A program made the position numbers and the translations under genes. A DNA stretch of 64,000 nt from an uncultured Eubacteriales bacterium (GTDB lineage Bacteria; Bacillota; Clostridia; Oscillospirales; CAG-382): contig URVJ01000012.1 in NCBI GenBank assembly GCA_900551295.1, positions 1,861 through 65,860 of the forward strand, in the 5' to 3' direction. Numbering within the stretch: the first letter of the stretch is position 1; every line of letters begins with the position of its first letter. Under the pieces are notes generated by a model. It was not told where the DNA came from, searched no databases, and saw nothing but the letters and a program-made list of their open reading frames with translations. This document shows positions 1-64,000 of the stretch, piece by piece.

Positions 1-1077
1 CTCGCCGCAAAGACTCTCGATAAAGCCGCAGCAGCAACAGGCATTAACTTTATCGGCGGTTTCTCGGCTCTCGTTCAGAAAGGCATGACTAATAAGGAAC
101 TCGCTTTCTTTGAGGCAGTTCCCGAAGCTATCGCTTCAACCGAAAGAGTGTGCTCAAGCGTAAACGTCGGCTCGACGCGCGCAGGTATTGACATGGACGC
201 AATCAATAAGTGCGGTCATATCGTAAAAGAGCTTGCAAGACTTACCAAGGACGACTGCTCTATCGGCTGCGCTAAATTCGTCGTGTTTACCAATGTCCCC
301 GAAGATAACCCGTTCATGGCAGGCGCGTTTCACGGCGTGGGAGAACCCGAATGTGAGATCAACGTCGGCGTTTCGGGTCCCGGCGTTGTAAGACACGCTA
401 TCGAAAGCGCAGGCAGCTGCTCTCTTACAGAGCTTGCCGAAATCATAAAGAAAACCGCGTTCAAGGTCACAAGAATGGGTCAGCTCGTTGCGGTTGAGGC
501 TTCAAAAAGACTCGGCGTGCCTTTCGGTATCGTCGATCTGTCGCTCGCTCCGACTCCGGCTATCGGCGACTCGGTTGCACGTATACTCGAGGCTATGGGA
601 CTTGAGAAGTGCGGCACTCACGGAACTACGGCTGCTTTAGCTATGCTCAACGACGCAGTTAAAAAGGGCGGCAGCATGGCGTCCAGCAGAGTCGGCGGTC
701 TTTCGGGTGCGTTTATTCCCGTTTCCGAGGACGAAGGCATGATCGAGGCTGCAGCCTGCGGTGCGCTTACCATCGAAAAGCTTGAGGCTATGACCTGCGT
801 CTGCTCGGTAGGTCTTGATATGATCGCAATCCCCGGCGATACCCCCGAAGAAACAATTTCGGCTATCATCGCGGACGAATCCGCTATCGGTATGATAAAC
901 TCCAAGACTACCGCCGCAAGACTTATTCCTGCTTACGGCAAAAAAGCCGGCGACAGCGTTGAATTCGGCGGTCTGCTCGGTTATGCCCCAGTTATCCCCG
1001 TGAATACTTATTCGAGCGAAGTGTTCGTAAGACGCGGAGGAAGAATCCCGGCTCCTATTCACAGCCTTAAAAACTGA
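1..1077 (+). CDS. UPF0210 / DUF711 (PFL-like) family protein, 5' end outside window
   Basis: Frame 1 is open from base 1 ([28 protein letters not shown] precedes the first Met at 85). [22 protein letters not shown] and [15 protein letters not shown] resemble UPF0210 proteins. Confidence 0.8.
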
Positions 1078-1145
1078 TTTTCTTTTGAATTTACATTGTT
1101 TTTCATCATTATGCGATATTTTGTCGTAAAAAGCGAAAATATGTA

Positions 1146-1174
1146 TTGAAATTTGCGTATATATGTGTTATAAT
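1146..1174 (+). promoter_or_regulatory. sigma-A-like promoter (TTGAAA-17 nt-TATAAT with TGt extended -10)
   Basis: TTGAAA at 1146-1151, a 17-nt spacer, then TGTTATAAT ending at 1174. Read directly from the sequence. Confidence 0.5.
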
Positions 1175-1231
1175 AGTCTGTGTGTGCGGTGTTTACTGTT
1201 TTTGACACTCGCATCACAGACTGTTTTTTTC
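1175..1231 (+). terminator. intrinsic terminator-like hairpin (UPF0210 gene terminator and/or leader attenuator)
   Basis: AGTCTGTGTGTGCG (1175-1188) pairs with CGCATCACAGACT (1210-1222) with one bulge, followed by G and a T7 run at 1224-1230. Confidence 0.65.
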
Positions 1232-1260
1232 ATATTATAGTATACAGGAGGTGAAAAATA

Positions 1261-1926
1261 TTGGAAATGACAAACAAGGCTCTTTACGACACATCTCATA
1301 CGATCGCGGCAGAGCTTATCGGTGCGCACGAATATCCGTGGCAGGTGCTTCCCGAAATAAAGGAATTCATCATACGTCTCGGAAACACGCTTAATTCCGA
1401 AAAGTTCGAGAAACGCGGCGAGGACATCTGGGTTGCCAAAAGCGCAAAGGTCTTCCCGTCGGCTTATATTGCAGGTCCCTGCATTATCGACGAGAACGCA
1501 GAGGTGCGCCACTGTGCTTTTATCCGCGGCAGCGCTATCGTAGGCAAGAACTGCGTTGTGGGCAACTCCACCGAGCTTAAAAACGTTATCCTCTTCGACA
1601 ACGTTCAGGTTCCGCATTACAATTACGTAGGCGACAGCATTCTGGGATTCAAGTCACATCTCGGTGCGGGCGCAATTACGTCAAACGTAAAAAGCGACAA
1701 GACTCTCGTTACTGTAAACTATAACGGCGAAAGAGTCGAAACGGGACTTAAAAAGTTCGGAGCAATGGTCGGCGACATGACGGAAGTCGGCTGCAACAGC
1801 GTGCTTTGCCCGGGTACTGTTCTCGGCAAAAACTGCACGGTCTATCCCCTTTCGAGAGTGCGCGGATTTATTCCGGAGTCTCACATATTCAAGGGTGCTG
1901 AAAAGGGCATCGTGAAAAAGATCTGA
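1261..1926 (+). CDS. left-handed beta-helix (hexapeptide-repeat) acyltransferase, GlmU C-terminal-domain-like
   Basis: GGAGGTG lies 7 nt upstream of TTG 1261 (alternative ATG at 1267). Hexapeptide repeats run through IIDENAEVRHCAFIRGSAIVGKNCVVGNSTELKNVILFDNVQV. Confidence 0.75.
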   Translation: MEMTNKALYDTSHTIAAELIGAHEYPWQVLPEIKEFIIRLGNTLNSEKFEKRGEDIWVAKSAKVFPSAYIAGPCIIDENAEVRHCAFIRGSAIVGKNCVVGNSTELKNVILFDNVQVPHYNYVGDSILGFKSHLGAGAITSNVKSDKTLVTVNYNGERVETGLKKFGAMVGDMTEVGCNSVLCPGTVLGKNCTVYPLSRVRGFIPESHIFKGAEKGIVKKI

Positions 1927-2025
1927 CGTTAAATCAAAACGACATCTGTATCATTTTTGCGGCTCTTTTCGGGAACCCGCAAACTATCAAACAAAAGGCA
2001 GCGGATCATATTCCGTTTTATGCTT

Positions 2026-2200
2026 TAGCGCCCGACCGCCGAAAAACAGTTCACGGCGGCGACGAGGAACAGGGTTATCGAATATTCGGCGGATGCCCTG
2101 ACGGCAGTGCGGTTACTGTCGGAAATTTCTGTTTCAAAAATCCGTATGACACTTCAAAAAAAGTGTTTTCGGCGCAACAAAGGCAGAAATACTTAACGGA
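2026..2200 (+). ncRNA. glmS ribozyme: glmS glucosamine-6-phosphate-activated ribozyme
   Basis: AGCGCC...GACGAGGAACAGGGTTATCGAATATTCGGCGGATGCCCTGACGGC...AACAAAGGCAGAAAT matches the conserved Bacillus glmS ribozyme core. It sits directly 5' of glmS. Confidence 0.9.
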
Positions 2201-2270
2201 AAAATACAAATAAAGCTCGCTTGCTGTCATGTTCCCGAAACGGCAGTGCAGCAAACGGAGTAATATATTT

Positions 2271-4112
2271 ATGTGCGGAATTATCGGTTTTACCGGGAAA
2301 ACAAACGCTGTTCCCCTTCTTCTTGACGGTCTTTCGGCTCTCGAATACAGGGGATACGACTCTGCCGGAATTGCTGTTTTCGGCAAAAACGGAGATCTTG
2401 AGGTCTACAAGTCAAAAGGACGTCTTGCGGTTGTCGCTGAAAAGATCGCGTCGCTGCCCGAACCTCTCGTATCTAACTGCGGAATAGGTCACACACGCTG
2501 GGCAACTCACGGCGAGCCGTCGGACATCAACGCCCATCCTCACGGAACGGAAAACGTATACATTGTCCACAACGGCATTATCGAGAACTATGCCGAAATC
2601 AAAAAGACGCTCACCGAAAATGGCTACAGTTTTGTTTCGGAGACTGACACGGAAGTTGCGGCAAAGCTGCTTGACATGAACTATCTCGAAACACGCGATC
2701 CGTTAAAGGCACTTAAAAAGACTATTTCAGAGCTTCGCGGCTCTTACGCACTCGGCGCTATTTTCAAGGATTATCCCGGCGAAATATACGCGTCGCGCAA
2801 GGACAGTCCGCTTATTCTTGCAGTATCGGACGACGGAAACTACATTGCCTCCGACATTCCGGCTGTTCTCAAGCACACAAGAAAATACTATCACATATTT
2901 GAGGGCGAAATTGCCAAGGTCACACCCAACAGCATTACAATATACGATGCAGACATGAAAGTATGCGACCGCGCTCTCGAAGAGGCAAAGTGGGATCTCG
3001 AAGCTGCCGAAAAGAGCGGTTATCCCCACTTTATGATAAAGGAAATCAACGAAGAACCCGATGCTATCGTAAAAACGCTGCGTCCGAGAATCAAGGACGG
3101 CATGCCTGACTTCGGCATCGACGCGCTGACCGACGAAAGACTTTCAAAGTTCACAAGAATTCACGTTCTTGCCTGCGGCACGGCTATGCACGCAGGTCTT
3201 GTCGGAAAATTTGCAGCCGAAAGCCTTGCAAGAGTTCCGGTTGACGTTGAGATTGCGTCGGAATTCAGATACAAGAACCCGATTTTACAGTCCACAGACC
3301 TTGCAATAATAATTTCACAGTCCGGCGAGACTGCCGACACGCTTGCGGCTCTCAGACTCTGCAAAGAACACGGCGTATTCACGCTCGGAATTGTAAACGT
3401 TGCAGGTTCTACCATTGCACGCGAAGCGGACGCCGTTATGTACACATGGGCAGGCCCCGAAATCGCCGTTGCCAGCACAAAGGCATACACGGTACAGATC
3501 TCGCTTATGTATCTCTTCGCTCTGCGCCTTGCATATGCAAACGGTCATCTCACCGAGGCACAGACAAAGGCTTATGTAGACGAACTTCTTAACAAGTCTC
3601 CCGAAGCCGTAAAACAGGCTATCAAGCTTGACGGCAAGTGCAAGGAGATTGCAGACAAGATCAAGAACGCGTCCGACGTATTCTATATCGGCAGAGGACT
3701 TGACTATGCGCTCTCGATGGAGGCATCGTTAAAGCTCAAGGAAATATCCTACATTCACTGCGAGGCTTACGCCGCAGGAGAACTCAAGCACGGCACGATA
3801 TCGCTTATCACGGACGGTGTTCCGGTATTTGCGCTTGCAAACTCCGACGCTCTGTTTGAAAAGATGGTAAGCAACATCAAGGAAGTCCGTGCAAGAGGAG
3901 CTGAGGTCTTTATGATCTGCCGTGAAAAGGACAAAGACAAGATACCCGAAGGCGTTGCGGACGACGTAATACTCGTTCCCGAACTTTCAGAGGTATTTAT
4001 GGCAATGCCGGTTGCGACCGCGGTTCAGCTTATCGCTTACCACACGTCGGTTCTTCTCGGCTGTGACGTTGACAAACCCAGAAACCTTGCAAAATCAGTT
4101 ACGGTTGAGTAA
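2271..4112 (+). CDS. glmS: glutamine--fructose-6-phosphate aminotransferase (isomerizing)
   Basis: Starts MCGIIGFTGK, with the catalytic Cys2 after Met. Two SIS domains are present and the C-terminus is ...KSVTVE. The ORF-track start at 2229 would overlap the ribozyme region. Confidence 0.97.
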   Translation: MCGIIGFTGKTNAVPLLLDGLSALEYRGYDSAGIAVFGKNGDLEVYKSKGRLAVVAEKIASLPEPLVSNCGIGHTRWATHGEPSDINAHPHGTENVYIVHNGIIENYAEIKKTLTENGYSFVSETDTEVAAKLLDMNYLETRDPLKALKKTISELRGSYALGAIFKDYPGEIYASRKDSPLILAVSDDGNYIASDIPAVLKHTRKYYHIFEGEIAKVTPNSITIYDADMKVCDRALEEAKWDLEAAEKSGYPHFMIKEINEEPDAIVKTLRPRIKDGMPDFGIDALTDERLSKFTRIHVLACGTAMHAGLVGKFAAESLARVPVDVEIASEFRYKNPILQSTDLAIIISQSGETADTLAALRLCKEHGVFTLGIVNVAGSTIAREADAVMYTWAGPEIAVASTKAYTVQISLMYLFALRLAYANGHLTEAQTKAYVDELLNKSPEAVKQAIKLDGKCKEIADKIKNASDVFYIGRGLDYALSMEASLKLKEISYIHCEAYAAGELKHGTISLITDGVPVFALANSDALFEKMVSNIKEVRARGAEVFMICREKDKDKIPEGVADDVILVPELSEVFMAMPVATAVQLIAYHTSVLLGCDVDKPRNLAKSVTVE

Positions 4113-4137
4113 TAGCTCTGATAAAGAACAAACTTCA

Positions 4138-4162
4138 GGCAGTCCGAAAGGACTGCCTTTTC
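4138..4162 (+). terminator. rho-independent terminator of glmS
   Basis: GGCAGTCC-GAAA-GGACTGCC followed by TTTTC. Confidence 0.85.
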
Positions 4163-4254
4163 ATATAAAAAAAGCACCGGCCAATTCGTTTCTTAAATGG
4201 TCAGTGCGATTTTAATTTATACGTATTTTTAAGTTTACACGAAAAAGCGCTGCG

Positions 4255-5625
4255 TTACATGGAAATCCAGCCGAAAGCGTTTGCTATTGAGCTGATGAGG
4301 ATAATTGCCGCGAAGAACGGGCACAAGAAACGTATCATGGCGTTGAAAATCTTTCTTCTGCGGAAAGCACAGCCGTTAAGAGTAACCTCCTCCGCAATGC
4401 GGTCTGTGCCGATCACACGGGAAACAAATATGCAGCTTGCAATAGCCGCAATGGGCATCATTACGGAGTTTGTCAGAAAATCAAAGAAGTCAAGGAACTG
4501 CATACCAAGAACGGTGACATTTGCCAAAGGCCCGTAGCCAAGGCTTGACAGACTTCCGAGTGCAACCATGGATATACCGATAACGACAGTAGACTTGTTT
4601 CGGCTCCAGTGTAATTCATCCTGCAATGTGGAAACGGCACTTTCGGTGAGCGCAATCGAGCTTGTCACTGCAGCAAACAGCACAAGCAAGAAGAACGCAA
4701 TGCCTATCACCGTGCCGAATCCCATTGAGTCGAATACTTTGGGAATGGTTATGAACATCAGCGAAGGGCCTGCTTTCAAAGCTTCGGGGTCGCCGCCCGA
4801 AAACGCAAACACCGCAGGAATAATCATAAGACCTGCCATAATTGCAATGGCAGTGTCAAAGATTTCGACGTTGCGTGTGGAATCCTCTATTGAAACATCT
4901 TTTTTCATATATGAGCCGAATGTGATGAGAATACCCATGGCAATGGACAGTGAATAGAACATCTGACCCATTGCGGAAACCACCGTCATCCACGAAAAGT
5001 TCTTGGGATTGGGCACAAGAAAGTATTTAACCCCCGCCATGGCTCCGGGACGGGTTACGGAGTAAATTCCGATTATCAGCGACAGCACTACCAGAATTGG
5101 CATCATAACCTTTGAAACACGTTCTATGCCGTTCTCAACGCCTGCAAAGATGACTGCAAGCGTCATCGCCGCAAAAATAAGAAAACAAAGTTCAGAGGAA
5201 AATCCGTCGGAAATAAATGCGGAAAAATATCCGTCCGCAGCGACTGCATGTCCTTTCCCAAACAGGTATTCGGCAAGATATTTTACGACCCAGCCGCCGA
5301 TTACCGAGTAATACGGTACTATAAGGATAGGAATTACCGCGTTGATCCAGCCGCCGAAACTGAGTGCGGGACGGTTTCCGAATGATTTATATGCTCCGAC
5401 CGGACTTTTTCCCGTCATACGTCCGATAGACGTCTCGGCAACGATCATGGTATATCCGAAAGTCATTGCAAGGATAATGTATATAAGCAGAAAAATTCCG
5501 CCGCCGTATTTTGCGGCAAGATAAGGAAAGCGCCAGATATTGCCAAGACCTACGGACGCGCCCGCAGCGGCAAGGACAAAGCCTATTTTACCGGAAAAAG
5601 AACCTCGCTTATGCTCGTGATTCAT
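4255..5625 (-). CDS. sodium-dependent transporter, neurotransmitter:sodium symporter (SNF/NSS) family
   Basis: GLGNIWRFPYLAAKYGGGIFLLIY signature near the N-terminus. The protein is polytopic and hydrophobic. Confidence 0.9.
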   Translation of the reverse strand: MNHEHKRGSFSGKIGFVLAAAGASVGLGNIWRFPYLAAKYGGGIFLLIYIILAMTFGYTMIVAETSIGRMTGKSPVGAYKSFGNRPALSFGGWINAVIPILIVPYYSVIGGWVVKYLAEYLFGKGHAVAADGYFSAFISDGFSSELCFLIFAAMTLAVIFAGVENGIERVSKVMMPILVVLSLIIGIYSVTRPGAMAGVKYFLVPNPKNFSWMTVVSAMGQMFYSLSIAMGILITFGSYMKKDVSIEDSTRNVEIFDTAIAIMAGLMIIPAVFAFSGGDPEALKAGPSLMFITIPKVFDSMGFGTVIGIAFFLLVLFAAVTSSIALTESAVSTLQDELHWSRNKSTVVIGISMVALGSLSSLGYGPLANVTVLGMQFLDFFDFLTNSVMMPIAAIASCIFVSRVIGTDRIAEEVTLNGCAFRRRKIFNAMIRFLCPFFAAIILISSIANAFGWISM

Positions 5626-5794
5626 GAAAATCTCCTCTCTTTATTCCACATATAGCTGATTTTGTTTATCACAGCAAAAAAAATGCCGCCGAAGCACCAA
5701 ACTTATGGGAATCGTTTTTGCAACGTGCCTATTTATGTTTTGCACCAAGCGGACAGCATTTATTCCGTGATAACTCTTTGAATGTTATGTATTT

Positions 5795-6253
5795 TTACTT
5801 TTGATTCTGCTCTTTAAGAAGATCGCGTATTTCGGTGAGCAGCACTTCTTCGTTTGACGGCTCAGGTGCAGGCTCTTCTTTCTTTTCTTCCTCTTCCTTC
5901 TTTTTACGAAGCGCCATTGCCTTATTACCGGCAGCGGTAAACACCTTAATAAAAATGAACACGGCAAGAGAAACTATGAGAAAATCGACGACGTACTGCA
6001 AAAACAGTCCGTATTTTACGGCAACCTCGGCAATTTCCGGCGTCGTATCCGTTGCCGGCACTGCGGGACTGAGCACCCATTTCTTATCCTCAAAGCTTAT
6101 ACCGCCCGTAAGCATAGACATAAGCGGCATTATTATATCAGATACAAGAGATGATGTAATCTTGCCGAACGCCGTTGCAATAACGACGCCGACTGCCATA
6201 TCCACAACGTTTCCGCGGTTTATGAACTCTTTGAATTCTTTAAAAAATTTCAT
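5795..6253 (-). CDS. mscL: large-conductance mechanosensitive channel
   Basis: MKFFKEFKEFINRGNVVDMAVGVVIATAFGKI is the typical MscL N-terminus. The C-terminal tail is charged. Confidence 0.93.
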   Translation of the reverse strand: MKFFKEFKEFINRGNVVDMAVGVVIATAFGKITSSLVSDIIMPLMSMLTGGISFEDKKWVLSPAVPATDTTPEIAEVAVKYGLFLQYVVDFLIVSLAVFIFIKVFTAAGNKAMALRKKKEEEEKKEEPAPEPSNEEVLLTEIRDLLKEQNQK

Positions 6254-6273
6254 TGCCGTTTCCTCCGGAAAAA

Positions 6274-6837
6274 TTACTTCTGATATATTTCGGGTTTGAG
6301 TATTCCGACGTAAGGAAGATTTCTGTACTCCTCGTTATAATCAAGGCCGTAGCCAACTATAAACTCGTCGGGGATTATAAAGCCTTGATAGTCTATATGT
6401 ATCTCCTTTTCGCGTCTGTCTGGCTTATTGAAAAGCGTGCAGAGCTTTACGCTGTTTGCATGAAGTTCTGTTTTAAGGTGATTGAGCAGCCAATGCAGCG
6501 TATTTCCAGTATCGAGTATATCCTCTATTACAACTACGTTATAGTCGGAAAGGTTACTTCTGTCGGGTTCTGATTTAAGGCGCACAATTCCCGTTGATGT
6601 AGTTCCCGAACCGTAGGAGGAAACCTTGATAAAGTCTGTTTCCGCACGGAGATTGAACTCCTTCATTATATCCGCCATAAACACGACCGAGCCTTTGAGT
6701 ATGCCCATAAGGAGCACCTTTTTATCGGAGTCGCGGAAGTCGTTTTCCATTTCTCTGCATATTCTCTTTACCGCGCCGTGTATTTCCTCCTCGGAAACAA
6801 GCACCTTTGAAATATCGTTGCTGCAATCCATCAACAT
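6274..6837 (-). CDS. hpt: hypoxanthine phosphoribosyltransferase
   Basis: LLMGILKGSVVFMADI and the PRPP-binding loop VVVIEDILDTGNTL. Confidence 0.93.
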   Translation of the reverse strand: MLMDCSNDISKVLVSEEEIHGAVKRICREMENDFRDSDKKVLLMGILKGSVVFMADIMKEFNLRAETDFIKVSSYGSGTTSTGIVRLKSEPDRSNLSDYNVVVIEDILDTGNTLHWLLNHLKTELHANSVKLCTLFNKPDRREKEIHIDYQGFIIPDEFIVGYGLDYNEEYRNLPYVGILKPEIYQK

Positions 6838-6884
6838 TTTTCTTTTCCTCTCGTTTTCTACTTTAATAAATGCTTATTTGCGCA

Positions 6885-7652
6885 CTATTTTGCATCTGTA
6901 CAGTTTTTAAGCTTTTCGTTTCTCTCGCGTTCCGCCTGCGAAAGCCGCAGATACATGGGCAAAAGGCTCTCGGAAGAATAATCGCCGTCGGGTTCGGCAA
7001 TCATTTTTTCATTTGCCGCACGTGCGACACTGTACGCGTTTTGATACACAAGATCGGCTCTCGCCGTGCTTATGTTGAGCCTTTCGGGACGGTTTGTTTC
7101 GCAAAGCAACCTATATGCAAGATATGCTCCGTCGCCGACAAGGACAATATCCGCGCTTTTATACTTTTCGCAAAGCTCCGAATAAAGTTCATCTGCGCTC
7201 AAGGCTCTGTCATCGCAAAGACGAAGCAGATTTCCTTTGCCGTCAGCCATGAAAATCGCGTTATAGAACTGATTTCTTCTCGCGTCCATACACGCGCATA
7301 TCACCGTTCCGTCTTTTTCAAAGCTTACGTTGAGCGCAAGCGCGTAAAGTGCCGAAACAGGAACGCATTTTATATTATCTTTTCCGAACGCAAATCCTTT
7401 TACCGCAGAAACGCCTATACGAACGCCCGTAAACGACCCCGGTCCGTTGCTCACGGCAATTACTCCTACATCGTCTAAGTTCACCGACGCCTCTTTAAGG
7501 CAGAAATCCGCCATAGGCAGAAGACTTTCGCTGTGAGTTGCGGTGCTGTTGACGGTACACTGCGATTTTACGCTGATTTCAGTGCCGTCATTTGTTTCAC
7601 ACAGTGCCGCGCACGCCGTTTTCGCCGTTGTATCCAACGCTAATATATACAC
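6885..7652 (-). CDS. tsaB: tRNA threonylcarbamoyladenosine biosynthesis protein TsaB
   Basis: ILALDTT...AVSNGPGSFTGVRIGVS motif. I prefer the GTG start at 7652 (AGAGGT 9 nt upstream) because it gives the usual M-x-ILALDTS N-terminus. The ORF track extends to 7742. Confidence 0.85.
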   Translation of the reverse strand: MYILALDTTAKTACAALCETNDGTEISVKSQCTVNSTATHSESLLPMADFCLKEASVNLDDVGVIAVSNGPGSFTGVRIGVSAVKGFAFGKDNIKCVPVSALYALALNVSFEKDGTVICACMDARRNQFYNAIFMADGKGNLLRLCDDRALSADELYSELCEKYKSADIVLVGDGAYLAYRLLCETNRPERLNISTARADLVYQNAYSVARAANEKMIAEPDGDYSSESLLPMYLRLSQAERERNEKLKNCTDAK

Positions 7653-7751
7653 TTTTAAATTACCTCTGAACAAAAAATCAATTACGTATCCGGCAAAATA
7701 ATTCGGTGCATTAAAGCTCTTTTGTTTCGACAAAATCCGCATTTAAAAATG

Positions 7752-7793
7752 CAAAAAAAGCGCACAACGGAAATTTAAATCTCATATGTGCGC
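7752..7793 (-). terminator. rho-independent terminator after jag/khpB
   Basis: On the minus strand, GCGCACA, a 20-nt loop, TGTGCGC, then a T7 run. Confidence 0.75.
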
Positions 7794-7806
7794 CTTTAAA
7801 AGCCGA

Positions 7807-8490
7807 TTATTCCTCCGAGGTCTGCTCTTCCTCGTTGCCGTATGCGATTACAACGCGTCTGTCGCCCTGAGAGCCGACGGAGAAAGTATGCACGCCGTCA
7901 ACGTTCTGAAGTTCGGAGTGTATTATTCTGCGTTCATACGGACTCATAGGCTCAAGCGTGAAGTTTCTTCCCGTTGCAAGCACCTTATCCGCCATTCTTC
8001 TTGCAAGAGAACAGAGAGTTTCGGCGCGCTTTGCACGGTAGTTTTCAATGTCCAGCACTACTCTTACATATTCATGTCTGTCGGGATTCTTGGGGAAACG
8101 TCCGACGACGATATTGCAGAGATACTGGAGAGAATCGAGAACGTCGCCGTGTCTGCCGATGAGCATTCCGAGTCCCTTGCCTTCGATATTTATGCAGATG
8201 TCCCTTTCAACGGTGCCGTTATCCGCAATGTTTTCCTCTATTCTTGCAACCTTTGCGGCAGCCTCAGCACCCATATCGGTTATAAGTCTGTTGATATACT
8301 CAAGAACCTTATCCTGTACCGTTTCAACAGCCGTTACCTTTACGGTTGCTTCTCTCGAACCGAGTCCGAGAATACCTTTTTTGCCTTCTTCAAGCACCTC
8401 GTACTTTACTTCCGAAACAAGCTTTCCGAGCTGGCTTGCGCCGAGTGCGACAGCCTCTTCGACTGTCTTTGCGCTTACTGTTACTTCCAT
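7807..8490 (-). CDS. khpB: RNA-binding protein KhpB (Jag; KH + R3H domains)
   Basis: C-terminal R3H motif (ERRIIHSELQN..GVHTFSVG). Located downstream of yidC. AAAGGAG lies 7 nt upstream of ATG 8490. Confidence 0.88.
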   Translation of the reverse strand: MEVTVSAKTVEEAVALGASQLGKLVSEVKYEVLEEGKKGILGLGSREATVKVTAVETVQDKVLEYINRLITDMGAEAAAKVARIEENIADNGTVERDICINIEGKGLGMLIGRHGDVLDSLQYLCNIVVGRFPKNPDRHEYVRVVLDIENYRAKRAETLCSLARRMADKVLATGRNFTLEPMSPYERRIIHSELQNVDGVHTFSVGSQGDRRVVIAYGNEEEQTSEE

Positions 8491-8562
8491 GTTTTTACTC
8501 CTTTCGGCAGACTTCAAGACACATTAACGCTGCCGTTTTTATAAAACTATCGGCTTTAAGCC

Positions 8563-9690
8563 TTAAATTTTTCTTCTTGCCTTGGGAGCTTTGCCGGTGC
8601 TCTTGATATGAGCCTTCATCTTAGGCGTAAGCTCGCCCTTTTGGGTGCTTACTCTGAGTCCGTCGTCCTTTTTCTTTGCTCCCGACTTATCGGTTTCGAC
8701 GGTCTTATCGTAATCGTCTATCTCATATGCCGCCTTAACGGGCTTTTTCGAGGCTTTTCCTTTGAGCGCAAGCTCGGCAGCCTTAATATCCTCCTCCGTT
8801 ACCTGCGGAATGGGATAAAGCTTATAGAGAAGTATCTGCTGTGCCGCGGAGAGAATGTTCTGGAACATCCAGTAAACGGCGATAGCCGACGAAACCGAAA
8901 ACGAGATCCATACCGACATAAGAGGCATTGTCCAGTCCATCATTGCAAGGCTTCTTGCCTGTGCGGGGTCGCTTGCCTGAGGCTGATATGTGAATTTTCT
9001 TATTATCTTTGTGCTGAAGAATGCAAATACAAACGTAAGAACCGGTATGAGAAGATACGGAAGATTCTCACGCGCAAAATTTATGCTCGGAGTTATTGTC
9101 ATATCAATTCCGAAGATATTGAAAGACTTATGCATTGAAAGAATCTTTTCGTAAATACCGTTCCAGTCGGCGCCCATGGCTTCTCCGACTTTTGCGGCAA
9201 TATCAGAGTCACCGACAATAGCGTTTATCGTGGCTATTTCACTGTACTTTGAAACAGTTACGTCCGCAACCGTACCGTATGCCGCGGTAAGCTTTGAAAC
9301 AACGTCAGATCCGAGGTTTGCGATATAGGTGAGCGGCTTTATAATAACGCCGTAAAGCGCAAACAGCACGGGCATCTGTATAAGCAGCGGCAGGCAGCCG
9401 GACATCGGATTGATGTTCTCCTCCTGGTAGAGCTGCATGATCTCTTCATTGAGTTTCTGTTGGGTTACCTTATCGTTTCTGCCGGCATACTTCTTGCGTA
9501 TAGCCATTTCCTTAGGTCTCATTCTCGACTGCTTTATCGAGTTTTTCTGCTGCTTTATGCCAAGCGGCAAGAGAAGAACCTTGATTATTACGGCGAACAA
9601 AAAGAGCGTCAGCAAATAATTCTGTCCGAATACATTATAAATGTTGCGGATTATCCAGCCAAACGCCGGTGATAAAATCGGAATATCCAT
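8563..9690 (-). CDS. yidC: membrane protein insertase YidC (clostridial long form)
   Basis: Motifs PKEMAIRKKYAG...INPMSGCLPLLIQMPVLFALY and a basic C-terminal tail. Its start overlaps the yidD stop (TAATG). Confidence 0.93.
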   Translation of the reverse strand: MDIPILSPAFGWIIRNIYNVFGQNYLLTLFLFAVIIKVLLLPLGIKQQKNSIKQSRMRPKEMAIRKKYAGRNDKVTQQKLNEEIMQLYQEENINPMSGCLPLLIQMPVLFALYGVIIKPLTYIANLGSDVVSKLTAAYGTVADVTVSKYSEIATINAIVGDSDIAAKVGEAMGADWNGIYEKILSMHKSFNIFGIDMTITPSINFARENLPYLLIPVLTFVFAFFSTKIIRKFTYQPQASDPAQARSLAMMDWTMPLMSVWISFSVSSAIAVYWMFQNILSAAQQILLYKLYPIPQVTEEDIKAAELALKGKASKKPVKAAYEIDDYDKTVETDKSGAKKKDDGLRVSTQKGELTPKMKAHIKSTGKAPKARRKI

Positions 9691-9950
9691 TACTTTTTCT
9701 CCATACTTTTAGATTTTTTATTTGCAAATCTGATTTTCGGCGGAACTTTGTCTATTCCTCCCCTGCAAAACGGGTTGCACCTAAGCAGTCTCCAAACCGC
9801 AAGCGCCGTTCCGGCAAAAAAGCCGTGAACTCTGTAAGCTTCGAGCGCATACTCCGAGCAGGTCGGATAAAAACGGCAGGTCGGTCTTACTTTCAGCGGA
9901 GAAACAAATTTTCTGTACAGCCGAATCAAAAACATACAAACATATTTCAT
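9690..9950 (-). CDS. yidD: membrane protein insertion efficiency factor YidD
   Basis: [14 protein letters not shown]...[17 protein letters not shown] signature. Confidence 0.93.
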
Positions 9951-10324
9951 TTTTCTTTATTTTCAAGCAGTCCGAGTTTTGCAAAAGACGCCGTGAGCTG
10001 TCTCTCTATATCGGTACTCTTAACTTTTTTACCGAATGCCGCGCCTCTTGCGGCAATGACAATTATATATCCTTCCCGAAGTTTCGGCAAAACCGCTCTG
10101 TATCCCTCTCGTATTATCCTCTTTACGCGGCTGCGCTTGCACGCCTTGCCGAGTTTTCGGTTTATCGAAAGTCCGAGCCTGTCCGGAAGTGGTTTTCCCT
10201 CTTTATCTTTACGGTAATTTTTGAGTACGTATACCGCGGTATACTTTCCGGCGTCGCTCTTTCCCTTTCTGTACGCTTTGACATACAGATGATTTTCGCA
10301 CAACGGGTACAATTTTCTGTTCAT
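9947..10324 (-). CDS. rnpA: ribonuclease P protein component
   Basis: Basic 125-aa protein with [23 protein letters not shown]. Sits between rpmH and yidD. Has a 4-nt ATGA overlap with yidD. Confidence 0.92.
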
Positions 10325-10425
10325 ATCCTAAAATTAAATGAAAAGGGTGAAACCCACCTGTGTCCCGGCATTAAAGCAGCACAACATATATGAGTTTTCA
10401 CCCTTTTATCTTTTTTGACTTCAGA

Positions 10426-10560
10426 TTAATAAGTGAGTCTTGCTCTGCCCTTAGCGCGTCTTCTCTTTAAAACCTTTCTGCCGTTAGCAGTCTTCATACG
10501 CTTTCTGAAACCGTGCTCTACTTTTCTCTGACGTTTCTTAGGCTGATATGTTCTTACCAT
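10426..10560 (-). CDS. rpmH: 50S ribosomal protein L34
   Basis: [44 protein letters not shown] (44 aa). The ORF-track start at 10614 is an upstream in-frame extension. Confidence 0.97.
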
Positions 10561-10646
10561 GTGCACTGCACCTCTCTTTCCGATTCTAAGCATCTGAAAT
10601 ACGCACAGCCGCATACTTCAAAGCACAACTTAACAAATTTATCTAT

Positions 10647-10676
10647 ATTATACACGCAAGAGGGTGCTTTTGTCAA
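10647..10676 (-). promoter_or_regulatory. sigma-A-like promoter for rpmH (TTGACA-18 nt-TATAAT)
   Basis: The minus strand reads cTTGACAaaagcaccctcttgcgtgTATAATatag, about 85 nt upstream of the rpmH start. Confidence 0.7.
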
Positions 10677-10733
10677 GTCTTTTTTTCCTCTGCGGCATAC
10701 TTTTATATAAACTTTTTGAAAACTTTATTCTTT

Positions 10734-11708
10734 TCAGACAAGTCCGAGCCTGCGCAGAGCAAAGCTCCATGCGAAAATCGTCGCGGTACAAAGCAGCGTT
10801 GTAAGCAGTATTATCTGGTTTGCAAGCTTATAATCGCTGTTCATGTTTTTTGCCATTATAAAGCTTGAAACGGCAGTCGGTGTGCCGAATGCTATAAGCA
10901 CAAGTCCGAGATGTATTCCCGTAAAACCGAGAACATAGTGCGACACCGCCATCATGACAGCCGGCACGGCAACGGTTTTAATCACCGACGCGGTTACGGC
11001 TTTCGCGGCTCTTCCTTTCAGGTCGGCAAATCTGAACGACGCGCCTATCGTTATAAGTGCGATCGGCGACGCACAGTCGGAAAAATATCCGAGCGTTTTG
11101 ACCGCAAACGGCGGAAGCGTCAAATCGTACACGCAGAAAGGAACCGCGAGCACGACCGCGATTATCAGCGGATTTTTAACTATTCCGCAAAGCACGTTTA
11201 TTATTTTTGAAACAAGCTTTCTGCCGTTTCCCTTTTCCGAGCCGTCGAAGATGCAAAGTACGATTACCGCAAGCACGTTATACAGCGGTATCATGCAGGC
11301 AATAAGCACTGCGGCAAGCCTTGCACCCTCATCTCCGAAAAGATTCTGCGCGAACGGCACGCCCAAAAACGCCATGTTTGAACGGAATATGCCCTGTATA
11401 AACGCTCCGCACGCGCCTCTGTTCTTTATAAATGCAGGCACGAATATCATAAGCAATAATGTAAGCGCAAGCGTTGCCGAAACGCAGAATCCCGCAAGAC
11501 CGAAATCTCTCGGTATCAGCGCGTCTTTATCCACGAACGCGACCTTTGTAAACAGCATACACGGCAGCATTACGCGGAATACAAGCTTATCGGCGCACGT
11601 CACAAAGCTGTCGGTAAGCACGCCCGTGCTTTTAAGCACATATCCGACAAGCGATACAATGAATATCGGAAGAACTCCGTTTGCGCAGAAGTAAAGATCG
11701 GAAAGCAT
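10734..11708 (-). CDS. AEC (auxin efflux carrier) family permease
   Basis: About 10 TM segments. N-terminus MLSDLYFCANGVLPIFIVSLVGYVLK and overall organisation are typical of AEC transporters. Confidence 0.75.
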   Translation of the reverse strand: MLSDLYFCANGVLPIFIVSLVGYVLKSTGVLTDSFVTCADKLVFRVMLPCMLFTKVAFVDKDALIPRDFGLAGFCVSATLALTLLLMIFVPAFIKNRGACGAFIQGIFRSNMAFLGVPFAQNLFGDEGARLAAVLIACMIPLYNVLAVIVLCIFDGSEKGNGRKLVSKIINVLCGIVKNPLIIAVVLAVPFCVYDLTLPPFAVKTLGYFSDCASPIALITIGASFRFADLKGRAAKAVTASVIKTVAVPAVMMAVSHYVLGFTGIHLGLVLIAFGTPTAVSSFIMAKNMNSDYKLANQIILLTTLLCTATIFAWSFALRRLGLV

Positions 11709-11717
11709 ACTTAAAAA

Positions 11718-13232
11718 TTACTCCTCGTCGGTTCTGTAAAAGTCTTCGATAAGAAATTCATTGGGTATTGCGTTATCGATTATTCTGCGAAGTCCCGACA
11801 TGGTATTTCCGGGATCGCTTATTCTCTGGCAGCGGTGCGCGGAAAGCAGATCTTCGGTATAATCGGAAAATTTATATATCTTGAACTTTCTCCACGACGT
11901 ATTATACTGGCACACCGTCGGGATAAAATACGGTGCGTCAACGAACGCGGCGTCTCCTGCCTTTACAAGGTCAAATCCCGCAATTCCGCCGACCATGTTT
12001 CTCATATACAGCATTCCCGAAAGGAAATTTCCGAGAGAGTATATGACAAGCGTTCTTCCGCCGTCGGGTCTTTCGTGCCATTCCATGGGTTCGAGAACGT
12101 GCGGATGCGTGCCGATTATTACGTCGACGCCGTTATCCACCATTATCTGCATCTGCTTTTTCTGAAGATCCGACGGTTTGAACCAGTCCTCATTTCCCCA
12201 GTGAATCGACACCATTACTATATCGGCAAGCTTTCTTGCCTCTTTTGTCATTCTGTCTATATCCTTTGTTCCGCTTTCATCGCAAAGAGGTATTACCATT
12301 TTGCTTGACGACGCGAGCGGTATGCCGTTTGTACCGTAGGTATACGAAAGCAGCGCTATGGATATGCCGTCCTTTTCGATAACGCGTATATTATTGTAGT
12401 CGTCCTTATCGGTATAGCCGCCGATATAGGTTATAGGCTGTTTTTTCCAGAACTCGACGGTTCTTTCATATCCGCTTGTACCGGAATCAAGCATATGGTT
12501 ATTTGCAAGGTTTACTATATCGAATCCAAGCTCCATGAGGTCATACCCGACCTGATCGGGAGAGTTGAACATGGGATAGCCAGAATAGCCCTTTTCGGGA
12601 CCTCCGAACGGAGATTCCTGATTGATATATGCAATGTCCGCGTCCTTGATTATATCCGCGACGTTTGAAAACATGGGAATAAAATTATATTCCTTATCCG
12701 TACCTGCGGCGAGGTCTTTGGCGTCGGCAAGCACGGTTGAATGTACGATATTGTCTCCGCACGCGACAAAAGACACTCTCGTAGTCTGCACCTTCTGAGA
12801 AACCTCTCCGAGCGCACTTACGGCAAGAGGATAGTTTGCGACGGCTGCCGGCTTTGACGAATCTGACTTTTTCTTATCGTTTTTTGCGTCGTTCTTATCC
12901 GTGTTCTTATCCGTGTTCTTATCCGACTTTTTATCCGTCTTTGATTCGGCTTTTTCATCTGATTTTGTATCTGTTTTTACATCGGGCTTAGGTTTGTTTT
13001 CGTCGTTTGAGTCCGTGTTATCATCTTTTTTTGTTTCGTTATCCGTCTGAATGCCGTTTTGGGCTTTTTCGTCGGGTTTATCGGACTTTTTATCGGGTTT
13101 TACCGTCCGGACGGTGCTTTGAGTATCGTCCTTTACGGGCGCGTTCTGCGAATCAATGGTATTCTTTACAAAAAGCAGTGTCAGCGCCGCAACAATAACA
13201 ATAACGGCAGCGGCAGCAATTCTGTTGTTCAT
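11718..13232 (-). CDS. CapA-family (PGA_cap metallophosphatase-like) protein with N-terminal TM anchor and K/D/T-rich linker
   Basis: ACGDNIVHSTV...NLANNHMLDSG...VSIHWGNE...IIGTHPHVLEP motifs. Has an N-terminal hydrophobic helix and a roughly 95-aa low-complexity linker. Confidence 0.85.
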   Translation of the reverse strand: MNNRIAAAAVIVIVAALTLLFVKNTIDSQNAPVKDDTQSTVRTVKPDKKSDKPDEKAQNGIQTDNETKKDDNTDSNDENKPKPDVKTDTKSDEKAESKTDKKSDKNTDKNTDKNDAKNDKKKSDSSKPAAVANYPLAVSALGEVSQKVQTTRVSFVACGDNIVHSTVLADAKDLAAGTDKEYNFIPMFSNVADIIKDADIAYINQESPFGGPEKGYSGYPMFNSPDQVGYDLMELGFDIVNLANNHMLDSGTSGYERTVEFWKKQPITYIGGYTDKDDYNNIRVIEKDGISIALLSYTYGTNGIPLASSSKMVIPLCDESGTKDIDRMTKEARKLADIVMVSIHWGNEDWFKPSDLQKKQMQIMVDNGVDVIIGTHPHVLEPMEWHERPDGGRTLVIYSLGNFLSGMLYMRNMVGGIAGFDLVKAGDAAFVDAPYFIPTVCQYNTSWRKFKIYKFSDYTEDLLSAHRCQRISDPGNTMSGLRRIIDNAIPNEFLIEDFYRTDEE

Positions 13233-13243
13233 CTCGTTCTCCT

Positions 13244-13867
13244 TTAATGTTTATATCCGTCGTATTTTATTATTTTCTCATGTTTTACAAGATAGACGTT
13301 CTGCACCTTTTTCATAAATTCCTCGTCATTCAGCGAGTCGGTATAGAAATTTTCAATTTCCGCGTCGGGAAATTTCTTTTCAAAGCACCTGATTTTTTCC
13401 TCTTTAAAGCATATCTGCGTTATCTTGGCGCTTTCAAGGTCTATTTCGGAGCAGACATAGTGTTTTATTCCGAGAATTTCAAGTGCGGGTCGCAAAAGAA
13501 ACCCGAAAGTTGCCGAAACCACAATATCGTCAGTTTTTTGCTCCGACTTATACCAGCCTTTGAGCTTTCTTTTGTTCCTTATCCAGAACTTTTCGGTAAG
13601 CGCCTCAAGATCCGGTACGGCGCAGAGTGCCTCGGCTGCGTATTTCTTAGCAAGAAACGAAAACCTTTCGGGGCTTATTTTACATTTTTTGTATTTCCGA
13701 TAGCTGTCAAGCACCACGAAAAGATATTTTACAAGCTTCGGGTGATGCTTTATGCACAAAAGATAAAAATCTAACAGGCTTTCTCCGTCGTATATCGTAT
13801 TATCGAAGTCGTATACGTTAATGCATATCACCGCCGATTTTTCATATTTACAATAATTGTAACACAA
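13244..13867 (-). CDS. HAD-superfamily (subfamily IB-like) hydrolase
   Basis: The DFDNT motif (VYDFDNTIYDGES) is HAD motif I. The start is uncertain (TTG 13867 or GTG 13831). Confidence 0.7.
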   Translation of the reverse strand: MCYNYCKYEKSAVICINVYDFDNTIYDGESLLDFYLLCIKHHPKLVKYLFVVLDSYRKYKKCKISPERFSFLAKKYAAEALCAVPDLEALTEKFWIRNKRKLKGWYKSEQKTDDIVVSATFGFLLRPALEILGIKHYVCSEIDLESAKITQICFKEEKIRCFEKKFPDAEIENFYTDSLNDEEFMKKVQNVYLVKHEKIIKYDGYKH

Positions 13868-13905
13868 ACAGTCAATTTTATCAACAATTTAAGAATATTT
13901 TTATG

Positions 13906-13939
13906 CAGAAAAAATCCGGTGCGGAAAAATCACACCGGA
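13906..13939 (-). terminator. rho-independent terminator after SDR gene
   Basis: On the minus strand, TCCGGTG, an 11-nt loop, CACCGGA, then TTTTTTC. Confidence 0.8.
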
Positions 13940-13961
13940 ATAAACTCTTTTATTTGTTTTT

Positions 13962-14702
13962 TCAGTTCCAGCCGCCGTCAACTCCGAGAACCTGAGCCGT
14001 GATATAAGACGCCTTTTCCGAAGCAAAAAACAGTATTGCCTGAGCGACCTCTTCCGGCTTTCCCGCACGGTTCATGGGTATTTCGTCTATGACAGATGCG
14101 CGTTCGTTCTCATCGAGATGGCAATTCATTCTGGTATCTATAAACCCCGGACAAACGCAGTTTACGGTAATACCCGACAGTGCAAGTTCCTTTGCAAGAG
14201 CCTTTGTAAAGCCGACAAGCGCGGACTTTGACGCCGAATAGTGAACCTCGCAGCTTGCTCCGCGTATTCCCCACACCGAAGAAACGTTTATTATCCTGCC
14301 GAACTTATTATGCACCATATATCCGCACGCGGCATTTGAACAGAGATACGCCGATTTTACGTTTACGTCAAAGGTTCTGTCCCATTCCTCTTCCGTCACG
14401 TCGCACAGCATTTTTATGCTTGAAACGCCTGCGTTATTTACAAGCACGTCAACTCCGCCGAGATCCTTTGCGATACGCGAAAACATATTTTCGACCTGCG
14501 CTTTATCCGAAACGTCGGCTTTATAACAAAAAGCCTTTACGCCGTATGTTTCAAGCTCGCGGCAAAGTTCTTTTGCGCTTTTTTCGTCATTAAGGTAATT
14601 TACCGCGATGTTATATCCGTCCTTTGCGAAAGCTCTTGCCGTTTCTTTGCCTATTCCGTTGGAAGAACCTGTAACAAGCACGCACTTTTTCATAAACTTC
14701 AC
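13962..14702 (-). CDS. SDR-family oxidoreductase (FabG-like)
   Basis: TGSSNGIG cofactor motif, NNAG, and the catalytic YSASK. Confidence 0.88.
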   Translation of the reverse strand: MKFMKKCVLVTGSSNGIGKETARAFAKDGYNIAVNYLNDEKSAKELCRELETYGVKAFCYKADVSDKAQVENMFSRIAKDLGGVDVLVNNAGVSSIKMLCDVTEEEWDRTFDVNVKSAYLCSNAACGYMVHNKFGRIINVSSVWGIRGASCEVHYSASKSALVGFTKALAKELALSGITVNCVCPGFIDTRMNCHLDENERASVIDEIPMNRAGKPEEVAQAILFFASEKASYITAQVLGVDGGWN

Positions 14703-15484
14703 TCCAGACCGTAAAACGCGTTTGCATTATCAAATGTAAGCTTGCAGAATTCCTCTTTTGAAATTCCCAAAAGCTGTGCGCATTTTTCCGCCGTATATTC
14801 TATATAATCCGATCTGTTTGTCTGTCCCCTGAACGGCACGGGCGTAAGATACGGGCAGTCGGTCTCAACGAGAATATGGTTCAGCGCGTCTGGGTGCACC
14901 TCGCGCAGTCTTTCGACGATCTCTACCGTCTTTCTTGCGTTTTTGAACGTAACAACGCCGTTTACCGAGATATAATATCCCATTTTCATGACCTGCTTTG
15001 CCATTTCAAAACTGCCCGAAAAGCTATGCACAACGCCGGTTACGTCTGGAAATTCAGACATTATATCAAGCGTGTCGCCGTGCGCGTCCCTGTCGTGTAT
15101 TATAACCCTTGCGCCGAGTTTTTTTGCAAGGTTCATCTGTTCGCGAAAACACTTTATCTGCGCGTCCTTTTCCTCTGCGCCGTAATAGTAATCGAGTCCT
15201 ATCTCGCCGATTGCAACGGTCTTTGGCTTTTTATAAAGCTGTTCGACAATATCCAGCCAATCGGGATTTTTCATATCGTTTACTGCGTCCGACGGGTGAA
15301 CTCCGCTTGCGGCGTAAACAAAATCATACTTTTCGGACAGAGCGACGCTCGAAAAGCTTGTTTTCAGGCTTGAGGCGACGTTTGTTATACGTCCGACGCC
15401 GTTTTTATGAACCTCGGACAAAATTTCGTCGCGTATTCCGTCAAAGCGTTCGTCGTCATAGTGCGCGTGAGAGTCGAAGATCAT
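14699..15484 (-). CDS. tatD: TatD-family metal-dependent hydrolase
   Basis: MIFDSHAHYDDERF N-terminus, and IGEIGLDYYY. Has 4-nt overlaps with metG and with the SDR gene. Confidence 0.92.
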   Translation of the reverse strand: MIFDSHAHYDDERFDGIRDEILSEVHKNGVGRITNVASSLKTSFSSVALSEKYDFVYAASGVHPSDAVNDMKNPDWLDIVEQLYKKPKTVAIGEIGLDYYYGAEEKDAQIKCFREQMNLAKKLGARVIIHDRDAHGDTLDIMSEFPDVTGVVHSFSGSFEMAKQVMKMGYYISVNGVVTFKNARKTVEIVERLREVHPDALNHILVETDCPYLTPVPFRGQTNRSDYIEYTAEKCAQLLGISKEEFCKLTFDNANAFYGLE

Positions 15485-17475
15485 CTTACCTCGCTGCCTT
15501 CTTTAACAGCGTCATCAAGAAATACAACGTCTATCTTATCGTCCGAGCCTGCGGCGAGTATCATGCCGTTGCTCTCCACTCCGCGGAGCTTTACGGGCTT
15601 TAAGTTGGAAACTACTATTACTTTTTTGCCTATAAGCTGTTCGGGCGTATAGAATTTTGCAATGCCCGAAACGACCTGTCTGCGGTTTTCGCTGCCATCG
15701 TCAAGCACGAGCTTTAAAAGCTTGTCGGATTTAGGCACAGGCTCACATTCAAGCACCTTTGCGGCAATAAGCTTTACCTTTGCAAAGTCATCTATTGTGA
15801 TTTCAGATACTTCTTTTTCGCTTTCGCCCTTTTTATCGGATTTTGCGCTTTGCTTTTCAAGCTTTGCAGCCTCTTTTTCGGCTTTCTTTCTGTCCTCTTC
15901 AAGACGTGCGAAAAATTCCTTTTCGTCAATTCTCATAAACAGAGGCGAAGGCGCAGGATTTACCTTAAAATCATCTCCGTAATCAAAGCCGAACTTTTCG
16001 GCGTCGCTCCAGTTCTCGATTTTAAGCTGAAGCTTGTTTTCGGGCGAGCAGATCTGCGTCATTATCTTTTCCGCCGAGTCCGGAATTAGCGGATACAGCA
16101 TTACTGCGCATATTCTTATACCCTCTATGAGATTATACATAACCGTCTTTAATCTCGGATATCTGCTCTCGTCCTTGCCGAGAACCCACGGCGCGGTTTC
16201 ATCGACATATTTGTTAAGGCGTCTGAGAACCGCCATAATCTCGTCCGCAGCGTCAGCCATATGCAGCGTTTCGATACATTCGGTAACTTTTTTGAATCCG
16301 TTTTCGACTGCGGAAATCAGGTCTTTGTCGATATCCTCTTTTTCATCGGGAGCATATACAACGCCGCCGAAATATTTGTTCGCCATTGCGGCGGTTCTGT
16401 TTACAAGGTTTCCGAGAGTGTTTACAAGGTCGGAATTATACTTTGCGACAAGCATTTCGTATGTTATGCTGCCGTCGTTGAGATAAGGCATTTCGGAAAG
16501 CACGTAGTATCTTACGGCGTCAGTGCCCATAAGGTCCGCAAGATAGTCGGCGTACATTACGTTTCCGCGCGATTTGCTCATCTTATCCATGCCCGAAAGC
16601 AGCCACGGGTGACCGAATATCTGTTTCGGCAGCGGTTCTCCGAGAGCCATAAGTATACAGGGCCAGTAAATTGTGTGGAATCTTAAAATATCCTTGCCGA
16701 TTATCTGAAGATCCGCGGGCCAGTACTTTTTATAAAGCTCGCCCTTTTCGTCAACGTCGTATCCGAGAGCAGTGATATAGTTTGAAAGCGCGTCTATCCA
16801 GACATATATTACGTTGCCGGGATCGAATTCTATCGGAACTCCCCACTTAAATGTGGAGCGCGAAACGCACAGATCCTGTACGCCGGGCTTTATGAAGTTA
16901 TTTATCATTTCCTTTTTGCGCGCTTCGGGAACAATAAAATCGGGGTGGGATTCTATATAATCTTCGAGAGGCTTCTGATATTTTGAAAGTTTTAAAAAAT
17001 ATGCAGCCTCTTTTGCGCGCGTTACGGGTCTGCCGCAATCAGGGCACTTGCCGTCCGACGCCTGAGTATCCGTCCAGAACGACTCGCAGGGTGTGCAGTA
17101 CCAGCCCTCATATTCGCCCTTGTATATATCGCCGTTGTCATAGAGCTTTTTGAATATGTGCTGAACCGCCTTTACGTGATAGCCGTCGGTCGTGCGGATA
17201 AATTTATCGTAGCTTATGTTCATCTTTTTCCAGATGTTTTTCATCTCGCCGGTAATTCCATCAACGTATTGCTGCGGCTGTATGCCCTTTTCGGCTGCGG
17301 CGTTCTCTATCTTCTGTCCGTGCTCGTCGGCGCCCGTAAGCATATAGACGTCATAACCGCACATTCTCTTATATCTCGCCACGCAGTCGGTCAGAATAAG
17401 CTCATAGGTGTTTCCTATATGCGGCTTACTCGACGTATACGGTATTGCGGTAGTCAAATAATACTTTTGTTTCAT
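15481..17475 (-). CDS. metG: methionine--tRNA ligase (with C-terminal tRNA-binding domain)
   Basis: PYTSSKPHIGN (HIGH-type motif), KMSKSRGN (KMSKS), a CPxC zinc knuckle, and a C-terminal EMAP/Trbp111-like domain. Confidence 0.97.
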   Translation of the reverse strand: MKQKYYLTTAIPYTSSKPHIGNTYELILTDCVARYKRMCGYDVYMLTGADEHGQKIENAAAEKGIQPQQYVDGITGEMKNIWKKMNISYDKFIRTTDGYHVKAVQHIFKKLYDNGDIYKGEYEGWYCTPCESFWTDTQASDGKCPDCGRPVTRAKEAAYFLKLSKYQKPLEDYIESHPDFIVPEARKKEMINNFIKPGVQDLCVSRSTFKWGVPIEFDPGNVIYVWIDALSNYITALGYDVDEKGELYKKYWPADLQIIGKDILRFHTIYWPCILMALGEPLPKQIFGHPWLLSGMDKMSKSRGNVMYADYLADLMGTDAVRYYVLSEMPYLNDGSITYEMLVAKYNSDLVNTLGNLVNRTAAMANKYFGGVVYAPDEKEDIDKDLISAVENGFKKVTECIETLHMADAADEIMAVLRRLNKYVDETAPWVLGKDESRYPRLKTVMYNLIEGIRICAVMLYPLIPDSAEKIMTQICSPENKLQLKIENWSDAEKFGFDYGDDFKVNPAPSPLFMRIDEKEFFARLEEDRKKAEKEAAKLEKQSAKSDKKGESEKEVSEITIDDFAKVKLIAAKVLECEPVPKSDKLLKLVLDDGSENRRQVVSGIAKFYTPEQLIGKKVIVVSNLKPVKLRGVESNGMILAAGSDDKIDVVFLDDAVKEGSEVR

Positions 17476-17507
17476 GTTTATATTTGTCCTTTCTGAAAAA
17501 GAGTGTT

Positions 17508-18551
17508 TTACTGATTAACGGCGCCGTTATCGGGATTTTGCGGATTCCTGTTTTCTTTGTCCGCGTCTGTTTGGTCTGTGCCGTCGGAAATCCGACCGTC
17601 ATGTTCTTCTCCGCCGTCATTTTCCGTAACATATCCGTAGGCACGGTCTGATTCTTCGGTCGCGTCGGCACAGTTTGTCTTTGGCGCGTATTCATACGCA
17701 TTTTCAAACATTGTGCAATACAGCCTGTCCGTGCTTTCATCGCCGAACGCGTTCTCGTAGAGATATTCCGACATATACACAAGCGTCAGCAAAAAGTAAG
17801 GCAGAGTATATGCCACAAGCAGAAATCCGAGCGTAAAAAGCGACAGCACAAAAAGCGGCACAAAGCTCAAAGCGCATAAAAGTATCTCGCCACGGTTTGT
17901 TCTGCACGCGCTCTTTGCCATGAGAAAGCAGGCAGGTATATCGTCGCTGTCAAGCCTTACGGCATAATACATTCCGACAACGTTATCGGCATTTGCCGCC
18001 ATTCCGAGAAGTACGGAAATTACAAGCAGTATGTTAAGTCCGAGATTGCTTACGTCAATGCCGTACATATCATATCCGTAAAGTGAGGAGTCGTAAAAGT
18101 AATTGCGGTAAACTCCGAGTGCGATAGCCGGGAGAAATCCCGGTATGCAGCGCAGAACAAAGCAGATAAATATCCTGTATGCGCGCGAAATTCCGAAATC
18201 GCTGCCGAACGGCGCAAATACGTCGCTTACATCGCATTTTTTCTTTTTTACCGCCTTGTATTCAAAATAAAACATTCCGACAATGAGCGGAACCGTTACA
18301 AACAGCGACAGAAATGTATAAAACGCAGGAAAAATATAGATATAATCGGAATTTATTCCGATATTCGACAAAATGTCGTAAAGAGAATATCCGAACCCGG
18401 TAAGCCCGGAAAACAAAGCCGTGATTATCAGAAACGCAAGCGTCTGGGTAACCCAGTCAGAAAGCAGCTTTCTGCGCGCGGCGCTTTTAAAGTATTGTCT
18501 TTGTGTGCGTGTAATGTTCATTATCTGTCTGCCGTGGAATTTACGGCGCAC
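17508..18551 (-). CDS. integral membrane protein, DUF975-like, with acidic C-terminal tail
   Basis: Multi-TM protein whose N-terminus (RTQRQYFKSAARRKLLSDW) resembles DUF975 proteins. Start codon uncertain. Confidence 0.5.
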   Translation of the reverse strand: MRRKFHGRQIMNITRTQRQYFKSAARRKLLSDWVTQTLAFLIITALFSGLTGFGYSLYDILSNIGINSDYIYIFPAFYTFLSLFVTVPLIVGMFYFEYKAVKKKKCDVSDVFAPFGSDFGISRAYRIFICFVLRCIPGFLPAIALGVYRNYFYDSSLYGYDMYGIDVSNLGLNILLVISVLLGMAANADNVVGMYYAVRLDSDDIPACFLMAKSACRTNRGEILLCALSFVPLFVLSLFTLGFLLVAYTLPYFLLTLVYMSEYLYENAFGDESTDRLYCTMFENAYEYAPKTNCADATEESDRAYGYVTENDGGEEHDGRISDGTDQTDADKENRNPQNPDNGAVNQ

Positions 18552-18629
18552 CTCCGTCTGATTTTTTCTGCATACGGTTATTATTTGCAGAAAAAGAGGT
18601 TTTGTTTCACTGACGTTTAATTTTTATCC

Positions 18630-19775
18630 TTAAAGCACTATCTTTCCGCCGCAGACGGTATGCAGCAGCTTTCCGTCCCTTGAAAACAGTGCAAAATCGG
18701 CACGTTTGCCTTGTTCTATGCTTCCGCAGACGTCATATATTCCGACTGCCTTTGCAGGATTTGCGCTTGCGCACTTTACAGCCTCGTCAAGCGTCACTCC
18801 GCAGAAATGCGCGTAATTCAAAACGCCGTCGCAGAGTTTTAATGAACTTCCGGCAAGCACTCCAGAATCTACGGTAACAATTTTACCGTCCTTTACGCAG
18901 ACGTCCTCTCCCGCGCTCTTTAATACTCCGTCGCGCTCGTCGCAGCCGGCAAGTATTATGGAATCGGTTATGAGAACCGCTTTGTCCTGTCCCTTTGCTT
19001 TTGAAAACAGCTTTACGGCAGTCGGGTGAACGTGAAGTCCGTCGCAGATTATCTCGGCAAAAACGTCCTCGGCAAGAGCCGCTCCGAGAAGTCCCGGATT
19101 TCTGTGATGCAGCTGATTCATCGCGTTGAACGTGTGGGTTACGCAGTCTGCGCCGAGATTTATGGCTTTAAGCGAGATATCGGTATCTGCTGCGGAATGT
19201 CCGAGAGTTATCATAACTCCGAGCTTTTTACATTCCTTTATGAAATCAAGCGCGCCCGGAAGTTCGGGTGCAAGAGTCATTCTTATTTTAAGTCCGTTTG
19301 CGCACTCTATGATTTTTTTCACAAGCCCTATGTCGGGAAGTTTAAGCAGCGCCTCGTTGTGAGCGCCTCTTTTTTCGTGCGACAGAAACGGTCCCTCTAT
19401 GTGTATGCCGTCGTAGTGTACCTTTGTCACAAGCTTTGAGGCGGCGGCAATGTTCTTTACGGCGGTAAGTATATTTTCTTCGGTTTCGGTCGTGGTTGTG
19501 GGAAATACGCTGGTTACTCCGCAGGAGCTGTACCAATTTTCAAGCTTTACGGCGTCGTCCGTGCTGCACTGAGTAAAATCTATTTTTTTCGCCCCGTGCG
19601 TGTGTATGTCGCAGAGTCCGGGATAAAGCACTCCCGAAAGTCCGTCGAGAACAATGTCGGCGCTTTTTTCGCATTCGCCGTACCCGACTTCCGTTATCTT
19701 TTCGTTTTCTATACACACATATCCGCCGCACTCGTTCTCTTCACAGCCGAACGCGACGTTTTTTATAAGTATCAT
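18630..19775 (-). CDS. nagA: N-acetylglucosamine-6-phosphate deacetylase
   Basis: DIHTHG, IHIEGPFLSHEKRGAH, HTFNAM and HPT motifs of NagA amidohydrolases. Confidence 0.92.
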   Translation of the reverse strand: MILIKNVAFGCEENECGGYVCIENEKITEVGYGECEKSADIVLDGLSGVLYPGLCDIHTHGAKKIDFTQCSTDDAVKLENWYSSCGVTSVFPTTTTETEENILTAVKNIAAASKLVTKVHYDGIHIEGPFLSHEKRGAHNEALLKLPDIGLVKKIIECANGLKIRMTLAPELPGALDFIKECKKLGVMITLGHSAADTDISLKAINLGADCVTHTFNAMNQLHHRNPGLLGAALAEDVFAEIICDGLHVHPTAVKLFSKAKGQDKAVLITDSIILAGCDERDGVLKSAGEDVCVKDGKIVTVDSGVLAGSSLKLCDGVLNYAHFCGVTLDEAVKCASANPAKAVGIYDVCGSIEQGKRADFALFSRDGKLLHTVCGGKIVL

Positions 19776-19827
19776 GCAAATGTACCTCCGTACAAGATGT
19801 TTGCCGGATATTTGATAATTTTAGCTG

Positions 19828-20052
19828 CTTTCTTTCGCAGATTTATGTTATCACAAAACAGCAAATTTGAAATCAAATAAGCTTTTTATCTAACCTTTAA
19901 GTTCCGCCGCGAAGTTAGTAAAAGTTCTTTGGTTACTTTCTTTCGCAAATTTACATTATCCCAAAGCGGCAAGGCTGAAACCAAATAAGCTTTTTATCTA
20001 ACCTTTAAGTTCCGCCGCGAAGCAAGTAAAAGTTCTTTGGTTACTTTCTTTC
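19828..20052. repeat. tandem direct repeat, 108-bp unit x 2.1
   Basis: Units start at 19828, 19936 and 20044. Segment 19874-19944 versus 19982-20052 matches at 69 of 71 positions. Segment 19828-19873 versus 19936-19981 matches at 35 of 46. Confidence 0.95.
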
Positions 20053-20064
20053 AAGAAAGTAACT

Positions 20065-20703
20065 TCAAGAAAGTGAACCATTGTATAGGTTCATAGCGTC
20101 GGCAATTTTTCCGGAAGAAATAAGTTCGGACGCGGATAAAACCTTGTCAAACTCGGTAAAAAGAGTTTTCTGTTCGGCGTCGGTAAATTTTGAGAGCACC
20201 CAGTCGGCAAGATCCATGTCGGCATAAGGCTTTGCGCCGACTCCGACCTTTATGCGCGGAAATGCGTCGCTGCCGAGATGCGAAATTATGGACTTTATGC
20301 CGTTGTGACCGCCGTCGCTGCCCTTTTTGCGTATCCGCAGCCTTCCTACGTCAAGGGATATGTCGTCGTAAATAACCGTAATGTTTTCCGGAGGTATCTT
20401 GTAGAAATTCGCAGCCTCGGCGACAGCCTCTCCCGAATTGTTCATAAAAGTCTGCGGAAGCATGAGCAGGGTTCTCTTTCCGCCCGACATGCACTCTCCG
20501 ACAAGCGCTTTGAACTTTACGCGGTCGATTTTTGCGTTCTTTTTCTGTGAAATATAATCAAGCGAAAGAAATCCCGCATTGTGGCGCGTAAGCCTGTATT
20601 TGTCACCGGGATTGCCGAGTCCTACTATCATATGCGTTACCGGAACTCCGGCACCGCTTGATTCTTTCTGCTCTATCTGCTTAAAAAGCGAAAATATATC
20701 CAT
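20065..20703 (-). CDS. pth: peptidyl-tRNA hydrolase
   Basis: MIVGLGNPGDKYRLTRHNAGF core. An alternative start is the Met of MIVGLGNPG at about 20631. The upstream 24 aa may be an extension. Confidence 0.92.
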   Translation of the reverse strand: MDIFSLFKQIEQKESSGAGVPVTHMIVGLGNPGDKYRLTRHNAGFLSLDYISQKKNAKIDRVKFKALVGECMSGGKRTLLMLPQTFMNNSGEAVAEAANFYKIPPENITVIYDDISLDVGRLRIRKKGSDGGHNGIKSIISHLGSDAFPRIKVGVGAKPYADMDLADWVLSKFTDAEQKTLFTEFDKVLSASELISSGKIADAMNLYNGSLS

Positions 20704-20745
20704 GTTTTATAAAACTCCAAGGGTTATATGCATTTTTTTGTGCTG

Positions 20746-21198
20746 TCACAAGCTTTGATTTATACCGAAAGCCGCCGAAAAAAGCTGCTTTATGCGCTCA
20801 TTCTGTCCCGAAACGTAAAGATAACCGAACAGCGCCTCAAGTCCCGTCGCTCTGCGGTACTGTATTATATCGCCGTGATTTGGCGAAAAGTGCGTTTTTG
20901 CATTTCTGCCGCGCTTGAAAACCGCAGTTTCCTTTTCCGAAAGCAAAGGCAGTATGCGTTCGGCAGCGTCGCTCTGAGCCTCGCACGTTACATACGCCTT
21001 AGACGCCCTTACAAGTCCTCCCGGCTTTACTTCTCCGCTCATATGAAGCACCGCGTCGCGCGCAAGCAGTTCCATGCAGGCGTCGCCTATATATGCAAGC
21101 GTCAATACTCCGTAGCTGTCGGGATTCTTGTCCGCGCCGAACAGCAAAAGCCCGCCGTTCAAAGCGCCGCCATCAAGGCTTTCGGTATTTTTGTCCAT
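20746..21198 (-). CDS. mrnC: Mini-ribonuclease 3
   Basis: LAYIGDACMEL...KRGRNAK...YRRATGLEALFGYLY matches Mini-RNase III. ATG 21198 lies just after the cysS stop. The ORF-track GTG start at 21210 overlaps cysS. Confidence 0.88.
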   Translation of the reverse strand: MDKNTESLDGGALNGGLLLFGADKNPDSYGVLTLAYIGDACMELLARDAVLHMSGEVKPGGLVRASKAYVTCEAQSDAAERILPLLSEKETAVFKRGRNAKTHFSPNHGDIIQYRRATGLEALFGYLYVSGQNERIKQLFSAAFGINQSL

Positions 21199-21202
21199 GT
21201 TC

Positions 21203-22651
21203 TTACACACGTTTCCACTTAGGACCGTTCGGCGTATCCTCTATTACTATTCCGCGCGCTTTAAGCTCGTCTCTTATTCTGTCAGCCTCGGCATAGTTCT
21301 TTGCTTTCTTTGCGTCGGTGCGCTTTGCGACAAGTTCTTCTATTTCCGCGTCGTCGGAATTTCCGGCGCTTTCCTTTTTCTCAAATCCGAACAGCGCAAG
21401 CATATCCGTATATATCTCCCACGCCTTGTCCAGAAATTCAGCGGAAAGATTTTCGTTTGCAAGCGCACGGTTGATGTCGCGCGTAAGCTCAAATACGGCG
21501 GCTATTCCGTCGGCTGTGTTGAAATCGTTATCGAGCGCGTCGCACATCTGCTTTCTTCTGCCCTCAAAGGTGCAAAGCAGATTTTTTTCCTCGTCGGAAA
21601 GAGAACGCAGAACATCGTTTGCCGCAGCCTTTATTCTGAAACCGAGATTTTCCTCGCAGGTGTGCAGTCTTTCAAGCGATACCTTTGCCTGGTGCATTGC
21701 CTCTTCGGAATAGTTTACCGGACTTCTGTAATGAGCCGATATGATAAAGAAACGTATTGTTTCATATCCGTACTTTGCAGCGGCGTCCCTTACCTTAAAG
21801 GATATGCCGGACTTTGACATCTTTACGCCGTCGGTAAGTATATATGCGTTATGAAGCCATATTCTCGTAAATGTAGGATCCGTGCAGCCGCAGCAGCTGT
21901 TATAGCTTTCTGACTGCGCAATCTCGTTTTCATGATGCGGAAACGCAAGGTCTTCTCCGCCTGCGTGTATATCTATATTCGCACCGAGATATTTTCTCGA
22001 CATTGCCGAGCATTCTATATGCCAGCCCGGTCTGCCCTTTCCCCATGGCGATTCCCAGTACGGCTCTCCCGGCTTCGCGGCCTTCCATACGGCAAAGTCA
22101 AGCGGATCTTCCTTTATATCCGAAACGTCTATTCTAGCGCCGCTTTCAAGGTCGTCTATATTCTTATGCGACAGCTTTCCGTAGCCCTTGAATTTGCGCG
22201 TTCTGAAATATACGTCCTTGTCCTCGCTTATTCCGTCGGGACTTACGGCATACGCATATCCGCCCTCTTCGAGTTTCTTTACCATTTCGATAATTTCGGG
22301 AATATTCTCGGTGGCTCTCGGATGGTGCGTCGCCTTTTTTATTCCAAGACCTTCCGCGTCGGTGAAATATTCCTTTATATATTTTTCCGCAACCTCTTTT
22401 ACGGTCGTGCCCTCTGCGTTTGCTTTCTTTATAAGCTTATCGTCGATATCGGTAAAGTTCTGGGTGAAGTTTACCTTATATCCTCTGTATTCAAGGTATC
22501 TGCGCAAAAAATCAAAAATTACAAAACATCTTGCGTTTCCGACATGGAAAAAGTCATACACCGTCGGGCCGCAGGTATACATCTTTACGGTATCTCCGTC
22601 GAGAGGCTTGAGCTCCTCAAGCTGTTTTGTCATGGAATTATAGAGTTTCAT
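21203..22651 (-). CDS. cysS: cysteine--tRNA ligase
   Basis: CGPTVYDFFHVGNAR (HIGH region), KMSKSGISF (KMSKS), and WHIECS. Confidence 0.97.
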   Translation of the reverse strand: MKLYNSMTKQLEELKPLDGDTVKMYTCGPTVYDFFHVGNARCFVIFDFLRRYLEYRGYKVNFTQNFTDIDDKLIKKANAEGTTVKEVAEKYIKEYFTDAEGLGIKKATHHPRATENIPEIIEMVKKLEEGGYAYAVSPDGISEDKDVYFRTRKFKGYGKLSHKNIDDLESGARIDVSDIKEDPLDFAVWKAAKPGEPYWESPWGKGRPGWHIECSAMSRKYLGANIDIHAGGEDLAFPHHENEIAQSESYNSCCGCTDPTFTRIWLHNAYILTDGVKMSKSGISFKVRDAAAKYGYETIRFFIISAHYRSPVNYSEEAMHQAKVSLERLHTCEENLGFRIKAAANDVLRSLSDEEKNLLCTFEGRRKQMCDALDNDFNTADGIAAVFELTRDINRALANENLSAEFLDKAWEIYTDMLALFGFEKKESAGNSDDAEIEELVAKRTDAKKAKNYAEADRIRDELKARGIVIEDTPNGPKWKRV

Positions 22652-22697
22652 GCTGTTTTATCCTTTCAGCCGTTAAAAATTTACGGCTTTTGATTAT

Positions 22698-23366
22698 TTA
22701 TTCTTCCGTTTTGCCTTTGCCGCCTGTTTTTGCTTCTTCAAGCTGTTTTTCAAGGTTATCTATACGGCGGTAAAGCTTGCAAAGCTCCTGCGATACGGGA
22801 TCGGGTATATGGATCTGGTCAAGGTCGTTGCAGACTGTCCTTTTCTTGGCGTCACCGGTATATATTATCCTTGCCGGGACACCGACTGCCGTTGCGTTTT
22901 CGGGTACCGTATCGAGTACGACGGCGCCTGCCGCGATCTTTGCGTTATCGCCGACGGTGAAAGGCCCGAGTACCTTTGCCCCCGAACCTACCATTACGTT
23001 ATTGCCTATTGTCGGGTGGCGCTTTCCCGTATGCTTTCCGGTACCGCCGAGTGTTACGCCCTGATATATGGTGCAGTTATCCCCGACAACAGCCGTTTCG
23101 CCTATTACAACGCCCATTCCGTGGTCAATAAGCAAACCCTTGCCTATTGTAGCGCCGGGATGTATTTCAATTCCTGTCTTATGGCGTGCGTGCTGAGATA
23201 CCCAGCGCGCTATGAATTTCATATCATGTTTAAAAAACCAATGCGCGATTCTGTGATATATTACGGCGTGAAGTCCGGAATAGAGAAAGAACACCTCGGC
23301 GCCGTTTCTCGCAGCCGGATCTCTGTCGCGTATGGCTTTTATATCATATCTGAGATTATCAAACAA
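22698..23366 (-). CDS. cysE: serine O-acetyltransferase
   Basis: IRDRDPAA N-terminal domain and GIEIHPGATIGKGLLIDHGMGVVIGETA hexapeptide region. Confidence 0.95.
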   Translation of the reverse strand: MFDNLRYDIKAIRDRDPAARNGAEVFFLYSGLHAVIYHRIAHWFFKHDMKFIARWVSQHARHKTGIEIHPGATIGKGLLIDHGMGVVIGETAVVGDNCTIYQGVTLGGTGKHTGKRHPTIGNNVMVGSGAKVLGPFTVGDNAKIAAGAVVLDTVPENATAVGVPARIIYTGDAKKRTVCNDLDQIHIPDPVSQELCKLYRRIDNLEKQLEEAKTGGKGKTEE

Positions 23367-23392
23367 AATGCATTTCTCCCAAAAGTTAATTT

Positions 23393-23983
23393 TTACATTG
23401 TTATGTATTTTTTATACGCTTTAAAATAAAGCGCGCCGGAATAAAGAGTAAAGAATATGACGACTGCCATAAAGATATACGTAAGCGGTCTGTAAGTTAC
23501 GAAAAAGTCCGAGAAAGAGAAGATCATGGGTTCGAGTATGAGAAGTTCTATGAAAATACACTGAGAGAACGTCTTTATCTTACCCGGCATTGCGGCTGCT
23601 ATTACAACATGCTCCGCGTTTACCGCAACAAGTCTCATTGACGTTACGGCAAATTCTCTGAAAACAACGACTATCGTCGTAATCACAAGCCAGAGTCTCA
23701 TTTCCTCAAACGCGTATATTGACGCTATGAGCGCGCCGATAACCATGAACTTATCGGCAAGAGGATCCATAAACTTTCCGAAATTTGTGATGAGATTGTA
23801 TTTTCTCGCTATCTTTCCGTCGGCAAAATCCGTTACCGCCGAGAGAAAGAAAACTACCGCCGACACTATATAAAGCGGCACTTTTATATCCTCGTTTCCG
23901 AGTGCGTTCGGAAGCATAAGGCATACTACGAAAATCGGAACCATACATATGCGGAGTATTGTGAGTTTATTCGGCAAATTCAT
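23393..23983 (-). CDS. pgsA: CDP-diacylglycerol--glycerol-3-phosphate 3-phosphatidyltransferase
   Basis: MNLPNKLTILRI start and the DFADGKIARK...G.F.DPLADK CDP-alcohol phosphatidyltransferase motif. Starting at 23983 avoids overlap with rimO. Confidence 0.92.
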   Translation of the reverse strand: MNLPNKLTILRICMVPIFVVCLMLPNALGNEDIKVPLYIVSAVVFFLSAVTDFADGKIARKYNLITNFGKFMDPLADKFMVIGALIASIYAFEEMRLWLVITTIVVVFREFAVTSMRLVAVNAEHVVIAAAMPGKIKTFSQCIFIELLILEPMIFSFSDFFVTYRPLTYIFMAVVIFFTLYSGALYFKAYKKYITM

Positions 23984-24008
23984 AAATAACACTTTTCTTT
24001 CCTTTTGC

Positions 24009-25361
24009 TCAAAGTACCGCTTCGCCGAGAAGGTCATAATCCATAACCTCGGTTATTTTTACGTTTACAAATTCACCCGGTGCGACTTTTCTGTCCTTGG
24101 ACGAAAAATATACTTTACCGTCTATTTCGGGTGCGTCAAATTCGCTTCTGCCGAAATACACGCCGGCTGCCTTGTCAAAGCCCTCGCAGAGGACGGTCAG
24201 AACCTTGCCGACCTGCTTTTTATTGAAAGCCTCATGTATTTCAAACTGATTCTGCATAAGCTTATCCATTCGCTTCTGCTTTGTCTTTTCGGGAACTATG
24301 CCCTCTTTTATCTTTGCCGCGGGCGTTCCATCCTGACATGAGAACGTGAACACGCCGAGTCTTTCAAACTTAATCTCTTTCAGAAACTCCGCAAGCAATG
24401 CGAAATCTTCTTTTGTTTCTCCGGGAAATCCGACTATTACCGTGGAACGGATTACTATGCCCGGCACTTCTTTTCGCAGCAGAGCTATCTTTTCCTTTAT
24501 GAGCGCGCTGTTTCCGCGTCTGCCCATTGCTTTTAAGACCTTATCGGAAATGTGCTGTATCGGAAGGTCTATATATTTTACGACCTTAGGCTCCGACGCT
24601 ATTGTTTTTACAAGGCTTTCCGTAAGCTCTTCGGGGTAACAGTAGAGTATTCTCACCCATTTTACTCCGTCTATCTTACAGACCTCGTGCAGCAGAACGT
24701 CGAGTTTGGGTTCGCCGTAAAGGTCGTTTCCGTATCTTGTGGTGTCCTGGGAAACAAGGATTATTTCCTTTGCTCCGAGAGAAACCATTTCCTTAGCCTC
24801 GGCAACGACGTCCTCGATCTTTCGGCTTCTGAACTTTCCGCGCAGATACGGAATTATACAGTATGTACAGTGATTGTCGCAGCCCTCCGATATTTTAATA
24901 TATACCGAGCTTTCGTCAGTCGTTACAACCCTGTCTCCGCCGAGAGGATGGTTTTCGGGCGCGGTTATGCAGCTGTACTTTGCTTTATCCTTTTTACCGC
25001 CGTTTTCGTAGGCATATTTTACAGCCTCGGTTATTTTCTCTATATCGCCGACGCCCACTATTGCGTCAACCTCCGGCATGAGGTCGAAAATTTCCTCTTT
25101 ATACCGCTGCGAAAGACAGCCGGTGACAACTATGCCTTTAAGATTTCTGTTTTCGCGCAGCCATGCGACGTCGAGAATGGTGTCTATCGCCTCTTGCTTT
25201 GCGCTGTCGATAAACGCGCAGGTATTTACAACCACAACGTCTGCGTTTATATCCTCTTCGACTATTTCGATACCTGCCTTATTAAGCTCCGCGAGCATAA
25301 GCTCCGAATCCACAAGATTTTTTGAACAGCCCAAAGAAACAAACGCGCATTTTATACTCAT
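24009..25361 (-). CDS. rimO: ribosomal protein S12 methylthiotransferase
   Basis: FVSLGCSKNLVDSE (UPF0004 domain), the radical-SAM CDNHCTYC motif, and a C-terminal TRAM domain. AAAGG lies 9 nt upstream of ATG 25361. Confidence 0.93.
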   Translation of the reverse strand: MSIKCAFVSLGCSKNLVDSELMLAELNKAGIEIVEEDINADVVVVNTCAFIDSAKQEAIDTILDVAWLRENRNLKGIVVTGCLSQRYKEEIFDLMPEVDAIVGVGDIEKITEAVKYAYENGGKKDKAKYSCITAPENHPLGGDRVVTTDESSVYIKISEGCDNHCTYCIIPYLRGKFRSRKIEDVVAEAKEMVSLGAKEIILVSQDTTRYGNDLYGEPKLDVLLHEVCKIDGVKWVRILYCYPEELTESLVKTIASEPKVVKYIDLPIQHISDKVLKAMGRRGNSALIKEKIALLRKEVPGIVIRSTVIVGFPGETKEDFALLAEFLKEIKFERLGVFTFSCQDGTPAAKIKEGIVPEKTKQKRMDKLMQNQFEIHEAFNKKQVGKVLTVLCEGFDKAAGVYFGRSEFDAPEIDGKVYFSSKDRKVAPGEFVNVKITEVMDYDLLGEAVL

Positions 25362-25502
25362 TTCAACATACCTTTCTGAAATTCCGGGTTTTATCCGCAT
25401 AAAACTCTGTGCGGATAAAGGTTTACACAATATATTACCACACTATTTTATTAAAATCAAGTGCGCAGCGCTTTTTTGTATGCGCCATAACGTAAATTTT
25501 TA

Positions 25503-25531
25503 TTGAAAATTGCAGCAGCCTATGATAAAAT
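25503..25531 (+). promoter_or_regulatory. sigma-A-like promoter of AraC-family gene (TTGAAA-17 nt-TAAAAT, TGa extended -10)
   Basis: TTGAAA at 25503-25508, a 17-nt spacer ending in TGA, and TAAAAT at 25526-25531. Confidence 0.6.
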
Positions 25532-25535
25532 ACTA

Positions 25536-25581
25536 ATGAATTGCCTGTCGGCATGAATTGAAATTTAAATTTCATGAATTG
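25536..25581 (+). promoter_or_regulatory. conserved leader/operator module, copy A (3 x ATGAATTG plus TGAAAT-TTAA-ATTTCA palindrome)
   Basis: ATGAATTGCCTGTCGGCATGAATTGAAATTTAAATTTCATGAATTG. A near-identical copy lies upstream of agrB (minus strand, 41471-41518). Confidence 0.7.
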
Positions 25582-25616
25582 CGCTATGCGTATGGCAAGT
25601 GTGAGGTAAAACAATC

Positions 25617-26417
25617 ATGATAAACAAAAACAGTTTTCCCGAGCAGAACAAATTCGGCATCTCTATCGAGGACAGCGGATATGCGCTCCTCGACAGCACA
25701 TGGTACAGGGAAAACGAATGCAGTCCGTTCTCAAGGCTGTATTTTATAAAGGGCGGGAGCGGATATTTAAAGAAAGACGGCAAAACAATACCGATAAAAG
25801 GCGGTTTTGTCTATCTCGTTCCGGCAGAATGTCAGTTCTCATACGGCTGCGAAAGTCTTGAAAAGCTCTACTTTCACATCTCGGTCTTAACGTCCGAAAA
25901 ATACGAGCTGCTTGCCGGAATAAAAGAAATATACTGTCTTCCGTTTTCGCAGCAAGAGTTTGACCGTCTTTACGAATGTTACTTTTCAGAGGACTACGCA
26001 CGCCTGCTTGAGCTAAAAAGCACGCTGTATTCGTCGGTATCCGAATTTCTTTCGCTTACGCATTTTTTCGGCGTTCCCATAAAAAGATATTCCGAGACCG
26101 TTGAAAAGGCTATGAAATACATTCAGCACAATCCGCTTATAAGCCTGCGCGCAAAGGACATTTCGGACGCGTTATTCATCTCCGAAAGCAAGCTGCGAAA
26201 AGCTTTCAAGGACGAGACAGGCACGGCTGTCGGCACTTACTCCGATACGATAGTATTCAACATGGCAAAAAGAATGCTTGTCGAAAACAGGCTTTCGGTA
26301 AAGGACATCAGCCGCGTCCTGGGATTCTGCGATCAGTTCTATTTTTCGCGCAGCTTTAAGTCGCGTTTCGGCAAAACTCCGCTGCAATACAGACGCGACA
26401 ACATACGTACCTTATGA
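25617..26417 (+). CDS. AraC-family transcriptional regulator (cupin-like sensor + HTH_AraC)
   Basis: C-terminal dual HTH (ISDALFISESKLRKAFK...ISRVLGFCDQFYFSRSFKSRFGKTPLQYR). GTGAGGT lies 9 nt upstream of the ATG. Confidence 0.9.
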   Translation: MINKNSFPEQNKFGISIEDSGYALLDSTWYRENECSPFSRLYFIKGGSGYLKKDGKTIPIKGGFVYLVPAECQFSYGCESLEKLYFHISVLTSEKYELLAGIKEIYCLPFSQQEFDRLYECYFSEDYARLLELKSTLYSSVSEFLSLTHFFGVPIKRYSETVEKAMKYIQHNPLISLRAKDISDALFISESKLRKAFKDETGTAVGTYSDTIVFNMAKRMLVENRLSVKDISRVLGFCDQFYFSRSFKSRFGKTPLQYRRDNIRTL

Positions 26418-26540
26418 CGCGTATTACATTTTTTTGCAGTTTTTCCTGAAATTTTATGTATTAAGTTTCTATATCTACTTGAAAAATGTTCCGCGATATG
26501 ATAGAATTAATCATAGCAAATTTACAAAGGTGTGATTATT

Positions 26541-27059
26541 TTGAAAAGAAAGAAGATATTGACCGTAATACTCAGCCTTATGATTTCGGCTCTTATGCTT
26601 GCGTTTTCGGTTATTACGGTCGTCGCATATTCGTCCGACGAAGATCCGCTTGTAACGCTCAGTTACTTAAACGAGGTCGTTATACCAAAGCTCAAAGCAG
26701 AGCTGGGCGCATCATCGCAGAACGGAAATAACGGTTCCGGCAGCGTTCAGACAGGCACTTCAGCAAACACCGGCGACGCGTCGGGTACATACGAAACGCT
26801 TGAGCTTGACATCGGCGACACGCTGCTTGCAAAAAGCGCGCTTGAAATAATTGTCCGTCCCGGAAGTATCGTAACTGCGGTAAGTCCTTTCAAACAGCAA
26901 GGCATTGCCGACATTACAAACGGCAACGAGCTTTACGACGGCGACGAATTCGCAATAAACGCCTACTGCATCATTCCGCGCGGAAACGACGGCAGAGGCG
27001 TAAGAGTCTTCAGTGAAAAGGCATACATTCTGATAAGAGGTGAATACGAAATTGGCTAA
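26541..27059 (+). CDS. hypothetical N-terminally membrane-anchored protein
   Basis: AAAGGTG lies upstream of TTG 26541 (ORF-track GTG at 26532). One TM helix, then a G/S/N/T-rich linker, then a roughly 90-aa beta-rich domain. I recognise no family. Confidence 0.6.
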   Translation: MKRKKILTVILSLMISALMLAFSVITVVAYSSDEDPLVTLSYLNEVVIPKLKAELGASSQNGNNGSGSVQTGTSANTGDASGTYETLELDIGDTLLAKSALEIIVRPGSIVTAVSPFKQQGIADITNGNELYDGDEFAINAYCIIPRGNDGRGVRVFSEKAYILIRGEYEIG

Positions 27060-27171
27060 AAAAACTTCTAAATTCTCAAAAAGAGAGATAGCTGTAAGAG
27101 CAATGGCAATAGTTCTCGCCGTTCTCTTTGTTGTAACAGGTCTTATTGCCGTTCTTCCGACATTCTTTTAA
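27052..27171 (+). CDS. unlisted 39-aa tail-anchored small membrane protein (MAKKTSKFSKREIAVRAMAIVLAVLFVVTGLIAVLPTFF)
   Basis: AGAGGTG lies 7 nt upstream of TTG 27052, which overlaps the stop of the preceding ORF. Basic N-terminus plus one TM helix. Below the 60-aa ORF-track cutoff. Confidence 0.45.
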   Translation: MAKKTSKFSKREIAVRAMAIVLAVLFVVTGLIAVLPTFF

Positions 27172-27307
27172 TTGATAAAAGACCTTTCACAGCCGCATAT
27201 GACGCCGGTATATCGTTATTCGGCGCCGCGCAATTAAACCGCATACGACGCATACTTGTTTTATTTTACCGGTATGCGTCTTGTCTTTCACGGAAAGGGT
27301 GAAATAT

Positions 27308-28729
27308 ATGTCCCGCAAAACAAGATTTACGCTTATTTTCGCGCTGCTTTGCGCTTTATTCATGTTTAACGCCTTTGCGGACGGTGTGAGCGCCGAAACA
27401 AAGGTAAGAGTCGGAATTTTCTACTCATCGACGGCTTTCAAAGGACAAGCTGCCGTAAACTCGGAAACCGGCTTTTCGATAGGCGTCTATGACGAAAACG
27501 GCGATTTTTCCGAAACCGCGCTTGATGAAACAGTCAAAAACGCATACGTATACATAAACGACGGCGCACTTGTTTTTGCGTCGGAGGACATGAAAAACGC
27601 GCAAAACAATCCCGACAGCGTAATTTTCCGCGCCGAAAATGGACAGAAACTTGTTCTTCGCCCTGCCGCGCTTTCGGAAAATTCGGACAATAACGCGGCA
27701 GCCGACGCAAATTACAGCGCAGACCTGCCGTACATCGGAATTTCCGGCAAGAAATATCCCGAACTTCTCGAATTCGTAATGGATCCCAACGGCAACATAA
27801 AAGTTATAAACGTCGTCGGGCTTGAACAGTACATAAAGGGCGTTCTGCCGAACGAGGTCTACACATCATGGGAGCCGGAAGCGCTCAAAGCTGCAGCCGT
27901 TGCCACAAGAACATACACCTTAAAGAGTATGCGCGGCAAACATTCCTCCCTCGGCTTTGATCTATGCCCCACTACCGACTGCCAGGTATATGCCGGCGTT
28001 ACCAAAACCGCAAAAAGCACCGACTCCGCCGTTGACGGAACCCACGGACAGGTCTTAACATACAACGGTTCTCTTATAGATGCGGTATATCATGCAATAA
28101 GCGGCGGTACGACCGAAAGCGCATGGGGCGCATGGGGAGGCAACAAAAACGCTCATCCTTATCTTACGGTCGTATCCACTCCGTTTGAAAAATACGGCGA
28201 ATTAAAGCAGGGACACTGGTCATATGTCATTCCGGCAGACACCTTAAAGAGCATTATAAACGCAAAATATCCGGGCAAGCTTACCGGAGACATAAAAAGC
28301 ATTGATTACAGCACCGACGGCGGCGAGTACATTCACACTATGGTAATTACCGACACCGACGGAAAGCAGATAAAACTTACAACATCAAGCGCCGTGCGTT
28401 CGCTGTTCAACAAATACGCGCTCAGCGCAAACTTCACTCTCGGGCGCACCTTTGCTCCGTCCGACGAACAGACGGACGACACCGTAACAGTTATAACCTC
28501 AAAAGGCAAAAGGACTGTTGACGCCGCAGACGGTCTTACGCTTATCACGGCAGACTCAACGGAAAGCTTTTCCGGGCTTTCGGACGTATATTTTCTTAAC
28601 GGCAAAGGCTACGGCCACGGCGTGGGAATGAGCCAGTTCGGCGCACAGTATGCGGCTCTTGAGGGCTACACATACAAGCAGATCCTCGAAACCTACTACC
28701 CCGGAACGCTCATAGTAAGCAAATATTAA
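27308..28729 (+). CDS. spoIID: SpoIID/LytB-domain protein (stage II sporulation protein D-like lytic transglycosylase)
   Basis: YIKGVLPNEV...EALKAAAVATRTYTL...CPTTDCQVYAG...AVYHAISGGTTES...GHGVGMSQFGA. Signal or anchor sequence after ATG 27308 (AAAGGGTG 6 nt upstream). Confidence 0.88.
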   Translation: MSRKTRFTLIFALLCALFMFNAFADGVSAETKVRVGIFYSSTAFKGQAAVNSETGFSIGVYDENGDFSETALDETVKNAYVYINDGALVFASEDMKNAQNNPDSVIFRAENGQKLVLRPAALSENSDNNAAADANYSADLPYIGISGKKYPELLEFVMDPNGNIKVINVVGLEQYIKGVLPNEVYTSWEPEALKAAAVATRTYTLKSMRGKHSSLGFDLCPTTDCQVYAGVTKTAKSTDSAVDGTHGQVLTYNGSLIDAVYHAISGGTTESAWGAWGGNKNAHPYLTVVSTPFEKYGELKQGHWSYVIPADTLKSIINAKYPGKLTGDIKSIDYSTDGGEYIHTMVITDTDGKQIKLTTSSAVRSLFNKYALSANFTLGRTFAPSDEQTDDTVTVITSKGKRTVDAADGLTLITADSTESFSGLSDVYFLNGKGYGHGVGMSQFGAQYAALEGYTYKQILETYYPGTLIVSKY

Positions 28730-28759
28730 GCTCAAAATCAACCGAAAGGACTGTTATAT

Positions 28760-29428
28760 TTGATAATAAACATACTCTCCGGCGACGTCATGGGACAATA
28801 TGCCGACAAGCTCGGCTTTTCCGACAAGGTTATTCCGTTCGGAGAATCAATGATTACCGGACACCCGACAAGCGACATTTTCAGCAAGGAGTTTATTGCG
28901 GAACGCGCCGCAAGTCTGAAAACCACACCCGAAAAGTACAGAAAAAAGATTGTATTTCCGCTTTCAAAGCTGCGTTCGACGGACGAGGTTCACGTATGGT
29001 TCGGCAGAGATATGTACTGCCAGATAAATCTTATAACGGTTCTCGCACTGCTTGAGAAAAGCAGCATAAAATCCGCCGTATTCCATGAGGTTTTCGAGGA
29101 CGACATGGTTGAAAAGTCAAAGACTGAAATATCAACCGACGGTTTTACCGACGCATACAACAGTATTCTCGTAAACAGAGAACCGACCGTGACGGGACTT
29201 GACACGGTAAACTCGGCGCTTGAAATGTATTTTGAGTTTATAAACGCCGAAGGTTCTCTCTGCGACTTTATCCGTGAAAACAAGGACGATTCGGTGCTTA
29301 CGCTGACGCTTAAGATTATACGCTCCTATGCCGAATACGGGCTTGGCGACGTCGCATGCAAAGATTTGATACTGCGTGTGCGCGAAAAGCAGGGCGATAA
29401 TCAAAATGCCGAAGCAGAGGAAAACTGA
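28760..29428 (+). CDS. DUF1835-like protein
   Basis: The N-terminus (INILSGDVMGQ...) and HVWFGRDMYCQINLITVLALL resemble DUF1835 proteins. GAAAGGA lies upstream of TTG 28760. Confidence 0.5.
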   Translation: MIINILSGDVMGQYADKLGFSDKVIPFGESMITGHPTSDIFSKEFIAERAASLKTTPEKYRKKIVFPLSKLRSTDEVHVWFGRDMYCQINLITVLALLEKSSIKSAVFHEVFEDDMVEKSKTEISTDGFTDAYNSILVNREPTVTGLDTVNSALEMYFEFINAEGSLCDFIRENKDDSVLTLTLKIIRSYAEYGLGDVACKDLILRVREKQGDNQNAEAEEN

Positions 29429-29456
29429 GTTTCAGCAAAACAACAACACAAAGGCA

Positions 29457-29510
29457 AAGCCGAGTGCAGGGAGAAACAAATCTCCGTTTAACGCACCCGG
29501 CTTATTTTTC
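29457..29510 (+). terminator. terminator-like hairpin between convergent genes
   Basis: AAGCCGAGTGC...GCACCCGGCTT (one mismatch) with an inner GGGAGA/TCTCC hairpin, followed by ATTTTTC. Confidence 0.55.
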
Positions 29511-29524
29511 GGTTTTATTCAGTT

Positions 29525-30289
29525 TCAGCCGTTAAGCTGTTTTGCCATACTCAAGAGATCTTCGCGCGACAGTTTTCCGTCACTCTGGAAAAGCTCAAAG
29601 CTTATTCCTCCGAGTTCCCACTGAAGATTCTGCATTCTGCTTATCTTTACTTTGTCGGAACCTACGCCGAACACAAGCTCTCCGCGCTGTGCCGCAGCCT
29701 TATCCTCATCGGTATACTCATAGTTTACCGGAACGAATTTCTGTGTATACGAATAGTATCTGTACTCAACGCCGTCCTCGGAAAATACCGTGCAGTCGGC
29801 AGCAGAGCCGTCGCCGTCCTGTTGCAGCGAAGTTTTATGATTATCCTGTGAGAGCACGACCACATCTCCGTCTTTTTCGTAATCGAACAGCAGCGACTTA
29901 TAGTTTTCAGCCGTATTTCCTTCCCCGTCCTCAATGGTATTTGAGGCTGTTCTGCCCTCCTTGAAGGTATATCCGTTATCAAAGTTTTCGACAAGCTTTG
30001 CTTCAAATCCGGCGTCTCTGACACACTGCTCCATTGCCGGCAGCGAAGTATAATCGGGGTTTGAGCTTGAGTGTACGCCGATTGACACGGCATTTTTAAC
30101 TGCGGCAAATACGCCGACTCCGAGAACCGCAACTATTGCCGCGACTGCGAGAATTGTTCTTTTTGACATAAAAGTCCTCTCCTTTTTTGTACCAGCGGCG
30201 CTTTTTGCCGCTGAGATGAGTATTTCTTCCGGAAGATTTTCCGGAACATTGATTTTAAGAAATGCTTTTTTCAGTTCTTCACCTTTCAT
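29525..30289 (-). CDS. putative anti-sigma factor (single TM, extracytoplasmic DUF4367-like domain)
   Basis: Starts 2 nt after the sigma-factor stop, with GGAGGG upstream. Short cytoplasmic N-terminus, then TM segment ILAVAAIVAVLGVGVFAAV, then a roughly 190-aa external domain. Confidence 0.6.
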   Translation of the reverse strand: MKGEELKKAFLKINVPENLPEEILISAAKSAAGTKKERTFMSKRTILAVAAIVAVLGVGVFAAVKNAVSIGVHSSSNPDYTSLPAMEQCVRDAGFEAKLVENFDNGYTFKEGRTASNTIEDGEGNTAENYKSLLFDYEKDGDVVVLSQDNHKTSLQQDGDGSAADCTVFSEDGVEYRYYSYTQKFVPVNYEYTDEDKAAAQRGELVFGVGSDKVKISRMQNLQWELGGISFELFQSDGKLSREDLLSMAKQLNG

Positions 30290-30290
30290 T

Positions 30291-30779
30291 TTATTGCCCT
30301 CCGTATTCAATTTTCAGCTTTTGCCGTCCGTACTGAAGTCTTTTTCTGACCGCCGTTTCGGAACACGAAAGAATATTTGCTATCTCGGCGGTCTTATATC
30401 CCTCGGCGTAAAACAGATACAGCACCTTGCGGTATTTTTCGTCAAGCGACATAACGCTCTCCATAATTCCGTATTCCGGCGTATCGTTACCGCAGTATTC
30501 GCGAAGTTCATCAATATCGGCGTAGCGGTTTCTTATGCGGAATCTGCATATATCCTTTGACTTATTCGCCGCGACCTTCAAAAGCCATGCTTTTTTATGC
30601 TCCTCGCCGTTAAAAGACGGAGCGCAGGTCATATAGCTCATAAATGTTTCCGAAAGCGCGTCCTGTGCGTCGGCATTATTGCCGAGTATTGAATAGCACA
30701 GTCTGAAAAGTGTATTTGAATACTTATGTACGGTCTGTTCTATTTCTTCATCAGCCGGCCGGACTGAATTTTTTCTCAT
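30291..30779 (-). CDS. RNA polymerase sigma factor, ECF (sigma-70 group 4) family
   Basis: Region 2 (LFRLCYSILGNNADAQDALSETF) and region 4 HTH (YKTAEIANILSCSETAVRKRLQYGRQKL). AAAGGAG lies upstream of ATG 30779. Confidence 0.88.
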   Translation of the reverse strand: MRKNSVRPADEEIEQTVHKYSNTLFRLCYSILGNNADAQDALSETFMSYMTCAPSFNGEEHKKAWLLKVAANKSKDICRFRIRNRYADIDELREYCGNDTPEYGIMESVMSLDEKYRKVLYLFYAEGYKTAEIANILSCSETAVRKRLQYGRQKLKIEYGGQ

Positions 30780-30835
30780 TGCATCAGCTCCTTTCACTAT
30801 ATACACGTTCCGCAGTTCTGTTTTGTGACACAAAA

Positions 30836-30870
30836 ACAAAAAAAATCCGCAGCATATTTCAGCCGCGGAT
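30836..30870 (-). terminator. rho-independent terminator after rny
   Basis: On the minus strand, ATCCGC, a 14-nt loop, GCGGAT, then a T8 run. Confidence 0.8.
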
Positions 30871-30888
30871 AAAATATCTGTCTTTTAT

Positions 30889-32442
30889 TTACTTTGCGTA
30901 GTCAACCTTACGGTTTTCCCTGATGATCATAACCTTTATCTGTCCGGGATATTCAAGCTCGTTTTCTATCTTCTTTGCAATATCGCGCGCAAGGAATACC
31001 ATTTCGTCGTCCTTAACCTCGTCGGGCTTGACCATGACTCTTATCTCACGGCCTGCCTGTATTGCAAAGCACTTTTCAACTCCGTTGAATTCGGTTGCTA
31101 TTTCCTCAAGTCTCTGAAGTCTCTTGATATACGACTCAAGGTTTTCGCGTCTTGCGCCGGGACGCGCTGCGCTTATCGCGTCGGCTGCCTGTACAAGCAT
31201 TGCAACGACGGTCTGAGCCTCAACATCTCCGTGATGCGCCTCGATAGCATGTATAACGTCCTTATTCTCATGATACTTCTTTGCAAGCTCAACGCCTATC
31301 TGTACGTGCGAACCGTCAACGTCATGGTCGACAGCCTTGCCTATATCATGCAGCAGACCTGCGCGCTTTGCAAGCATTGCGTCTACTCCGAGTTCGCTTG
31401 CAAGCATACCTGCGATATGTGAAACCTCGATAGAATGTATAAGCACGTTCTGACCGTAGCTTGTACGGTAACGCAGTCTGCCGAGTATCTTTACAAGTTC
31501 GGGATTTATGCCGTGAACGCCTGTTTCAAACGTAGCCTGTTCACCGCACTGTTTGATATTCTGCTCGACTTCCTTACGGCTCTTTTCAACCATTTCCTCT
31601 ATACGTGCAGGGTGTATTCTGCCGTCGGAAATAAGCTTTTCAAGCGAAAGTCTTGCCACTTCGCGCCTTACCGGATCAAAGCTCGAAACGGTTATCGCCT
31701 CGGGCGTATCGTCGATTATAAGGTCAACGCCGGTGAGCGTTTCAATGGTTCTGATATTACGTCCCTCGCGTCCGATAATTCTTCCCTTCATCTCGTCGTT
31801 GGGAAGCGCAACCGCAGAAACCGTAGCCTCGCTCACATAGTCGGACGCACATCTCTGAATGGCAAGAGAAATAAGGTTTCTCGCCTTATTATCCGCCTCT
31901 TCCTTGTACTCCTGCTCAATTTCGGCAATCTTCATGGACGCCTCGTGACGAACCTCGGATTCGACCTTGTTAAGCAAATATTCCTTTGCCTGTTCGGACG
32001 TAAATCCCGAGATCTGTTCGAGTTTCTTTACCTCGTCGGCGATTATTCCGTCGAGTTCCTCTTTCTTTGCGTCAAGTTCTTTTTCTTTCTTTGCCAGAGC
32101 CTCTTCCTTGCGTTCGCAAGCCTCTGTTTTCTTATCGAGAGACTCTTCCTTCTGCTGGGCGTGTTTCTCAAGACGCGCTACCTCGTTTCTGCGCTCCTTG
32201 ATCTCACTTTCCATTTCGTTTTTGTTTTTGAGAATTTCTTCCTTGGCTTCGATCAAAGCCTCTTTTTTCTTGGTCTCTGCGTCCTTTTCGGCTTCTTCTC
32301 CGATCTTCTTTGCCTCGTTTTTCGCGTTTTCGATTATGCTCTGTGCGTCCTTGCCCTTTGACTTATCGCTTACGCCTTTTATGACAAAGCCTATTGCGAA
32401 ACCGATAACAACGCCTATGACCGCTGCTATTGCAAGATTCAA
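30889..32442 (-). CDS. rny: ribonuclease Y
   Basis: N-terminal TM, a coiled-coil K/E-rich region, a KH domain ([12 protein letters not shown]) and an HD domain (LLHDIGKA). AAGGAGGTG lies 8 nt upstream of TTG 32442. The ORF track extends to 32478. Confidence 0.95.
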
Positions 32443-32741
32443 AATAAAAGCACCTCCTTCGTCGTACATAAATAACAAAACAGGTGCGATACAATATAAA
32501 ACGGACTGTTCCCGGCAATTTGATGTAAAGCCGAAAGCCGCGAAATTACTGCCCGAAACGCAGAATCTCCGGTGAAAAATGCGCCTTTATCGGGAGCAGA
32601 GCGCATAAAAATACGGCGTAAAAACCCGGGAAATGTGACATTTGCTTATTTTGACGATTTATATAAAAACCTTTGTTGTTTCATACTGTAAAGCACTGAA
32701 AAATTTATAATTATGTTATTTTGTAACCCTACAATAGCATT

Positions 32742-32770
32742 ATTATACAACAAAAGCGGCAAATTGTCAA
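32742..32770 (-). promoter_or_regulatory. perfect-consensus sigma-A promoter (TTGACA-17 nt-TATAAT) upstream of rny
   Basis: The minus strand reads aTTGACAatttgccgcttttgttgTATAATaatg. This implies a 5' UTR of about 290 nt for rny. Confidence 0.7.
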
Positions 32771-32827
32771 TAGCATATGCACATCATGCGGAAATTTACG
32801 CCGAAAATCTTAAATTTTCTTAAAAGG

Positions 32828-33763
32828 TCATTCCAAAATATAGACCACAACGTTTCGCCTGCCGAACTGTATGCACTCGTCATAAGTCGGGTACGCAAGG
32901 TCGATCTTATTGCCCACTATCGCGCCGCCGGTATCCTCCGCCTCGCAGTATCCGTACTCGACGGAGCCTGTCACGAACATTTTGGTATGCAGCGGAACGG
33001 TATCGGGATCCACTGCGGCTATTCCCTTTTGCAGCGAACGTCCGGTCGCGGTGGTGGTTGTGGTAATTCCCGGAATATAGGTGTAGGCGGTAGCCTCCAT
33101 GGGAATGTAATACGAGTAATTATAGACCGTTCCGTCCTCTGCGGTAACGGTGCCGCCGACGCCGCGGCTTACAGTCTGTTCGGTCGGGAGCGAAAGCACG
33201 GTTTCGGAGTACATCGCCTCCTCGACGGGAGCGCCGTTTACGTATTTTACGATGTAGCTCCTCCTTGCCTCGCCTTCAACGCCGGGCGTTATTACCTCGG
33301 TCGTACCTTTGGGTATTGTCTTTGACTCAAATTCAATGGTCTCAAACGGGATCTTCTCCACGCGCGTTTCGGTGACGTATTCAACCGAACCTATATCGAC
33401 GATTATGTTATCATAGAGCACCGTATCGGGCGATATATTGATTATATCGTTTTCGCCGAGCTCTATTCCCTCATACTGCAGAAACGCAGCACAGTCAACG
33501 GGGAAAAATTCATATTTGCTGATAACTCCGTGATCCACAAGCGTCACGTTTACCGGGCCTGCCATATAAATAAGGCTTTCCGCGGTGTTATCCTCTGCCG
33601 ATATAGAGTTTTCGGTCTGATGATCGTTATTCTCGGAGCTTTCGTTGAATACGCGTCCGGAAAATGCGCTTGTCTTTACCGTAAGCACGAACAAAACCAT
33701 TATTGCCGTGCATATAAATCCGACGGTAAATCTCGCCGTTGTTCTCAATTTGTTAACAATCAC
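32828..33763 (-). CDS. G5 + 3D domain cell-wall-associated protein (YabE / RpfB-like architecture)
   Basis: TM anchor, a G5-like middle region (PFETIEFESKTIPKGTTEVITPGVEGE) and a C-terminal 3D domain (EATAYTYIPG...GIAAVDPDTVPLHTKMFV...AEDTGGAIVGNKIDL). GAAAGGAGA lies 6 nt upstream of GTG 33763. Confidence 0.8.
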   Translation of the reverse strand: MIVNKLRTTARFTVGFICTAIMVLFVLTVKTSAFSGRVFNESSENNDHQTENSISAEDNTAESLIYMAGPVNVTLVDHGVISKYEFFPVDCAAFLQYEGIELGENDIINISPDTVLYDNIIVDIGSVEYVTETRVEKIPFETIEFESKTIPKGTTEVITPGVEGEARRSYIVKYVNGAPVEEAMYSETVLSLPTEQTVSRGVGGTVTAEDGTVYNYSYYIPMEATAYTYIPGITTTTTATGRSLQKGIAAVDPDTVPLHTKMFVTGSVEYGYCEAEDTGGAIVGNKIDLAYPTYDECIQFGRRNVVVYILE

Positions 33764-33998
33764 AGCCGTTCTCCTTTCAAAAAATTCCGGCAAACAAGTT
33801 GCCTTTCTCGGTCATGGTTTCGTATCATAGCACAAAGATTTCAGTTTGTCAACCCTTTTCACAAAATTTTCACCTGACTTTGTTATTATATTCCACTATT
33901 TCTAAAATTATGCGCGTTTTATCATAAATTTTGCAAAAAAATAACGTCCCGCGTTTTTCACGGGACGAAGTGCAAAGGCAGTCGGGGCTTGTTAATAT

Positions 33999-35168
33999 TT
34001 ACTTAATAATTCCGCTGTCTTTTATAACCTCAACAATGCGGTTTATTTCATCAACGCTTTTTGTGAGAGCAAAGCGGACATATTTTTTGCCGTTCTTGCC
34101 GAAAGCCTCGCCGGGAGTGCAGATAATTCCGGCTTTTTCCATGAGCAGAGTGCAGAATTCAAAGCTGTCGTCATATCCGTCGGGAAGCTTTGCCCAGACG
34201 AACATTGTTCCGTGGGAATCCGGGACGTTCCAGCCTATTCTGCGAAGTCCTCCGCAGAGTGCGTCGCGGCGTTTCTGATATTCTGCTTTCTGATTTTCGA
34301 CAAAATCGCGCGGACATTTCAGCGCCGCAAGCGCACCGTACTGAACCGGTCTGAATACGCCGAAATCGTACTGCGAGCGCAGCAGTTTCATTGCGTTTAC
34401 CACGCTCTTGTTGCCTATCATAAAGGAAATACGTGCGCCGGTTACGTCAAAGGACTTTGAAAGCGAGAAAAACTCGACTCCGACTTCCCTTGCGCCGGGC
34501 AGCGACAGGAACGAAAAGCTCTCCCTGCCGTCGAATATTATATCCGAATACGCATTATCGTTGACTATTATAAAGCCGTACTTTTTTGCGTACTCTATTG
34601 CGGTAAGGTACATCTCTTTTGTTGCTACGGCTCCGGACGGATTTGACGGATAAGAAAGAATTATGTACTTTGCGCGTTTCAGAACGTCCTCCGGTATCTT
34701 GTCAAACTCGGGCATAAAGTGACTTTCTTCGGTAAGGCTGTAAAAATACTCTTCGGCGTCGCCAAGAAACGCTCCTGCCTCAAATACGGGATACCCCGGA
34801 TCGGGGAGCATTACGATATCTCCCTTTGAGCAAAGCGCAAGTCCCAAATGTCCGATTCCCTCCTGCGAGCCGTGAACGCTTACTATTTCGTCGGGGAAAA
34901 TTTCGGTGCCGAAACGGTTTTTATAATATTCGCACAGAGCTTCCGTAAGTTCCGGAATATCCGTCATTGCATATTTATAGTTTTCGGGATTTTTTGCAGC
35001 CTCGCTTACCGCGTCCATAACGCTCTGCGGAGGTTTGAAATCGGGAGTGCCTATCGAGAGATTATAAATCTGTCTTCCCTGCTTTAAAAGCTCCTCTTTT
35101 CTCTCGTCGAGAGCCGCAAAAATTCCTGTTTTGAAGTGTTCGAGTCTCTTTGCTTTCTGAAATTCCAT
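33999..35168 (-). CDS. pyridoxal-phosphate-dependent aminotransferase, class I/II
   Basis: LSIGTPDFKPP, NPSG, and the SLSKSFDVTGARIS lysine motif. Start taken at MEFQKAKRLE. Confidence 0.88.
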   Translation of the reverse strand: MEFQKAKRLEHFKTGIFAALDERKEELLKQGRQIYNLSIGTPDFKPPQSVMDAVSEAAKNPENYKYAMTDIPELTEALCEYYKNRFGTEIFPDEIVSVHGSQEGIGHLGLALCSKGDIVMLPDPGYPVFEAGAFLGDAEEYFYSLTEESHFMPEFDKIPEDVLKRAKYIILSYPSNPSGAVATKEMYLTAIEYAKKYGFIIVNDNAYSDIIFDGRESFSFLSLPGAREVGVEFFSLSKSFDVTGARISFMIGNKSVVNAMKLLRSQYDFGVFRPVQYGALAALKCPRDFVENQKAEYQKRRDALCGGLRRIGWNVPDSHGTMFVWAKLPDGYDDSFEFCTLLMEKAGIICTPGEAFGKNGKKYVRFALTKSVDEINRIVEVIKDSGIIK

Positions 35169-35208
35169 TTTACATGACCTCTGTATCAATTATTTTTGAG
35201 TTCCTCAT

Positions 35209-35567
35209 AAATCGGTTTACATAATCCTTTCAAGTCATGTGCCCCATGTTTTACCACATTATGTAAACTGTTTAAGAATATTGCACAATGATTTATATTA
35301 ATATATTTGCAATTTTGTCTAAATGCACAATTTAATTTTGTAACCAATTTGTAAAAACAAATCTTGCGTATGCGCCGCTTGTGTTTTGCGGCACGAGATA
35401 TGGACAAATTATACGCAATGTCCGCCGTCACGGCACAAGAGAGTTTACTTTTACCGCGGAATATGTTACAAAACTTTAAACATTGCAAAGTTCCATATCA
35501 TCTGCGCCATGCTCCGGGTCGCTTTTTGTACATTTTATTAAAAAAATGTAATAATGTAAACCGATTT
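35209..35567. repeat. AT-rich non-coding segment bounded by 17-bp imperfect inverted repeats
   Basis: AAATCGGTTTACATAAT at 35209-35225 versus the reverse complement of 35551-35567 (AAATCGGTTTACATTAT) matches at 16 of 17 positions. The interior is visibly AT-rich. Confidence 0.6.
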
Positions 35568-35637
35568 TGCCGCGGTAAATTTGCTCTCAAAGCCGCGGTA
35601 AAACCATTTTTCTTCCTATATATTATATATATTATTT

Positions 35638-36297
35638 TCAGAGCTTAAGTTCAAATTTACTTCCCGTAAAATCAACCAGTCCGTCGCGTTTCATACGGTG
35701 AAGTTCCTTTGACATTGCGCACCGTTCGACGCAAAGATAGTCGGCAAGCTCATGACGGTTAAAGGGTATGCTGAACGTGAGAGAACCGTGTTTTTTTGCC
35801 TGTCCCGAAAGATACGACAGAAGTTTGTCGCGCGTGGTGCGTTTGCAGATATGATTGATCTTAAATTCAAGTTCTCTGGATTTTGACGCAACGGACGAAA
35901 GCAAATTCTGTATGAGCAGAGTATGCTCCGCGCAGCCCTTTGAACTGGGAGTGCTCATTCTTTTTATGTCGAGAAACACGACATCCGTATCCTCTTTTGC
36001 CACAACGTCGAAAACAGGCGTGTCGTTCTTTGCAAGCGCATATGCCTCGCCGAAGCTGCTGCCGGCTACGTATTCGGTTATTATGGATTTATTCCCCCAA
36101 ACGTCGCAGCTTTCGGTATACAGTTTCCCCGAAAGTATGATTCCGACCTGCGTTACCTTTTTGCCTGCCTCCCATACGGTCTGCCCCGCCGAAAAACTTT
36201 TCTGAGAGCTGTCAAGGCAGACAAGCATTGACTTTACTTTCTCACGCGGTATCTCCGAGAACAGCTCGGTATTCATTATTATATCGCATCTGTCCAT
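35638..36297 (-). CDS. Crp/Fnr-family transcriptional regulator
   Basis: N-terminal cNMP-binding-like beta-roll and a C-terminal HTH (RDKLLSYL...NRHELADYLCVERCAMSKELHRMKRDGLV). Confidence 0.88.
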   Translation of the reverse strand: MDRCDIIMNTELFSEIPREKVKSMLVCLDSSQKSFSAGQTVWEAGKKVTQVGIILSGKLYTESCDVWGNKSIITEYVAGSSFGEAYALAKNDTPVFDVVAKEDTDVVFLDIKRMSTPSSKGCAEHTLLIQNLLSSVASKSRELEFKINHICKRTTRDKLLSYLSGQAKKHGSLTFSIPFNRHELADYLCVERCAMSKELHRMKRDGLVDFTGSKFELKL

Positions 36298-36466
36298 ACT
36301 GATTTCCCCGTTTTTCTACATATATATTATATACTGCGTTTTTTGTTTTTTAGCCGCAAATACCCAAAGTGGCATTTGACACATACATTATAAGACAAAT
36401 ATTGTATAATGTCATTAATAAAGATACAATAAATAATAAATTCACGGCAAATTCAGGAGGTTAATT

Positions 36467-37666
36467 ATGCACTGCGAAATTAAAATAGATGAAAATCTTT
36501 ACTGGATAGGCGCAAACGACAGGAGAATTGCTCTGTTTGAAAACGTTTATCCCGTTCCGAACGGCGTTTCCTACAACTCATATTTTATAGACGACGAAAA
36601 GACGGCGATCTTAGACACGGTTGACGCGTCGGGCAGCAAAGTTTTCTTTGAAAATCTTGAATATCTTCTTGACGGCAGAAAACCCGACTATCTCATTATC
36701 AACCACACGGAACCCGACCATGCCGCAACCGTTGCGCTCACCGCCGAAAAGTACCCCGAACTTAAACTTGTATGCAATGCAAAGACTGCGGGTATGTTAG
36801 GTCAGTTCTTTGAAAATGATTTTTCGGACAGGGTGATTACCGTAAAAGAAGGCGACACGCTGTCCCTTGGCAAGCACACTTTGACTTTTGTAATGGCTCC
36901 TATGGTTCACTGGCCTGAGGTCATGGTTACATATGAAACCGAAACAAAGACGCTTTTCTCTGCGGACGCATTCGGAGTTTTCGGTGCGCTTTCGGGAAAC
37001 ATCTTTGCGGACGAAACGGATTTTGACATTTCCGAAGCACGCCGTTACTACACAAACATTGTCGGAAAGTACGGCGCTCAGGTTCAGAGCCTTTTGAAAA
37101 AGGCGTCGGCGCTTGAAATTAACCGCATTTGTCCGCTGCACGGTCCCGTACACAGAAAAGACATCAGGGTATTGATCGAAAAGTATGACAAGTGGAGTTC
37201 CTACACGCCTGAAGACACGTCGGTTGCGGTATTCTATGCGTCGGTATACAGCAACACCGAAAATGCCGCCGAGATTTTAACGTCAAAGCTTGCCGCAAAA
37301 GGAATCAAAAACATAAAGCTTTATGACGTTTCGGCAACTCACCCGTCATATCTTGTCGCTGAAGCCTTCAGATGCTCTCACCTTGTATTTGCCTCGATAT
37401 CGTACAATGCGGGAATTTTTGTAAACATGGAAAATTTACTTCATGACCTTGTTTCGCACAACATACAGAACCGCACAGTTTCATTTATCGAAAACGGTTC
37501 ATGGGCGCCGACAAGCGCGTCTATGATGAAAAAGCTCCTTGAGCCGTGCAAAAACATGAAGTTCATCGAGGACAAGGTTACGGTAAAATCATCTCTCAAG
37601 CAGGAGCAGTATGAGCAGATTGAAAAGCTTGCCGACGCAGTTTACAATTCAATGAGCGAAGCTTAA
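36467..37666 (+). CDS. fprA: FprA-family A-type flavodiiron protein (metallo-beta-lactamase + flavodoxin domains)
   Basis: INHTEPDHA di-iron motif, a flavodoxin-like C-terminal half, and CAGGAGG upstream of the ATG. Confidence 0.88.
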   Translation: MHCEIKIDENLYWIGANDRRIALFENVYPVPNGVSYNSYFIDDEKTAILDTVDASGSKVFFENLEYLLDGRKPDYLIINHTEPDHAATVALTAEKYPELKLVCNAKTAGMLGQFFENDFSDRVITVKEGDTLSLGKHTLTFVMAPMVHWPEVMVTYETETKTLFSADAFGVFGALSGNIFADETDFDISEARRYYTNIVGKYGAQVQSLLKKASALEINRICPLHGPVHRKDIRVLIEKYDKWSSYTPEDTSVAVFYASVYSNTENAAEILTSKLAAKGIKNIKLYDVSATHPSYLVAEAFRCSHLVFASISYNAGIFVNMENLLHDLVSHNIQNRTVSFIENGSWAPTSASMMKKLLEPCKNMKFIEDKVTVKSSLKQEQYEQIEKLADAVYNSMSEA

Positions 37667-37718
37667 AAGCATTATTATATAATATGTAGGAAGAAAACCG
37701 CAAAATCACACATATTTA

Positions 37719-37753
37719 CCGGGCGCAGAATAAAAAGCGCCCGGCTTTTTTTA
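37719..37753 (+). terminator. rho-independent terminator of fprA
   Basis: CCGGGCGC, a 10-nt loop, GCGCCCGG, then CTTTTTTT. Confidence 0.88.
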
Positions 37754-37827
37754 TGCTTAAAATTACATTTATATATCAGTATCGGGCATAATAATATCAA
37801 AAAATGTGTTCGGGAGAAACTGAAAAA

Positions 37828-38769
37828 ATGAAACAGGCGGTTATAGACATAGGTTCAAACTCGGTAAGGCTTACGCTTTATGAGTTGGACGGCACTGAGT
37901 TTAAAATACTTTTCAGAGAAAAAATTATGGCAGGACTTGCAGGATACGTTGACGAAAACGGGAATTTAAGCCCTATCGGAATAGAATGTGCGTGTTCGGG
38001 ACTTAAAATTTTTTTCGATATTTTAAAGTCGCTGCATATTGACAACACAGCGGTCTTTGCAACAGCGTCTTTACGCAACATAAACAACACAACCGAGGCT
38101 GTATCTCAGATAAAAGCCGCGTGCGGATACGATATTGAAATTCTGAGTGAAAATGACGAGGCTTTATGCGGCTACTACGGCGCAATGCGCGAATTTGAGC
38201 TGCCTGACGGCGCGTTTATCGACGTCGGCGGAGGAAGTACGGAGGTCGTCACGTTTGAAAACGCAAAAGTCATAGACTGCATCAGCTTTCCGATAGGCTC
38301 GCTCAGCCTGTATTCGTCATGCGTAAAGAAAATTCTTCCCGGAAAAGGTTCAACAGAGCGAATACTCGGCGAAATCAAAAAGCAAACCGACGGGTGCGAG
38401 ATCTTTTCGTCATACGCAAAGCGCAAAGTGCTGACAGGCGTCGGAGGCACGGCAAGAGGACTTCTCAAAATTGCAAAAAGCTGTTTTGAACTTCCCGAAA
38501 GCTGCCGCTGCATATCGGCGTATCAGCTCGGAAAACTAACCGATTTTTTATGTTCGGGCTCAAAAAAGGCGTCGGATCTCATACTAAAGCTCGAACCTGA
38601 CAGAATTCACACCATTGTTCCAGGAGTTATGATTCTGCATCACATATTCCGCCTTTTGGGTGCGGACGAGCTTATTGTCAGCAAATACGGTGTCAGAGAA
38701 GGTTATTTATGCACAAAACTTTACCCGTCGGCAAAAGAAAATACGACTGCACTCAAAACCGTGAATTAA
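37828..38769 (+). CDS. ppx: Ppx/GppA-family phosphatase (short-form exopolyphosphatase)
   Basis: MKQAVIDIGSNSVRLTLYE and DVGGGSTEV ASKHA-fold motifs. Confidence 0.88.
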   Translation: MKQAVIDIGSNSVRLTLYELDGTEFKILFREKIMAGLAGYVDENGNLSPIGIECACSGLKIFFDILKSLHIDNTAVFATASLRNINNTTEAVSQIKAACGYDIEILSENDEALCGYYGAMREFELPDGAFIDVGGGSTEVVTFENAKVIDCISFPIGSLSLYSSCVKKILPGKGSTERILGEIKKQTDGCEIFSSYAKRKVLTGVGGTARGLLKIAKSCFELPESCRCISAYQLGKLTDFLCSGSKKASDLILKLEPDRIHTIVPGVMILHHIFRLLGADELIVSKYGVREGYLCTKLYPSAKENTTALKTVN

Positions 38770-40685
38770 GCCAGCTCGACTTTAACGGACGCGTGCTGTC
38801 ACTTGCGGCAAACAGCGATATTCCGCCTTTGGAAAAGATTAAATTTATAGGAATATTCTGCTCAAACTCCGACGAATTTTACAAAGTCCGCATAAACAGG
38901 CTGATCAAAGCCGCGAAAAGCAAAAATATGCACCCGGACGCAAAATCAGGGCTGTACCCTAAAGAGCTGCTCGAATGTATTCTGCAAAAAACAAGAAAGC
39001 TGATTGCAGCAAAAAAGCTTTTGCTGCGCGGTGTTTTCGATGAGCTTAAAAGACACGGCATAACGGAAACGTGCGTTTCGGCTCTTTCGGAAAAAGATTA
39101 CGGGATCTGCGAAAACTTTATGAAAAAAACCTTTAGCGGCGTAAAAATCCATTATGTAAAGCGCGGACAAAAAGTATCGTTCAAAGACGGAAAACTCTAT
39201 GCGGTATGCCTGACCGACAGCCAAAAACACACGGCGTGCGTATTGGAAATGCCACCGCAGACCGCACCTTTTATAAGGCTTTCCGCAAAAAACTTCAGAT
39301 ATATAAGAACCGAAAGTCTGATACTTCATTTTTTGCCGCACATTTTTAAAGACCTTACAATAACGGAAATCTGCATTGCCAAACCCGTGCAGAACGGCGA
39401 CATAACAATACCCGAACGCACTTTCAGAAATCACGGCGACGACGCGTGCAAAGCCGTATTGAAACTTGCAAAAAAGCGTGAAGGTCAGCGTGTTATCAAA
39501 CTCGAAGTCTGCAACAAAATCTCGCCGCTGCTAAAAAAAACTCTGTCGGACTTTTCGGGAGTGCCGCAGGAATTTATATTTGATGATTCCGGAATATCTG
39601 ACAAAAGTTTTTTTGATGAGATTTACCGCACCGCAAAGCAAAAAAATCCGTGCCTTGCATATACGTGCCATATACCGCTTGTTTCAAGCGAATTTTCCGT
39701 TACGCAAAGCGTTTCGGACATCGTAAAACGTCGCGACAGGCTTATTTTTTATCCGTATGACAGCACCGACACGTTTTTCAGGCTCTTAAAGGAATCGGCA
39801 TACAACAAAATGGTTTCTTCGGTAAAGATCACGGTTTACAGGCTTGCCGAAAACTCCGTCGCCGCAAAGCTTTTATGTCTTGCCGCAAGAAACGGCAAGT
39901 CCGTCACGGTTATAATTGAACTGCGCGCACGCTTTGATGAGCAGAACAACCTTAAATGGGGACGTATTCTCGAAAAAGCCGGCTGCCGCGTTATTTACAG
40001 AACAAGCGGTCACAAATGCCATGCAAAAGTGTGCCTTATAACGCAAAAATCAAAAAAAGGCTGTTCATATATCACACAGATAAGCACGGGAAACTACAAT
40101 GAAGTCACAAACACGCTGTACACCGATCTTTGCTTTTTTACGGCAGACAAAGATATCGGAAAAGACGCGTCGCGCTTTTTTAAAAGCCTTGAAAACGGCG
40201 AAGATCCGTGCGGTTTAAAACATTTAAACGCCGCTCCTTCCGACATACGAAATGAGTTATTAAAAAGAATAGACGAGCAGGCGAACTGCGGCAAAAACGG
40301 ATATATCTGCATAAAGGCAAACTCGCTTTCTGACGGAGAAGTTATAAAAAAATTAATAAACGCCTCAAAAAAAGGCGCCGAAATCCATCTTTATATACGC
40401 GGAATATGCTGTATCAAGCCGAATGTTCCGTTTTCCACCGAAAACATTGAGGTAAAAAGCATTGTCGGCAGATTTTTGGAACACGCGAGAATTTATATGT
40501 TCGGAAAAGCGCCCGACGCTCACCTCTACATCTCGTCAGCCGATCTCATGCCGAGAAATCTGCGCCGCAGAAACGAAATGCTCTGCCCCGTTTACGACAG
40601 GGCTGTACGTGAAAAGCTGTTTTCAATACTTTACGCTCAAAGCGAAAAAAAACAAAATTACACCGCCGATTACAGCGGTGCATAA
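38709..40685 (+). CDS. ppk: polyphosphate kinase 1
   Basis: NRELSQLDFNGRVL...LEKIKFIGIFCSNSDEFYKVRI N-domain, the phospho-His region HKCHAKVCLI...STGNYN, and the second PLD-like motif GRFLEHARIYMFG. AGAAGG lies upstream of ATG 38709. Confidence 0.92.
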   Translation: MHKTLPVGKRKYDCTQNRELSQLDFNGRVLSLAANSDIPPLEKIKFIGIFCSNSDEFYKVRINRLIKAAKSKNMHPDAKSGLYPKELLECILQKTRKLIAAKKLLLRGVFDELKRHGITETCVSALSEKDYGICENFMKKTFSGVKIHYVKRGQKVSFKDGKLYAVCLTDSQKHTACVLEMPPQTAPFIRLSAKNFRYIRTESLILHFLPHIFKDLTITEICIAKPVQNGDITIPERTFRNHGDDACKAVLKLAKKREGQRVIKLEVCNKISPLLKKTLSDFSGVPQEFIFDDSGISDKSFFDEIYRTAKQKNPCLAYTCHIPLVSSEFSVTQSVSDIVKRRDRLIFYPYDSTDTFFRLLKESAYNKMVSSVKITVYRLAENSVAAKLLCLAARNGKSVTVIIELRARFDEQNNLKWGRILEKAGCRVIYRTSGHKCHAKVCLITQKSKKGCSYITQISTGNYNEVTNTLYTDLCFFTADKDIGKDASRFFKSLENGEDPCGLKHLNAAPSDIRNELLKRIDEQANCGKNGYICIKANSLSDGEVIKKLINASKKGAEIHLYIRGICCIKPNVPFSTENIEVKSIVGRFLEHARIYMFGKAPDAHLYISSADLMPRNLRRRNEMLCPVYDRAVREKLFSILYAQSEKKQNYTADYSGA

Positions 40686-40708
40686 CACAAAAAAATCAAA
40701 CAAAAAAT

Positions 40709-40727
40709 GACGGGAAAAAAACCCGTC
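40709..40727. terminator. bidirectional rho-independent terminator between convergent ppk and agrB
   Basis: GACGGG-A7-CCCGTC. On the minus strand this reads GACGGG-T7-CCCGTC followed by ATTTTTTGTTTG. The plus-strand tail is TTATATTTTAT. Confidence 0.85.
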
Positions 40728-40820
40728 TTATATTTTATATTCAAAGCGTTCATATGCGCAATTATATGGATAGGTGATTGTTTTGAGGAAAACGCACAGA
40801 ACGCCGTGAAAACAAAATAA

Positions 40821-41408
40821 CTAATTATTTTCGGCGCATTTTCCGTTATAGGCAATTCCCGCGTACATGAGTATTCCGTCGACAAACAGCGTAACGCACG
40901 CCGTTACGGCAAGTTCATAATCAAAATACACGCCTGTAAGCGCCGCAGCCGAAAGTATGCTGCTCCAGATAACAGCCCTTATGCGGTTGCTTTTCTTTTG
41001 CTTTTCGGTAAGCTTTTTATTGGGGTGCGCCACGGGTGCGAAAATTATCACCGTCACAATGCAGAAAATGCACATAAGCGCACACATCGGAAACACAAAA
41101 GCGCTTTTTGCGGCAAAGTACGAAACCGCAAGCACCGTACCGAAAGTTACAAGCATTGAGGTTCTGCACAGCGCAAAAGTTTTTGCGTGAAATCCGCCCG
41201 AATAGCGTCTTACCGTCCAGAGAAATGCAAGAAATACGACGGAATCAAAGAATCTTCCGAAAAGCGCGCCTATTATCCCTACCATTGCAAAATTTATAAT
41301 GTCGGCAAAAATAAGCTTAAATCCGTAGCTGTATATCTCGCGTTTTTCGTCAGGTATGCATTTTTTCTTTACGTAATAATCCGTTATTCCGTCTGCCAGT
41401 CTGTCCAT
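40821..41408 (-). CDS. agrB: AgrB-family accessory gene regulator protein B (AgrD-processing membrane peptidase-like)
   Basis: The RRYSGGFHAKTFALC motif has His and Cys 7 residues apart, as for the catalytic H77/C84 of S. aureus AgrB. About 6 TM segments and a typical N-terminus (ITDYYVKKKCIPDEKREIYSYGFKLIF). Start taken at MDRLADG. Confidence 0.8.
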   Translation of the reverse strand: MDRLADGITDYYVKKKCIPDEKREIYSYGFKLIFADIINFAMVGIIGALFGRFFDSVVFLAFLWTVRRYSGGFHAKTFALCRTSMLVTFGTVLAVSYFAAKSAFVFPMCALMCIFCIVTVIIFAPVAHPNKKLTEKQKKSNRIRAVIWSSILSAAALTGVYFDYELAVTACVTLFVDGILMYAGIAYNGKCAENN

Positions 41409-41470
41409 GTTTCCACCGCCGTGTGTAATAGTTATTATGCGCGAAGCGCATTTCATGTGCCCCTCGGACA

Positions 41471-41537
41471 CTTTTCATGAAACTTTAGTTTCAATTCATG
41501 CCGGAACGGCAATTCATTCTTATAGAGTATTATATCA
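41471..41537 (-). promoter_or_regulatory. agrB promoter (TGATATAAT extended -10) plus conserved leader/operator module, copy B
   Basis: The minus strand reads ctgTGATATAATactctataagAATGAATTGCCGTTCCGGCATGAATTGAAACTAAAGTTTCATGAAAAG, which is homologous to 25521-25581 on the plus strand. Confidence 0.65.
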
Positions 41538-41562
41538 CAGACAGCCGAAAAATGTCGCTTTT

Positions 41563-41600
41563 GGCACAACTAACACAAATAGCGGCACAACTAACACAAA
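41563..41600 (-). promoter_or_regulatory. two perfect 17-bp direct repeats, 21-bp period (LytTR/VirR-box-like activator site)
   Basis: GGCACAACTAACACAAA occurs at 41563-41579 and again at 41584-41600. On the agrB strand this is TTTGTGTTAGTTGTGCC twice, ending 25 nt upstream of the extended -10. Confidence 0.55.
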
Positions 41601-41769
41601 GCGTTTGATTTTTCGTTCCGTATTCTCACAAAAAGTCACAAATCGTTATATAAATTTTCCTCGGAATTTGCCGTTATCCATTATTTCCGGGAGATCTTCA
41701 CGTTTCCTTTTGCCGTCAGCCGACGGAAAAAATCTGAGCGGCAAAAAAGACAGTTTATCTGTGGACCAA

Positions 41770-41797
41770 AACAAAAAAGCCGGATTTCAAGTCCGGC
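41770..41797 (-). terminator. rho-independent terminator of P-type ATPase gene
   Basis: On the minus strand, GCCGGA-CTTGAAA-TCCGGC followed by TTTTTTGTTTT. Confidence 0.88.
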
Positions 41798-41805
41798 TCA
41801 TTATA

Positions 41806-44250
41806 TTAACTTTGTGTGTTATTTTGCAGTAATTTTGCTTTTAGTTTCAGATATTTCAGCCGTACAAACTCAAAAGCAGCCGAGATATAATTCTGCACCG
41901 TCATCATAGGAAGAATAAGCAGCACCGTAAGAAGAACGCAGCCTATGTCAAGCCTTGATATATTGAAAAACTCAGGCAGCAATGCGATACACAGTATATA
42001 CAGTGTTCCCATTGCCGAAAACAGAGTTATATGCCACGCGTTGAACGGCTTGCAGACCTTATAGAGCATCATATATCCGGCAGCGGAATAGACTATGCAG
42101 GCGACGGTCGACATCATCGCGTATTCTATGCCGAAAGACTGTGCGAACACAATAAGACATTCTACGAGAAACACCGCTGTAAGCGCAGTCGGAAACGCAC
42201 GGTAAAGCACATTTCGCAGAAACTTTCCCTTTACAAGCTCCTTATTCGGTTCAAGCGCTAAGAAAAACGACGGTATTCCTATCATCATGCACGAGGCGAG
42301 CGAAATCTGAACGGGCTTTAACGGATAGTACGACACGGTTATTATTGAAAGCAGCGTCATAAAGAAAGAAAAAATATTCTTGACCAAGAACATTGACGCC
42401 GTTCTTTCTATATTATTTATAACGCGTCTGCCCTCATCTACAACGTGCGGCATACTCGAAAAATCGGAATTTACAAGCACCATATCCGAGACGTTTGCCG
42501 CGGCTTTGCTGCCCGATGCCATAGCCACGCTGCAATCTGCGTCCTTGAGTGCGAGAACGTCGTTTACTCCGTCGCCTGTCATTGCAACGGTATGCTTATT
42601 CTTTTTTAGCGCGCGTATTATCAGCCTTTTCTGTTCGGGACTTACCCTGCCGAACACGGTACATTCAAGAGTTTTTGCAAAAGTCAGTTCTTCGTCCGAA
42701 AGCTTTGACGCGTCAACGTACTTATCGGCATTCGGGATACCTGCCTTTGCCGCAACGGCCGCAACAGCCGCCGGATTATCTCCCGAAATAACCTTGACGT
42801 TTACTCCCTGCGAGGCAAAATATGAAAAAGTCTGCGCCGCGCTCTGTCTTATCGGGTTTGACAGCACCGCAAACAGCAGCGGTTCTATTTTAACATTGCA
42901 GCCGTTTTCCGAAAGAACGCTGTCCGAATCTTCGCCGCCAAATACCTTGCCGAAAGCAAGCACGCGTTTACCGCACGAAATATATTCCGAAATTCTCCCG
43001 TCATACTGCGAAAAATCACTTCCCAGCAGCATTTCAGGCGCGCCGAAAACATAGGTATTTCCGTCGTCAAGGCTGCACGCGCTGTATTTTGTAAGAGATG
43101 AAAACTCTTTCTTTCGCACTGCTTTGCCAAACGGCTTTATATCATTTTGTACAAAATAATTCGTAACAGCGTCGGAGGTCACGTTCTGCGTTTCCATTGC
43201 CGAAACAAGGCTGCAAAGCTTTTGCAGTGCGCCGCTCTGATCTTGACACACCGGTACTATCTCATCAAGCGCCATTTCAGGCTCGGTTATGGTTCCGGTC
43301 TTATCTACGCATATAACGTCTACCCTTGCAAGGCTCTCTATACACTTCATGTCGTGAACCAGCGTTCCGCCCTTTGCAAGTCTTATTGTGCTTGCGGCAA
43401 GCGCTACGCTTGTAAGCAGATACAATCCCTCGGGTATCATGCCTATCGACGAGGCGACGGCGTTCTCCACGCTTTCCTTTACCGAAAGTCCGAGCGTTGC
43501 GTGCTGATTGAAATACATTATCAGCGCAAACGGGATTATGATTATGCCTATTGCCATTATGAGTATATTAAGCGAACGCATCATTCCGGGACGGGTGCGT
43601 TTTTTGGTCTTTTTCGCGTCGGACATCAGTCTTGAGGCAAAGGATTCATCGCCCACGGCGTCAAGTCTTGCGCGGCACTTTCCCGACACTGCAAAGCTTC
43701 CCGAAAGCAGTCTGTCGCCGGTTACTTTCTTTATCTCGTCCGCCTCTCCCGTGACAAGCGACTCGTTTACGAAAATCTCTCCGCTTACAACAACCGCATC
43801 GGCAGGTATCTGATCGCCGCTTTCAAGCTCTGTTATATCGTCGAGTACAAGATCTTCGCTGTTTACCGTCATCTTTACGCCGCCGCGTATAACATTACTT
43901 GTCGGACACGCCATAAGGTTAAGCTTGTCGAGCATTTTCCGCGAACGCAGTTCCTGCACTATGCCTATTACGGTATTTGAAACCACAACGCCCAAAAAAG
44001 CCATATGATTATACGACCTCTGCCACAAAAGCACTGCGGCAAACACAAAGAAAATTATATTGAAATAGGTAAACACATTCTTTGTTATTATTTTTGCCGT
44101 GCTGTGACGGTTATCGGACGATGTTTTATTCGTAAGGTTCTGCGCCTGTCTTTCGCTCACCTTTTCCGCGTCAAGTCCGTATTCCGGATCGGGCGTATAA
44201 CGGTACACCGTATATTCGGCTTTGGGATTTCTTTGTTTTTTATTTAACAC
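41806..44250 (-). CDS. cation-translocating P-type ATPase (HAD subfamily IC)
   Basis: DKTGTITE phosphorylation site, TGES-type actuator region (LVTGEAD), MTGDGVNDVLALKDADCSVAM hinge, and about 10 TM segments. Confidence 0.93.
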   Translation of the reverse strand: MLNKKQRNPKAEYTVYRYTPDPEYGLDAEKVSERQAQNLTNKTSSDNRHSTAKIITKNVFTYFNIIFFVFAAVLLWQRSYNHMAFLGVVVSNTVIGIVQELRSRKMLDKLNLMACPTSNVIRGGVKMTVNSEDLVLDDITELESGDQIPADAVVVSGEIFVNESLVTGEADEIKKVTGDRLLSGSFAVSGKCRARLDAVGDESFASRLMSDAKKTKKRTRPGMMRSLNILIMAIGIIIIPFALIMYFNQHATLGLSVKESVENAVASSIGMIPEGLYLLTSVALAASTIRLAKGGTLVHDMKCIESLARVDVICVDKTGTITEPEMALDEIVPVCQDQSGALQKLCSLVSAMETQNVTSDAVTNYFVQNDIKPFGKAVRKKEFSSLTKYSACSLDDGNTYVFGAPEMLLGSDFSQYDGRISEYISCGKRVLAFGKVFGGEDSDSVLSENGCNVKIEPLLFAVLSNPIRQSAAQTFSYFASQGVNVKVISGDNPAAVAAVAAKAGIPNADKYVDASKLSDEELTFAKTLECTVFGRVSPEQKRLIIRALKKNKHTVAMTGDGVNDVLALKDADCSVAMASGSKAAANVSDMVLVNSDFSSMPHVVDEGRRVINNIERTASMFLVKNIFSFFMTLLSIITVSYYPLKPVQISLASCMMIGIPSFFLALEPNKELVKGKFLRNVLYRAFPTALTAVFLVECLIVFAQSFGIEYAMMSTVACIVYSAAGYMMLYKVCKPFNAWHITLFSAMGTLYILCIALLPEFFNISRLDIGCVLLTVLLILPMMTVQNYISAAFEFVRLKYLKLKAKLLQNNTQS

Positions 44251-44371
44251 CTTTTCATTATCCTTTGGTTTACAATAATATACTCAGTATTTTAACACCG
44301 TTTTTGTCTTTGTAACATGAAAACTCACAAAATTTACAAATTATTACAAATTGGCACTCTGTTCTTTTGCG

Positions 44372-44407
44372 CAAAGGAAAACCCTGTCCGCTTTTGACAG
44401 ACAGGGA
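44372..44407 (-). terminator. terminator-like hairpin after DUF5107 gene
   Basis: On the minus strand, CCCTGTC, an 11-nt loop, GACAGGG, then TTTTCCTTTG. Confidence 0.6.
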
Positions 44408-44497
44408 AGGAGAGAGTAGAGCGATTTACTTGTTAAAGCAAATCTGTAATCACACATTTATATAATGCGTGGTTAGTCTGATTGAATTTTTCCGGGA

Positions 44498-47400
44498 TCA
44501 CATCTCAGCCGTTTCCGATATTTTCCCGAACGCATATACCGCGAAGTTATCCGCGTCAAGCTCTGTGGCTTTTCTTATGCAGAGGTCAGCCTCGCCGTAT
44601 TTTTCCATACCGTACAGGGCATATGCTTTAAGAATATTGCCGGCAACAAGGTTATTCTTTACAATATCAAGCTCGAACGGCATGGGGCTTGGCGAACCTA
44701 CGCCGTAATATGTGCGCATATCGCAGTTATTTATGAGGCTATCCGCGCTTTCTTGCATTTCGTCAAGGACTGCGTTTGCCTCGTCGTTCTTTCCGAGTTC
44801 TTTAAGCGCAAGCGCCCTGAACAGAGATATTTCCGATACTGCGGCTTTATATTCGGCTGCCTTTTCGAGGTCTGCCGTATATTTTTCCGTATTATTCTCG
44901 CGCTGTTCAAGTTTTGCAAGATAATAGTATATATGAGCTTCCTGATTGAAGAAGGTCTTTGCCTCGCCGTAGGATTTCGGCATATTTATACCGTCGTTAT
45001 ATATCTTTCTTGCCTCGTCAAGCTTTCCGTCCTTTACAAGCTCATTTGCATAGAGCACGTGCATCCAGGCGTGCTGTTTGGTGAGCTTTCCCTCTCCGCC
45101 TTCATAGATGTGGAAATGCTTTGATTTTGCCATATCTATTGCCTCTTTATACATTCCCTTCTGCGAAAGCAGAGTAAGCTTATCGAGATAGCAATCGTCG
45201 CGTCTGGAGAGGAGTTCGGGGTACTTATCGTACACTTCCAGTCTTTCATCGATAGAATGACCGCTGTTTTTAAGCAATTGTTCGTATTCAAGCAGCAGTC
45301 TCGGATCTTCGGGACGGTATTTCAGCGCCTTCTGCATACATTCGAGCGCCTTATCCGGCATATAGGCTTTATCAAAGTAATAAAGCGAGAGATTTCTCCA
45401 TGCCTTGCCGTGTTTTTCGTCAATTCTTACGCACTCATTCCAGAGTTGTGCAGCCTCGTCATAGCTGAACTTATCGTAAAACAGATTTCCGAGATAATAG
45501 CGCGCGTTTGCGGCATTTTTATCTTTATTCGCGGCGTATTCGAGCACGGCAATATCCGAAAGCTCCGACGGGAAACAATATCCCGTATCAAGCTTTTCGG
45601 CAGACCTGATATACTCGTCTTTTCCCGTAAGATATGCAAGATAGTAGTTTACGAGAGGACTTGCCTTATCGGCAAATCCGAGAGCATAGACCGCGTCATC
45701 ATTAAATCCGGCTTTCATATAATCTCTTGCGGTATCGAGCATATTTTCTGCCTTTTTTGCAAACTGCGCGATCTTATCCGTTACGTTTTCATAGTGCGAA
45801 TACTCGACAAGTGCAAGCACATCAAGCTTATCGTCGTTGACGCCTTCAAGTGCGCTGCTCTGTGCAAGAGGACTACCGAGCTTTCTCAGAACCGCGCTCT
45901 TTAAATTCTCAGCCTTTGTATGTCCCTTATTAAGTCCCAAAGACTCGTCAAGCTTTTGCAGAGCCGAATCATAATCGCCGTTACGGCAGTCTATGCACGC
46001 AAGTTCATACATTGCGGCGCTTCTGTGAGCATAGTTCCATGCCGCCATATACAAAACGTCATAAGCTTTGTCATATTCTCCGAGATATTCCAGCGCCACG
46101 CCTTTAAGATAGAGCGCCTCGGTGTCCGTCGGGTGCATATTTCTGCTTGTAAGGCGCTCTATTGCCTTATCGCAGTATTTTACGCAGTCCTTAAACTTTC
46201 CGTTTTTAAGCGACAGACGCGCCATAGACGTGTTGCAGCGTATATCGCCGCCGTCTCTCTTTAAGCCTTCAAGGTAGTAATCTTCGGGCTTATAGTTATG
46301 CTGCTTATACTGTTCGAGATGATAGCCGTTGATATAAAGCTCCTCTACGGTCTTATACTCGCGGGGGCGTTTTACCGGTTTTCTTACCTCGATGGGCTGT
46401 TTTTTGCCGCGCTTATACGGCTTATATTCCACAAGCACCTTGCCGTCGGCAGAAGAAAGAGTTACGGTTATATTATGAATATCGGAAATTTCAGCGTCTA
46501 TATACTTATGGTACGCTTTATCGGGCGACATATCGGTATTTTCCGAATAAACCGTCTTTTGTCCGTCGCGCACTTCAATTTTGCAATTTTCAAATACGCC
46601 CGTTACGTTAAATCCGACATACAGCTTATTATTGCGCTTTTCAACATTTACGCAGGCGTCAACAGTCGCGTTCTTTATCTCGCCTATCTCGCGCACGGGA
46701 TACCAATACTGTTCAAATTCGCGCGTTTCATACGGTGCGATCCATGTAAAGTCAGGCTGATTGTCAGTATACACGCCGGTCATAAGCTCGATATAAGGTC
46801 CGTTCTTATCGGTGAGGTTGGAGCACCACATATCTCCGAAATCGCCTGTCCCCCAATGCCACATTTTCTTGCCGGGCGATATATGGTGGTTTGCAACGGT
46901 CGCTATACCTTTGCCGAGTCCCGTATCATATCCGCTTATAAAGTCCATATCCGACTGTCCCTGCGATATAAGATATGACGAGGGCACTTTTACGGCGTCG
47001 TAATGCGAAAGGTCGGTTCCTTTGCCGAAATTATACGGGCGCGCGGTCTTATATATACCCTTTGCTATGGGCCATTCGAGTACGGCGCGTCTGTCATGGT
47101 CGTTTACCCATTCACAGTCCGGCGGAAACACGGTGCGGTAATTATTGTTTACGGGAACAGCGAGGTTTGCCCACCACATAAAAAGCTGCGGAAGGCTTGT
47201 TCTGTTATAAACGCGTACCTTTGCCTTTATGTAGCTTCTGCCTTTATCGAGCGTGATACCCGCCATGCCTTTCATTCTTCCGAAAGGCTCTACCTCGCCC
47301 GTCCAGACGGTCTTTCCGCCGTCGGGATTTTCTTCGCACACCGCTTCAAGCGGCATAAATGTCGTAGGTCTGTGGTGCTGCGGCCAGTTAAACTCTATTC

Positions 47401-47740
47401 CGCCCGAGATCCAAGGTCCTGCAAGCCCGACAAGCGCAGGCTTTACAACTTCATTATAATAGATAAAATCATAATCTGACGTCTTATCGTATCCGCGGAG
47501 GATTTTTCCTCCGAGCTCCGGTGCCACAACGGTTTTTATGTACTCGTTTTCCAGTGTGAACACATTATATTCAACATCTGTTTTATTATCCGAAATTCCG
47601 TCGCAGTAAGGTATCGGGTACACGCGTCCCGACGCTCCCTGATAGGGTTTGTTTTCAAAAAACATGGGCAGTTCGTGCGCCTTCTGCGGTATATATGTCG
47701 GTATTCTCATACCGTGGTTTTTACATGTGACTTCTGACAT
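44498..47740 (-). CDS. DUF5107-domain protein with long C-terminal TPR-repeat region (1080 aa)
   Basis: The N-terminal 450 aa (PMFFENKPYQGASGRVYPIPY...GGIEFNWPQHHRPTTF) resembles DUF5107. The C-terminal 600 aa is helical-repeat/TPR-like. No signal peptide. Confidence 0.75.
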   Translation of the reverse strand: MSEVTCKNHGMRIPTYIPQKAHELPMFFENKPYQGASGRVYPIPYCDGISDNKTDVEYNVFTLENEYIKTVVAPELGGKILRGYDKTSDYDFIYYNEVVKPALVGLAGPWISGGIEFNWPQHHRPTTFMPLEAVCEENPDGGKTVWTGEVEPFGRMKGMAGITLDKGRSYIKAKVRVYNRTSLPQLFMWWANLAVPVNNNYRTVFPPDCEWVNDHDRRAVLEWPIAKGIYKTARPYNFGKGTDLSHYDAVKVPSSYLISQGQSDMDFISGYDTGLGKGIATVANHHISPGKKMWHWGTGDFGDMWCSNLTDKNGPYIELMTGVYTDNQPDFTWIAPYETREFEQYWYPVREIGEIKNATVDACVNVEKRNNKLYVGFNVTGVFENCKIEVRDGQKTVYSENTDMSPDKAYHKYIDAEISDIHNITVTLSSADGKVLVEYKPYKRGKKQPIEVRKPVKRPREYKTVEELYINGYHLEQYKQHNYKPEDYYLEGLKRDGGDIRCNTSMARLSLKNGKFKDCVKYCDKAIERLTSRNMHPTDTEALYLKGVALEYLGEYDKAYDVLYMAAWNYAHRSAAMYELACIDCRNGDYDSALQKLDESLGLNKGHTKAENLKSAVLRKLGSPLAQSSALEGVNDDKLDVLALVEYSHYENVTDKIAQFAKKAENMLDTARDYMKAGFNDDAVYALGFADKASPLVNYYLAYLTGKDEYIRSAEKLDTGYCFPSELSDIAVLEYAANKDKNAANARYYLGNLFYDKFSYDEAAQLWNECVRIDEKHGKAWRNLSLYYFDKAYMPDKALECMQKALKYRPEDPRLLLEYEQLLKNSGHSIDERLEVYDKYPELLSRRDDCYLDKLTLLSQKGMYKEAIDMAKSKHFHIYEGGEGKLTKQHAWMHVLYANELVKDGKLDEARKIYNDGINMPKSYGEAKTFFNQEAHIYYYLAKLEQRENNTEKYTADLEKAAEYKAAVSEISLFRALALKELGKNDEANAVLDEMQESADSLINNCDMRTYYGVGSPSPMPFELDIVKNNLVAGNILKAYALYGMEKYGEADLCIRKATELDADNFAVYAFGKISETAEM

Positions 47741-47844
47741 TTTTCTTTTGTGCCTCCGTTAATCTTTTTATATACAATATTTTAGCAGAACAAGCACAGA
47801 TGCAACAGACTGAATATCGTGTAAAAAAACACGGAAAATTCTCA

Positions 47845-47873
47845 TTGTCAAAACGCTTTTTGCGTGTTACAAT
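47845..47873 (+). promoter_or_regulatory. sigma-A-like promoter (TTGTCA-17 nt-TACAAT, TGt extended -10)
   Basis: cattGTCAaaacgctttttgcgTGtTACAAT lies 22 nt upstream of GTG 47896. Confidence 0.55.
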
Positions 47874-47895
47874 ATAAACATACTTCGGAAAGCGG

Positions 47896-48963
47896 GTGAC
47901 TAAAACGGTATGCATTATAACAGAGCCGTCATACGGCAGCAGTATGTGGGGAAAAGTCATGGCGGAATCGTTAAAGGCTCAGCTTAAACAAAAACGTATT
48001 CCCTATGAAGAAAATCCGAAAGAAATAGGCGCGGACACCGAATGTGTGTTTCTTATCGCGTCGGACGAAGTATGGATAAAAAACAACATACGCCTCATCA
48101 CGGGCACTGGATTTAAGACTGTTTTATTATGCAGCCGCCGTACCGAAATTCCGGGATATGTTTATAGCAGCGTCTATTCGGATATTTCGGGTTCGTTAAA
48201 GCACATGATCTCAAAATACTTTATTCCCGGCAAAACAAGAGCAGCGCTCTATGCCGTAAACCAAAGTTCGGCGTCGGACGCGGGAAAATTGAACGCTCTG
48301 CGCTGCTGCACGGGAGAATTTTTCGATTCGTTCACAACTATCCTAAACGTCGGTTCTCTCGAAAAATGCTTTGAGGAATTCAAGCCCGCCGCGCACAAGA
48401 CAGATCTATGCATTGCCTTTAACGACTTTGCGGCAATTTCGCTTGTGCGAAACATAAAGAAAAGCTGTCCCGAAATTTTGGGAAAACTCAAAATTATAAG
48501 CTTTGCGCAGACGCAGCTTTCATCATTTTACAGAGAATATTTTGAAAGCATAGACACAAATTATGAAAGCTTCGGAAAGACCGCTGTCTATATTTATGAA
48601 AAGATAAAAAAGCACCCGTACATGACGGGTATTTCGATAGGCGTAGGCACATATCCCGAAAGCCAAGAAAAAAGCGCCGCCAAGGCTGTATGTCCCGACG
48701 GCACGACAGGTTCGGCATCATTCTATTCCGACAGCGAACTGCACTCTCTTTCAGCCGCCGAATGTTTCCTTAACACAAGCAACGAAACCGACAAGGAGAT
48801 ATTCCGTATGCTGTGTCAAGGCTTTACGCTCGAACAGACGGCGGAAAAGTGTTTTCTTACCGAAAGCGGCGTAAAATACCGCATAAAAAGGCTGGCATCG
48901 CTGTGCAAAGTCAACGGGCGTGACGAGCTTTGCAAGATACTTATGCGTTGTGATATATTTTAA
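47896..48963 (+). CDS. transcriptional regulator: LacI-type (periplasmic-binding-protein-like I) sugar-sensor domain fused to C-terminal LuxR/GerE HTH
   Basis: N-terminus TVCIITEPSYGSSMW...AFNDFAAISLVRNIKK resembles a LacI effector domain without its HTH. C-terminus EIFRMLCQGFTLEQTAEKCFLTESGVKYRIKRL resembles a LuxR-type HTH. Confidence 0.65.
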   Translation: MTKTVCIITEPSYGSSMWGKVMAESLKAQLKQKRIPYEENPKEIGADTECVFLIASDEVWIKNNIRLITGTGFKTVLLCSRRTEIPGYVYSSVYSDISGSLKHMISKYFIPGKTRAALYAVNQSSASDAGKLNALRCCTGEFFDSFTTILNVGSLEKCFEEFKPAAHKTDLCIAFNDFAAISLVRNIKKSCPEILGKLKIISFAQTQLSSFYREYFESIDTNYESFGKTAVYIYEKIKKHPYMTGISIGVGTYPESQEKSAAKAVCPDGTTGSASFYSDSELHSLSAAECFLNTSNETDKEIFRMLCQGFTLEQTAEKCFLTESGVKYRIKRLASLCKVNGRDELCKILMRCDIF

Positions 48964-49802
48964 CCGTTACCGTTTCTCTTTGCATATTCGGAAGGACTTA
49001 TTCCGGTATGTTTTTTGAAAAACCTGCTGAAATACAGCGGATCGGAAAATCCGCACAAATAAGCCGCTTCCTTTACAGTCAGATCGGTATTTTTCAGAAT
49101 TCTCATACATTCGCACATTCTTACGTCATTGTGATACTTATGGAACGGCTGCCCTGTATATTTTTTAAAAAGGTGAAGAAACCTGTCTGTACTCACACCT
49201 GAATTTTTCGCAAAGATTTCAATGTCTATTTTTTCATTGTAGTGAGTATGAATATAGTCTTTAAGCGCACTAATTTGTATCTGCGCATCAATTGCCGGCT
49301 TTAACGAACGTGAAAGTTCAGTGATAAAGCATATAAGAAGCCCCGTACACTTTATTGCAGACAAATTATTTGCGTTTCGATATTCTCTGACAAGTGTTTC
49401 TGCACATTTAACTGTCTGAGCAGGACTTTTGCTTATATACACTCCGCTTTCAAGGAGGCATTCACGCATAATTTCCGAAACACGCGTTCCTGAAAAGTGA
49501 ATCCAAAAAGAAACAGTTTTTTGAGGTGAACAATAAGTGTATTTCTGTTTCTGTCCCGGATAATAAATTACAAATCCGTTTTTCTCTATAGTATATTCTT
49601 TGCCGTCAAACTCGGCAATGCATTCTCCCTCGGATATATAAAGAATGTGATAGTCCTTTCTGCCGCGTTCACGAATGTTAACAAACCGTTTTCCCGGATA
49701 AAGTACTGATTCTCCACAGCTGTTAAGTTCAAATTCAAATTTTGATATTTTGTCGGTTGTATCACAGATATTTCCGTTATAAATACTCGTCACTTTCGTC
49801 AC
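48960..49802 (-). CDS. AraC-family transcriptional regulator (cupin + HTH_AraC)
   Basis: C-terminal HTH (FAKNSGVSTDRFLHLFKKYTGQPFHKY...AAYLCGFSDPLYFSRFFKKHTGISPSEY). Divergent from the GH4 gene. Confidence 0.9.
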   Translation of the reverse strand: MTKVTSIYNGNICDTTDKISKFEFELNSCGESVLYPGKRFVNIRERGRKDYHILYISEGECIAEFDGKEYTIEKNGFVIYYPGQKQKYTYCSPQKTVSFWIHFSGTRVSEIMRECLLESGVYISKSPAQTVKCAETLVREYRNANNLSAIKCTGLLICFITELSRSLKPAIDAQIQISALKDYIHTHYNEKIDIEIFAKNSGVSTDRFLHLFKKYTGQPFHKYHNDVRMCECMRILKNTDLTVKEAAYLCGFSDPLYFSRFFKKHTGISPSEYAKRNGNG

Positions 49803-49926
49803 CTCAAAGTAATAATATCATATTTTGCCTGTTTTGTCCATGCTTTTAACTGAAAAGTGTATTCACAGCCACACATTTTTGTGCTAAAATCTGTTTATAA
49901 AACAAACTCATGAGGAGGTACAAAAA

Positions 49927-51237
49927 ATGAAAATATCTTTTATAGGTGCCGGTTCGGTTCAGTTTACAAAAAGCTGTGTCAGAGATCTTCTGACATATCC
50001 TGCCTTTTCCGAATGCGAATTCGCACTAATGGACACAAATACGTATAACCTGGACAGAATTTCCGAAATATGCGAAAACATACTTAAGGTAATGAACTGT
50101 CCCAAAGCAAAAATTACCAAGACGACCGATCGCACGGAAGTTCTCAAAGGTGCTGACGGTGTTCTGTGTACCGTATTTAACGGAGACGTTGATATATGGC
50201 GTCACGAAATAGAAATACCCGCAAAATACGGTGTCGACATAAACGTTGGAGACACAAGAAACGTTGCGGGAATATTCAGAGCTTTAAGAAACATTCCTCT
50301 TATGCTTGAAATTTGCCGTGACATAGAAAAATATTGTCCAAACGCAGTATTTCTCAACTATACAAACCCTATGTCCATGCTATGCGGCGCTATGCAGAAA
50401 AATTCTTCTGTCGAAGTCACAGGTCTTTGCCACAGCGTTCAGGGTACTGTAAGAATGCTTGCAGAGTGGCTGAAAATTCCTAAAAACGAAATTGTCTACA
50501 AGTGCATGGGTGTAAATCACCAAGCATTTTATACTATACTTGAGCACAACGGCGAAAGCCTTTACCCAAAACTGAGAGAACTATTGAAAACCCCCGAATA
50601 CTATAACAAGGAAATGGTCCGCAACGAGATGTTCTTAAAGCTCGGTTATTATGTAACCGAATCCAGCGGTCACAATTCAGAATACAATCAGTGGTTCAGA
50701 AAGCGTCCCGATCTTTTGGAAAAATACTGCACACACGGAACGGATTGGAACCCCGGACTTCACGCTTTTTCACTGAATCTTAGGCTTGAACGCAAAAATG
50801 ACATTGAAAAGTATTACAATGAAGCGGCAGCTCAGACAATTTCAACAGAAAAAAGTGATGAGTATGCTGCCGACATATTCAACGCACGTCTCGGCGACGG
50901 AAAGCCGTTTATATTCAACGGAAACGTGTTGAACCACGGCTCTATTCCGAATCTGCCTTATGATGCCTGCGTAGAAGTACCTGTGGTTGCAGACAGAATG
51001 GGGATTAAAACAACCATTGCCGGAGAATTGCCTGCACACCTTGCAATACTTGTAAACACAACAGCAAGAATTGAAAACCTTGTTGAAGAAGCCGCCGTTA
51101 CCAAAAGCAAGGAAATGGTATATCAGGCAGTCTTCAACGACCCGCTTACTTCAGCGGTTTGTTCGCTTGATGAAATTGTAAAGATGTGCGACGAGATATT
51201 TGAGAAGAACGTACATTACCTCGGAGACTACAAATAA
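49927..51237 (+). CDS. glycoside hydrolase family 4 (NAD+/Mn2+-dependent alpha-galactosidase/alpha-glucosidase, MelA-like)
   Basis: MKISFIGAGSVQFTK Rossmann N-terminus, NYTNPM, GLCHSV and GVNHQ motifs. GAGGAGG upstream. Confidence 0.88.
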   Translation: MKISFIGAGSVQFTKSCVRDLLTYPAFSECEFALMDTNTYNLDRISEICENILKVMNCPKAKITKTTDRTEVLKGADGVLCTVFNGDVDIWRHEIEIPAKYGVDINVGDTRNVAGIFRALRNIPLMLEICRDIEKYCPNAVFLNYTNPMSMLCGAMQKNSSVEVTGLCHSVQGTVRMLAEWLKIPKNEIVYKCMGVNHQAFYTILEHNGESLYPKLRELLKTPEYYNKEMVRNEMFLKLGYYVTESSGHNSEYNQWFRKRPDLLEKYCTHGTDWNPGLHAFSLNLRLERKNDIEKYYNEAAAQTISTEKSDEYAADIFNARLGDGKPFIFNGNVLNHGSIPNLPYDACVEVPVVADRMGIKTTIAGELPAHLAILVNTTARIENLVEEAAVTKSKEMVYQAVFNDPLTSAVCSLDEIVKMCDEIFEKNVHYLGDYK

Positions 51238-51262
51238 CCTAATAATATCCGAAAATAAATAT

Positions 51263-51300
51263 TGTCCGATGCCAGTTAAAGCATCGGACATTTTGCTTTT
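51263..51300 (+). terminator. rho-independent terminator of GH4 gene
   Basis: TGTCCGATGC, an 8-nt loop, GCATCGGACA, then TTTTGCTTTT. Confidence 0.85.
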
Positions 51301-52288
51301 ATGTGGTTCTGACAATTTCACTTACCTTATCGAGCGCATTTTTTCTGCTCTCTATATACTCATACGCCTGTATTGCGGCAACCGCGCCGTCAGAAGCTGC
51401 GGTTATAAGCTGATGCAGCGGCTTTTTTCTTACGTCTCCGGCAGCAAAAACGCCGGGGACATTTGTTTGCATATTTTCGTCCGTCACAATATAGCCGTGA
51501 GCGTCAAGAGTGAGTTCATTTCTGAAAATATCAGAGTTAGGCTCAAATCCGACGAACACAAACACGCCGAACGCACCCTCGGTGCTGTTTACGGTATATT
51601 CCGTAAACTTCTTGTCCTTTGTATTTTCGCAAAGCACGGTTTTTATGCTGTCATATCCCGACACCTTACGCATTTCGGTATTATACAGCACCTCTATATT
51701 TTCTCTTTCTTCAAGTCTCTTTTTAAGATCCTCCGCGCACTTAAAACTGTCCGCACGCACAAGGCATTTTACACTACGGCAGATTCGTGAAAGATAAATC
51801 GACTCCTTTGCCGCGCTTTCTCCTCCGCCGATTACGAAAACGTCCTTGCCCCGCCAGAAAAATCCGTCGCACACAGCGCATCTGCTCACTCCGCGTCCGG
51901 CATATTCGGTTTCACCTTCAAAGCCTGCTTTTCTCGGTCTTGCACCCGACGCGCATATAACGGTTTTTGCGCCGAACACGCCCTTATCGGTAATACATAC
52001 CTTTATAAGCTCGGAAAGCTTTGTTTCGAGCAGTTTACAGTTTACAAGCTCCGCGCCGAAAGACTCTGCCTGTTTGAGCAGATTTTCCGCAAGCTTTGTA
52101 CCGGAAATTTCCGAAAATCCGGGATAATTTCTTATATCGTCGGTTATGGTCGCCTGTCCGCCGACTACTCCCTGTTCGAGGATCACTGTATGAAGTCCGG
52201 CGCGCGCGGCATAAAGCCCTGCGCAGAGTCCCGCAACTCCTCCGCCGGCAATTACAACATCATAAAGCTTTTCAGACACAAAAAGCAC
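51299..52288 (-). CDS. trxB: thioredoxin-reductase-like flavoprotein (low-Mr TrxR fold, atypical pyridine-nucleotide site)
   Basis: GGGVAGLCAG FAD motif, CAVC redox-active disulfide, GGGESA, and the GVFAAGD motif. VRADSFKC sits where NADPH-dependent TrxR has HRRDxFRA. Confidence 0.8.
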   Translation of the reverse strand: MLFVSEKLYDVVIAGGGVAGLCAGLYAARAGLHTVILEQGVVGGQATITDDIRNYPGFSEISGTKLAENLLKQAESFGAELVNCKLLETKLSELIKVCITDKGVFGAKTVICASGARPRKAGFEGETEYAGRGVSRCAVCDGFFWRGKDVFVIGGGESAAKESIYLSRICRSVKCLVRADSFKCAEDLKKRLEERENIEVLYNTEMRKVSGYDSIKTVLCENTKDKKFTEYTVNSTEGAFGVFVFVGFEPNSDIFRNELTLDAHGYIVTDENMQTNVPGVFAAGDVRKKPLHQLITAASDGAVAAIQAYEYIESRKNALDKVSEIVRTT

Positions 52289-52426
52289 TTCCTTTATATT
52301 TTTTTCTTAGTATCTGCAAAAGCTTTCAAAAGCATACGCAAAAATTTCCGTTTTGAAAATGCAAAAAAACAGCCCGACGGGAGCTTTTTTGTCCTATCAG
52401 GCCGTACATATTAATTATTTACCGAT

Positions 52427-55372
52427 TTATTTTTTAAGATAAACCTTATTACCCTTTATCTCATACGTATATCCGAAGAGATCTGCGTATTCGTCGAGAG
52501 ATACCGACGGAATTCCGTCCTTGAGATATACGGGACGCGCGAGTGTAAAGCTTTCTCCGTTCTTTTCGGCGTATGCCTTGCCTACGGTGAATGTCAGCTT
52601 ATCTTCTCCGTGAGTTACTTCCAGTATACCCTCGTCCTTGTGCCATTCGTAACGGCAATCTCTGAGAATACCGCTTGACGGATCGAGAGGAACATATACT
52701 TTTCCGTTCTTTGTTTCGGGATAATCTCCGAAGAACATCTGCTTTCCGTCATAGTCATATATAGTGGTATGCTCAACGCCTGCGAAGAACGATATGCTCT
52801 CTATCTCAAAATCACCGGGATTTATTGTCGGATAGAACTTGATGCCGTTTATTGTTCCCCTCCAGCAAGGATTGGTATCAAGCTGAATTATATGCTGTTC
52901 TCTTTCGGTTGACGCCGCCCAATGGTCAAAGCGTGCGTTTATGTCGAAGTTTTCGCCGTCGTTTGACGGTATGAATCTCGACAGAGCCGTTCCGCCGCCG
53001 GCAGGTTTTCCGGAAATGATTATCTTTGCATAAGCGATATCCGCGCAGTCAAGTCCGCAGCCGCGAAGCGTCATTGAAGCTTCTCTTTCGGTTGCCTTGC
53101 CGACAAGTTTTCCGTCCTTTATCTCGACTTTATCCATGTTCTCAAACGTCCATGCGTCAAGGTCTGCCTTTGTCTTGAACTCAAACTTCTTTACAAGAGT
53201 ATCGGCCGCAGGGAATGGTCTTGAATCGTACTTTGTTCTTGCAAGTTTTCTTCTCGACTGAACGTGCAGATAGCAGATACGCGAGAGTTGTTCTTCATCG
53301 GGAACCGCGTCTTTATGAGGAGTATCTATGCATACCGCTTTTCTTACGGCGTCGAGATATCCGAATCCGTTAAGTCCCGACGGCATCATATACGTACCCT
53401 CTCCGTATTCGTTCCATGTGGAAAGGTGCAGCATTTTTGACTTCCACGAGTTTTTCTCGTATTTCGGAAGTATCTCGTCCATGCAGTATACAAGTCCGTT
53501 ATACATATCCTGGCACGAAAGGTTGGGACGTCTGTCTCCTCCCCAGCCGACATTCTTGAATCCTACGCTTACGGTCGGAACTATATGAACCTGATTCATA
53601 TTTATATTATTGAGGTTGCACTCAATGTTCTTTTCAAGCTTATACCCTTCTCCGCCCCAATGATATGCATGGAACGCGTCAAAACCGAGTCTCTTCAGGT
53701 CATGCGGATTTGCGTGGCAGCCCATTATGATAAGATCGTCGTAACCGAGCTTTTTAACCTCGTCTCTGAGGTACTGAAGTCCCTCTCTTGTATTTGCCTC
53801 ACCGCCGAGATCTCTCTCAACGCAGTTTACGCCGAAGCACGACATTATTGCCTTATTGTCTATGCTTGCATATCTCGGATCGGAGAAGAAGTAGTCTATC
53901 CAGTACGGTACAAGATACTTCTTGAATGCCTCAAGTCCGTTCGGGTGCGCACAGTTTGCAGCTTCCCACAAAAGCGCAAGCTTCATATTATCTGCATATT
54001 TTGCATGGAAATGTCCCTGATGTATCGCATACGAAAGTCCGGTTGACTTAAGAGGCGCGTCGGATTCGGAGGAATACCAGCAATAAAGCTCATAGTCAAC
54101 ACCGTGCTCCGCAAGGAACTTTATTTCCCAGTCCGCAGTCTCCGGAAGTCCCTCGTCATAATATCCAAGAACCGGCTTTACGTCGTCGAACGGCGTTATT
54201 GCGTCCCAGCCGAAGTGCGAGCCTTCATGCCAGAGCGAGCAGATATTCATACCTACGAAATAGTCGCCCTTTTTCTTGGGTATAACGGGTGCCGGAACAT
54301 AATCTTCGGGTTCGTCGGGCATATTCCAGACGAGTATATCGGTAAACATTGCGTCGGCTGCCTTTTTGCCCTCAAATGAGAACTCAAACGTGTCGGCAAA
54401 GGCTGCGGGCTCGTCAAAGTCAAGCACCTTTGTCTTTTTACCGTTGAGCCATACGAGAACCTTGCCGGTTCTTGTGTCAGCCTCCATTCTCATGGTCTGC
54501 CATACGTTTACGTGGTGTGAACGCAGCAGCGTATCGCCGTGCATAAGCGCGTCGCCGTCGTCATATACACAAATCAAAGTATTGCTGCCGTTTTTAAGCT
54601 TTAATGTCACTCTGCCGCACTTTGACGGTGTGTGATACTTTATTTCAAACGCGGTCTTGCCTTCGGATTTTTCAAATACTCTCGAAACGGCAGCGCCCGT
54701 ATTCTTTGCAGCCTTTATAAAGTAGCAGAGTGCCGCTTTTCCTTCTACTCTGTAATCTGTTTCAACCTTTGCGCCGTTTGACGCTACGAGATATTCCTCG
54801 GGAAGAGCGCCGGTTATTCCCTGTCTTACAAAGTCGTTTACAAGATAGTTTACATACAGCTTTGTGAATGCAACGGCACAAGCGCCCATGTCCTTTTTGC
54901 CATATCCTATACGTATGCAGGACATATCCAGTCCGGTTCTCTCAAAGTCATATTCTCCGCGGAACTTATCGTCCACCGTGAGCTTTGCTTTACCGGTTCT
55001 CATATCCATTACGGCTTTGATATATCTTCTTCCGTAATCAAATCCGCATACACCGGTGTTTCCGGCATAAAGCACGTTTCCTACGGTGTGCAGATCCAAA
55101 AATGCGTCGTCGCGCGAGCCGAAAATTATATGAAGTCCGTCGCCGCTCTTATTATCTATAACGCCCTCATATGTGAGCACTCCGCCGTTAAACGCGCGGA
55201 CGTCTCTGCGGTACAGAACCTCTCCGTCCTTATCGGAATTGAGGAAATTCTTGCCGTGCTCCGGACCTTCTCCGTCGCCGAAGTAATCCCATCCGGAACG
55301 AAGTCCTCCCCAACCGTACATATCATTGTCATCAATAAGATAGACAGCGTCTTTAATTTCTTTACTCATCAT
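52427..55372 (-). CDS. large multidomain cytoplasmic protein with central WbsX/GH99-like domain and C-terminal copper-amine-oxidase-N-like domain (tentative)
   Basis: GGAGAGG lies 8 nt upstream of ATG 55372. Central region PVLGYYDEGLPETADWEIKFLAEHGVDYELYCWY resembles WbsX/GH99-like proteins. The C-terminal 90 aa resembles Cu_amine_oxidN1 stalk domains. No signal peptide. Confidence 0.45.
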   Translation of the reverse strand: MMSKEIKDAVYLIDDNDMYGWGGLRSGWDYFGDGEGPEHGKNFLNSDKDGEVLYRRDVRAFNGGVLTYEGVIDNKSGDGLHIIFGSRDDAFLDLHTVGNVLYAGNTGVCGFDYGRRYIKAVMDMRTGKAKLTVDDKFRGEYDFERTGLDMSCIRIGYGKKDMGACAVAFTKLYVNYLVNDFVRQGITGALPEEYLVASNGAKVETDYRVEGKAALCYFIKAAKNTGAAVSRVFEKSEGKTAFEIKYHTPSKCGRVTLKLKNGSNTLICVYDDGDALMHGDTLLRSHHVNVWQTMRMEADTRTGKVLVWLNGKKTKVLDFDEPAAFADTFEFSFEGKKAADAMFTDILVWNMPDEPEDYVPAPVIPKKKGDYFVGMNICSLWHEGSHFGWDAITPFDDVKPVLGYYDEGLPETADWEIKFLAEHGVDYELYCWYSSESDAPLKSTGLSYAIHQGHFHAKYADNMKLALLWEAANCAHPNGLEAFKKYLVPYWIDYFFSDPRYASIDNKAIMSCFGVNCVERDLGGEANTREGLQYLRDEVKKLGYDDLIIMGCHANPHDLKRLGFDAFHAYHWGGEGYKLEKNIECNLNNINMNQVHIVPTVSVGFKNVGWGGDRRPNLSCQDMYNGLVYCMDEILPKYEKNSWKSKMLHLSTWNEYGEGTYMMPSGLNGFGYLDAVRKAVCIDTPHKDAVPDEEQLSRICYLHVQSRRKLARTKYDSRPFPAADTLVKKFEFKTKADLDAWTFENMDKVEIKDGKLVGKATEREASMTLRGCGLDCADIAYAKIIISGKPAGGGTALSRFIPSNDGENFDINARFDHWAASTEREQHIIQLDTNPCWRGTINGIKFYPTINPGDFEIESISFFAGVEHTTIYDYDGKQMFFGDYPETKNGKVYVPLDPSSGILRDCRYEWHKDEGILEVTHGEDKLTFTVGKAYAEKNGESFTLARPVYLKDGIPSVSLDEYADLFGYTYEIKGNKVYLKK

Positions 55373-55616
55373 TTTAACCACTCTCCCGTTTGATTTCAGC
55401 CTGAATTCGGCTTGAGTTTAGTTAAGTTTAGCAAAAGAGCAAGAGTTCGTCAAGCGCAAAAGCGAAAAAAATCCAATTTAAGCCGTCGACTTGAAAATAC
55501 TCTCATTTTCTCATTATTTTTCTTAAAAACTCACAATTTAGTTAATAAAGCACAAAAAAACGACTGCGTTTCAGTCAAATAAACCAAAACACAGCCGTCA
55601 AACCAAAAAAGTATTT

Positions 55617-56459
55617 TCAGATCCTGTCAAGAATATCGCAGAGAGCCTTATATGCGCAGGCAAATCTTCTGGAATTTACTTCGGTAAACTCACTTACGGG
55701 CTTTCCTGCATCTGACGGAACTTCATAATTGGACAGGTGCGGCTCAAGGCTTAAAAATCCGTCATAACCGTTCTTATAGAGGTCTTTGAGAATAGCCTCT
55801 ACATTGCCGTCGCCGAATCCGACGGGAACAACGTGACCGTTCTTTATGCAGTCCTTGATATGTATATATTCAATATAAGGCTTTAACATATCGTAAGCTT
55901 CGAGAGTATCCTGGGAGCACTCTACAAAGTTTGAAAAGTCAAACACTGCTCTGAAATTGTCGGACTTTATCTGCTCAAACAGCGTTTTGCATCTTACGGC
56001 GATATTTCCGTATATGCCCTTTTCGTTTTCATGGAGAAGAACAACGCCGTTCTGCGCCGCGTATTCAACCATCTTTCCGAGCTTTTCAACGACAAATCCC
56101 GTATAATCTTCAGGCTTTTCGTTTTCGGGCATAAAAAAGCTGAACGCTCTTATATACTTTGCACCGAGAGTGTTTGCAACCTCAACGGTATTCTTAAAAA
56201 GGTCGAAGTGCGCGTCAAAATCGTCCGTCGTCTTGATCTTGCCTATCGGAGAACCTATCGACGAAACCGTGATTCCGTAACAGCCCATTATTTTTTTTAG
56301 GGTTGCGGTCTCGTATTTATTGAGATTTGAAACATTCTTACCGTCGATTACGCGAGGCTCGAAATACTTAATTCCGAGTTTTGAAATAACGTCGAACTGC
56401 TTTATTATACCTGCGTCTATTTCATCGGAAAATCCTGATATGAGATAATTTTTATTCAT
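55617..56459 (-). CDS. sugar phosphate isomerase/epimerase (xylose isomerase-like TIM barrel)
   Basis: About 280 aa with the alternating pattern FEPR...IRAFSFF...LLHENE...DFSNF...HIKD...LSLEPH typical of the AP_endonuc_2 / TIM-barrel family. Confidence 0.8.
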   Translation of the reverse strand: MNKNYLISGFSDEIDAGIIKQFDVISKLGIKYFEPRVIDGKNVSNLNKYETATLKKIMGCYGITVSSIGSPIGKIKTTDDFDAHFDLFKNTVEVANTLGAKYIRAFSFFMPENEKPEDYTGFVVEKLGKMVEYAAQNGVVLLHENEKGIYGNIAVRCKTLFEQIKSDNFRAVFDFSNFVECSQDTLEAYDMLKPYIEYIHIKDCIKNGHVVPVGFGDGNVEAILKDLYKNGYDGFLSLEPHLSNYEVPSDAGKPVSEFTEVNSRRFACAYKALCDILDRI

Positions 56460-56571
56460 GGCTTTTACCCTCCTGCGATACTCTGAAGATTATACCAAAA
56501 ATATCCGTTTATATCAACATTTTGTGTGCGTTTGACATCCGATATTGATACTTTCTTATACGATTCTGATA

Positions 56572-57885
<1,314 letters not shown>

Positions 57886-57953
57886 TTATTATCAACAAAA
57901 GGCCACCGGATTATCCGACAGCCTTGTTTTAACCGTATGAATTTTGAGAAAAC

Positions 57954-58232
57954 TTACGCCTCGTAGACGCTTACTTTCTTTCTTCCGCCGGAAATATGCT
58001 CGAACTTAACTTTGCCTGCGGTAAGAGCGAAAAGTGTATCATCGGTTCCGATACCTACGTTTGTACCGGGATGAATGTGAGTTCCTCTCTGTCTTACAAT
58101 TATGTTGCCTGCAACAACAGGCTGACCGTCAGCCTTCTTTACGCCGAGACGCTTAGACTCGGAATCACGGCCGTTCTTTGTAGAACCGACACCTTTTTTA
58201 TGAGCAAAAAACTGAATGCCTAATCTTAACAT
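57954..58232 (-). CDS. rpmA: 50S ribosomal protein L27 (with N-terminal propeptide)
   Basis: [10 protein letters not shown]|[22 protein letters not shown]. The Firmicutes-type cleavable extension sits before the conserved AHKK. Confidence 0.97.
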
Positions 58233-58236
58233 TACC

Positions 58237-58581
58237 TTACACCTCCGTTGTTATTTCTACGAATTCGGGATAGCTCTCGGACAGATCCGAAACAAACTGC
58301 GCATATCCCTCAATTATACGTCTTGCCATCTCGGACTGCTCTTTTGTGCAGCTCAATGAAAGACGCGCTTTCGGAACATCACCGTCAAAGTCCGTATCAA
58401 AATCAATATCGGATTTTTCAAGTATGTCCATTACAAGTTCAAGTGCCGATGAAAGTGCCGCGCACACTATATCGCTTCCGTTTTCCGAGTACCCCGAATG
58501 TCCTTCGGAAAGCACCGTGTATGACAAAAGCTCATGTCCGTTCCGCTTTGCTTTTTCGGCTTTAACGAAAACCTGCGTCAT
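58237..58581 (-). CDS. prp: ribosomal-processing cysteine protease Prp
   Basis: [23 protein letters not shown] contains the catalytic His/Cys pair. Located between rplU and rpmA. Confidence 0.92.
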
Positions 58582-58595
58582 AACCGATTCTTCAA

Positions 58596-58901
58596 TCAGC
58601 CGATCTTGTTGATCTGAACCTTGGAATAGGGCTGTCTGTGTCCCTGCTTCTTCTTTTCGTTCTTCTTGGACTTATACTTAAGAATAACGACTTTCTTTGC
58701 CTTGGCGTTTCTGAGAACAGTACCTTCAGCCTTGACACCGTCTACAAACGGAGTTCCGACCTTGATTCCGTTATCGTCGGAAAGAGCCACTACGTCAAAC
58801 GATACGTTTGCGTTTTCTTCAACGCCGAGCTTCTCAACGAAGATGATGTCGCCCTCTGCTACTTTATACTGCTTTCCGCCGGTCTGAATAACTGCGTACA
58901 C
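58596..58901 (-). CDS. rplU: 50S ribosomal protein L21
   Basis: YAVIQTGGKQYKVAEGD. GAGGTG lies 6 nt upstream of GTG 58901. The ORF track starts 9 nt earlier. Confidence 0.96.
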   Translation of the reverse strand: MYAVIQTGGKQYKVAEGDIIFVEKLGVEENANVSFDVVALSDDNGIKVGTPFVDGVKAEGTVLRNAKAKKVVILKYKSKKNEKKKQGHRQPYSKVQINKIG

Positions 58902-59006
58902 GAAAAGCACCTCACTTTCTTAATAAGACTCGCTGAACACGGGCTTCCGGTTTTCTTTCATATATTACATAAAAGCGCACGGAATTATCTGCCCTTATCA
59001 TGCGGC
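58902..59006 (-). promoter_or_regulatory. rplU 5' UTR (candidate L21 ribosomal-protein leader)
   Basis: A leader of about 100 nt between the consensus promoter and the rplU start. This position matches the L21 leader known in Bacillota. I could not verify the structure by eye. Confidence 0.35.
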
Positions 59007-59012
59007 TCTACT

Positions 59013-59041
59013 ATTATATCATGTGAAAACGCCGATGTCAA
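59013..59041 (-). promoter_or_regulatory. perfect-consensus sigma-A promoter of rplU-prp-rpmA (TTGACA-17 nt-TGaTATAAT)
   Basis: The minus strand reads ccTTGACAtcggcgttttcacaTGaTATAATagt. Confidence 0.8.
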
Positions 59042-59266
59042 GGGTTTTGAGAGATTTTTTGACATTTATCAGGCGAGAACATTGCATTTTTATTTTTTTA
59101 CGGTGTATAATAGTTTCCGTCGGCGTAAAAGCCGGCAGGTAAGGATCTCTTTGCGGTGGATTTCACCGGCGGTTGCGCCATTCCCGAAAGGGTGTGGTTG
59201 TTATGAACGATACATAAAATTTATTATCTTTGTAGTTCTCATAGCGATAGCTTTTAGTATAAAAGT

Positions 59267-59303
59267 AAGATAACCGCCCCAATGCAAACGCAGCGGTTAT
59301 CTT
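59267..59303. other. 11-bp-stem hairpin (AAGATAACCGC / GCGGTTATCTT)
   Basis: Perfect 11-bp inverted repeat with a 15-nt loop. Weak T tracts follow on both strands (CTTTG on plus, ACTTTTAT on minus). Confidence 0.6.
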
Positions 59304-59351
59304 TGATCGTTATGTTGGCGCAACCGTTTGAGGTCTTGCCTTTGTACTTAT

Positions 59352-59380
59352 ATTATATCCGCAAAACCGATATTTGTCAA
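59352..59380 (-). promoter_or_regulatory. orphan perfect-consensus sigma-A promoter (TTGACA-17 nt-TATAAT) pointing toward rplU
   Basis: The minus strand reads gtgTTGACAaatatcggttttgcggaTATAATataag. There is no ORF downstream before the rplU promoter, about 310 nt away. Confidence 0.6.
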
Positions 59381-59430
59381 CACATATGCGAAAAAACTTT
59401 TATATGTTTACATTATTTATATTATATGTC

Positions 59431-59459
59431 TTGACAAAGCCGCGCGCTTACTGTATAAT
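59431..59459 (+). promoter_or_regulatory. perfect-consensus sigma-A promoter of the SAM riboswitch-metK unit
   Basis: cTTGACAaagccgcgcgcttactgTATAATg, about 25 nt upstream of the riboswitch. Confidence 0.8.
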
Positions 59460-59483
59460 GTATTCAAATTAATAAATCTTAAT

Positions 59484-59670
59484 CTTATCAAGAGCGGCTG
59501 AGGGAACAGGACCGAAGATGCCCGGCAACCTGTCTGAACAAAATTCGGACAAGGTGCTACTTCCTGCATGATATTCACGTTTTTGCAAAGCGCGGCGCGG
59601 TTATCATGAAAGATGAGAAGTAAACGACTTCTTCCCTGCTCTGATTTTTTCGGTGCAGGGTGTTTTTTTC
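59484..59670 (+). promoter_or_regulatory. SAM-I (S-box) riboswitch with terminator expression platform
   Basis: CTTATCAAGAGCGGCTGAGGGAACAGGACCGAAGATGCCCGGCAACC...AAGGTGCTACTTCCTGCA matches the S-box core. The terminator is CCCTGC...GCAGGG followed by TGTTTTTTT (59634-59669). Confidence 0.92.
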
Positions 59671-59696
59671 GGCACGGCAAAAGAAAGGAATTCAAA

Positions 59697-60881
59697 ATGA
59701 AAAAAGTATTATTCACATCGGAATCGGTAACTGAAGGACATCCCGACAAGATATGCGACGCCATATCCGACGCGGTGCTTGACGCCATAATTGAAAAAGA
59801 TCCGACGGCACGCGTTGCCTGCGAAACGGCTATAACCACGGGACTTGTACTCGTAACCGGAGAAGTTACCGCAAACTGCTATGTTGACATTCAGGGAATC
59901 GTGCGCGACACGATACGCGAAATAGGCTATGACAGAGCTAAATACGGCTTTGACAGCGACACCTGCGCGGTTATCAGTTCGATTCACGAACAGTCCCCCG
60001 ACATCGCTCTCGGCGTTGACAAATCGCTTGAAGCAAAAGAGGGCGATACCGACAAGTACGACACGGGCGCCGGCGACCAGGGACTTATCTTCGGATATGC
60101 CTGCAACGAAACCAAGGAGCTTATGCCGCTCCCCATCTCGCTTGCGCACAAGCTTGCAAAACGCCTTACCGAGGTCAGAAAGAACGGAACTCTGCCTTAT
60201 CTGCGTCCGGACGGAAAAACTCAGGTTACCGTTGAGTACACGGACGGGAAACCGTCAAGAGTCGACGCGGTTGTCGTTTCCTCTCAGCACGATCCCAAAG
60301 CTGAGCTTGCGGCTATCAGACGCGACATCATAAGAGAAGTTATACGCCCCGTCATTCCCGAAGAACTGCTCGACGAAAACACAAGATTCTTCATCAATCC
60401 GACAGGACGTTTTGTAATAGGCGGTCCCAACGGCGACACCGGTCTTACCGGAAGAAAGATCATTGTCGATACCTACGGCGGATATGCGCGTCACGGCGGC
60501 GGAGCATTCTCCGGCAAAGACCCGACAAAGGTTGACAGAAGTGCCGCATACGCCGCAAGATACGTTGCGAAGAACATTGTTGCGGCAGGTCTTGCGGACA
60601 AATGCGAGGTTCAGATAGCATATGCGATAGGCGTTGCTCACCCTATCTCGGTTCTGGTTGACACCTTCGGGACGGCAAAAGCCGACGAGGAAAAGATCTC
60701 AAAAGCCGTTTACAAGTGCTTCGATCTGCGTCCGGCTGCGATAATCGAAATGCTCGACCTCAGAAAGCCTATCTACAAGCAGCTCTCGGCTTACGGTCAT
60801 CTCGGCAGAGAAGAACTCGGGGTTACATGGGAAAAGACCGACCGCGCAGAGGCTCTCAAAAAAGCTGTTGCAGAACTTTAA
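59697..60881 (+). CDS. metK: S-adenosylmethionine synthase
   Basis: [28 protein letters not shown], and [19 protein letters not shown]. The ORF-track start at 59613 would run through the riboswitch terminator. Confidence 0.97.
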
Positions 60882-61194
60882 GCCAATATTGATTACTGTT
60901 ATTGCGCATATATTTGCATATTCGGACTAAATATCAACATTTTATATACCAAAACGCGCCGATTTATATGTTTCGCAGGAAATTTCAAAATATTTTCTCG
61001 CGTTTTCTGCAAAAAGCTCACATATACTCTGCGTTTTGGTGTTTTTTGTAAGATGTATACAAATTCAGCGGTAAAAATTTGGGAAGAAATAATCTTTTCT
61101 TTTTCAGAAAAATTTGGTATTATATAGTAGATAATTCAGAAACTCTAAAATTGTTTAAAGTTACAGGTGTCTGATCTTTAGGAGGTTACAACAG

Positions 61195-62310
61195 ATGGCA
61201 AGTGTTTCGTTAAAGCACATTTTCAAAAGATATCCCGGCGGCGTTACTGCCGTAAACGATTTCTGCCTTGAAATCAAGGACAAGGAATTCATTATACTCG
61301 TAGGTCCTTCCGGATGCGGTAAGTCAACCACTCTGCGTATGATTGCCGGTCTTGAAGAAATTACCGAAGGCGAACTTTACATAGGCGACAGAATCGTAAA
61401 CGACGTTGCGCCTAAGGACAGAGACATCGCGATGGTTTTCCAGAACTATGCTCTTTATCCGCACATGACAGTATTTGAAAACATGGCTTTCGGTCTTAAG
61501 CTCAGAAAAACACCGAAAGAAGAAATAAAGAGACGCGTTGAAGAGGCAGGAAGAATCCTCGACATCAGCCACCTTCTCGACAGACGCCCGAAGGCTTTGT
61601 CAGGCGGTCAGAGACAGCGTGTTGCTCTCGGACGTGCTATTGTCCGCGAACCTAAGGTATTCCTTCTTGACGAACCGCTCTCAAACCTCGACGCAAAGCT
61701 CCGTGCTGCGATGAGAACCGAGATCACAAAGCTTCACAAGAAACTCGGTACAACGTTTATCTACGTTACGCATGACCAGGTAGAGGCTATGACCATGGCT
61801 TCGAGAATCGTCGTTATGAAAGACGGTATCATTCAGCAGGTCGATACTCCTCAGAACCTTTACGATATGCCCTGCAACCTCTTCGTAGCAGGATTTATCG
61901 GAACTCCTCAGATGAACTTCATTCATGCAAACCTTGTCAAGGAAGGTTCCGACGTATTCGTTGAATTCGACGGCTGCAAGTTCAAGCTTCCGACCGAAAA
62001 GGCTCAGAATCCGGCACTTGCGGACTACTTCGGAAAAGAAGTTATCCTCGGCGTTCGTCCCGAATGTATCCACGACGAGCCTATGTACCTCTCCTCTCTT
62101 GAGGACTGGACGACAGACGTTCAGATCGACGTTACTGAGCTTATGGGTGCTGAAATTTACCTTTACTTCACTCTCGGCGAGGACAACAACCTCATCGCAA
62201 GAGTATCTTCCAGAAGCAAGGCAAAGAGCGGCGACACCGTTAAGGTTGCGTTCGATATTTCTCACATTCACATTTTCGATAAAGACACCGAAAAGTGCAT
62301 CGCACACTGA
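61195..62310 (+). CDS. ABC transporter ATP-binding protein, CUT1 sugar-importer energising subunit (MsmK/MalK/UgpC-like)
   Basis: Walker A GPSGCGKST, signature LSGGQRQRV, Walker B FLLDEPLS, and a C-terminal regulatory TOBE-like domain. AGGAGG upstream. Confidence 0.92.
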   Translation: MASVSLKHIFKRYPGGVTAVNDFCLEIKDKEFIILVGPSGCGKSTTLRMIAGLEEITEGELYIGDRIVNDVAPKDRDIAMVFQNYALYPHMTVFENMAFGLKLRKTPKEEIKRRVEEAGRILDISHLLDRRPKALSGGQRQRVALGRAIVREPKVFLLDEPLSNLDAKLRAAMRTEITKLHKKLGTTFIYVTHDQVEAMTMASRIVVMKDGIIQQVDTPQNLYDMPCNLFVAGFIGTPQMNFIHANLVKEGSDVFVEFDGCKFKLPTEKAQNPALADYFGKEVILGVRPECIHDEPMYLSSLEDWTTDVQIDVTELMGAEIYLYFTLGEDNNLIARVSSRSKAKSGDTVKVAFDISHIHIFDKDTEKCIAH

Positions 62311-62405
62311 TTATATTGCAACAATTACGGCAGGCTGCTTTTACGGCGGCTTGCCTTTCTTTTTAAATAGCCAAAGATACTGATTTTCGCGAAAGGAAAA
62401 CAAAA

Positions 62406-63635
62406 ATGAAATACGTCATAATAATAGGCGACGGAATGGCGGACTACAAAATCGAATCTATCGGCAACAAAACTCCGCTCATGGTTGCAAAAAAGCCGAG
62501 AATGGACTACATGGCGTCTCACGGCGTTATCGGATATTCCCACAACGTACCGGAAGGCATGGTCCCCGAAAGCGACACGGCAAACCTTGCGGTTATGGGA
62601 TATGATCCAAAGATATACTCAAAGGGACGTTCTCCTCTTGAGGCGTTGAGCATGGGCATTGAAATGCAGCCCGACGAAACCGCATTCAGAATCAACACGG
62701 TTGCTCTTACGGAAAATGACTGCGACTACGAACATCAGGTAATCATAGACCACGGTGCCGACGAGATACCGACTGAGGAATCGGCAGAGCTTATAAAGAC
62801 GCTTGACAAGGAACTCGGCGACGAAAACCGCAAGTATTATCCCGGCGTAAGCTACCGTCACTGCCTTATATGGAAAAATGCACCCGAAATATTCCCGTTC
62901 ATGCGTCCGCACGACATACTCGGCAAAACGATAGGCGAATATCTGCCGAGCGGCGAAATCGGCGCGCCGTATCTCGAAATAATGAAAAAAAGCTACGAGA
63001 TATTAAAGAACCACCCCATAAACATCGACAGAAAAAAGCGCGGACTTCTGCCCGCAAACTCGCTTTGGATATGGAGCCCCGGCAAAAAGCCGCAGCTCAA
63101 ATCGTTTGAAGAAAAATACGGCATAAAGGGCACCGTAATCTCAGCGGTTGACCTTATAAAGGGTATCGGAAAATGCGCAAAGATGAACGTCCCCGACATT
63201 GAGGGCGCGACCGGCAACATCAACACAAACTTCCACGGCAAAGCTGTCGCTGCGGTTGAGGCACTCAGAAACGGCGACGATCTTGTATACGTCCACGTCG
63301 AAGCACCCGACGAATGCGGTCACAGAGCCGAGCTTGAAAACAAGATAAAATCTATCGAGTACATAGACGAGCAGGTAATCGGATACATTGAGGACGAGCT
63401 GAAAAAGGACGGCGAAGAATACCGTTTTCTTATACTTCCCGACCACCCGACTCCAATCGCCCTCAGAACGCACACCATGGACGCCGTGCCTTACATCATG
63501 TACACAAGCACAAACGAAGTAAACTCTGGCGCGCCTTGCTACGACGAGCAGTTCGGCGTTGAGGATTCTTCGGCTCTCGGTCTTAAAAACTACGACAGGG
63601 GCGAAAAAATCATGGACGATTTTCTCGGAAAATAA
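62406..63635 (+). CDS. apgM: cofactor-independent phosphoglycerate mutase, ApgM (archaeal-type) family
   Basis: MKYVIIIGDGMADY...KTPLMVAKKPRMD N-terminus, HVEAPDECGH metal site, and ILPDHPTP. Confidence 0.88.
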   Translation: MKYVIIIGDGMADYKIESIGNKTPLMVAKKPRMDYMASHGVIGYSHNVPEGMVPESDTANLAVMGYDPKIYSKGRSPLEALSMGIEMQPDETAFRINTVALTENDCDYEHQVIIDHGADEIPTEESAELIKTLDKELGDENRKYYPGVSYRHCLIWKNAPEIFPFMRPHDILGKTIGEYLPSGEIGAPYLEIMKKSYEILKNHPINIDRKKRGLLPANSLWIWSPGKKPQLKSFEEKYGIKGTVISAVDLIKGIGKCAKMNVPDIEGATGNINTNFHGKAVAAVEALRNGDDLVYVHVEAPDECGHRAELENKIKSIEYIDEQVIGYIEDELKKDGEEYRFLILPDHPTPIALRTHTMDAVPYIMYTSTNEVNSGAPCYDEQFGVEDSSALGLKNYDRGEKIMDDFLGK

Positions 63636-63658
63636 AATTTTCAAGGAGGTAAACAAAC

Positions 63659-63823
63659 ATGGAAAACACAGCCTTTTCGGTTATAATTATGCTCATATTT
63701 GCCGTTATCGGCTTTTTTGCCGGAGCATTTTTAGACAACAACGCTTTCGGCAGTGCAATTCTGTTTGCGCTTATTTCCGGAATTGCCTGCATTGTTCATG
63801 CGATTGAAAGCAAAAAGCAGTAA
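63659..63823 (+). CDS. unlisted 54-aa two-TM small membrane protein (MENTAFSVIIMLIFAVIGFFAGAFLDNNAFGSAILFALISGIACIVHAIESKKQ)
   Basis: AAGGAGGT lies 8 nt upstream of ATG 63659. Two hydrophobic helices. A strong terminator follows 33 nt after the stop. Below the ORF-track size cutoff. Confidence 0.7.
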   Translation: MENTAFSVIIMLIFAVIGFFAGAFLDNNAFGSAILFALISGIACIVHAIESKKQ

Positions 63824-63855
63824 ACCGCATAAATTCAAGTAAACATAATGCAAAA

Positions 63856-63901
63856 TCTCCCGTGTCCGGTACTCGTATGTACTCACGGGAGATAATTTTT
63901 T
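63856..63901 (+). terminator. rho-independent terminator of apgM-small ORF unit
   Basis: TCTCCCGTG, a 19-nt loop, CACGGGAGA, then TAATTTTTTG. Confidence 0.85.
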
Positions 63902-64000
63902 GCTTACAAAGCAGCAAAAAATGTAATTATTGTTAGCATAAAACTCTTACTGTTCCACAACCGACTTATAATAGTTTCCGAAATCCGCAAGAGCGTCAAT

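Follow-up and report, generated by a model that had tools for sequence, protein, structure and literature searches.

Arrays upstream of an AraC-family gene and agrB belong to a dispersed family of hairpin-array repeats in uncultured Clostridia of gut and rumen

Introduction

The closest described family to the elements reported here is Gut-1 (RF01706), a string of short hairpins with covarying stems and a purine-rich, UGAA-containing linker with the consensus GUGAAAU (Weinberg et al. 2010, PMC2864571). Gut-1 was known only from human-gut sequences of uncultured organisms; it was judged to be an RNA on the basis of covariation and classed as a free-standing sRNA rather than as a cis-regulatory element, and it was described without mention of a repeat nature, a bipartite architecture or an association with genes (PMC2864571). 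In our literature search the CATGAATTG arrays and their link to PF05635 proteins were not described, and only the Gut-1 report (Weinberg 2010, PMC2864571) and a review of DGRs were related to them. The family to which the two arrays of this study belong has what characterizes Gut-1, namely at least three short hairpins with covarying stems, a single-stranded UGAA-containing linker, and an origin in gut-derived uncultured bacteria, which here are Clostridia represented by gut and rumen MAGs.

Several better-known kinds of repeat offer themselves for comparison. The REP/BIME elements of enterobacteria, the BOX elements of pneumococcus and the Correia elements of Neisseria are short, intergenic, multi-copy and modular, and occur in both orientations; they are often co-transcribed with their neighbours, and may alter mRNA stability or bring promoters. 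These are functional analogues of the present arrays with the opposite repeat logic, since in them the palindrome or module is conserved and here only the linker is. Type III toxin-antitoxin systems of the ToxIN kind combine near-identical repeats of 34 to 45 nt, a terminator and a gene for a ToxN/AbiQ-type endoribonuclease. Members of the present family that are linked to PF05635 genes share the layout of promoter, tandem RNA repeat array and small protein gene, but their units measure 17 to 23 nt, their hairpins vary and their protein is of the four-helix-bundle type, and toxicity is not indicated. In the two arrays of this study the genes that follow are those for an AraC regulator and AgrB.

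The PF05635/TIGR02436 family includes DGR Avd as well as the proteins encoded by ORFs of 23S rRNA intervening sequences, elements whose flanking stems are excised by RNase III. Intervening sequences with PF05635 ORFs, of which Coxiella supplies an example, have been described as selfish elements in precursor 23S rRNA (PMC4990558). Two loci of our family (L095 and L038) likewise enclose a PF05635 ORF with inverted flanks. Unlike intervening sequences, however, the arrays lie outside rRNA, their arms are hairpin arrays rather than one long stem, and the two arrays that were the starting point of this work have neither an ORF nor a second arm.

Two hairpin arrays between promoter and gene

The stretch of DNA analysed here (the window, 64 kb) comes from a species known from metagenome assemblies only. 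The features of its two array loci are as follows.

25503..25531, plus strand: promoter A, with -35 TTGAAA at 25503-25508, a 17-nt spacer and a TG-extended -10, TAAAAT, at 25523-25531
25535..25592, plus strand: array copy A, a solo forward arm of 3 units
25535-43, 25552-60 and 25573-81, plus strand: linkers of copy A, read from the sequence
25542-53 (TGCC/GGCA), 25559-74 (TGAAAT/ATTTCA) and 25580-92 (TGCGC/GCGTA), plus strand: hairpins of copy A, read from the sequence
25603..25619, plus strand: ribosome-binding site (RBS) GAGG at 25603-06 and ATG at 25617, start of the AraC-family regulator gene
25617-26417, plus strand: AraC-family regulator gene (Pfam HTH_18/HTH_AraC)
41563..41600, minus strand: direct repeat pair TTTGTGTTAGTTGTGCC (period 21 nt), immediately next to the agrB -35 and outside the hairpin-array repeat
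41529..41558, minus strand: promoter B, with a weak -35 GCGACA at 41558-53, an 18-nt spacer, and TG plus -10 TATAAT at 41537-29 (consensus scan)
41437..41518, minus strand: array copy B, a solo forward arm of 4 units
41518-10, 41500-492, 41479-71 (CATGAAAAG) and 41457-49 (CATGAAATG), minus strand: linkers of copy B, read from the sequence
41511-499, 41493-78, 41471-57 and 41451-37, minus strand: hairpins of copy B, read from the sequence
40821..41408, minus strand: agrB, 195 aa from the ATG at 41408 (Pfam AgrB, E=8e-37, alignment beginning at residue 6)

The repeat unit consists of a linker, (C)ATGAATTG, and a short hairpin with a stem of 4 to 7 bp and a loop of 3 to 4 nt, and the outer two stem pairs, U-A and G-C, are contributed by successive linkers, the first giving its UG and the second its CA. 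Hairpin 3 of copy A (25580-92) includes a G.U pair. Each array sits between an extended -10 promoter and an RBS, with the first linker 4 nt downstream of the promoter in one copy and 11 nt in the other, and with 10 to 30 nt between the end of the array and the Shine-Dalgarno sequence. Two successive linkers are 21 nt apart in each copy. Promoter A agrees with the consensus at 10 of 12 positions and has the TG in addition (consensus scan), and is probably an older host promoter that lies outside the repeat. The AraC gene is followed by genes for a 175-aa protein and a SpoIID-domain protein (Pfam SpoIID), and the genes directly downstream of the two arrays, AraC regulator and agrB, are both regulatory. 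The start of agrB is often called at an ATG within linker 4 (41456, giving 211 aa), and members of the agrB cluster have lengths of 211, 196 or 195 aa.

The similarity between copies A and B is far above chance: a 30-nt core has 0.00 matches expected by chance, and CATGAATTG occurs exactly 3 times against 0.73 expected. A covariance model (R1) built from 42 arms, with both window copies in its training set, returns only these two sites in the 64-kb window, copy A at 69.1 bits (E=4e-15) and copy B at 59.5 bits (E=1e-12, covering units 1-3), and the next-best match, at 4116-4190, has E=1.3. The initial annotation had placed two look-alike copies at these positions, and both are there; its end point for the similarity was too early, since the last hairpin of copy A (TGCGC-TAT-GCGTA) resembles the last of copy B (ATGCGC-TTC-GCGCAT), with copy B holding one extra unit (GTGTCC-GAG-GGGCAC). 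The two promoters resemble each other mostly in the consensus of their -10, and the repeat proper begins at the first linker. The predicted fold stability of the window copies is not unusual (z = -0.39 for A and -2.15 for B), and for copy A alone thermodynamic stability has no significance.

The TTTGTGTTAGTTGTGCC pair in front of agrB is a different matter. Its arrangement (41600-41563) fits the layout of LytTR/AgrA operators, which is two direct repeats with a period of ~21 nt upstream of the -35, and it may be regarded as a candidate LytTR/AgrA-type activator site. The pair is also present in a sister species (alignment), and analogous direct repeats occur 5' of agrB in two agrA-agrC-agrB-agrD loci (L165 and L167). 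The CATGAATTG repeats do not have this layout, being downstream of the -10 and variable in spacing.

Relation to Gut-1

At Rfam gathering thresholds nothing was found on the arrays in the window or on those of 18 related loci, and neither copy A nor copy B matched Gut-1 at E<=10. The gathering score of Gut-1 (50 bits) is not reached, and by this curated test the window copies are not members of RF01706. A full-length relative (L058) does align end to end with the Gut-1 model, scoring 24.8 bits (E=0.006) against the gathering score of 50, and the Gut-1 seed sequences, like the full elements described below, also run into an inverted array (GUGAUAUU ... AAUAUCAC). The linker of the window family, CAUGAAUUG, differs from the GUGAAAU or GUGAUAUU of Gut-1. 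The window copies are best called a variant of the same kind as Gut-1, with RF01706 as the closest described family. The statement that the module is not a described motif therefore stands for the window copies, which do not match the Gut-1 model, and fails for their kind, since the architecture is that of Gut-1.

A family with conserved linkers and free, paired hairpins

An exact-pattern scan of one genome per species, for three linkers with free spacers and with ~10 chance matches estimated, matched at least 120 stretches, nearly all of them in gut or rumen Clostridia MAGs. The labels among the matches listed include Clostridia, Oscillospiraceae, Acutalibacteraceae, Christensenellales, Faecousia and Scatosoma, and the few non-Clostridia matches that were inspected are plain tandem repeats or coding sequence. 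A scan for the subfamily yielded 28 metagenome loci. The window has two copies of this hairpin-array repeat, which is dispersed in uncultured Clostridia of the gut and rumen. Linker variants with identical architecture are CATGAAATG, TCGATATG, and the GUGAAAU and GUGAUAUU/AAUAUCAC of Gut-1, and GTGATATT is a further variant found in arrays.

Within the family only the linker (9 nt) is conserved, and the hairpin sequence is free as long as pairing is kept. The 543 inter-linker spacers among the matches listed comprise 389 distinct sequences. Four or more anchored Watson-Crick pairs are present in 446 of the 543 (82%), compared with 8% after shuffling of the interior, and the loops are mostly of 3 to 4 nt. 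The distance between linkers is 16 to 23 nt, and varies within and between arrays. In an alignment of 42 arms from the window's subfamily, pairing holds in 96.6% of cells, compared with 27-50% when the partner is slid; two-sided changes affect 6 pairs and 32 cells, and the covariation score of 0.140 (vs 0.068) is matched by none of 500 shuffles. Internal stem mismatches number 6 G:T and 15 A:C in the linker orientation, which is no excess of G.U and gives no indication of the strand that folds.

Of 10 strains of the window species, 8 have an unchanged copy A, and in one of the remaining two it differs at 2 positions (25580 and 25583). Seven strains retain copy B, and among these one stem position of its hairpin 3 occurs as U.G, C-G and U-A, alleles that indicate that pairing is kept by way of a sense-strand wobble. 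The small palindromes are under selection for pairing, as had been proposed for a module situated between a strong promoter and a gene, and that situation is likewise as described. The paired differences between the arms of the two copies, which were the original ground for the proposal, are real; with the linker fixed and the stems free yet complementary throughout the family, they are one instance of a very large compensatory pattern that extends over the spacers, the 42-arm alignment and the strain alleles.

Architecture and dispersal of the elements

When linkers were clustered on both strands (F, ATGAATTG; R, CAATTCAT), a full element emerged as a forward arm of about 4 units and, behind it, an inverted one, likewise of about 4 units, with CAATTCATG linkers. 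Among the matches listed, 55 of 73 composites are purely F-then-R, and the opposite order occurs in only 4. The two arms have unrelated hairpins, and complementarity between them is confined to the linkers. RNAfold pairs the F with the R linkers of a full element in a branched rod (-63.3 kcal/mol, z = -5.1). Forward-inverted linker pairs showed no register-specific compensation (19 in register vs 18 shifted), so the long-range F/R pairing remains a prediction.

The intergenic settings of the elements among the matches listed are tandem (60), convergent (24) and divergent (19), and solo arms among these matches had no bias towards a co-oriented downstream gene (19 vs 23). With every intergenic configuration occupied and no bias of solo arms, the family overall is not a 5' UTR element. 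An extended -10 lies just upstream in only ~10% of arms among the matches listed. Forward-only arms between an extended -10 and an RBS, as in the window, also occur in L149, L153 and L156, and the subfamily with the hairpin AGTTTGC-AAA-GCAAACT always follows an extended -10; in L141 and in the second arm of L143 the array abuts the RBS, and no extended -10 was seen there.

The arrays behave as a proliferating repeat whose units are gained and lost at the linkers. One MAG has three near-identical copies of ~290 nt with unrelated flanks, the F arm is duplicated on either side of one gene in L143, and at one locus the number of units is 4 in L149 and 3 in L153. No target-site duplication was found at the borders of L011, L024 and L060, and no transposase or RAYT-type gene was noticed beside the elements on inspection of the flanking ORFs.

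Arrays added recently behind older promoters

A sister species has an AgrB that is 86% identical and a syntenic locus with the same ppk/ppx neighbours. Upstream of agrB it has in common with the window species the two direct repeats, the -35, the extended -10 and the RBS. Units 1-3 of copy B are missing there as a clean block of 62 nt (alignment A3 with L163), and all that the sister species has of the array is ATAAACAG-CGCGTTGCG-CAT, one degenerate unit matching unit 4. In agrA-agrC-agrB-agrD loci of more distant origin, LytTR-like repeats occur together with an extended -10, and an array is absent. At the other locus, relatives show the order cysS ... rimO (minus strand), then the genes for the 175-aa and SpoIID proteins (plus strand), without the AraC gene and without an array, and two of them (L171 and L172) have TTGAAA and an extended -10 in the equivalent position. 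The nearest AraC homologues (51-58% identity) are non-syntenic and paralogue-like, and have no arrays upstream. Contigs of the sister species end at the 5' end of the AraC gene.

These array-less promoters in the sister species and in the relatives show that both promoters predate the arrays, which joined them recently; the gain or expansion took place by exchange at the linkers. They also leave unsupported the view that the promoter is part of the module shared between the two loci, because the sister agrB promoter exists without units 1-3 and the rimO/SpoIID relatives have the promoter and no array. An element that brings its own promoter was considered and rejected for the window copies on the same evidence. 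The initial annotation had taken a lack of further copies and of conservation in orthologous promoters as the sign of a recent local duplication. The orthologous promoter does lack the array, yet further copies abound elsewhere (at least 120 stretches), a combination that points to a dispersed repeat and neither to a conserved operator nor to a one-off local duplication.

Association with PF05635 genes

The ~986 kb of retrieved DNA contain 20 PF05635/TIGR02436 genes for four-helix-bundle proteins, and for 18 of these an array lies no more than 150 nt from the 5' end, in most cases no more than 20 nt. In five species a rumA-like gene, an array and a PF05635 gene are syntenic; the linkers are invariant among them, and the hairpins differ by compensatory changes. 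The PF05635 ORF of L095 and L038 lies between two arms with mutually complementary inner linkers (CATTAAGG ... CCTTAATG); in most loci it follows both arms rather than being placed between them. The 64-kb window has no PF05635 gene. A solved homologue, 2RLD (E = 1e-26), has five deposited chains, a number that hints at a pentamer.

With an array at the 5' end of 18 of the 20 genes, co-location makes the PF05635 protein a candidate partner of the arrays. A wider proposal is that the arrays (Gut-1 and the CATGAATTG, CATGAAATG, GTGATATT and TCGATATG variants) would be RNA partners of free-standing PF05635 proteins, which would bind the units in their own leaders, for autoregulation or as an RNP, as well as scattered solo arms; or else that array and protein gene together would form a selfish element related to rRNA intervening sequences. 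We put this forward as speculation that is rather unlikely to prove right. If it were true, the solo arms, including those in the AraC-operon and agrB leaders, would constitute a post-transcriptional regulon spread by repeat propagation.

Discussion

The identity and the history of the arrays can be stated with confidence. The best explanation overall, to which we assign a probability of about 0.65, is that dispersed repeat arms have come to lie behind older promoters and act there as an RNA leader module. The RNA-leader mechanism as such is tentative, and we would put the odds somewhat against it. As predicted from the promoter consensus, the arm would make up the first 60-85 nt of the mRNAs of the AraC operon and agrB, where its mini-hairpins would fold independently of one another and keep the UGAAU-type linkers single-stranded. 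It could then serve as a portable RNA leader of a generic kind, on which one family-specific factor would find a repeated binding platform; the best candidate for that factor would be the small Avd-like PF05635/TIGR02436 protein. Alternatively or additionally, the arm might set 5' stability or processing. An RNA role is favoured by the short conserved linker between hairpins, the free spacing, the polymorphism that preserves pairing and the judgement that Gut-1 is an RNA, and is disfavoured, or at least not favoured, by the lack of orientation bias, the lack of a G.U excess and the weak folds of the window copies.

It is only on this RNA role that the preferred explanation differs from one in which the family is a selfish or neutral DNA repeat comparable to MITEs, REP or BIMEs, whose insertions into leaders are tolerated without a host function, and whose hairpins are kept for a propagation step in DNA or single-stranded DNA or by intra-strand templated correction. 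Much of the dispersal pattern is what such a repeat would produce: near-identical copies at unrelated sites of one genome, all intergenic orientations occupied, a strand-symmetric layout of forward and inverted arms, stems without G.U excess, a polymorphic number of units with recent gain relative to the sister species, and, in L095 and L038, an ORF enclosed by the two arms much as by the ends of a transposon. Of the characters of a MITE, inverted arms and near-identical copies are present, a target duplication is not evident at the borders of L011, L024 and L060, and an autonomous partner is not known; no transposase or RAYT gene was noticed in the adjacent DNA. The palindrome, which in REP is the conserved repeat, is here not conserved in sequence (389 distinct spacers out of 543 among the matches listed). 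Copy B has been kept in seven strains with alleles that preserve pairing, and the rumA-array-PF05635 synteny has persisted in five species together with compensatory hairpin changes, and both points count against a purely selfish repeat. We consider it the main rival account and, on balance, an unlikely one.

A further reading retains the RNA and dispenses with a dedicated binding protein. RNase Y prefers single-stranded AU-rich sites near stem-loops, and the AU-rich, single-stranded UG|AAU linkers could be entry sites for an RNase of the Y/E type, with the paired F/R linkers of full elements as RNase III substrates, so that the array would be a processing or decay cassette that sets half-life. 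The long branched rod predicted for a full element, with its low folding energy, would suit such a role, as would the precedent of 23S rRNA intervening sequences with PF05635 ORFs. The F/R pairing on which the RNase III part depends has no register-specific covariation between the arms, however, and the window copies lack the inverted arm altogether, and we give this reading little credence.

The initial annotation had proposed that the module places the AraC operon and agrB in one regulon, and a duplex-DNA operator for the adjacent AraC or an Agr-type regulator could claim the 21-nt distance (two helical turns) between two successive linkers in each copy, a location just downstream of the -10 that suits a repressor, and the regulatory nature of both downstream genes. 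It is nevertheless very improbable, because the spacing of linkers ranges over 16-23 nt within and between arrays, because what is conserved is self-complementarity and not sequence, which a duplex-binding protein would not select, and because the element lies beside dozens of unrelated genes, at more than 100 MAG loci and in all intergenic orientations, with AraC genes following only 2 of ~150 arrays among the matches listed; moreover, the nearest AraC homologues lack the array that an autoregulatory operator would lead one to expect, the sister agrB keeps its -35, -10 and upstream repeats without units 1-3, and the actual LytTR-like repeats are upstream of the -35.

For annotation, the shared module is no evidence that AraC controls agrB, the ATG within a linker misleads gene callers about the start of agrB, and the likely Agr-responsive site is the other repeat pair, upstream of the agrB -35. 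The main interest of the finding lies less in the two copies themselves than in the breadth of the family, its turnover in leaders and its association with PF05635. Gut-1 has been an Rfam orphan without host or function since 2010, and its relatives can now be placed in MAG lineages, among them Oscillospiraceae, Acutalibacteraceae, Christensenellales and relatives. Gut-1-like arrays are, in these lineages, modular, bipartite, multi-copy repeats that turn over rapidly in leaders, rather than single sRNA genes, and their tight linkage to the equally orphan PF05635 family leads to concrete, testable hypotheses.

Hairpin arrays at PF05635 genes

Arrays, in which each unit consists of a conserved linker and a short hairpin, were found at the 5′ end of 18 of the 20 PF05635/TIGR02436 four-helix-bundle genes in the fetched DNA (loci L038, L043, L045, L093, L095, L098, L100, L102, L104, L106, L111, L114, L115, L124, L136, L139, L143, and L158). 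The products of these genes are Avd-like proteins, of the 23S intervening-sequence protein type. The order of rumA-like gene, array, and PF05635 gene is shared by five species. At two loci, a forward and an inverted arm (runs of units) enclose the four-helix-bundle ORF, and the inner segments of the two arms are complementary:

L095:1697-2307; inner segments CATTAAGG/CCTTAATG
L038:1480-852; inner segments GTAATGTTTTG/CAAAACATTAC

In layout, both loci resemble an rRNA intervening sequence that surrounds an ORF of this kind.

Linker dialects and unit number

The same architecture also occurs with other linkers, each dialect having its matching inverted linker:

L109, about 4960-5050, minus strand: linker TCGATATG, downstream of a CATGAATTG element
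L016, L041, L051, and L102: linker CATGAAATG

In the seed sequences of Gut-1 (Rfam RF01706), the closest described hairpin-array family, the linkers are GUGAAAU and GUGAUAUU/AAUAUCAC. Unit number varies even within a single locus, where the array upstream of an HD-domain YfbR-like gene has 4 units in one assembly (L149:4314-4400) but 3 in another (L153:6103-6045) with identical flanks. Of the outside relatives of window copy B, the array in the agrB leader, L149 is the closest, with 85% identity across 93 nt.

Other RNA elements in the window

At gathering score, an Rfam scan of the window returned no family apart from two:

2016-2170, plus strand: glmS ribozyme, 71.8 bits
59482-59619, plus strand: SAM-I riboswitch, 68.9 bits

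The covariance model of the arms gave a weak third match at 4116-4190 on the minus strand (11.2 bits, E = 1.3; AACGAATT ... ATGAAAAGGCAGTC ... GACTGCC), which could be a decayed unit or a chance similarity.

The AraC-family and agrB genes

The AraC-family gene (25617-26417) is missing from the otherwise syntenic rimO/175-aa/SpoIID locus of two relatives (L171 and L172), and it is therefore a lineage-specific insertion. Both contigs carrying this gene in the sister species, a close relative lacking array units 1-3 at agrB, end at its 5′ end (L169 and L170), which would be consistent with a repeat having interrupted the assembly there.

Most gene calls start agrB at an ATG within linker 4 (41456, minus strand), for a protein of 211 aa. 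A start at ATG 41408 (minus strand; 195 aa) is indicated instead by both the Pfam AgrB match and the sister species, and ATGs in array linkers can be a source of false N-terminal extensions. The gene (40821-41408) is solitary, flanked by a P-type ATPase gene on one side and ppk/ppx on the other, with neither agrC nor agrA adjoining it. There is no obvious agrD at the gene or in its flanks; the sole downstream candidate is a 27-codon ORF (MNALNIKYKTGFFPVIFCLIFLCYAPL) that runs into the terminator near 40750-40670. In relatives L165 and L167, an ORF of 53-56 aa lies immediately 3′ of agrB. Upstream of the promoter are:

41600-41563, minus strand: two direct repeats TTTGTGTTAGTTGTGCC, period 21 nt, directly adjoining the weak −35

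This pair is kept in the sister species, and analogous pairs precede agrB in the agrA-agrC-agrB-agrD loci of L165 and L167. The repeats are likely a LytTR/AgrA-type activator site, and it is this pair that would be the real candidate for Agr autoregulation.

Follow-up and report, generated by a model that had tools for sequence, protein, structure and literature searches.

A solitary agrB gene under purifying selection, with a putative AgrA-type operator and a conserved predicted RNA hairpin in the position of agrD, in a human-gut Eubacteriales lineage

The agr systems are usually annotated as agrB-agrD pairs, and genome mining of AIPs relies on the adjacency of the two genes. In Staphylococcus aureus, agr is a complete agrBDCA operon and RNAIII is a separate, divergent transcript of 514 nt displaying UCCC loops. 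For the fsrB/fsrD system of Enterococcus faecalis, the precursor was formerly ascribed to a C-terminal extension of the protein homologous to AgrB; the fsrD gene is an in-frame ORF that is conserved and possesses a start of its own. The catalytic requirements of the peptidase have been defined in S. aureus AgrB, where R70, G75, H77 and C84 are essential for proteolysis and K129-131 for AIP formation (PMC10196373). In Clostridioides difficile, the unlinked RgaS-RgaR system acts on direct repeats to activate both agrB1D1 and the small RNA SpoZ (PMC10602386). In Clostridium perfringens, the AIP-producing agrBD genes are reported to be unlinked from the sensing VirS/VirR (PMC7492741). In Clostridium (Hungateiclostridium) thermocellum, Clo1313_2818 encodes a Ser-lactone AgrD pentapeptide from a gene located outside any agr operon, and no AgrB has been identified (PMC5322536).

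The locus described here is contained in a stretch of 64,000 nucleotides from an uncultured Eubacteriales bacterium (URVJ01000012.1:1861-65860), hereafter the window, which was analysed over its full length. An initial annotation, made from this sequence alone, had reported an AgrB-like peptidase gene devoid of a recognisable agrD, sensor kinase or response regulator, and had left three options for the substrate: encoded elsewhere, non-canonical, or produced by read-through of the agrB stop. The agrB CDS occupies positions 40821-41408 of the minus strand and encodes a predicted cysteine peptidase of the AgrB type, located in the membrane by prediction, 195 aa long from its ATG and terminated by a TAG at 40821-40823. 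The product was compared to the Pfam AgrB model (PF04647) and matches positions 2-173 of its 185 positions with E=8.2e-37 and a score of 126.8 bits (cut-off 23), which upholds the proposed identity. The stretch RRYSGGFHAKTFALC, residues 67-81, harbors R67, G72, H74 and C81, the equivalents of S. aureus R70, G75, H77 and C84 with identical spacing (+5, +7, +14); the His/Cys spacing pointed out initially is thus exact. The basic patch H128-P129-N130-K131-K132 is the counterpart of S. aureus K129-131 and keeps the NKK motif. An alignment of 40 AgrB homologues shows no variation at R67, G72, H74, C81 and K131, and hardly any at N130. About six hydrophobic stretches are displayed by the protein in a Kyte-Doolittle hydropathy scan, the single method applied, in agreement with the six or so transmembrane segments suggested before. 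No solved structure of an AgrB homologue was found in the PDB.

In order to define the usual gene layout in this family, a comparison set of 61 loci (L005-L042 and L054-L076) was assembled, in which AgrB is 32-53% identical to that of the window. These loci originate from reference genomes and metagenomes and include gut and rumen Clostridia MAGs, Oscillospiraceae, Ruminococcus and the cultured Ructibacterium gallinarum. A match to an AgrD-family HMM is located directly 3' of agrB in 58 of them, so that an agrB without adjacent precursor, described as atypical from textbook knowledge, is atypical of its own family as well. The AgrD ORF of the relatives measures 45-62 aa and overlaps or abuts the agrB stop. 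The encoded peptides align as one family with the invariant core A-S-x4-[HY][QE]-x3-[PS]; when four of them were compared to TIGR04223 (NCBIfam AgrD), two scored above the cut-off, one just below, and one produced no match. Where the contig extends far enough, agrA (Response_reg and LytTR domains) and agrC (HATPase_c_5) are found directly upstream, giving the order agrA-agrC-agrB-agrD. Two loci, L010 and L060, display the box followed by agrB and agrD without agrCA nearby. The peptides carry a Ser with [HY] at +5 and P at +10, as in the experimentally confirmed lactone of C. thermocellum (PMC5322536), whose A|S-x4|Y...P layout (S25, Y30, P35) corresponds to the motif shared by the AgrD peptides encoded beside the relatives of the window AgrB.

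The window agrB belongs to a clade of four lineages, in which AgrB shares 86-100% identity with that of the window: the window with L003 and L004, L085-87 (95%), L081-84 (93%) and L001-02 (86%). In all the loci of this clade agrB is convergent on ppk, which occupies 38709-40685 of the plus strand in the window. No AgrB with an identity between 86% and 53% to that of the window was found in the protein collection, and the clade is therefore isolated; a metagenome scan for closer relatives returned nothing above 48% identity. A six-frame search with the family AgrD HMM disclosed no AgrD in the agrB-ppk gap or in the 64-kb window, and none at the 11 other clade loci. Likewise, tblastn with the AgrC of two relatives detected no AgrC-type kinase (HATPase_c_5) below E=1 in the 64 kb, and tblastn for an AgrA-type LytTR regulator gave nothing below E ~1; neither gene was found at the clade loci. 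The reported lack of an adjacent agrD, sensor kinase or response regulator thus extends to the entire window. The gene located upstream of agrB in L001 was considered as a lost agrC and rejected, as it encodes an NTP_transf_5 nucleotidyltransferase. A scan of the genome collection with two peptide patterns returned a single AgrB-family locus for the MAG of the window, MAGs being incomplete, and a second complete agr locus of the AgrB family is therefore unsupported.

The promoter and the putative operator of agrB are kept in the absence of these partners. A sigma-70-type promoter is predicted at 41529-41558 of the minus strand, consisting of GCGACA, an 18-nt spacer and TG-TATAAT (10 of 12 matches, extended -10). 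It is preceded at 41563-41600, on the same strand, by a putative AgrA-type (LytTR) operator made of two perfect 17-nt direct repeats, TTTGTGTTAGTTGTGCC, located at 41584-41600 and 41563-41579. The repeats are identical at 17 of 17 positions, are spaced by 21 nt from start to start and end 4 nt upstream of the -35. Beyond these two copies the repeat does not occur in the 64-kb window, and a search of viral contigs for the operator pair was negative. None of the four lineages shows any change in either repeat or in the promoter, the flanking non-coding DNA being 60-75% identical and marked by large indels. Homologous repeats with the same 21-nt spacing and the same consensus are present in the short agrC-agrB spacer of the relatives endowed with agrA-agrC, many of them significant when compared to shuffled sequences. 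The repeat is TTTGTGTAAGTTGTGCC, present twice, in L015, where it differs from that of the window by 1 nt per repeat, TTGTGTAAATTGTGCC in L022 and TTGTGTGAGTTGTGCC in L073. The conservation of the operator at a dS of ~0.8 argues that a cognate LytTR regulator is encoded somewhere in the genome, and as far as such motifs can be read it implies that agrB is still wired to an AgrA-type regulator.

The search for this regulator was conducted with the AgrA of L015, the relative whose operator is closest to that of the window, and produced 124 homologues. P0168, the most prevalent of them, occurs in Hadza samples; it is not the partner because it is associated with a different operator and with an agrB-agrD of its own, this agrB being 38% identical to that of the window. 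The interval between promoter and start codon (41409-41528, minus strand) is a variable 5'UTR that comprises the Shine-Dalgarno GGTGGA and a hairpin module of ~30 nt present in 0, 1 or 2 copies according to the lineage. Its small ORFs are not conserved and were discarded as AgrD precursors on the grounds of a 62-nt indel relative to L001 and of the copy-number variation. An upstream start of agrB at GTG 41471 (216-aa version) or at ATG 41456 was rejected as well, the segment being missing in L001; GTG 41471 is not the start since it falls within this 5'UTR segment missing from the 86% orthologue.

A gene deprived of agrD, agrC and agrA could be the decaying leftover of a lost agr locus. This explanation was confronted with the substitution pattern of agrB, for which the comparison of the window to three sister lineages gave dN/dS values of 0.08-0.11 at a dS of 0.26-0.82. 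The corresponding values for ppk are 0.19-0.24, indicating that agrB is more tightly constrained than its neighbour. At least 12 independent assemblies carry an uninterrupted agrB ORF, whose Shine-Dalgarno, promoter, operator and terminator are kept too. A dN/dS of ~0.1 maintained over a dS of up to 0.82 and the conservation of the expression signals are hardly compatible with decay; the absence of the three partner genes is all that speaks for a remnant, and this interpretation is most improbable. A pseudogene or remnant status is refuted by the dN/dS analysis, and by the same comparative measure agrB is a functional, intact peptidase gene under strong purifying selection.

The place in which agrD would be expected is a 135-nt gap (40686-40820) between the stops of agrB and ppk, within which a 19-nt hairpin at 40709-40727 scores as a terminator on both strands, in line with the initial description. 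The three ORFs listed previously in this gap exist as stated: 30 in-frame codons encoding LFCFHGVLCVFLKTITYPYNCAYERFEYKI follow the agrB TAG, a 27-aa ORF starting with ATG constitutes the tail of a 71-aa ORF (40670-40885), and a 17-aa ORF starting with TTG spans 40815-40762. A non-canonical AgrD could conceivably be produced from one of them through TAG read-through, frameshifting or translation of a short ORF. The frame that remains open for 30 codons in the window, a 37-aa GTG ORF overlapping the agrB stop in L001 as agrD does in the relatives, and the high conservation of the region could all be invoked in its favor. The alignment of the four lineages contradicts it. The agrB stop varies in identity and position: the window and L001 have TAG, L085 and L081 have CAG-TGA and terminate one codon further on. 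The A-rich linker of the gap measures 6, 2, 7 or 10 nt according to the lineage (indels of 4, 1 and 4 nt), and L081 displays an additional 1-nt deletion. No frame is preserved on either strand, because these indels, which are not multiples of 3, and the deletion cross every ORF, and the gap therefore contains no conserved ORF. The 27-aa ORF lacks its ATG in two lineages (CG or TCG in L081 and L001), and most of the substitutions affecting the read-through frame are radical as well as non-synonymous (G>C, L>P, C>R). The ORFs moreover run through the conserved terminator, and searches of the gap ORFs with TIGR04223, Pfam and the family AgrD HMM were all negative.

The read-through frame and the ATG and TTG ORFs were consequently discarded as substrate, their frames being unconserved and the AgrD models negative, along with a 37-aa ORF of the plus strand (40707-40820) and the 37-aa GTG ORF of L001, which both cross the gap indels and are equally negative with the AgrD models. 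A read error at the agrB stop was rejected, as the stop is the same in the independent assemblies L003 and L004 of the window lineage, and as each of 8 more assemblies of the sister lineages has its stop at the window position or one codon later. Recoding by Sec or Pyl was rejected too, UAG being used in two lineages and UGA one codon on in the other two. On this sequence comparison the production of a non-canonical AgrD from the gap is very unlikely and close to refuted, and with it the two options of the initial annotation that placed the substrate in a gap ORF or in TAG read-through. The third one, in which the substrate would be encoded elsewhere, is the best of the three.

The gap is nevertheless far from neutral. 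A lack of conservation of this region, combined with a canonical agrD next to a second agrB elsewhere, had been envisaged as a sign that the locus is an ordinary paralogue; the interval from the agrB stop to the terminator is on the contrary 92-98% identical between lineages, as a structured non-coding element, versus 53-81% at fourfold sites in the coding sequences of agrB and of ppk (binomial p between 3e-5 and 1e-16). This element (40731-40819, minus strand) starts 2 nt past the agrB stop and is predicted to form an imperfect hairpin of ~25 bp, followed by the terminator. Its loop of ~32 nt (40760-40791) is composed of UUUUCCUCA, the variable A-rich linker and AAUCACCUAUCCAUAUAA. Neither of the adjacent coding sequences reaches the conservation of the element, loop included, and the length variation of the element is confined to the middle of the loop, the flanks UUUUCCUCA and AAUCACCUAUCCAUAUAA being invariant save for the base after the final AA (U in the window, G in the three other lineages). 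The fold calculated for the agrB strand has a minimum free energy of -38.1 kcal/mol (z = -6.4), none of 200 shuffled sequences being as stable, and the same fold is obtained for the three other lineages (z between -5.1 and -6.1). Folding of the opposite strand is weaker (z = -3.6), and four G-U pairs in the consensus stem favor the agrB strand as well. In the four-lineage alignment 98% of the cells are paired, 21 of the 24 pairs never vary and 0 compensatory changes are observed; the hairpin therefore rests on energy and conservation rather than on covariation. The intrinsic terminator (40709-40727) reads GACGGG-U7-CCCGUC and is followed on the agrB strand by a T-run at 40690-40708. Its stem (GACGGG/CCCGTC) and the T-run are kept in the four lineages while its loop drifts in sequence and length, and transcripts of the agrB strand are therefore expected to end there.

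The element was compared to Rfam without yielding any family, the best score being that of GcvB with 20.7 bits for a gathering score of 42. An nhmmer search located it exclusively after the agrB of the clade; it is missing from the loci of the relatives. A repeat, the end of a mobile element or a widespread motif was rejected on the basis of this distribution, and two 18-mer matches of the element in viral contigs were dismissed because of their unrelated flanks. In this clade, the position usually held by agrD thus carries a conserved ~90-nt RNA hairpin, stably folded by prediction, followed by an intrinsic terminator. From its primary sequence and computed fold, it is an RNA element that has not been described so far.

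Such an element raises the question of whether the main output of the module is RNA. The agrD gene would then have been replaced by a structured RNA, co-transcribed with agrB from the AgrA-box promoter and acting as a quorum-sensing effector, either RNAIII-like or 3'UTR-derived, through the conserved C/U-rich motifs UUUUCCUCA and AAUCACCUAUCC of its single-stranded loop, both similar to an anti-Shine-Dalgarno sequence. AgrB might in this case process a distant AgrD or be secondary. Several observations agree with this scheme: the element surpasses both flanking CDS in conservation whereas the loop of the neighbouring terminator varies freely, every lineage yields a strong fold with strand specificity, the indels are restricted to the middle of the loop, and no terminator separates the element from the AgrA-box promoter located upstream. 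A precedent is available in C. difficile, in which RgaR boxes drive the small RNA SpoZ (PMC10602386). The scheme is weakened by the lack of covariation and of any Rfam relative. In addition, when duplexes with 52 translation-start regions of the window were scored, the loop performed no better than shuffled loops, 31% of which did equally well. Finally, agrB is not a mere carrier of the RNA since it is under strong constraint at the protein level. An RNA output as the main function is on balance unlikely. A bifunctional transcript, made of the agrB mRNA and of a regulatory RNA in its 3'UTR whose two C/U-rich motifs would act on other mRNAs, would be RNAIII-like and would have arisen independently in gut Clostridia; this proposal is tentative and its probability low.

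The explanation that we favor, with a probability of roughly 0.6, is that the functional solitary agrB represents one of the two halves of an agr-type quorum-sensing regulon that would be split, its substrate and its regulator being encoded elsewhere in the genome. The proposed mechanism can be briefly summarized as follows. An AgrA-like response regulator encoded at another locus would bind the operator boxes and switch agrB on. The AgrB peptidase would then cleave and cyclise an AgrD-type precursor, likewise encoded at a distance. By analogy with the relatives, this precursor is probably a Ser-containing A-S-x4-[HY][QE]xxxP peptide converted into a pentapeptide lactone. The hairpin, as a part of the 3'UTR of the agrB mRNA, may act in cis on stability or processing, or in trans as a regulatory RNA. 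The orphan state shared by four lineages and the box-agrB-agrD arrangement of L010 and L060 speak for a split regulon, as do the essential residues of AgrB, the purifying selection on its gene, the invariant operator and the unlinked agr components documented in C. difficile (PMC10602386) and C. thermocellum (PMC5322536). Against it stand the absence of AgrD, AgrC and AgrA from the readable 64 kb, the outcome of the search for homologues of the L015 AgrA, which gave no partner regulator, and the single AgrB-family locus returned by the two-pattern scan of the MAG.

The last observation, together with the absence of AgrD within 64 kb, could also be taken to mean that the organism has no AIP precursor at all and that AgrB persists because of a function independent of AgrD, such as the processing or export of other small peptides or another membrane function. 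Certain Agr1 phenotypes of C. difficile are reported to dissociate AgrB1 from AgrD1 (PMC8534292). All the residues required for AgrD cleavage and the NKK motif are however kept in the window protein, and its promoter has retained an operator of the autoinduction type. An AgrD-independent role is accordingly unlikely. To our knowledge, an AgrD-independent activity has been established for no AgrB, which counts further against it.

The locus can be set beside the described systems. It shares with the agrA-agrC-agrB-agrD loci of its relatives, Ructibacterium gallinarum included, the AgrB family, the start and length of the protein, the AgrA-box architecture and a near-identical box; it departs from them in having no agrD at the agrB stop, no agrA-agrC upstream and, on its own side, a 3' hairpin that they lack. 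Measured against a complete agr locus, agrD, agrC and agrA are missing and what appear to be paired AgrA/LytTR boxes are present at the promoter. In comparison with agrBD-only loci relying on an unlinked sensor, agrD is missing again, while the unlinked regulator is a common trait, the box being present and no regulator being found in 64 kb. The agr1 locus of C. difficile resembles the window in the separation of agrB from sensor and regulator and in the promoter direct repeats for a LytTR/VirR-type regulator. There, unlike here, agrD directly follows agrB, and SpoZ is a separate locus whereas the RNA element of the window is appended to agrB on the 3' side. C. perfringens is similar in its unlinked sensing system; the differences are an adjacent agrD and a Cys thiolactone AIP, as opposed to the Ser-type precursors of the relatives of the window AgrB (PMC7492741). 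C. thermocellum offers a mirror image, with an orphan peptide there and an orphan peptidase in the window.

The paired AgrA boxes located at a promoter whose spacer exceeds the usual length (18 nt in the window) and the presence of a structured RNA under presumptive AgrA control recall the P2/P3 region of S. aureus, although the RNA element bears no sequence or Rfam relationship to RNAIII. The fsrB/fsrD pair of E. faecalis resembles the read-through idea discussed above, and the gap of the window differs from it in having no conserved frame. No report of a selected agrB without adjacent agrD and with a conserved RNA in its place was found in the literature searched.

The locus is therefore unusual on two counts, the lack of agrD beside a selected agrB and the conserved RNA that occupies its position. 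A conserved agrB is maintained by selection without precursor, sensor or regulator alongside, yet the AgrA-type operator is kept. Taken together, the orphan agrB of the window and the orphan agrD of C. thermocellum suggest that the agr circuits of Clostridia can be split across the chromosome, in which case surveys based on adjacency miss signals as well as partners. With a complete genome, the perfectly conserved 17-nt operator offers a direct way to trace the remaining members of the regulon. The lineage is common in the human gut, in the Hadza and in other cohorts, and associates an undescribed RNA hairpin in the place of agrD with what would be a quorum-sensing promoter. Should this hairpin act in trans, it would constitute a new effector arm of agr signalling.

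The 5' untranslated region of the orphan agrB gene of the window contains a hairpin module of about 30 nt (CATGAATTGAAACyAAAGTTTCATGAA, at about 41470-41500 on the minus strand). One copy of this module is present in the window, two tandem copies in L081 and L085, which represent sister lineages with 93% and 95% AgrB identity, and none in L001, a locus of the 86% sister lineage. Further upstream on the same strand, a 42-aa ORF located at 41646-41774 and ending in ...PEIMDNGKFRGKFI represents what is left, at the C-terminal end, of a gene for an NTP_transf_5 nucleotidyltransferase. L001 has a complete copy of this gene upstream of its agrB; in the window lineage, the upstream position is now taken by a P-type ATPase gene (41806-44250) instead.

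On the side of the convergent ppk gene, a second terminator-like hairpin is found on the agrB (minus) strand at 40659-40682, within the final ppk codons. As its T-run is confined to the window lineage, this hairpin probably arises incidentally from conservation of the ppk C-terminus (ADYSGA). An overlap of 61 nt (38709-38769) exists between the ORFs called as ppx (37804-38769) and ppk (38709-40685); the same overlap is called in related loci and is therefore either real or the result of a consistent mis-call of the ppk start. Two known RNA elements exceeding the Rfam gathering score, both ordinary, are located on the plus strand: a glmS ribozyme (2016-2170) and a SAM-I riboswitch (59482-59619).

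Another gut species, also found in Hadza samples, displays a presence/absence polymorphism of agrBD (L090/L091 versus L092/L093, about 9000-11900). The variants share the same agrA-agrC genes and the same predicted AgrA-box promoter; this promoter is followed in some assemblies by agrB-agrD and two ORFs of 345 and 257 aa that lack annotation, and in others directly by an SLH-domain gene. The agrBD block of this species is thus cassette-like in behaviour.

Among the more distant AgrB relatives (L005-L042 and L054-L076), the locus order is agrA-agrC-agrB-agrD rather than agrBDCA. AgrA-boxes, agrB and agrD are present in L010 (5800-6710) and L060 (2800-3710), where neither agrC nor agrA was found within 3-6 kb upstream. 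L040 (4940-5600) carries agrA-agrC-agrB and may be a second agrD-less case, since no match to the AgrD profile built from the relatives' peptides was found downstream of its agrB. A single AgrD family adjoins agrB in these relatives (for example L006:6581-6742 and L054:5584-5754), with the pattern A-S-x4-[HY][QE]-x3-[PS]. The Ala-Ser pair is invariant and a conserved Cys is absent, which predicts, from peptide sequence, Ser-lactone pentapeptide autoinducers in many gut and rumen Clostridia.
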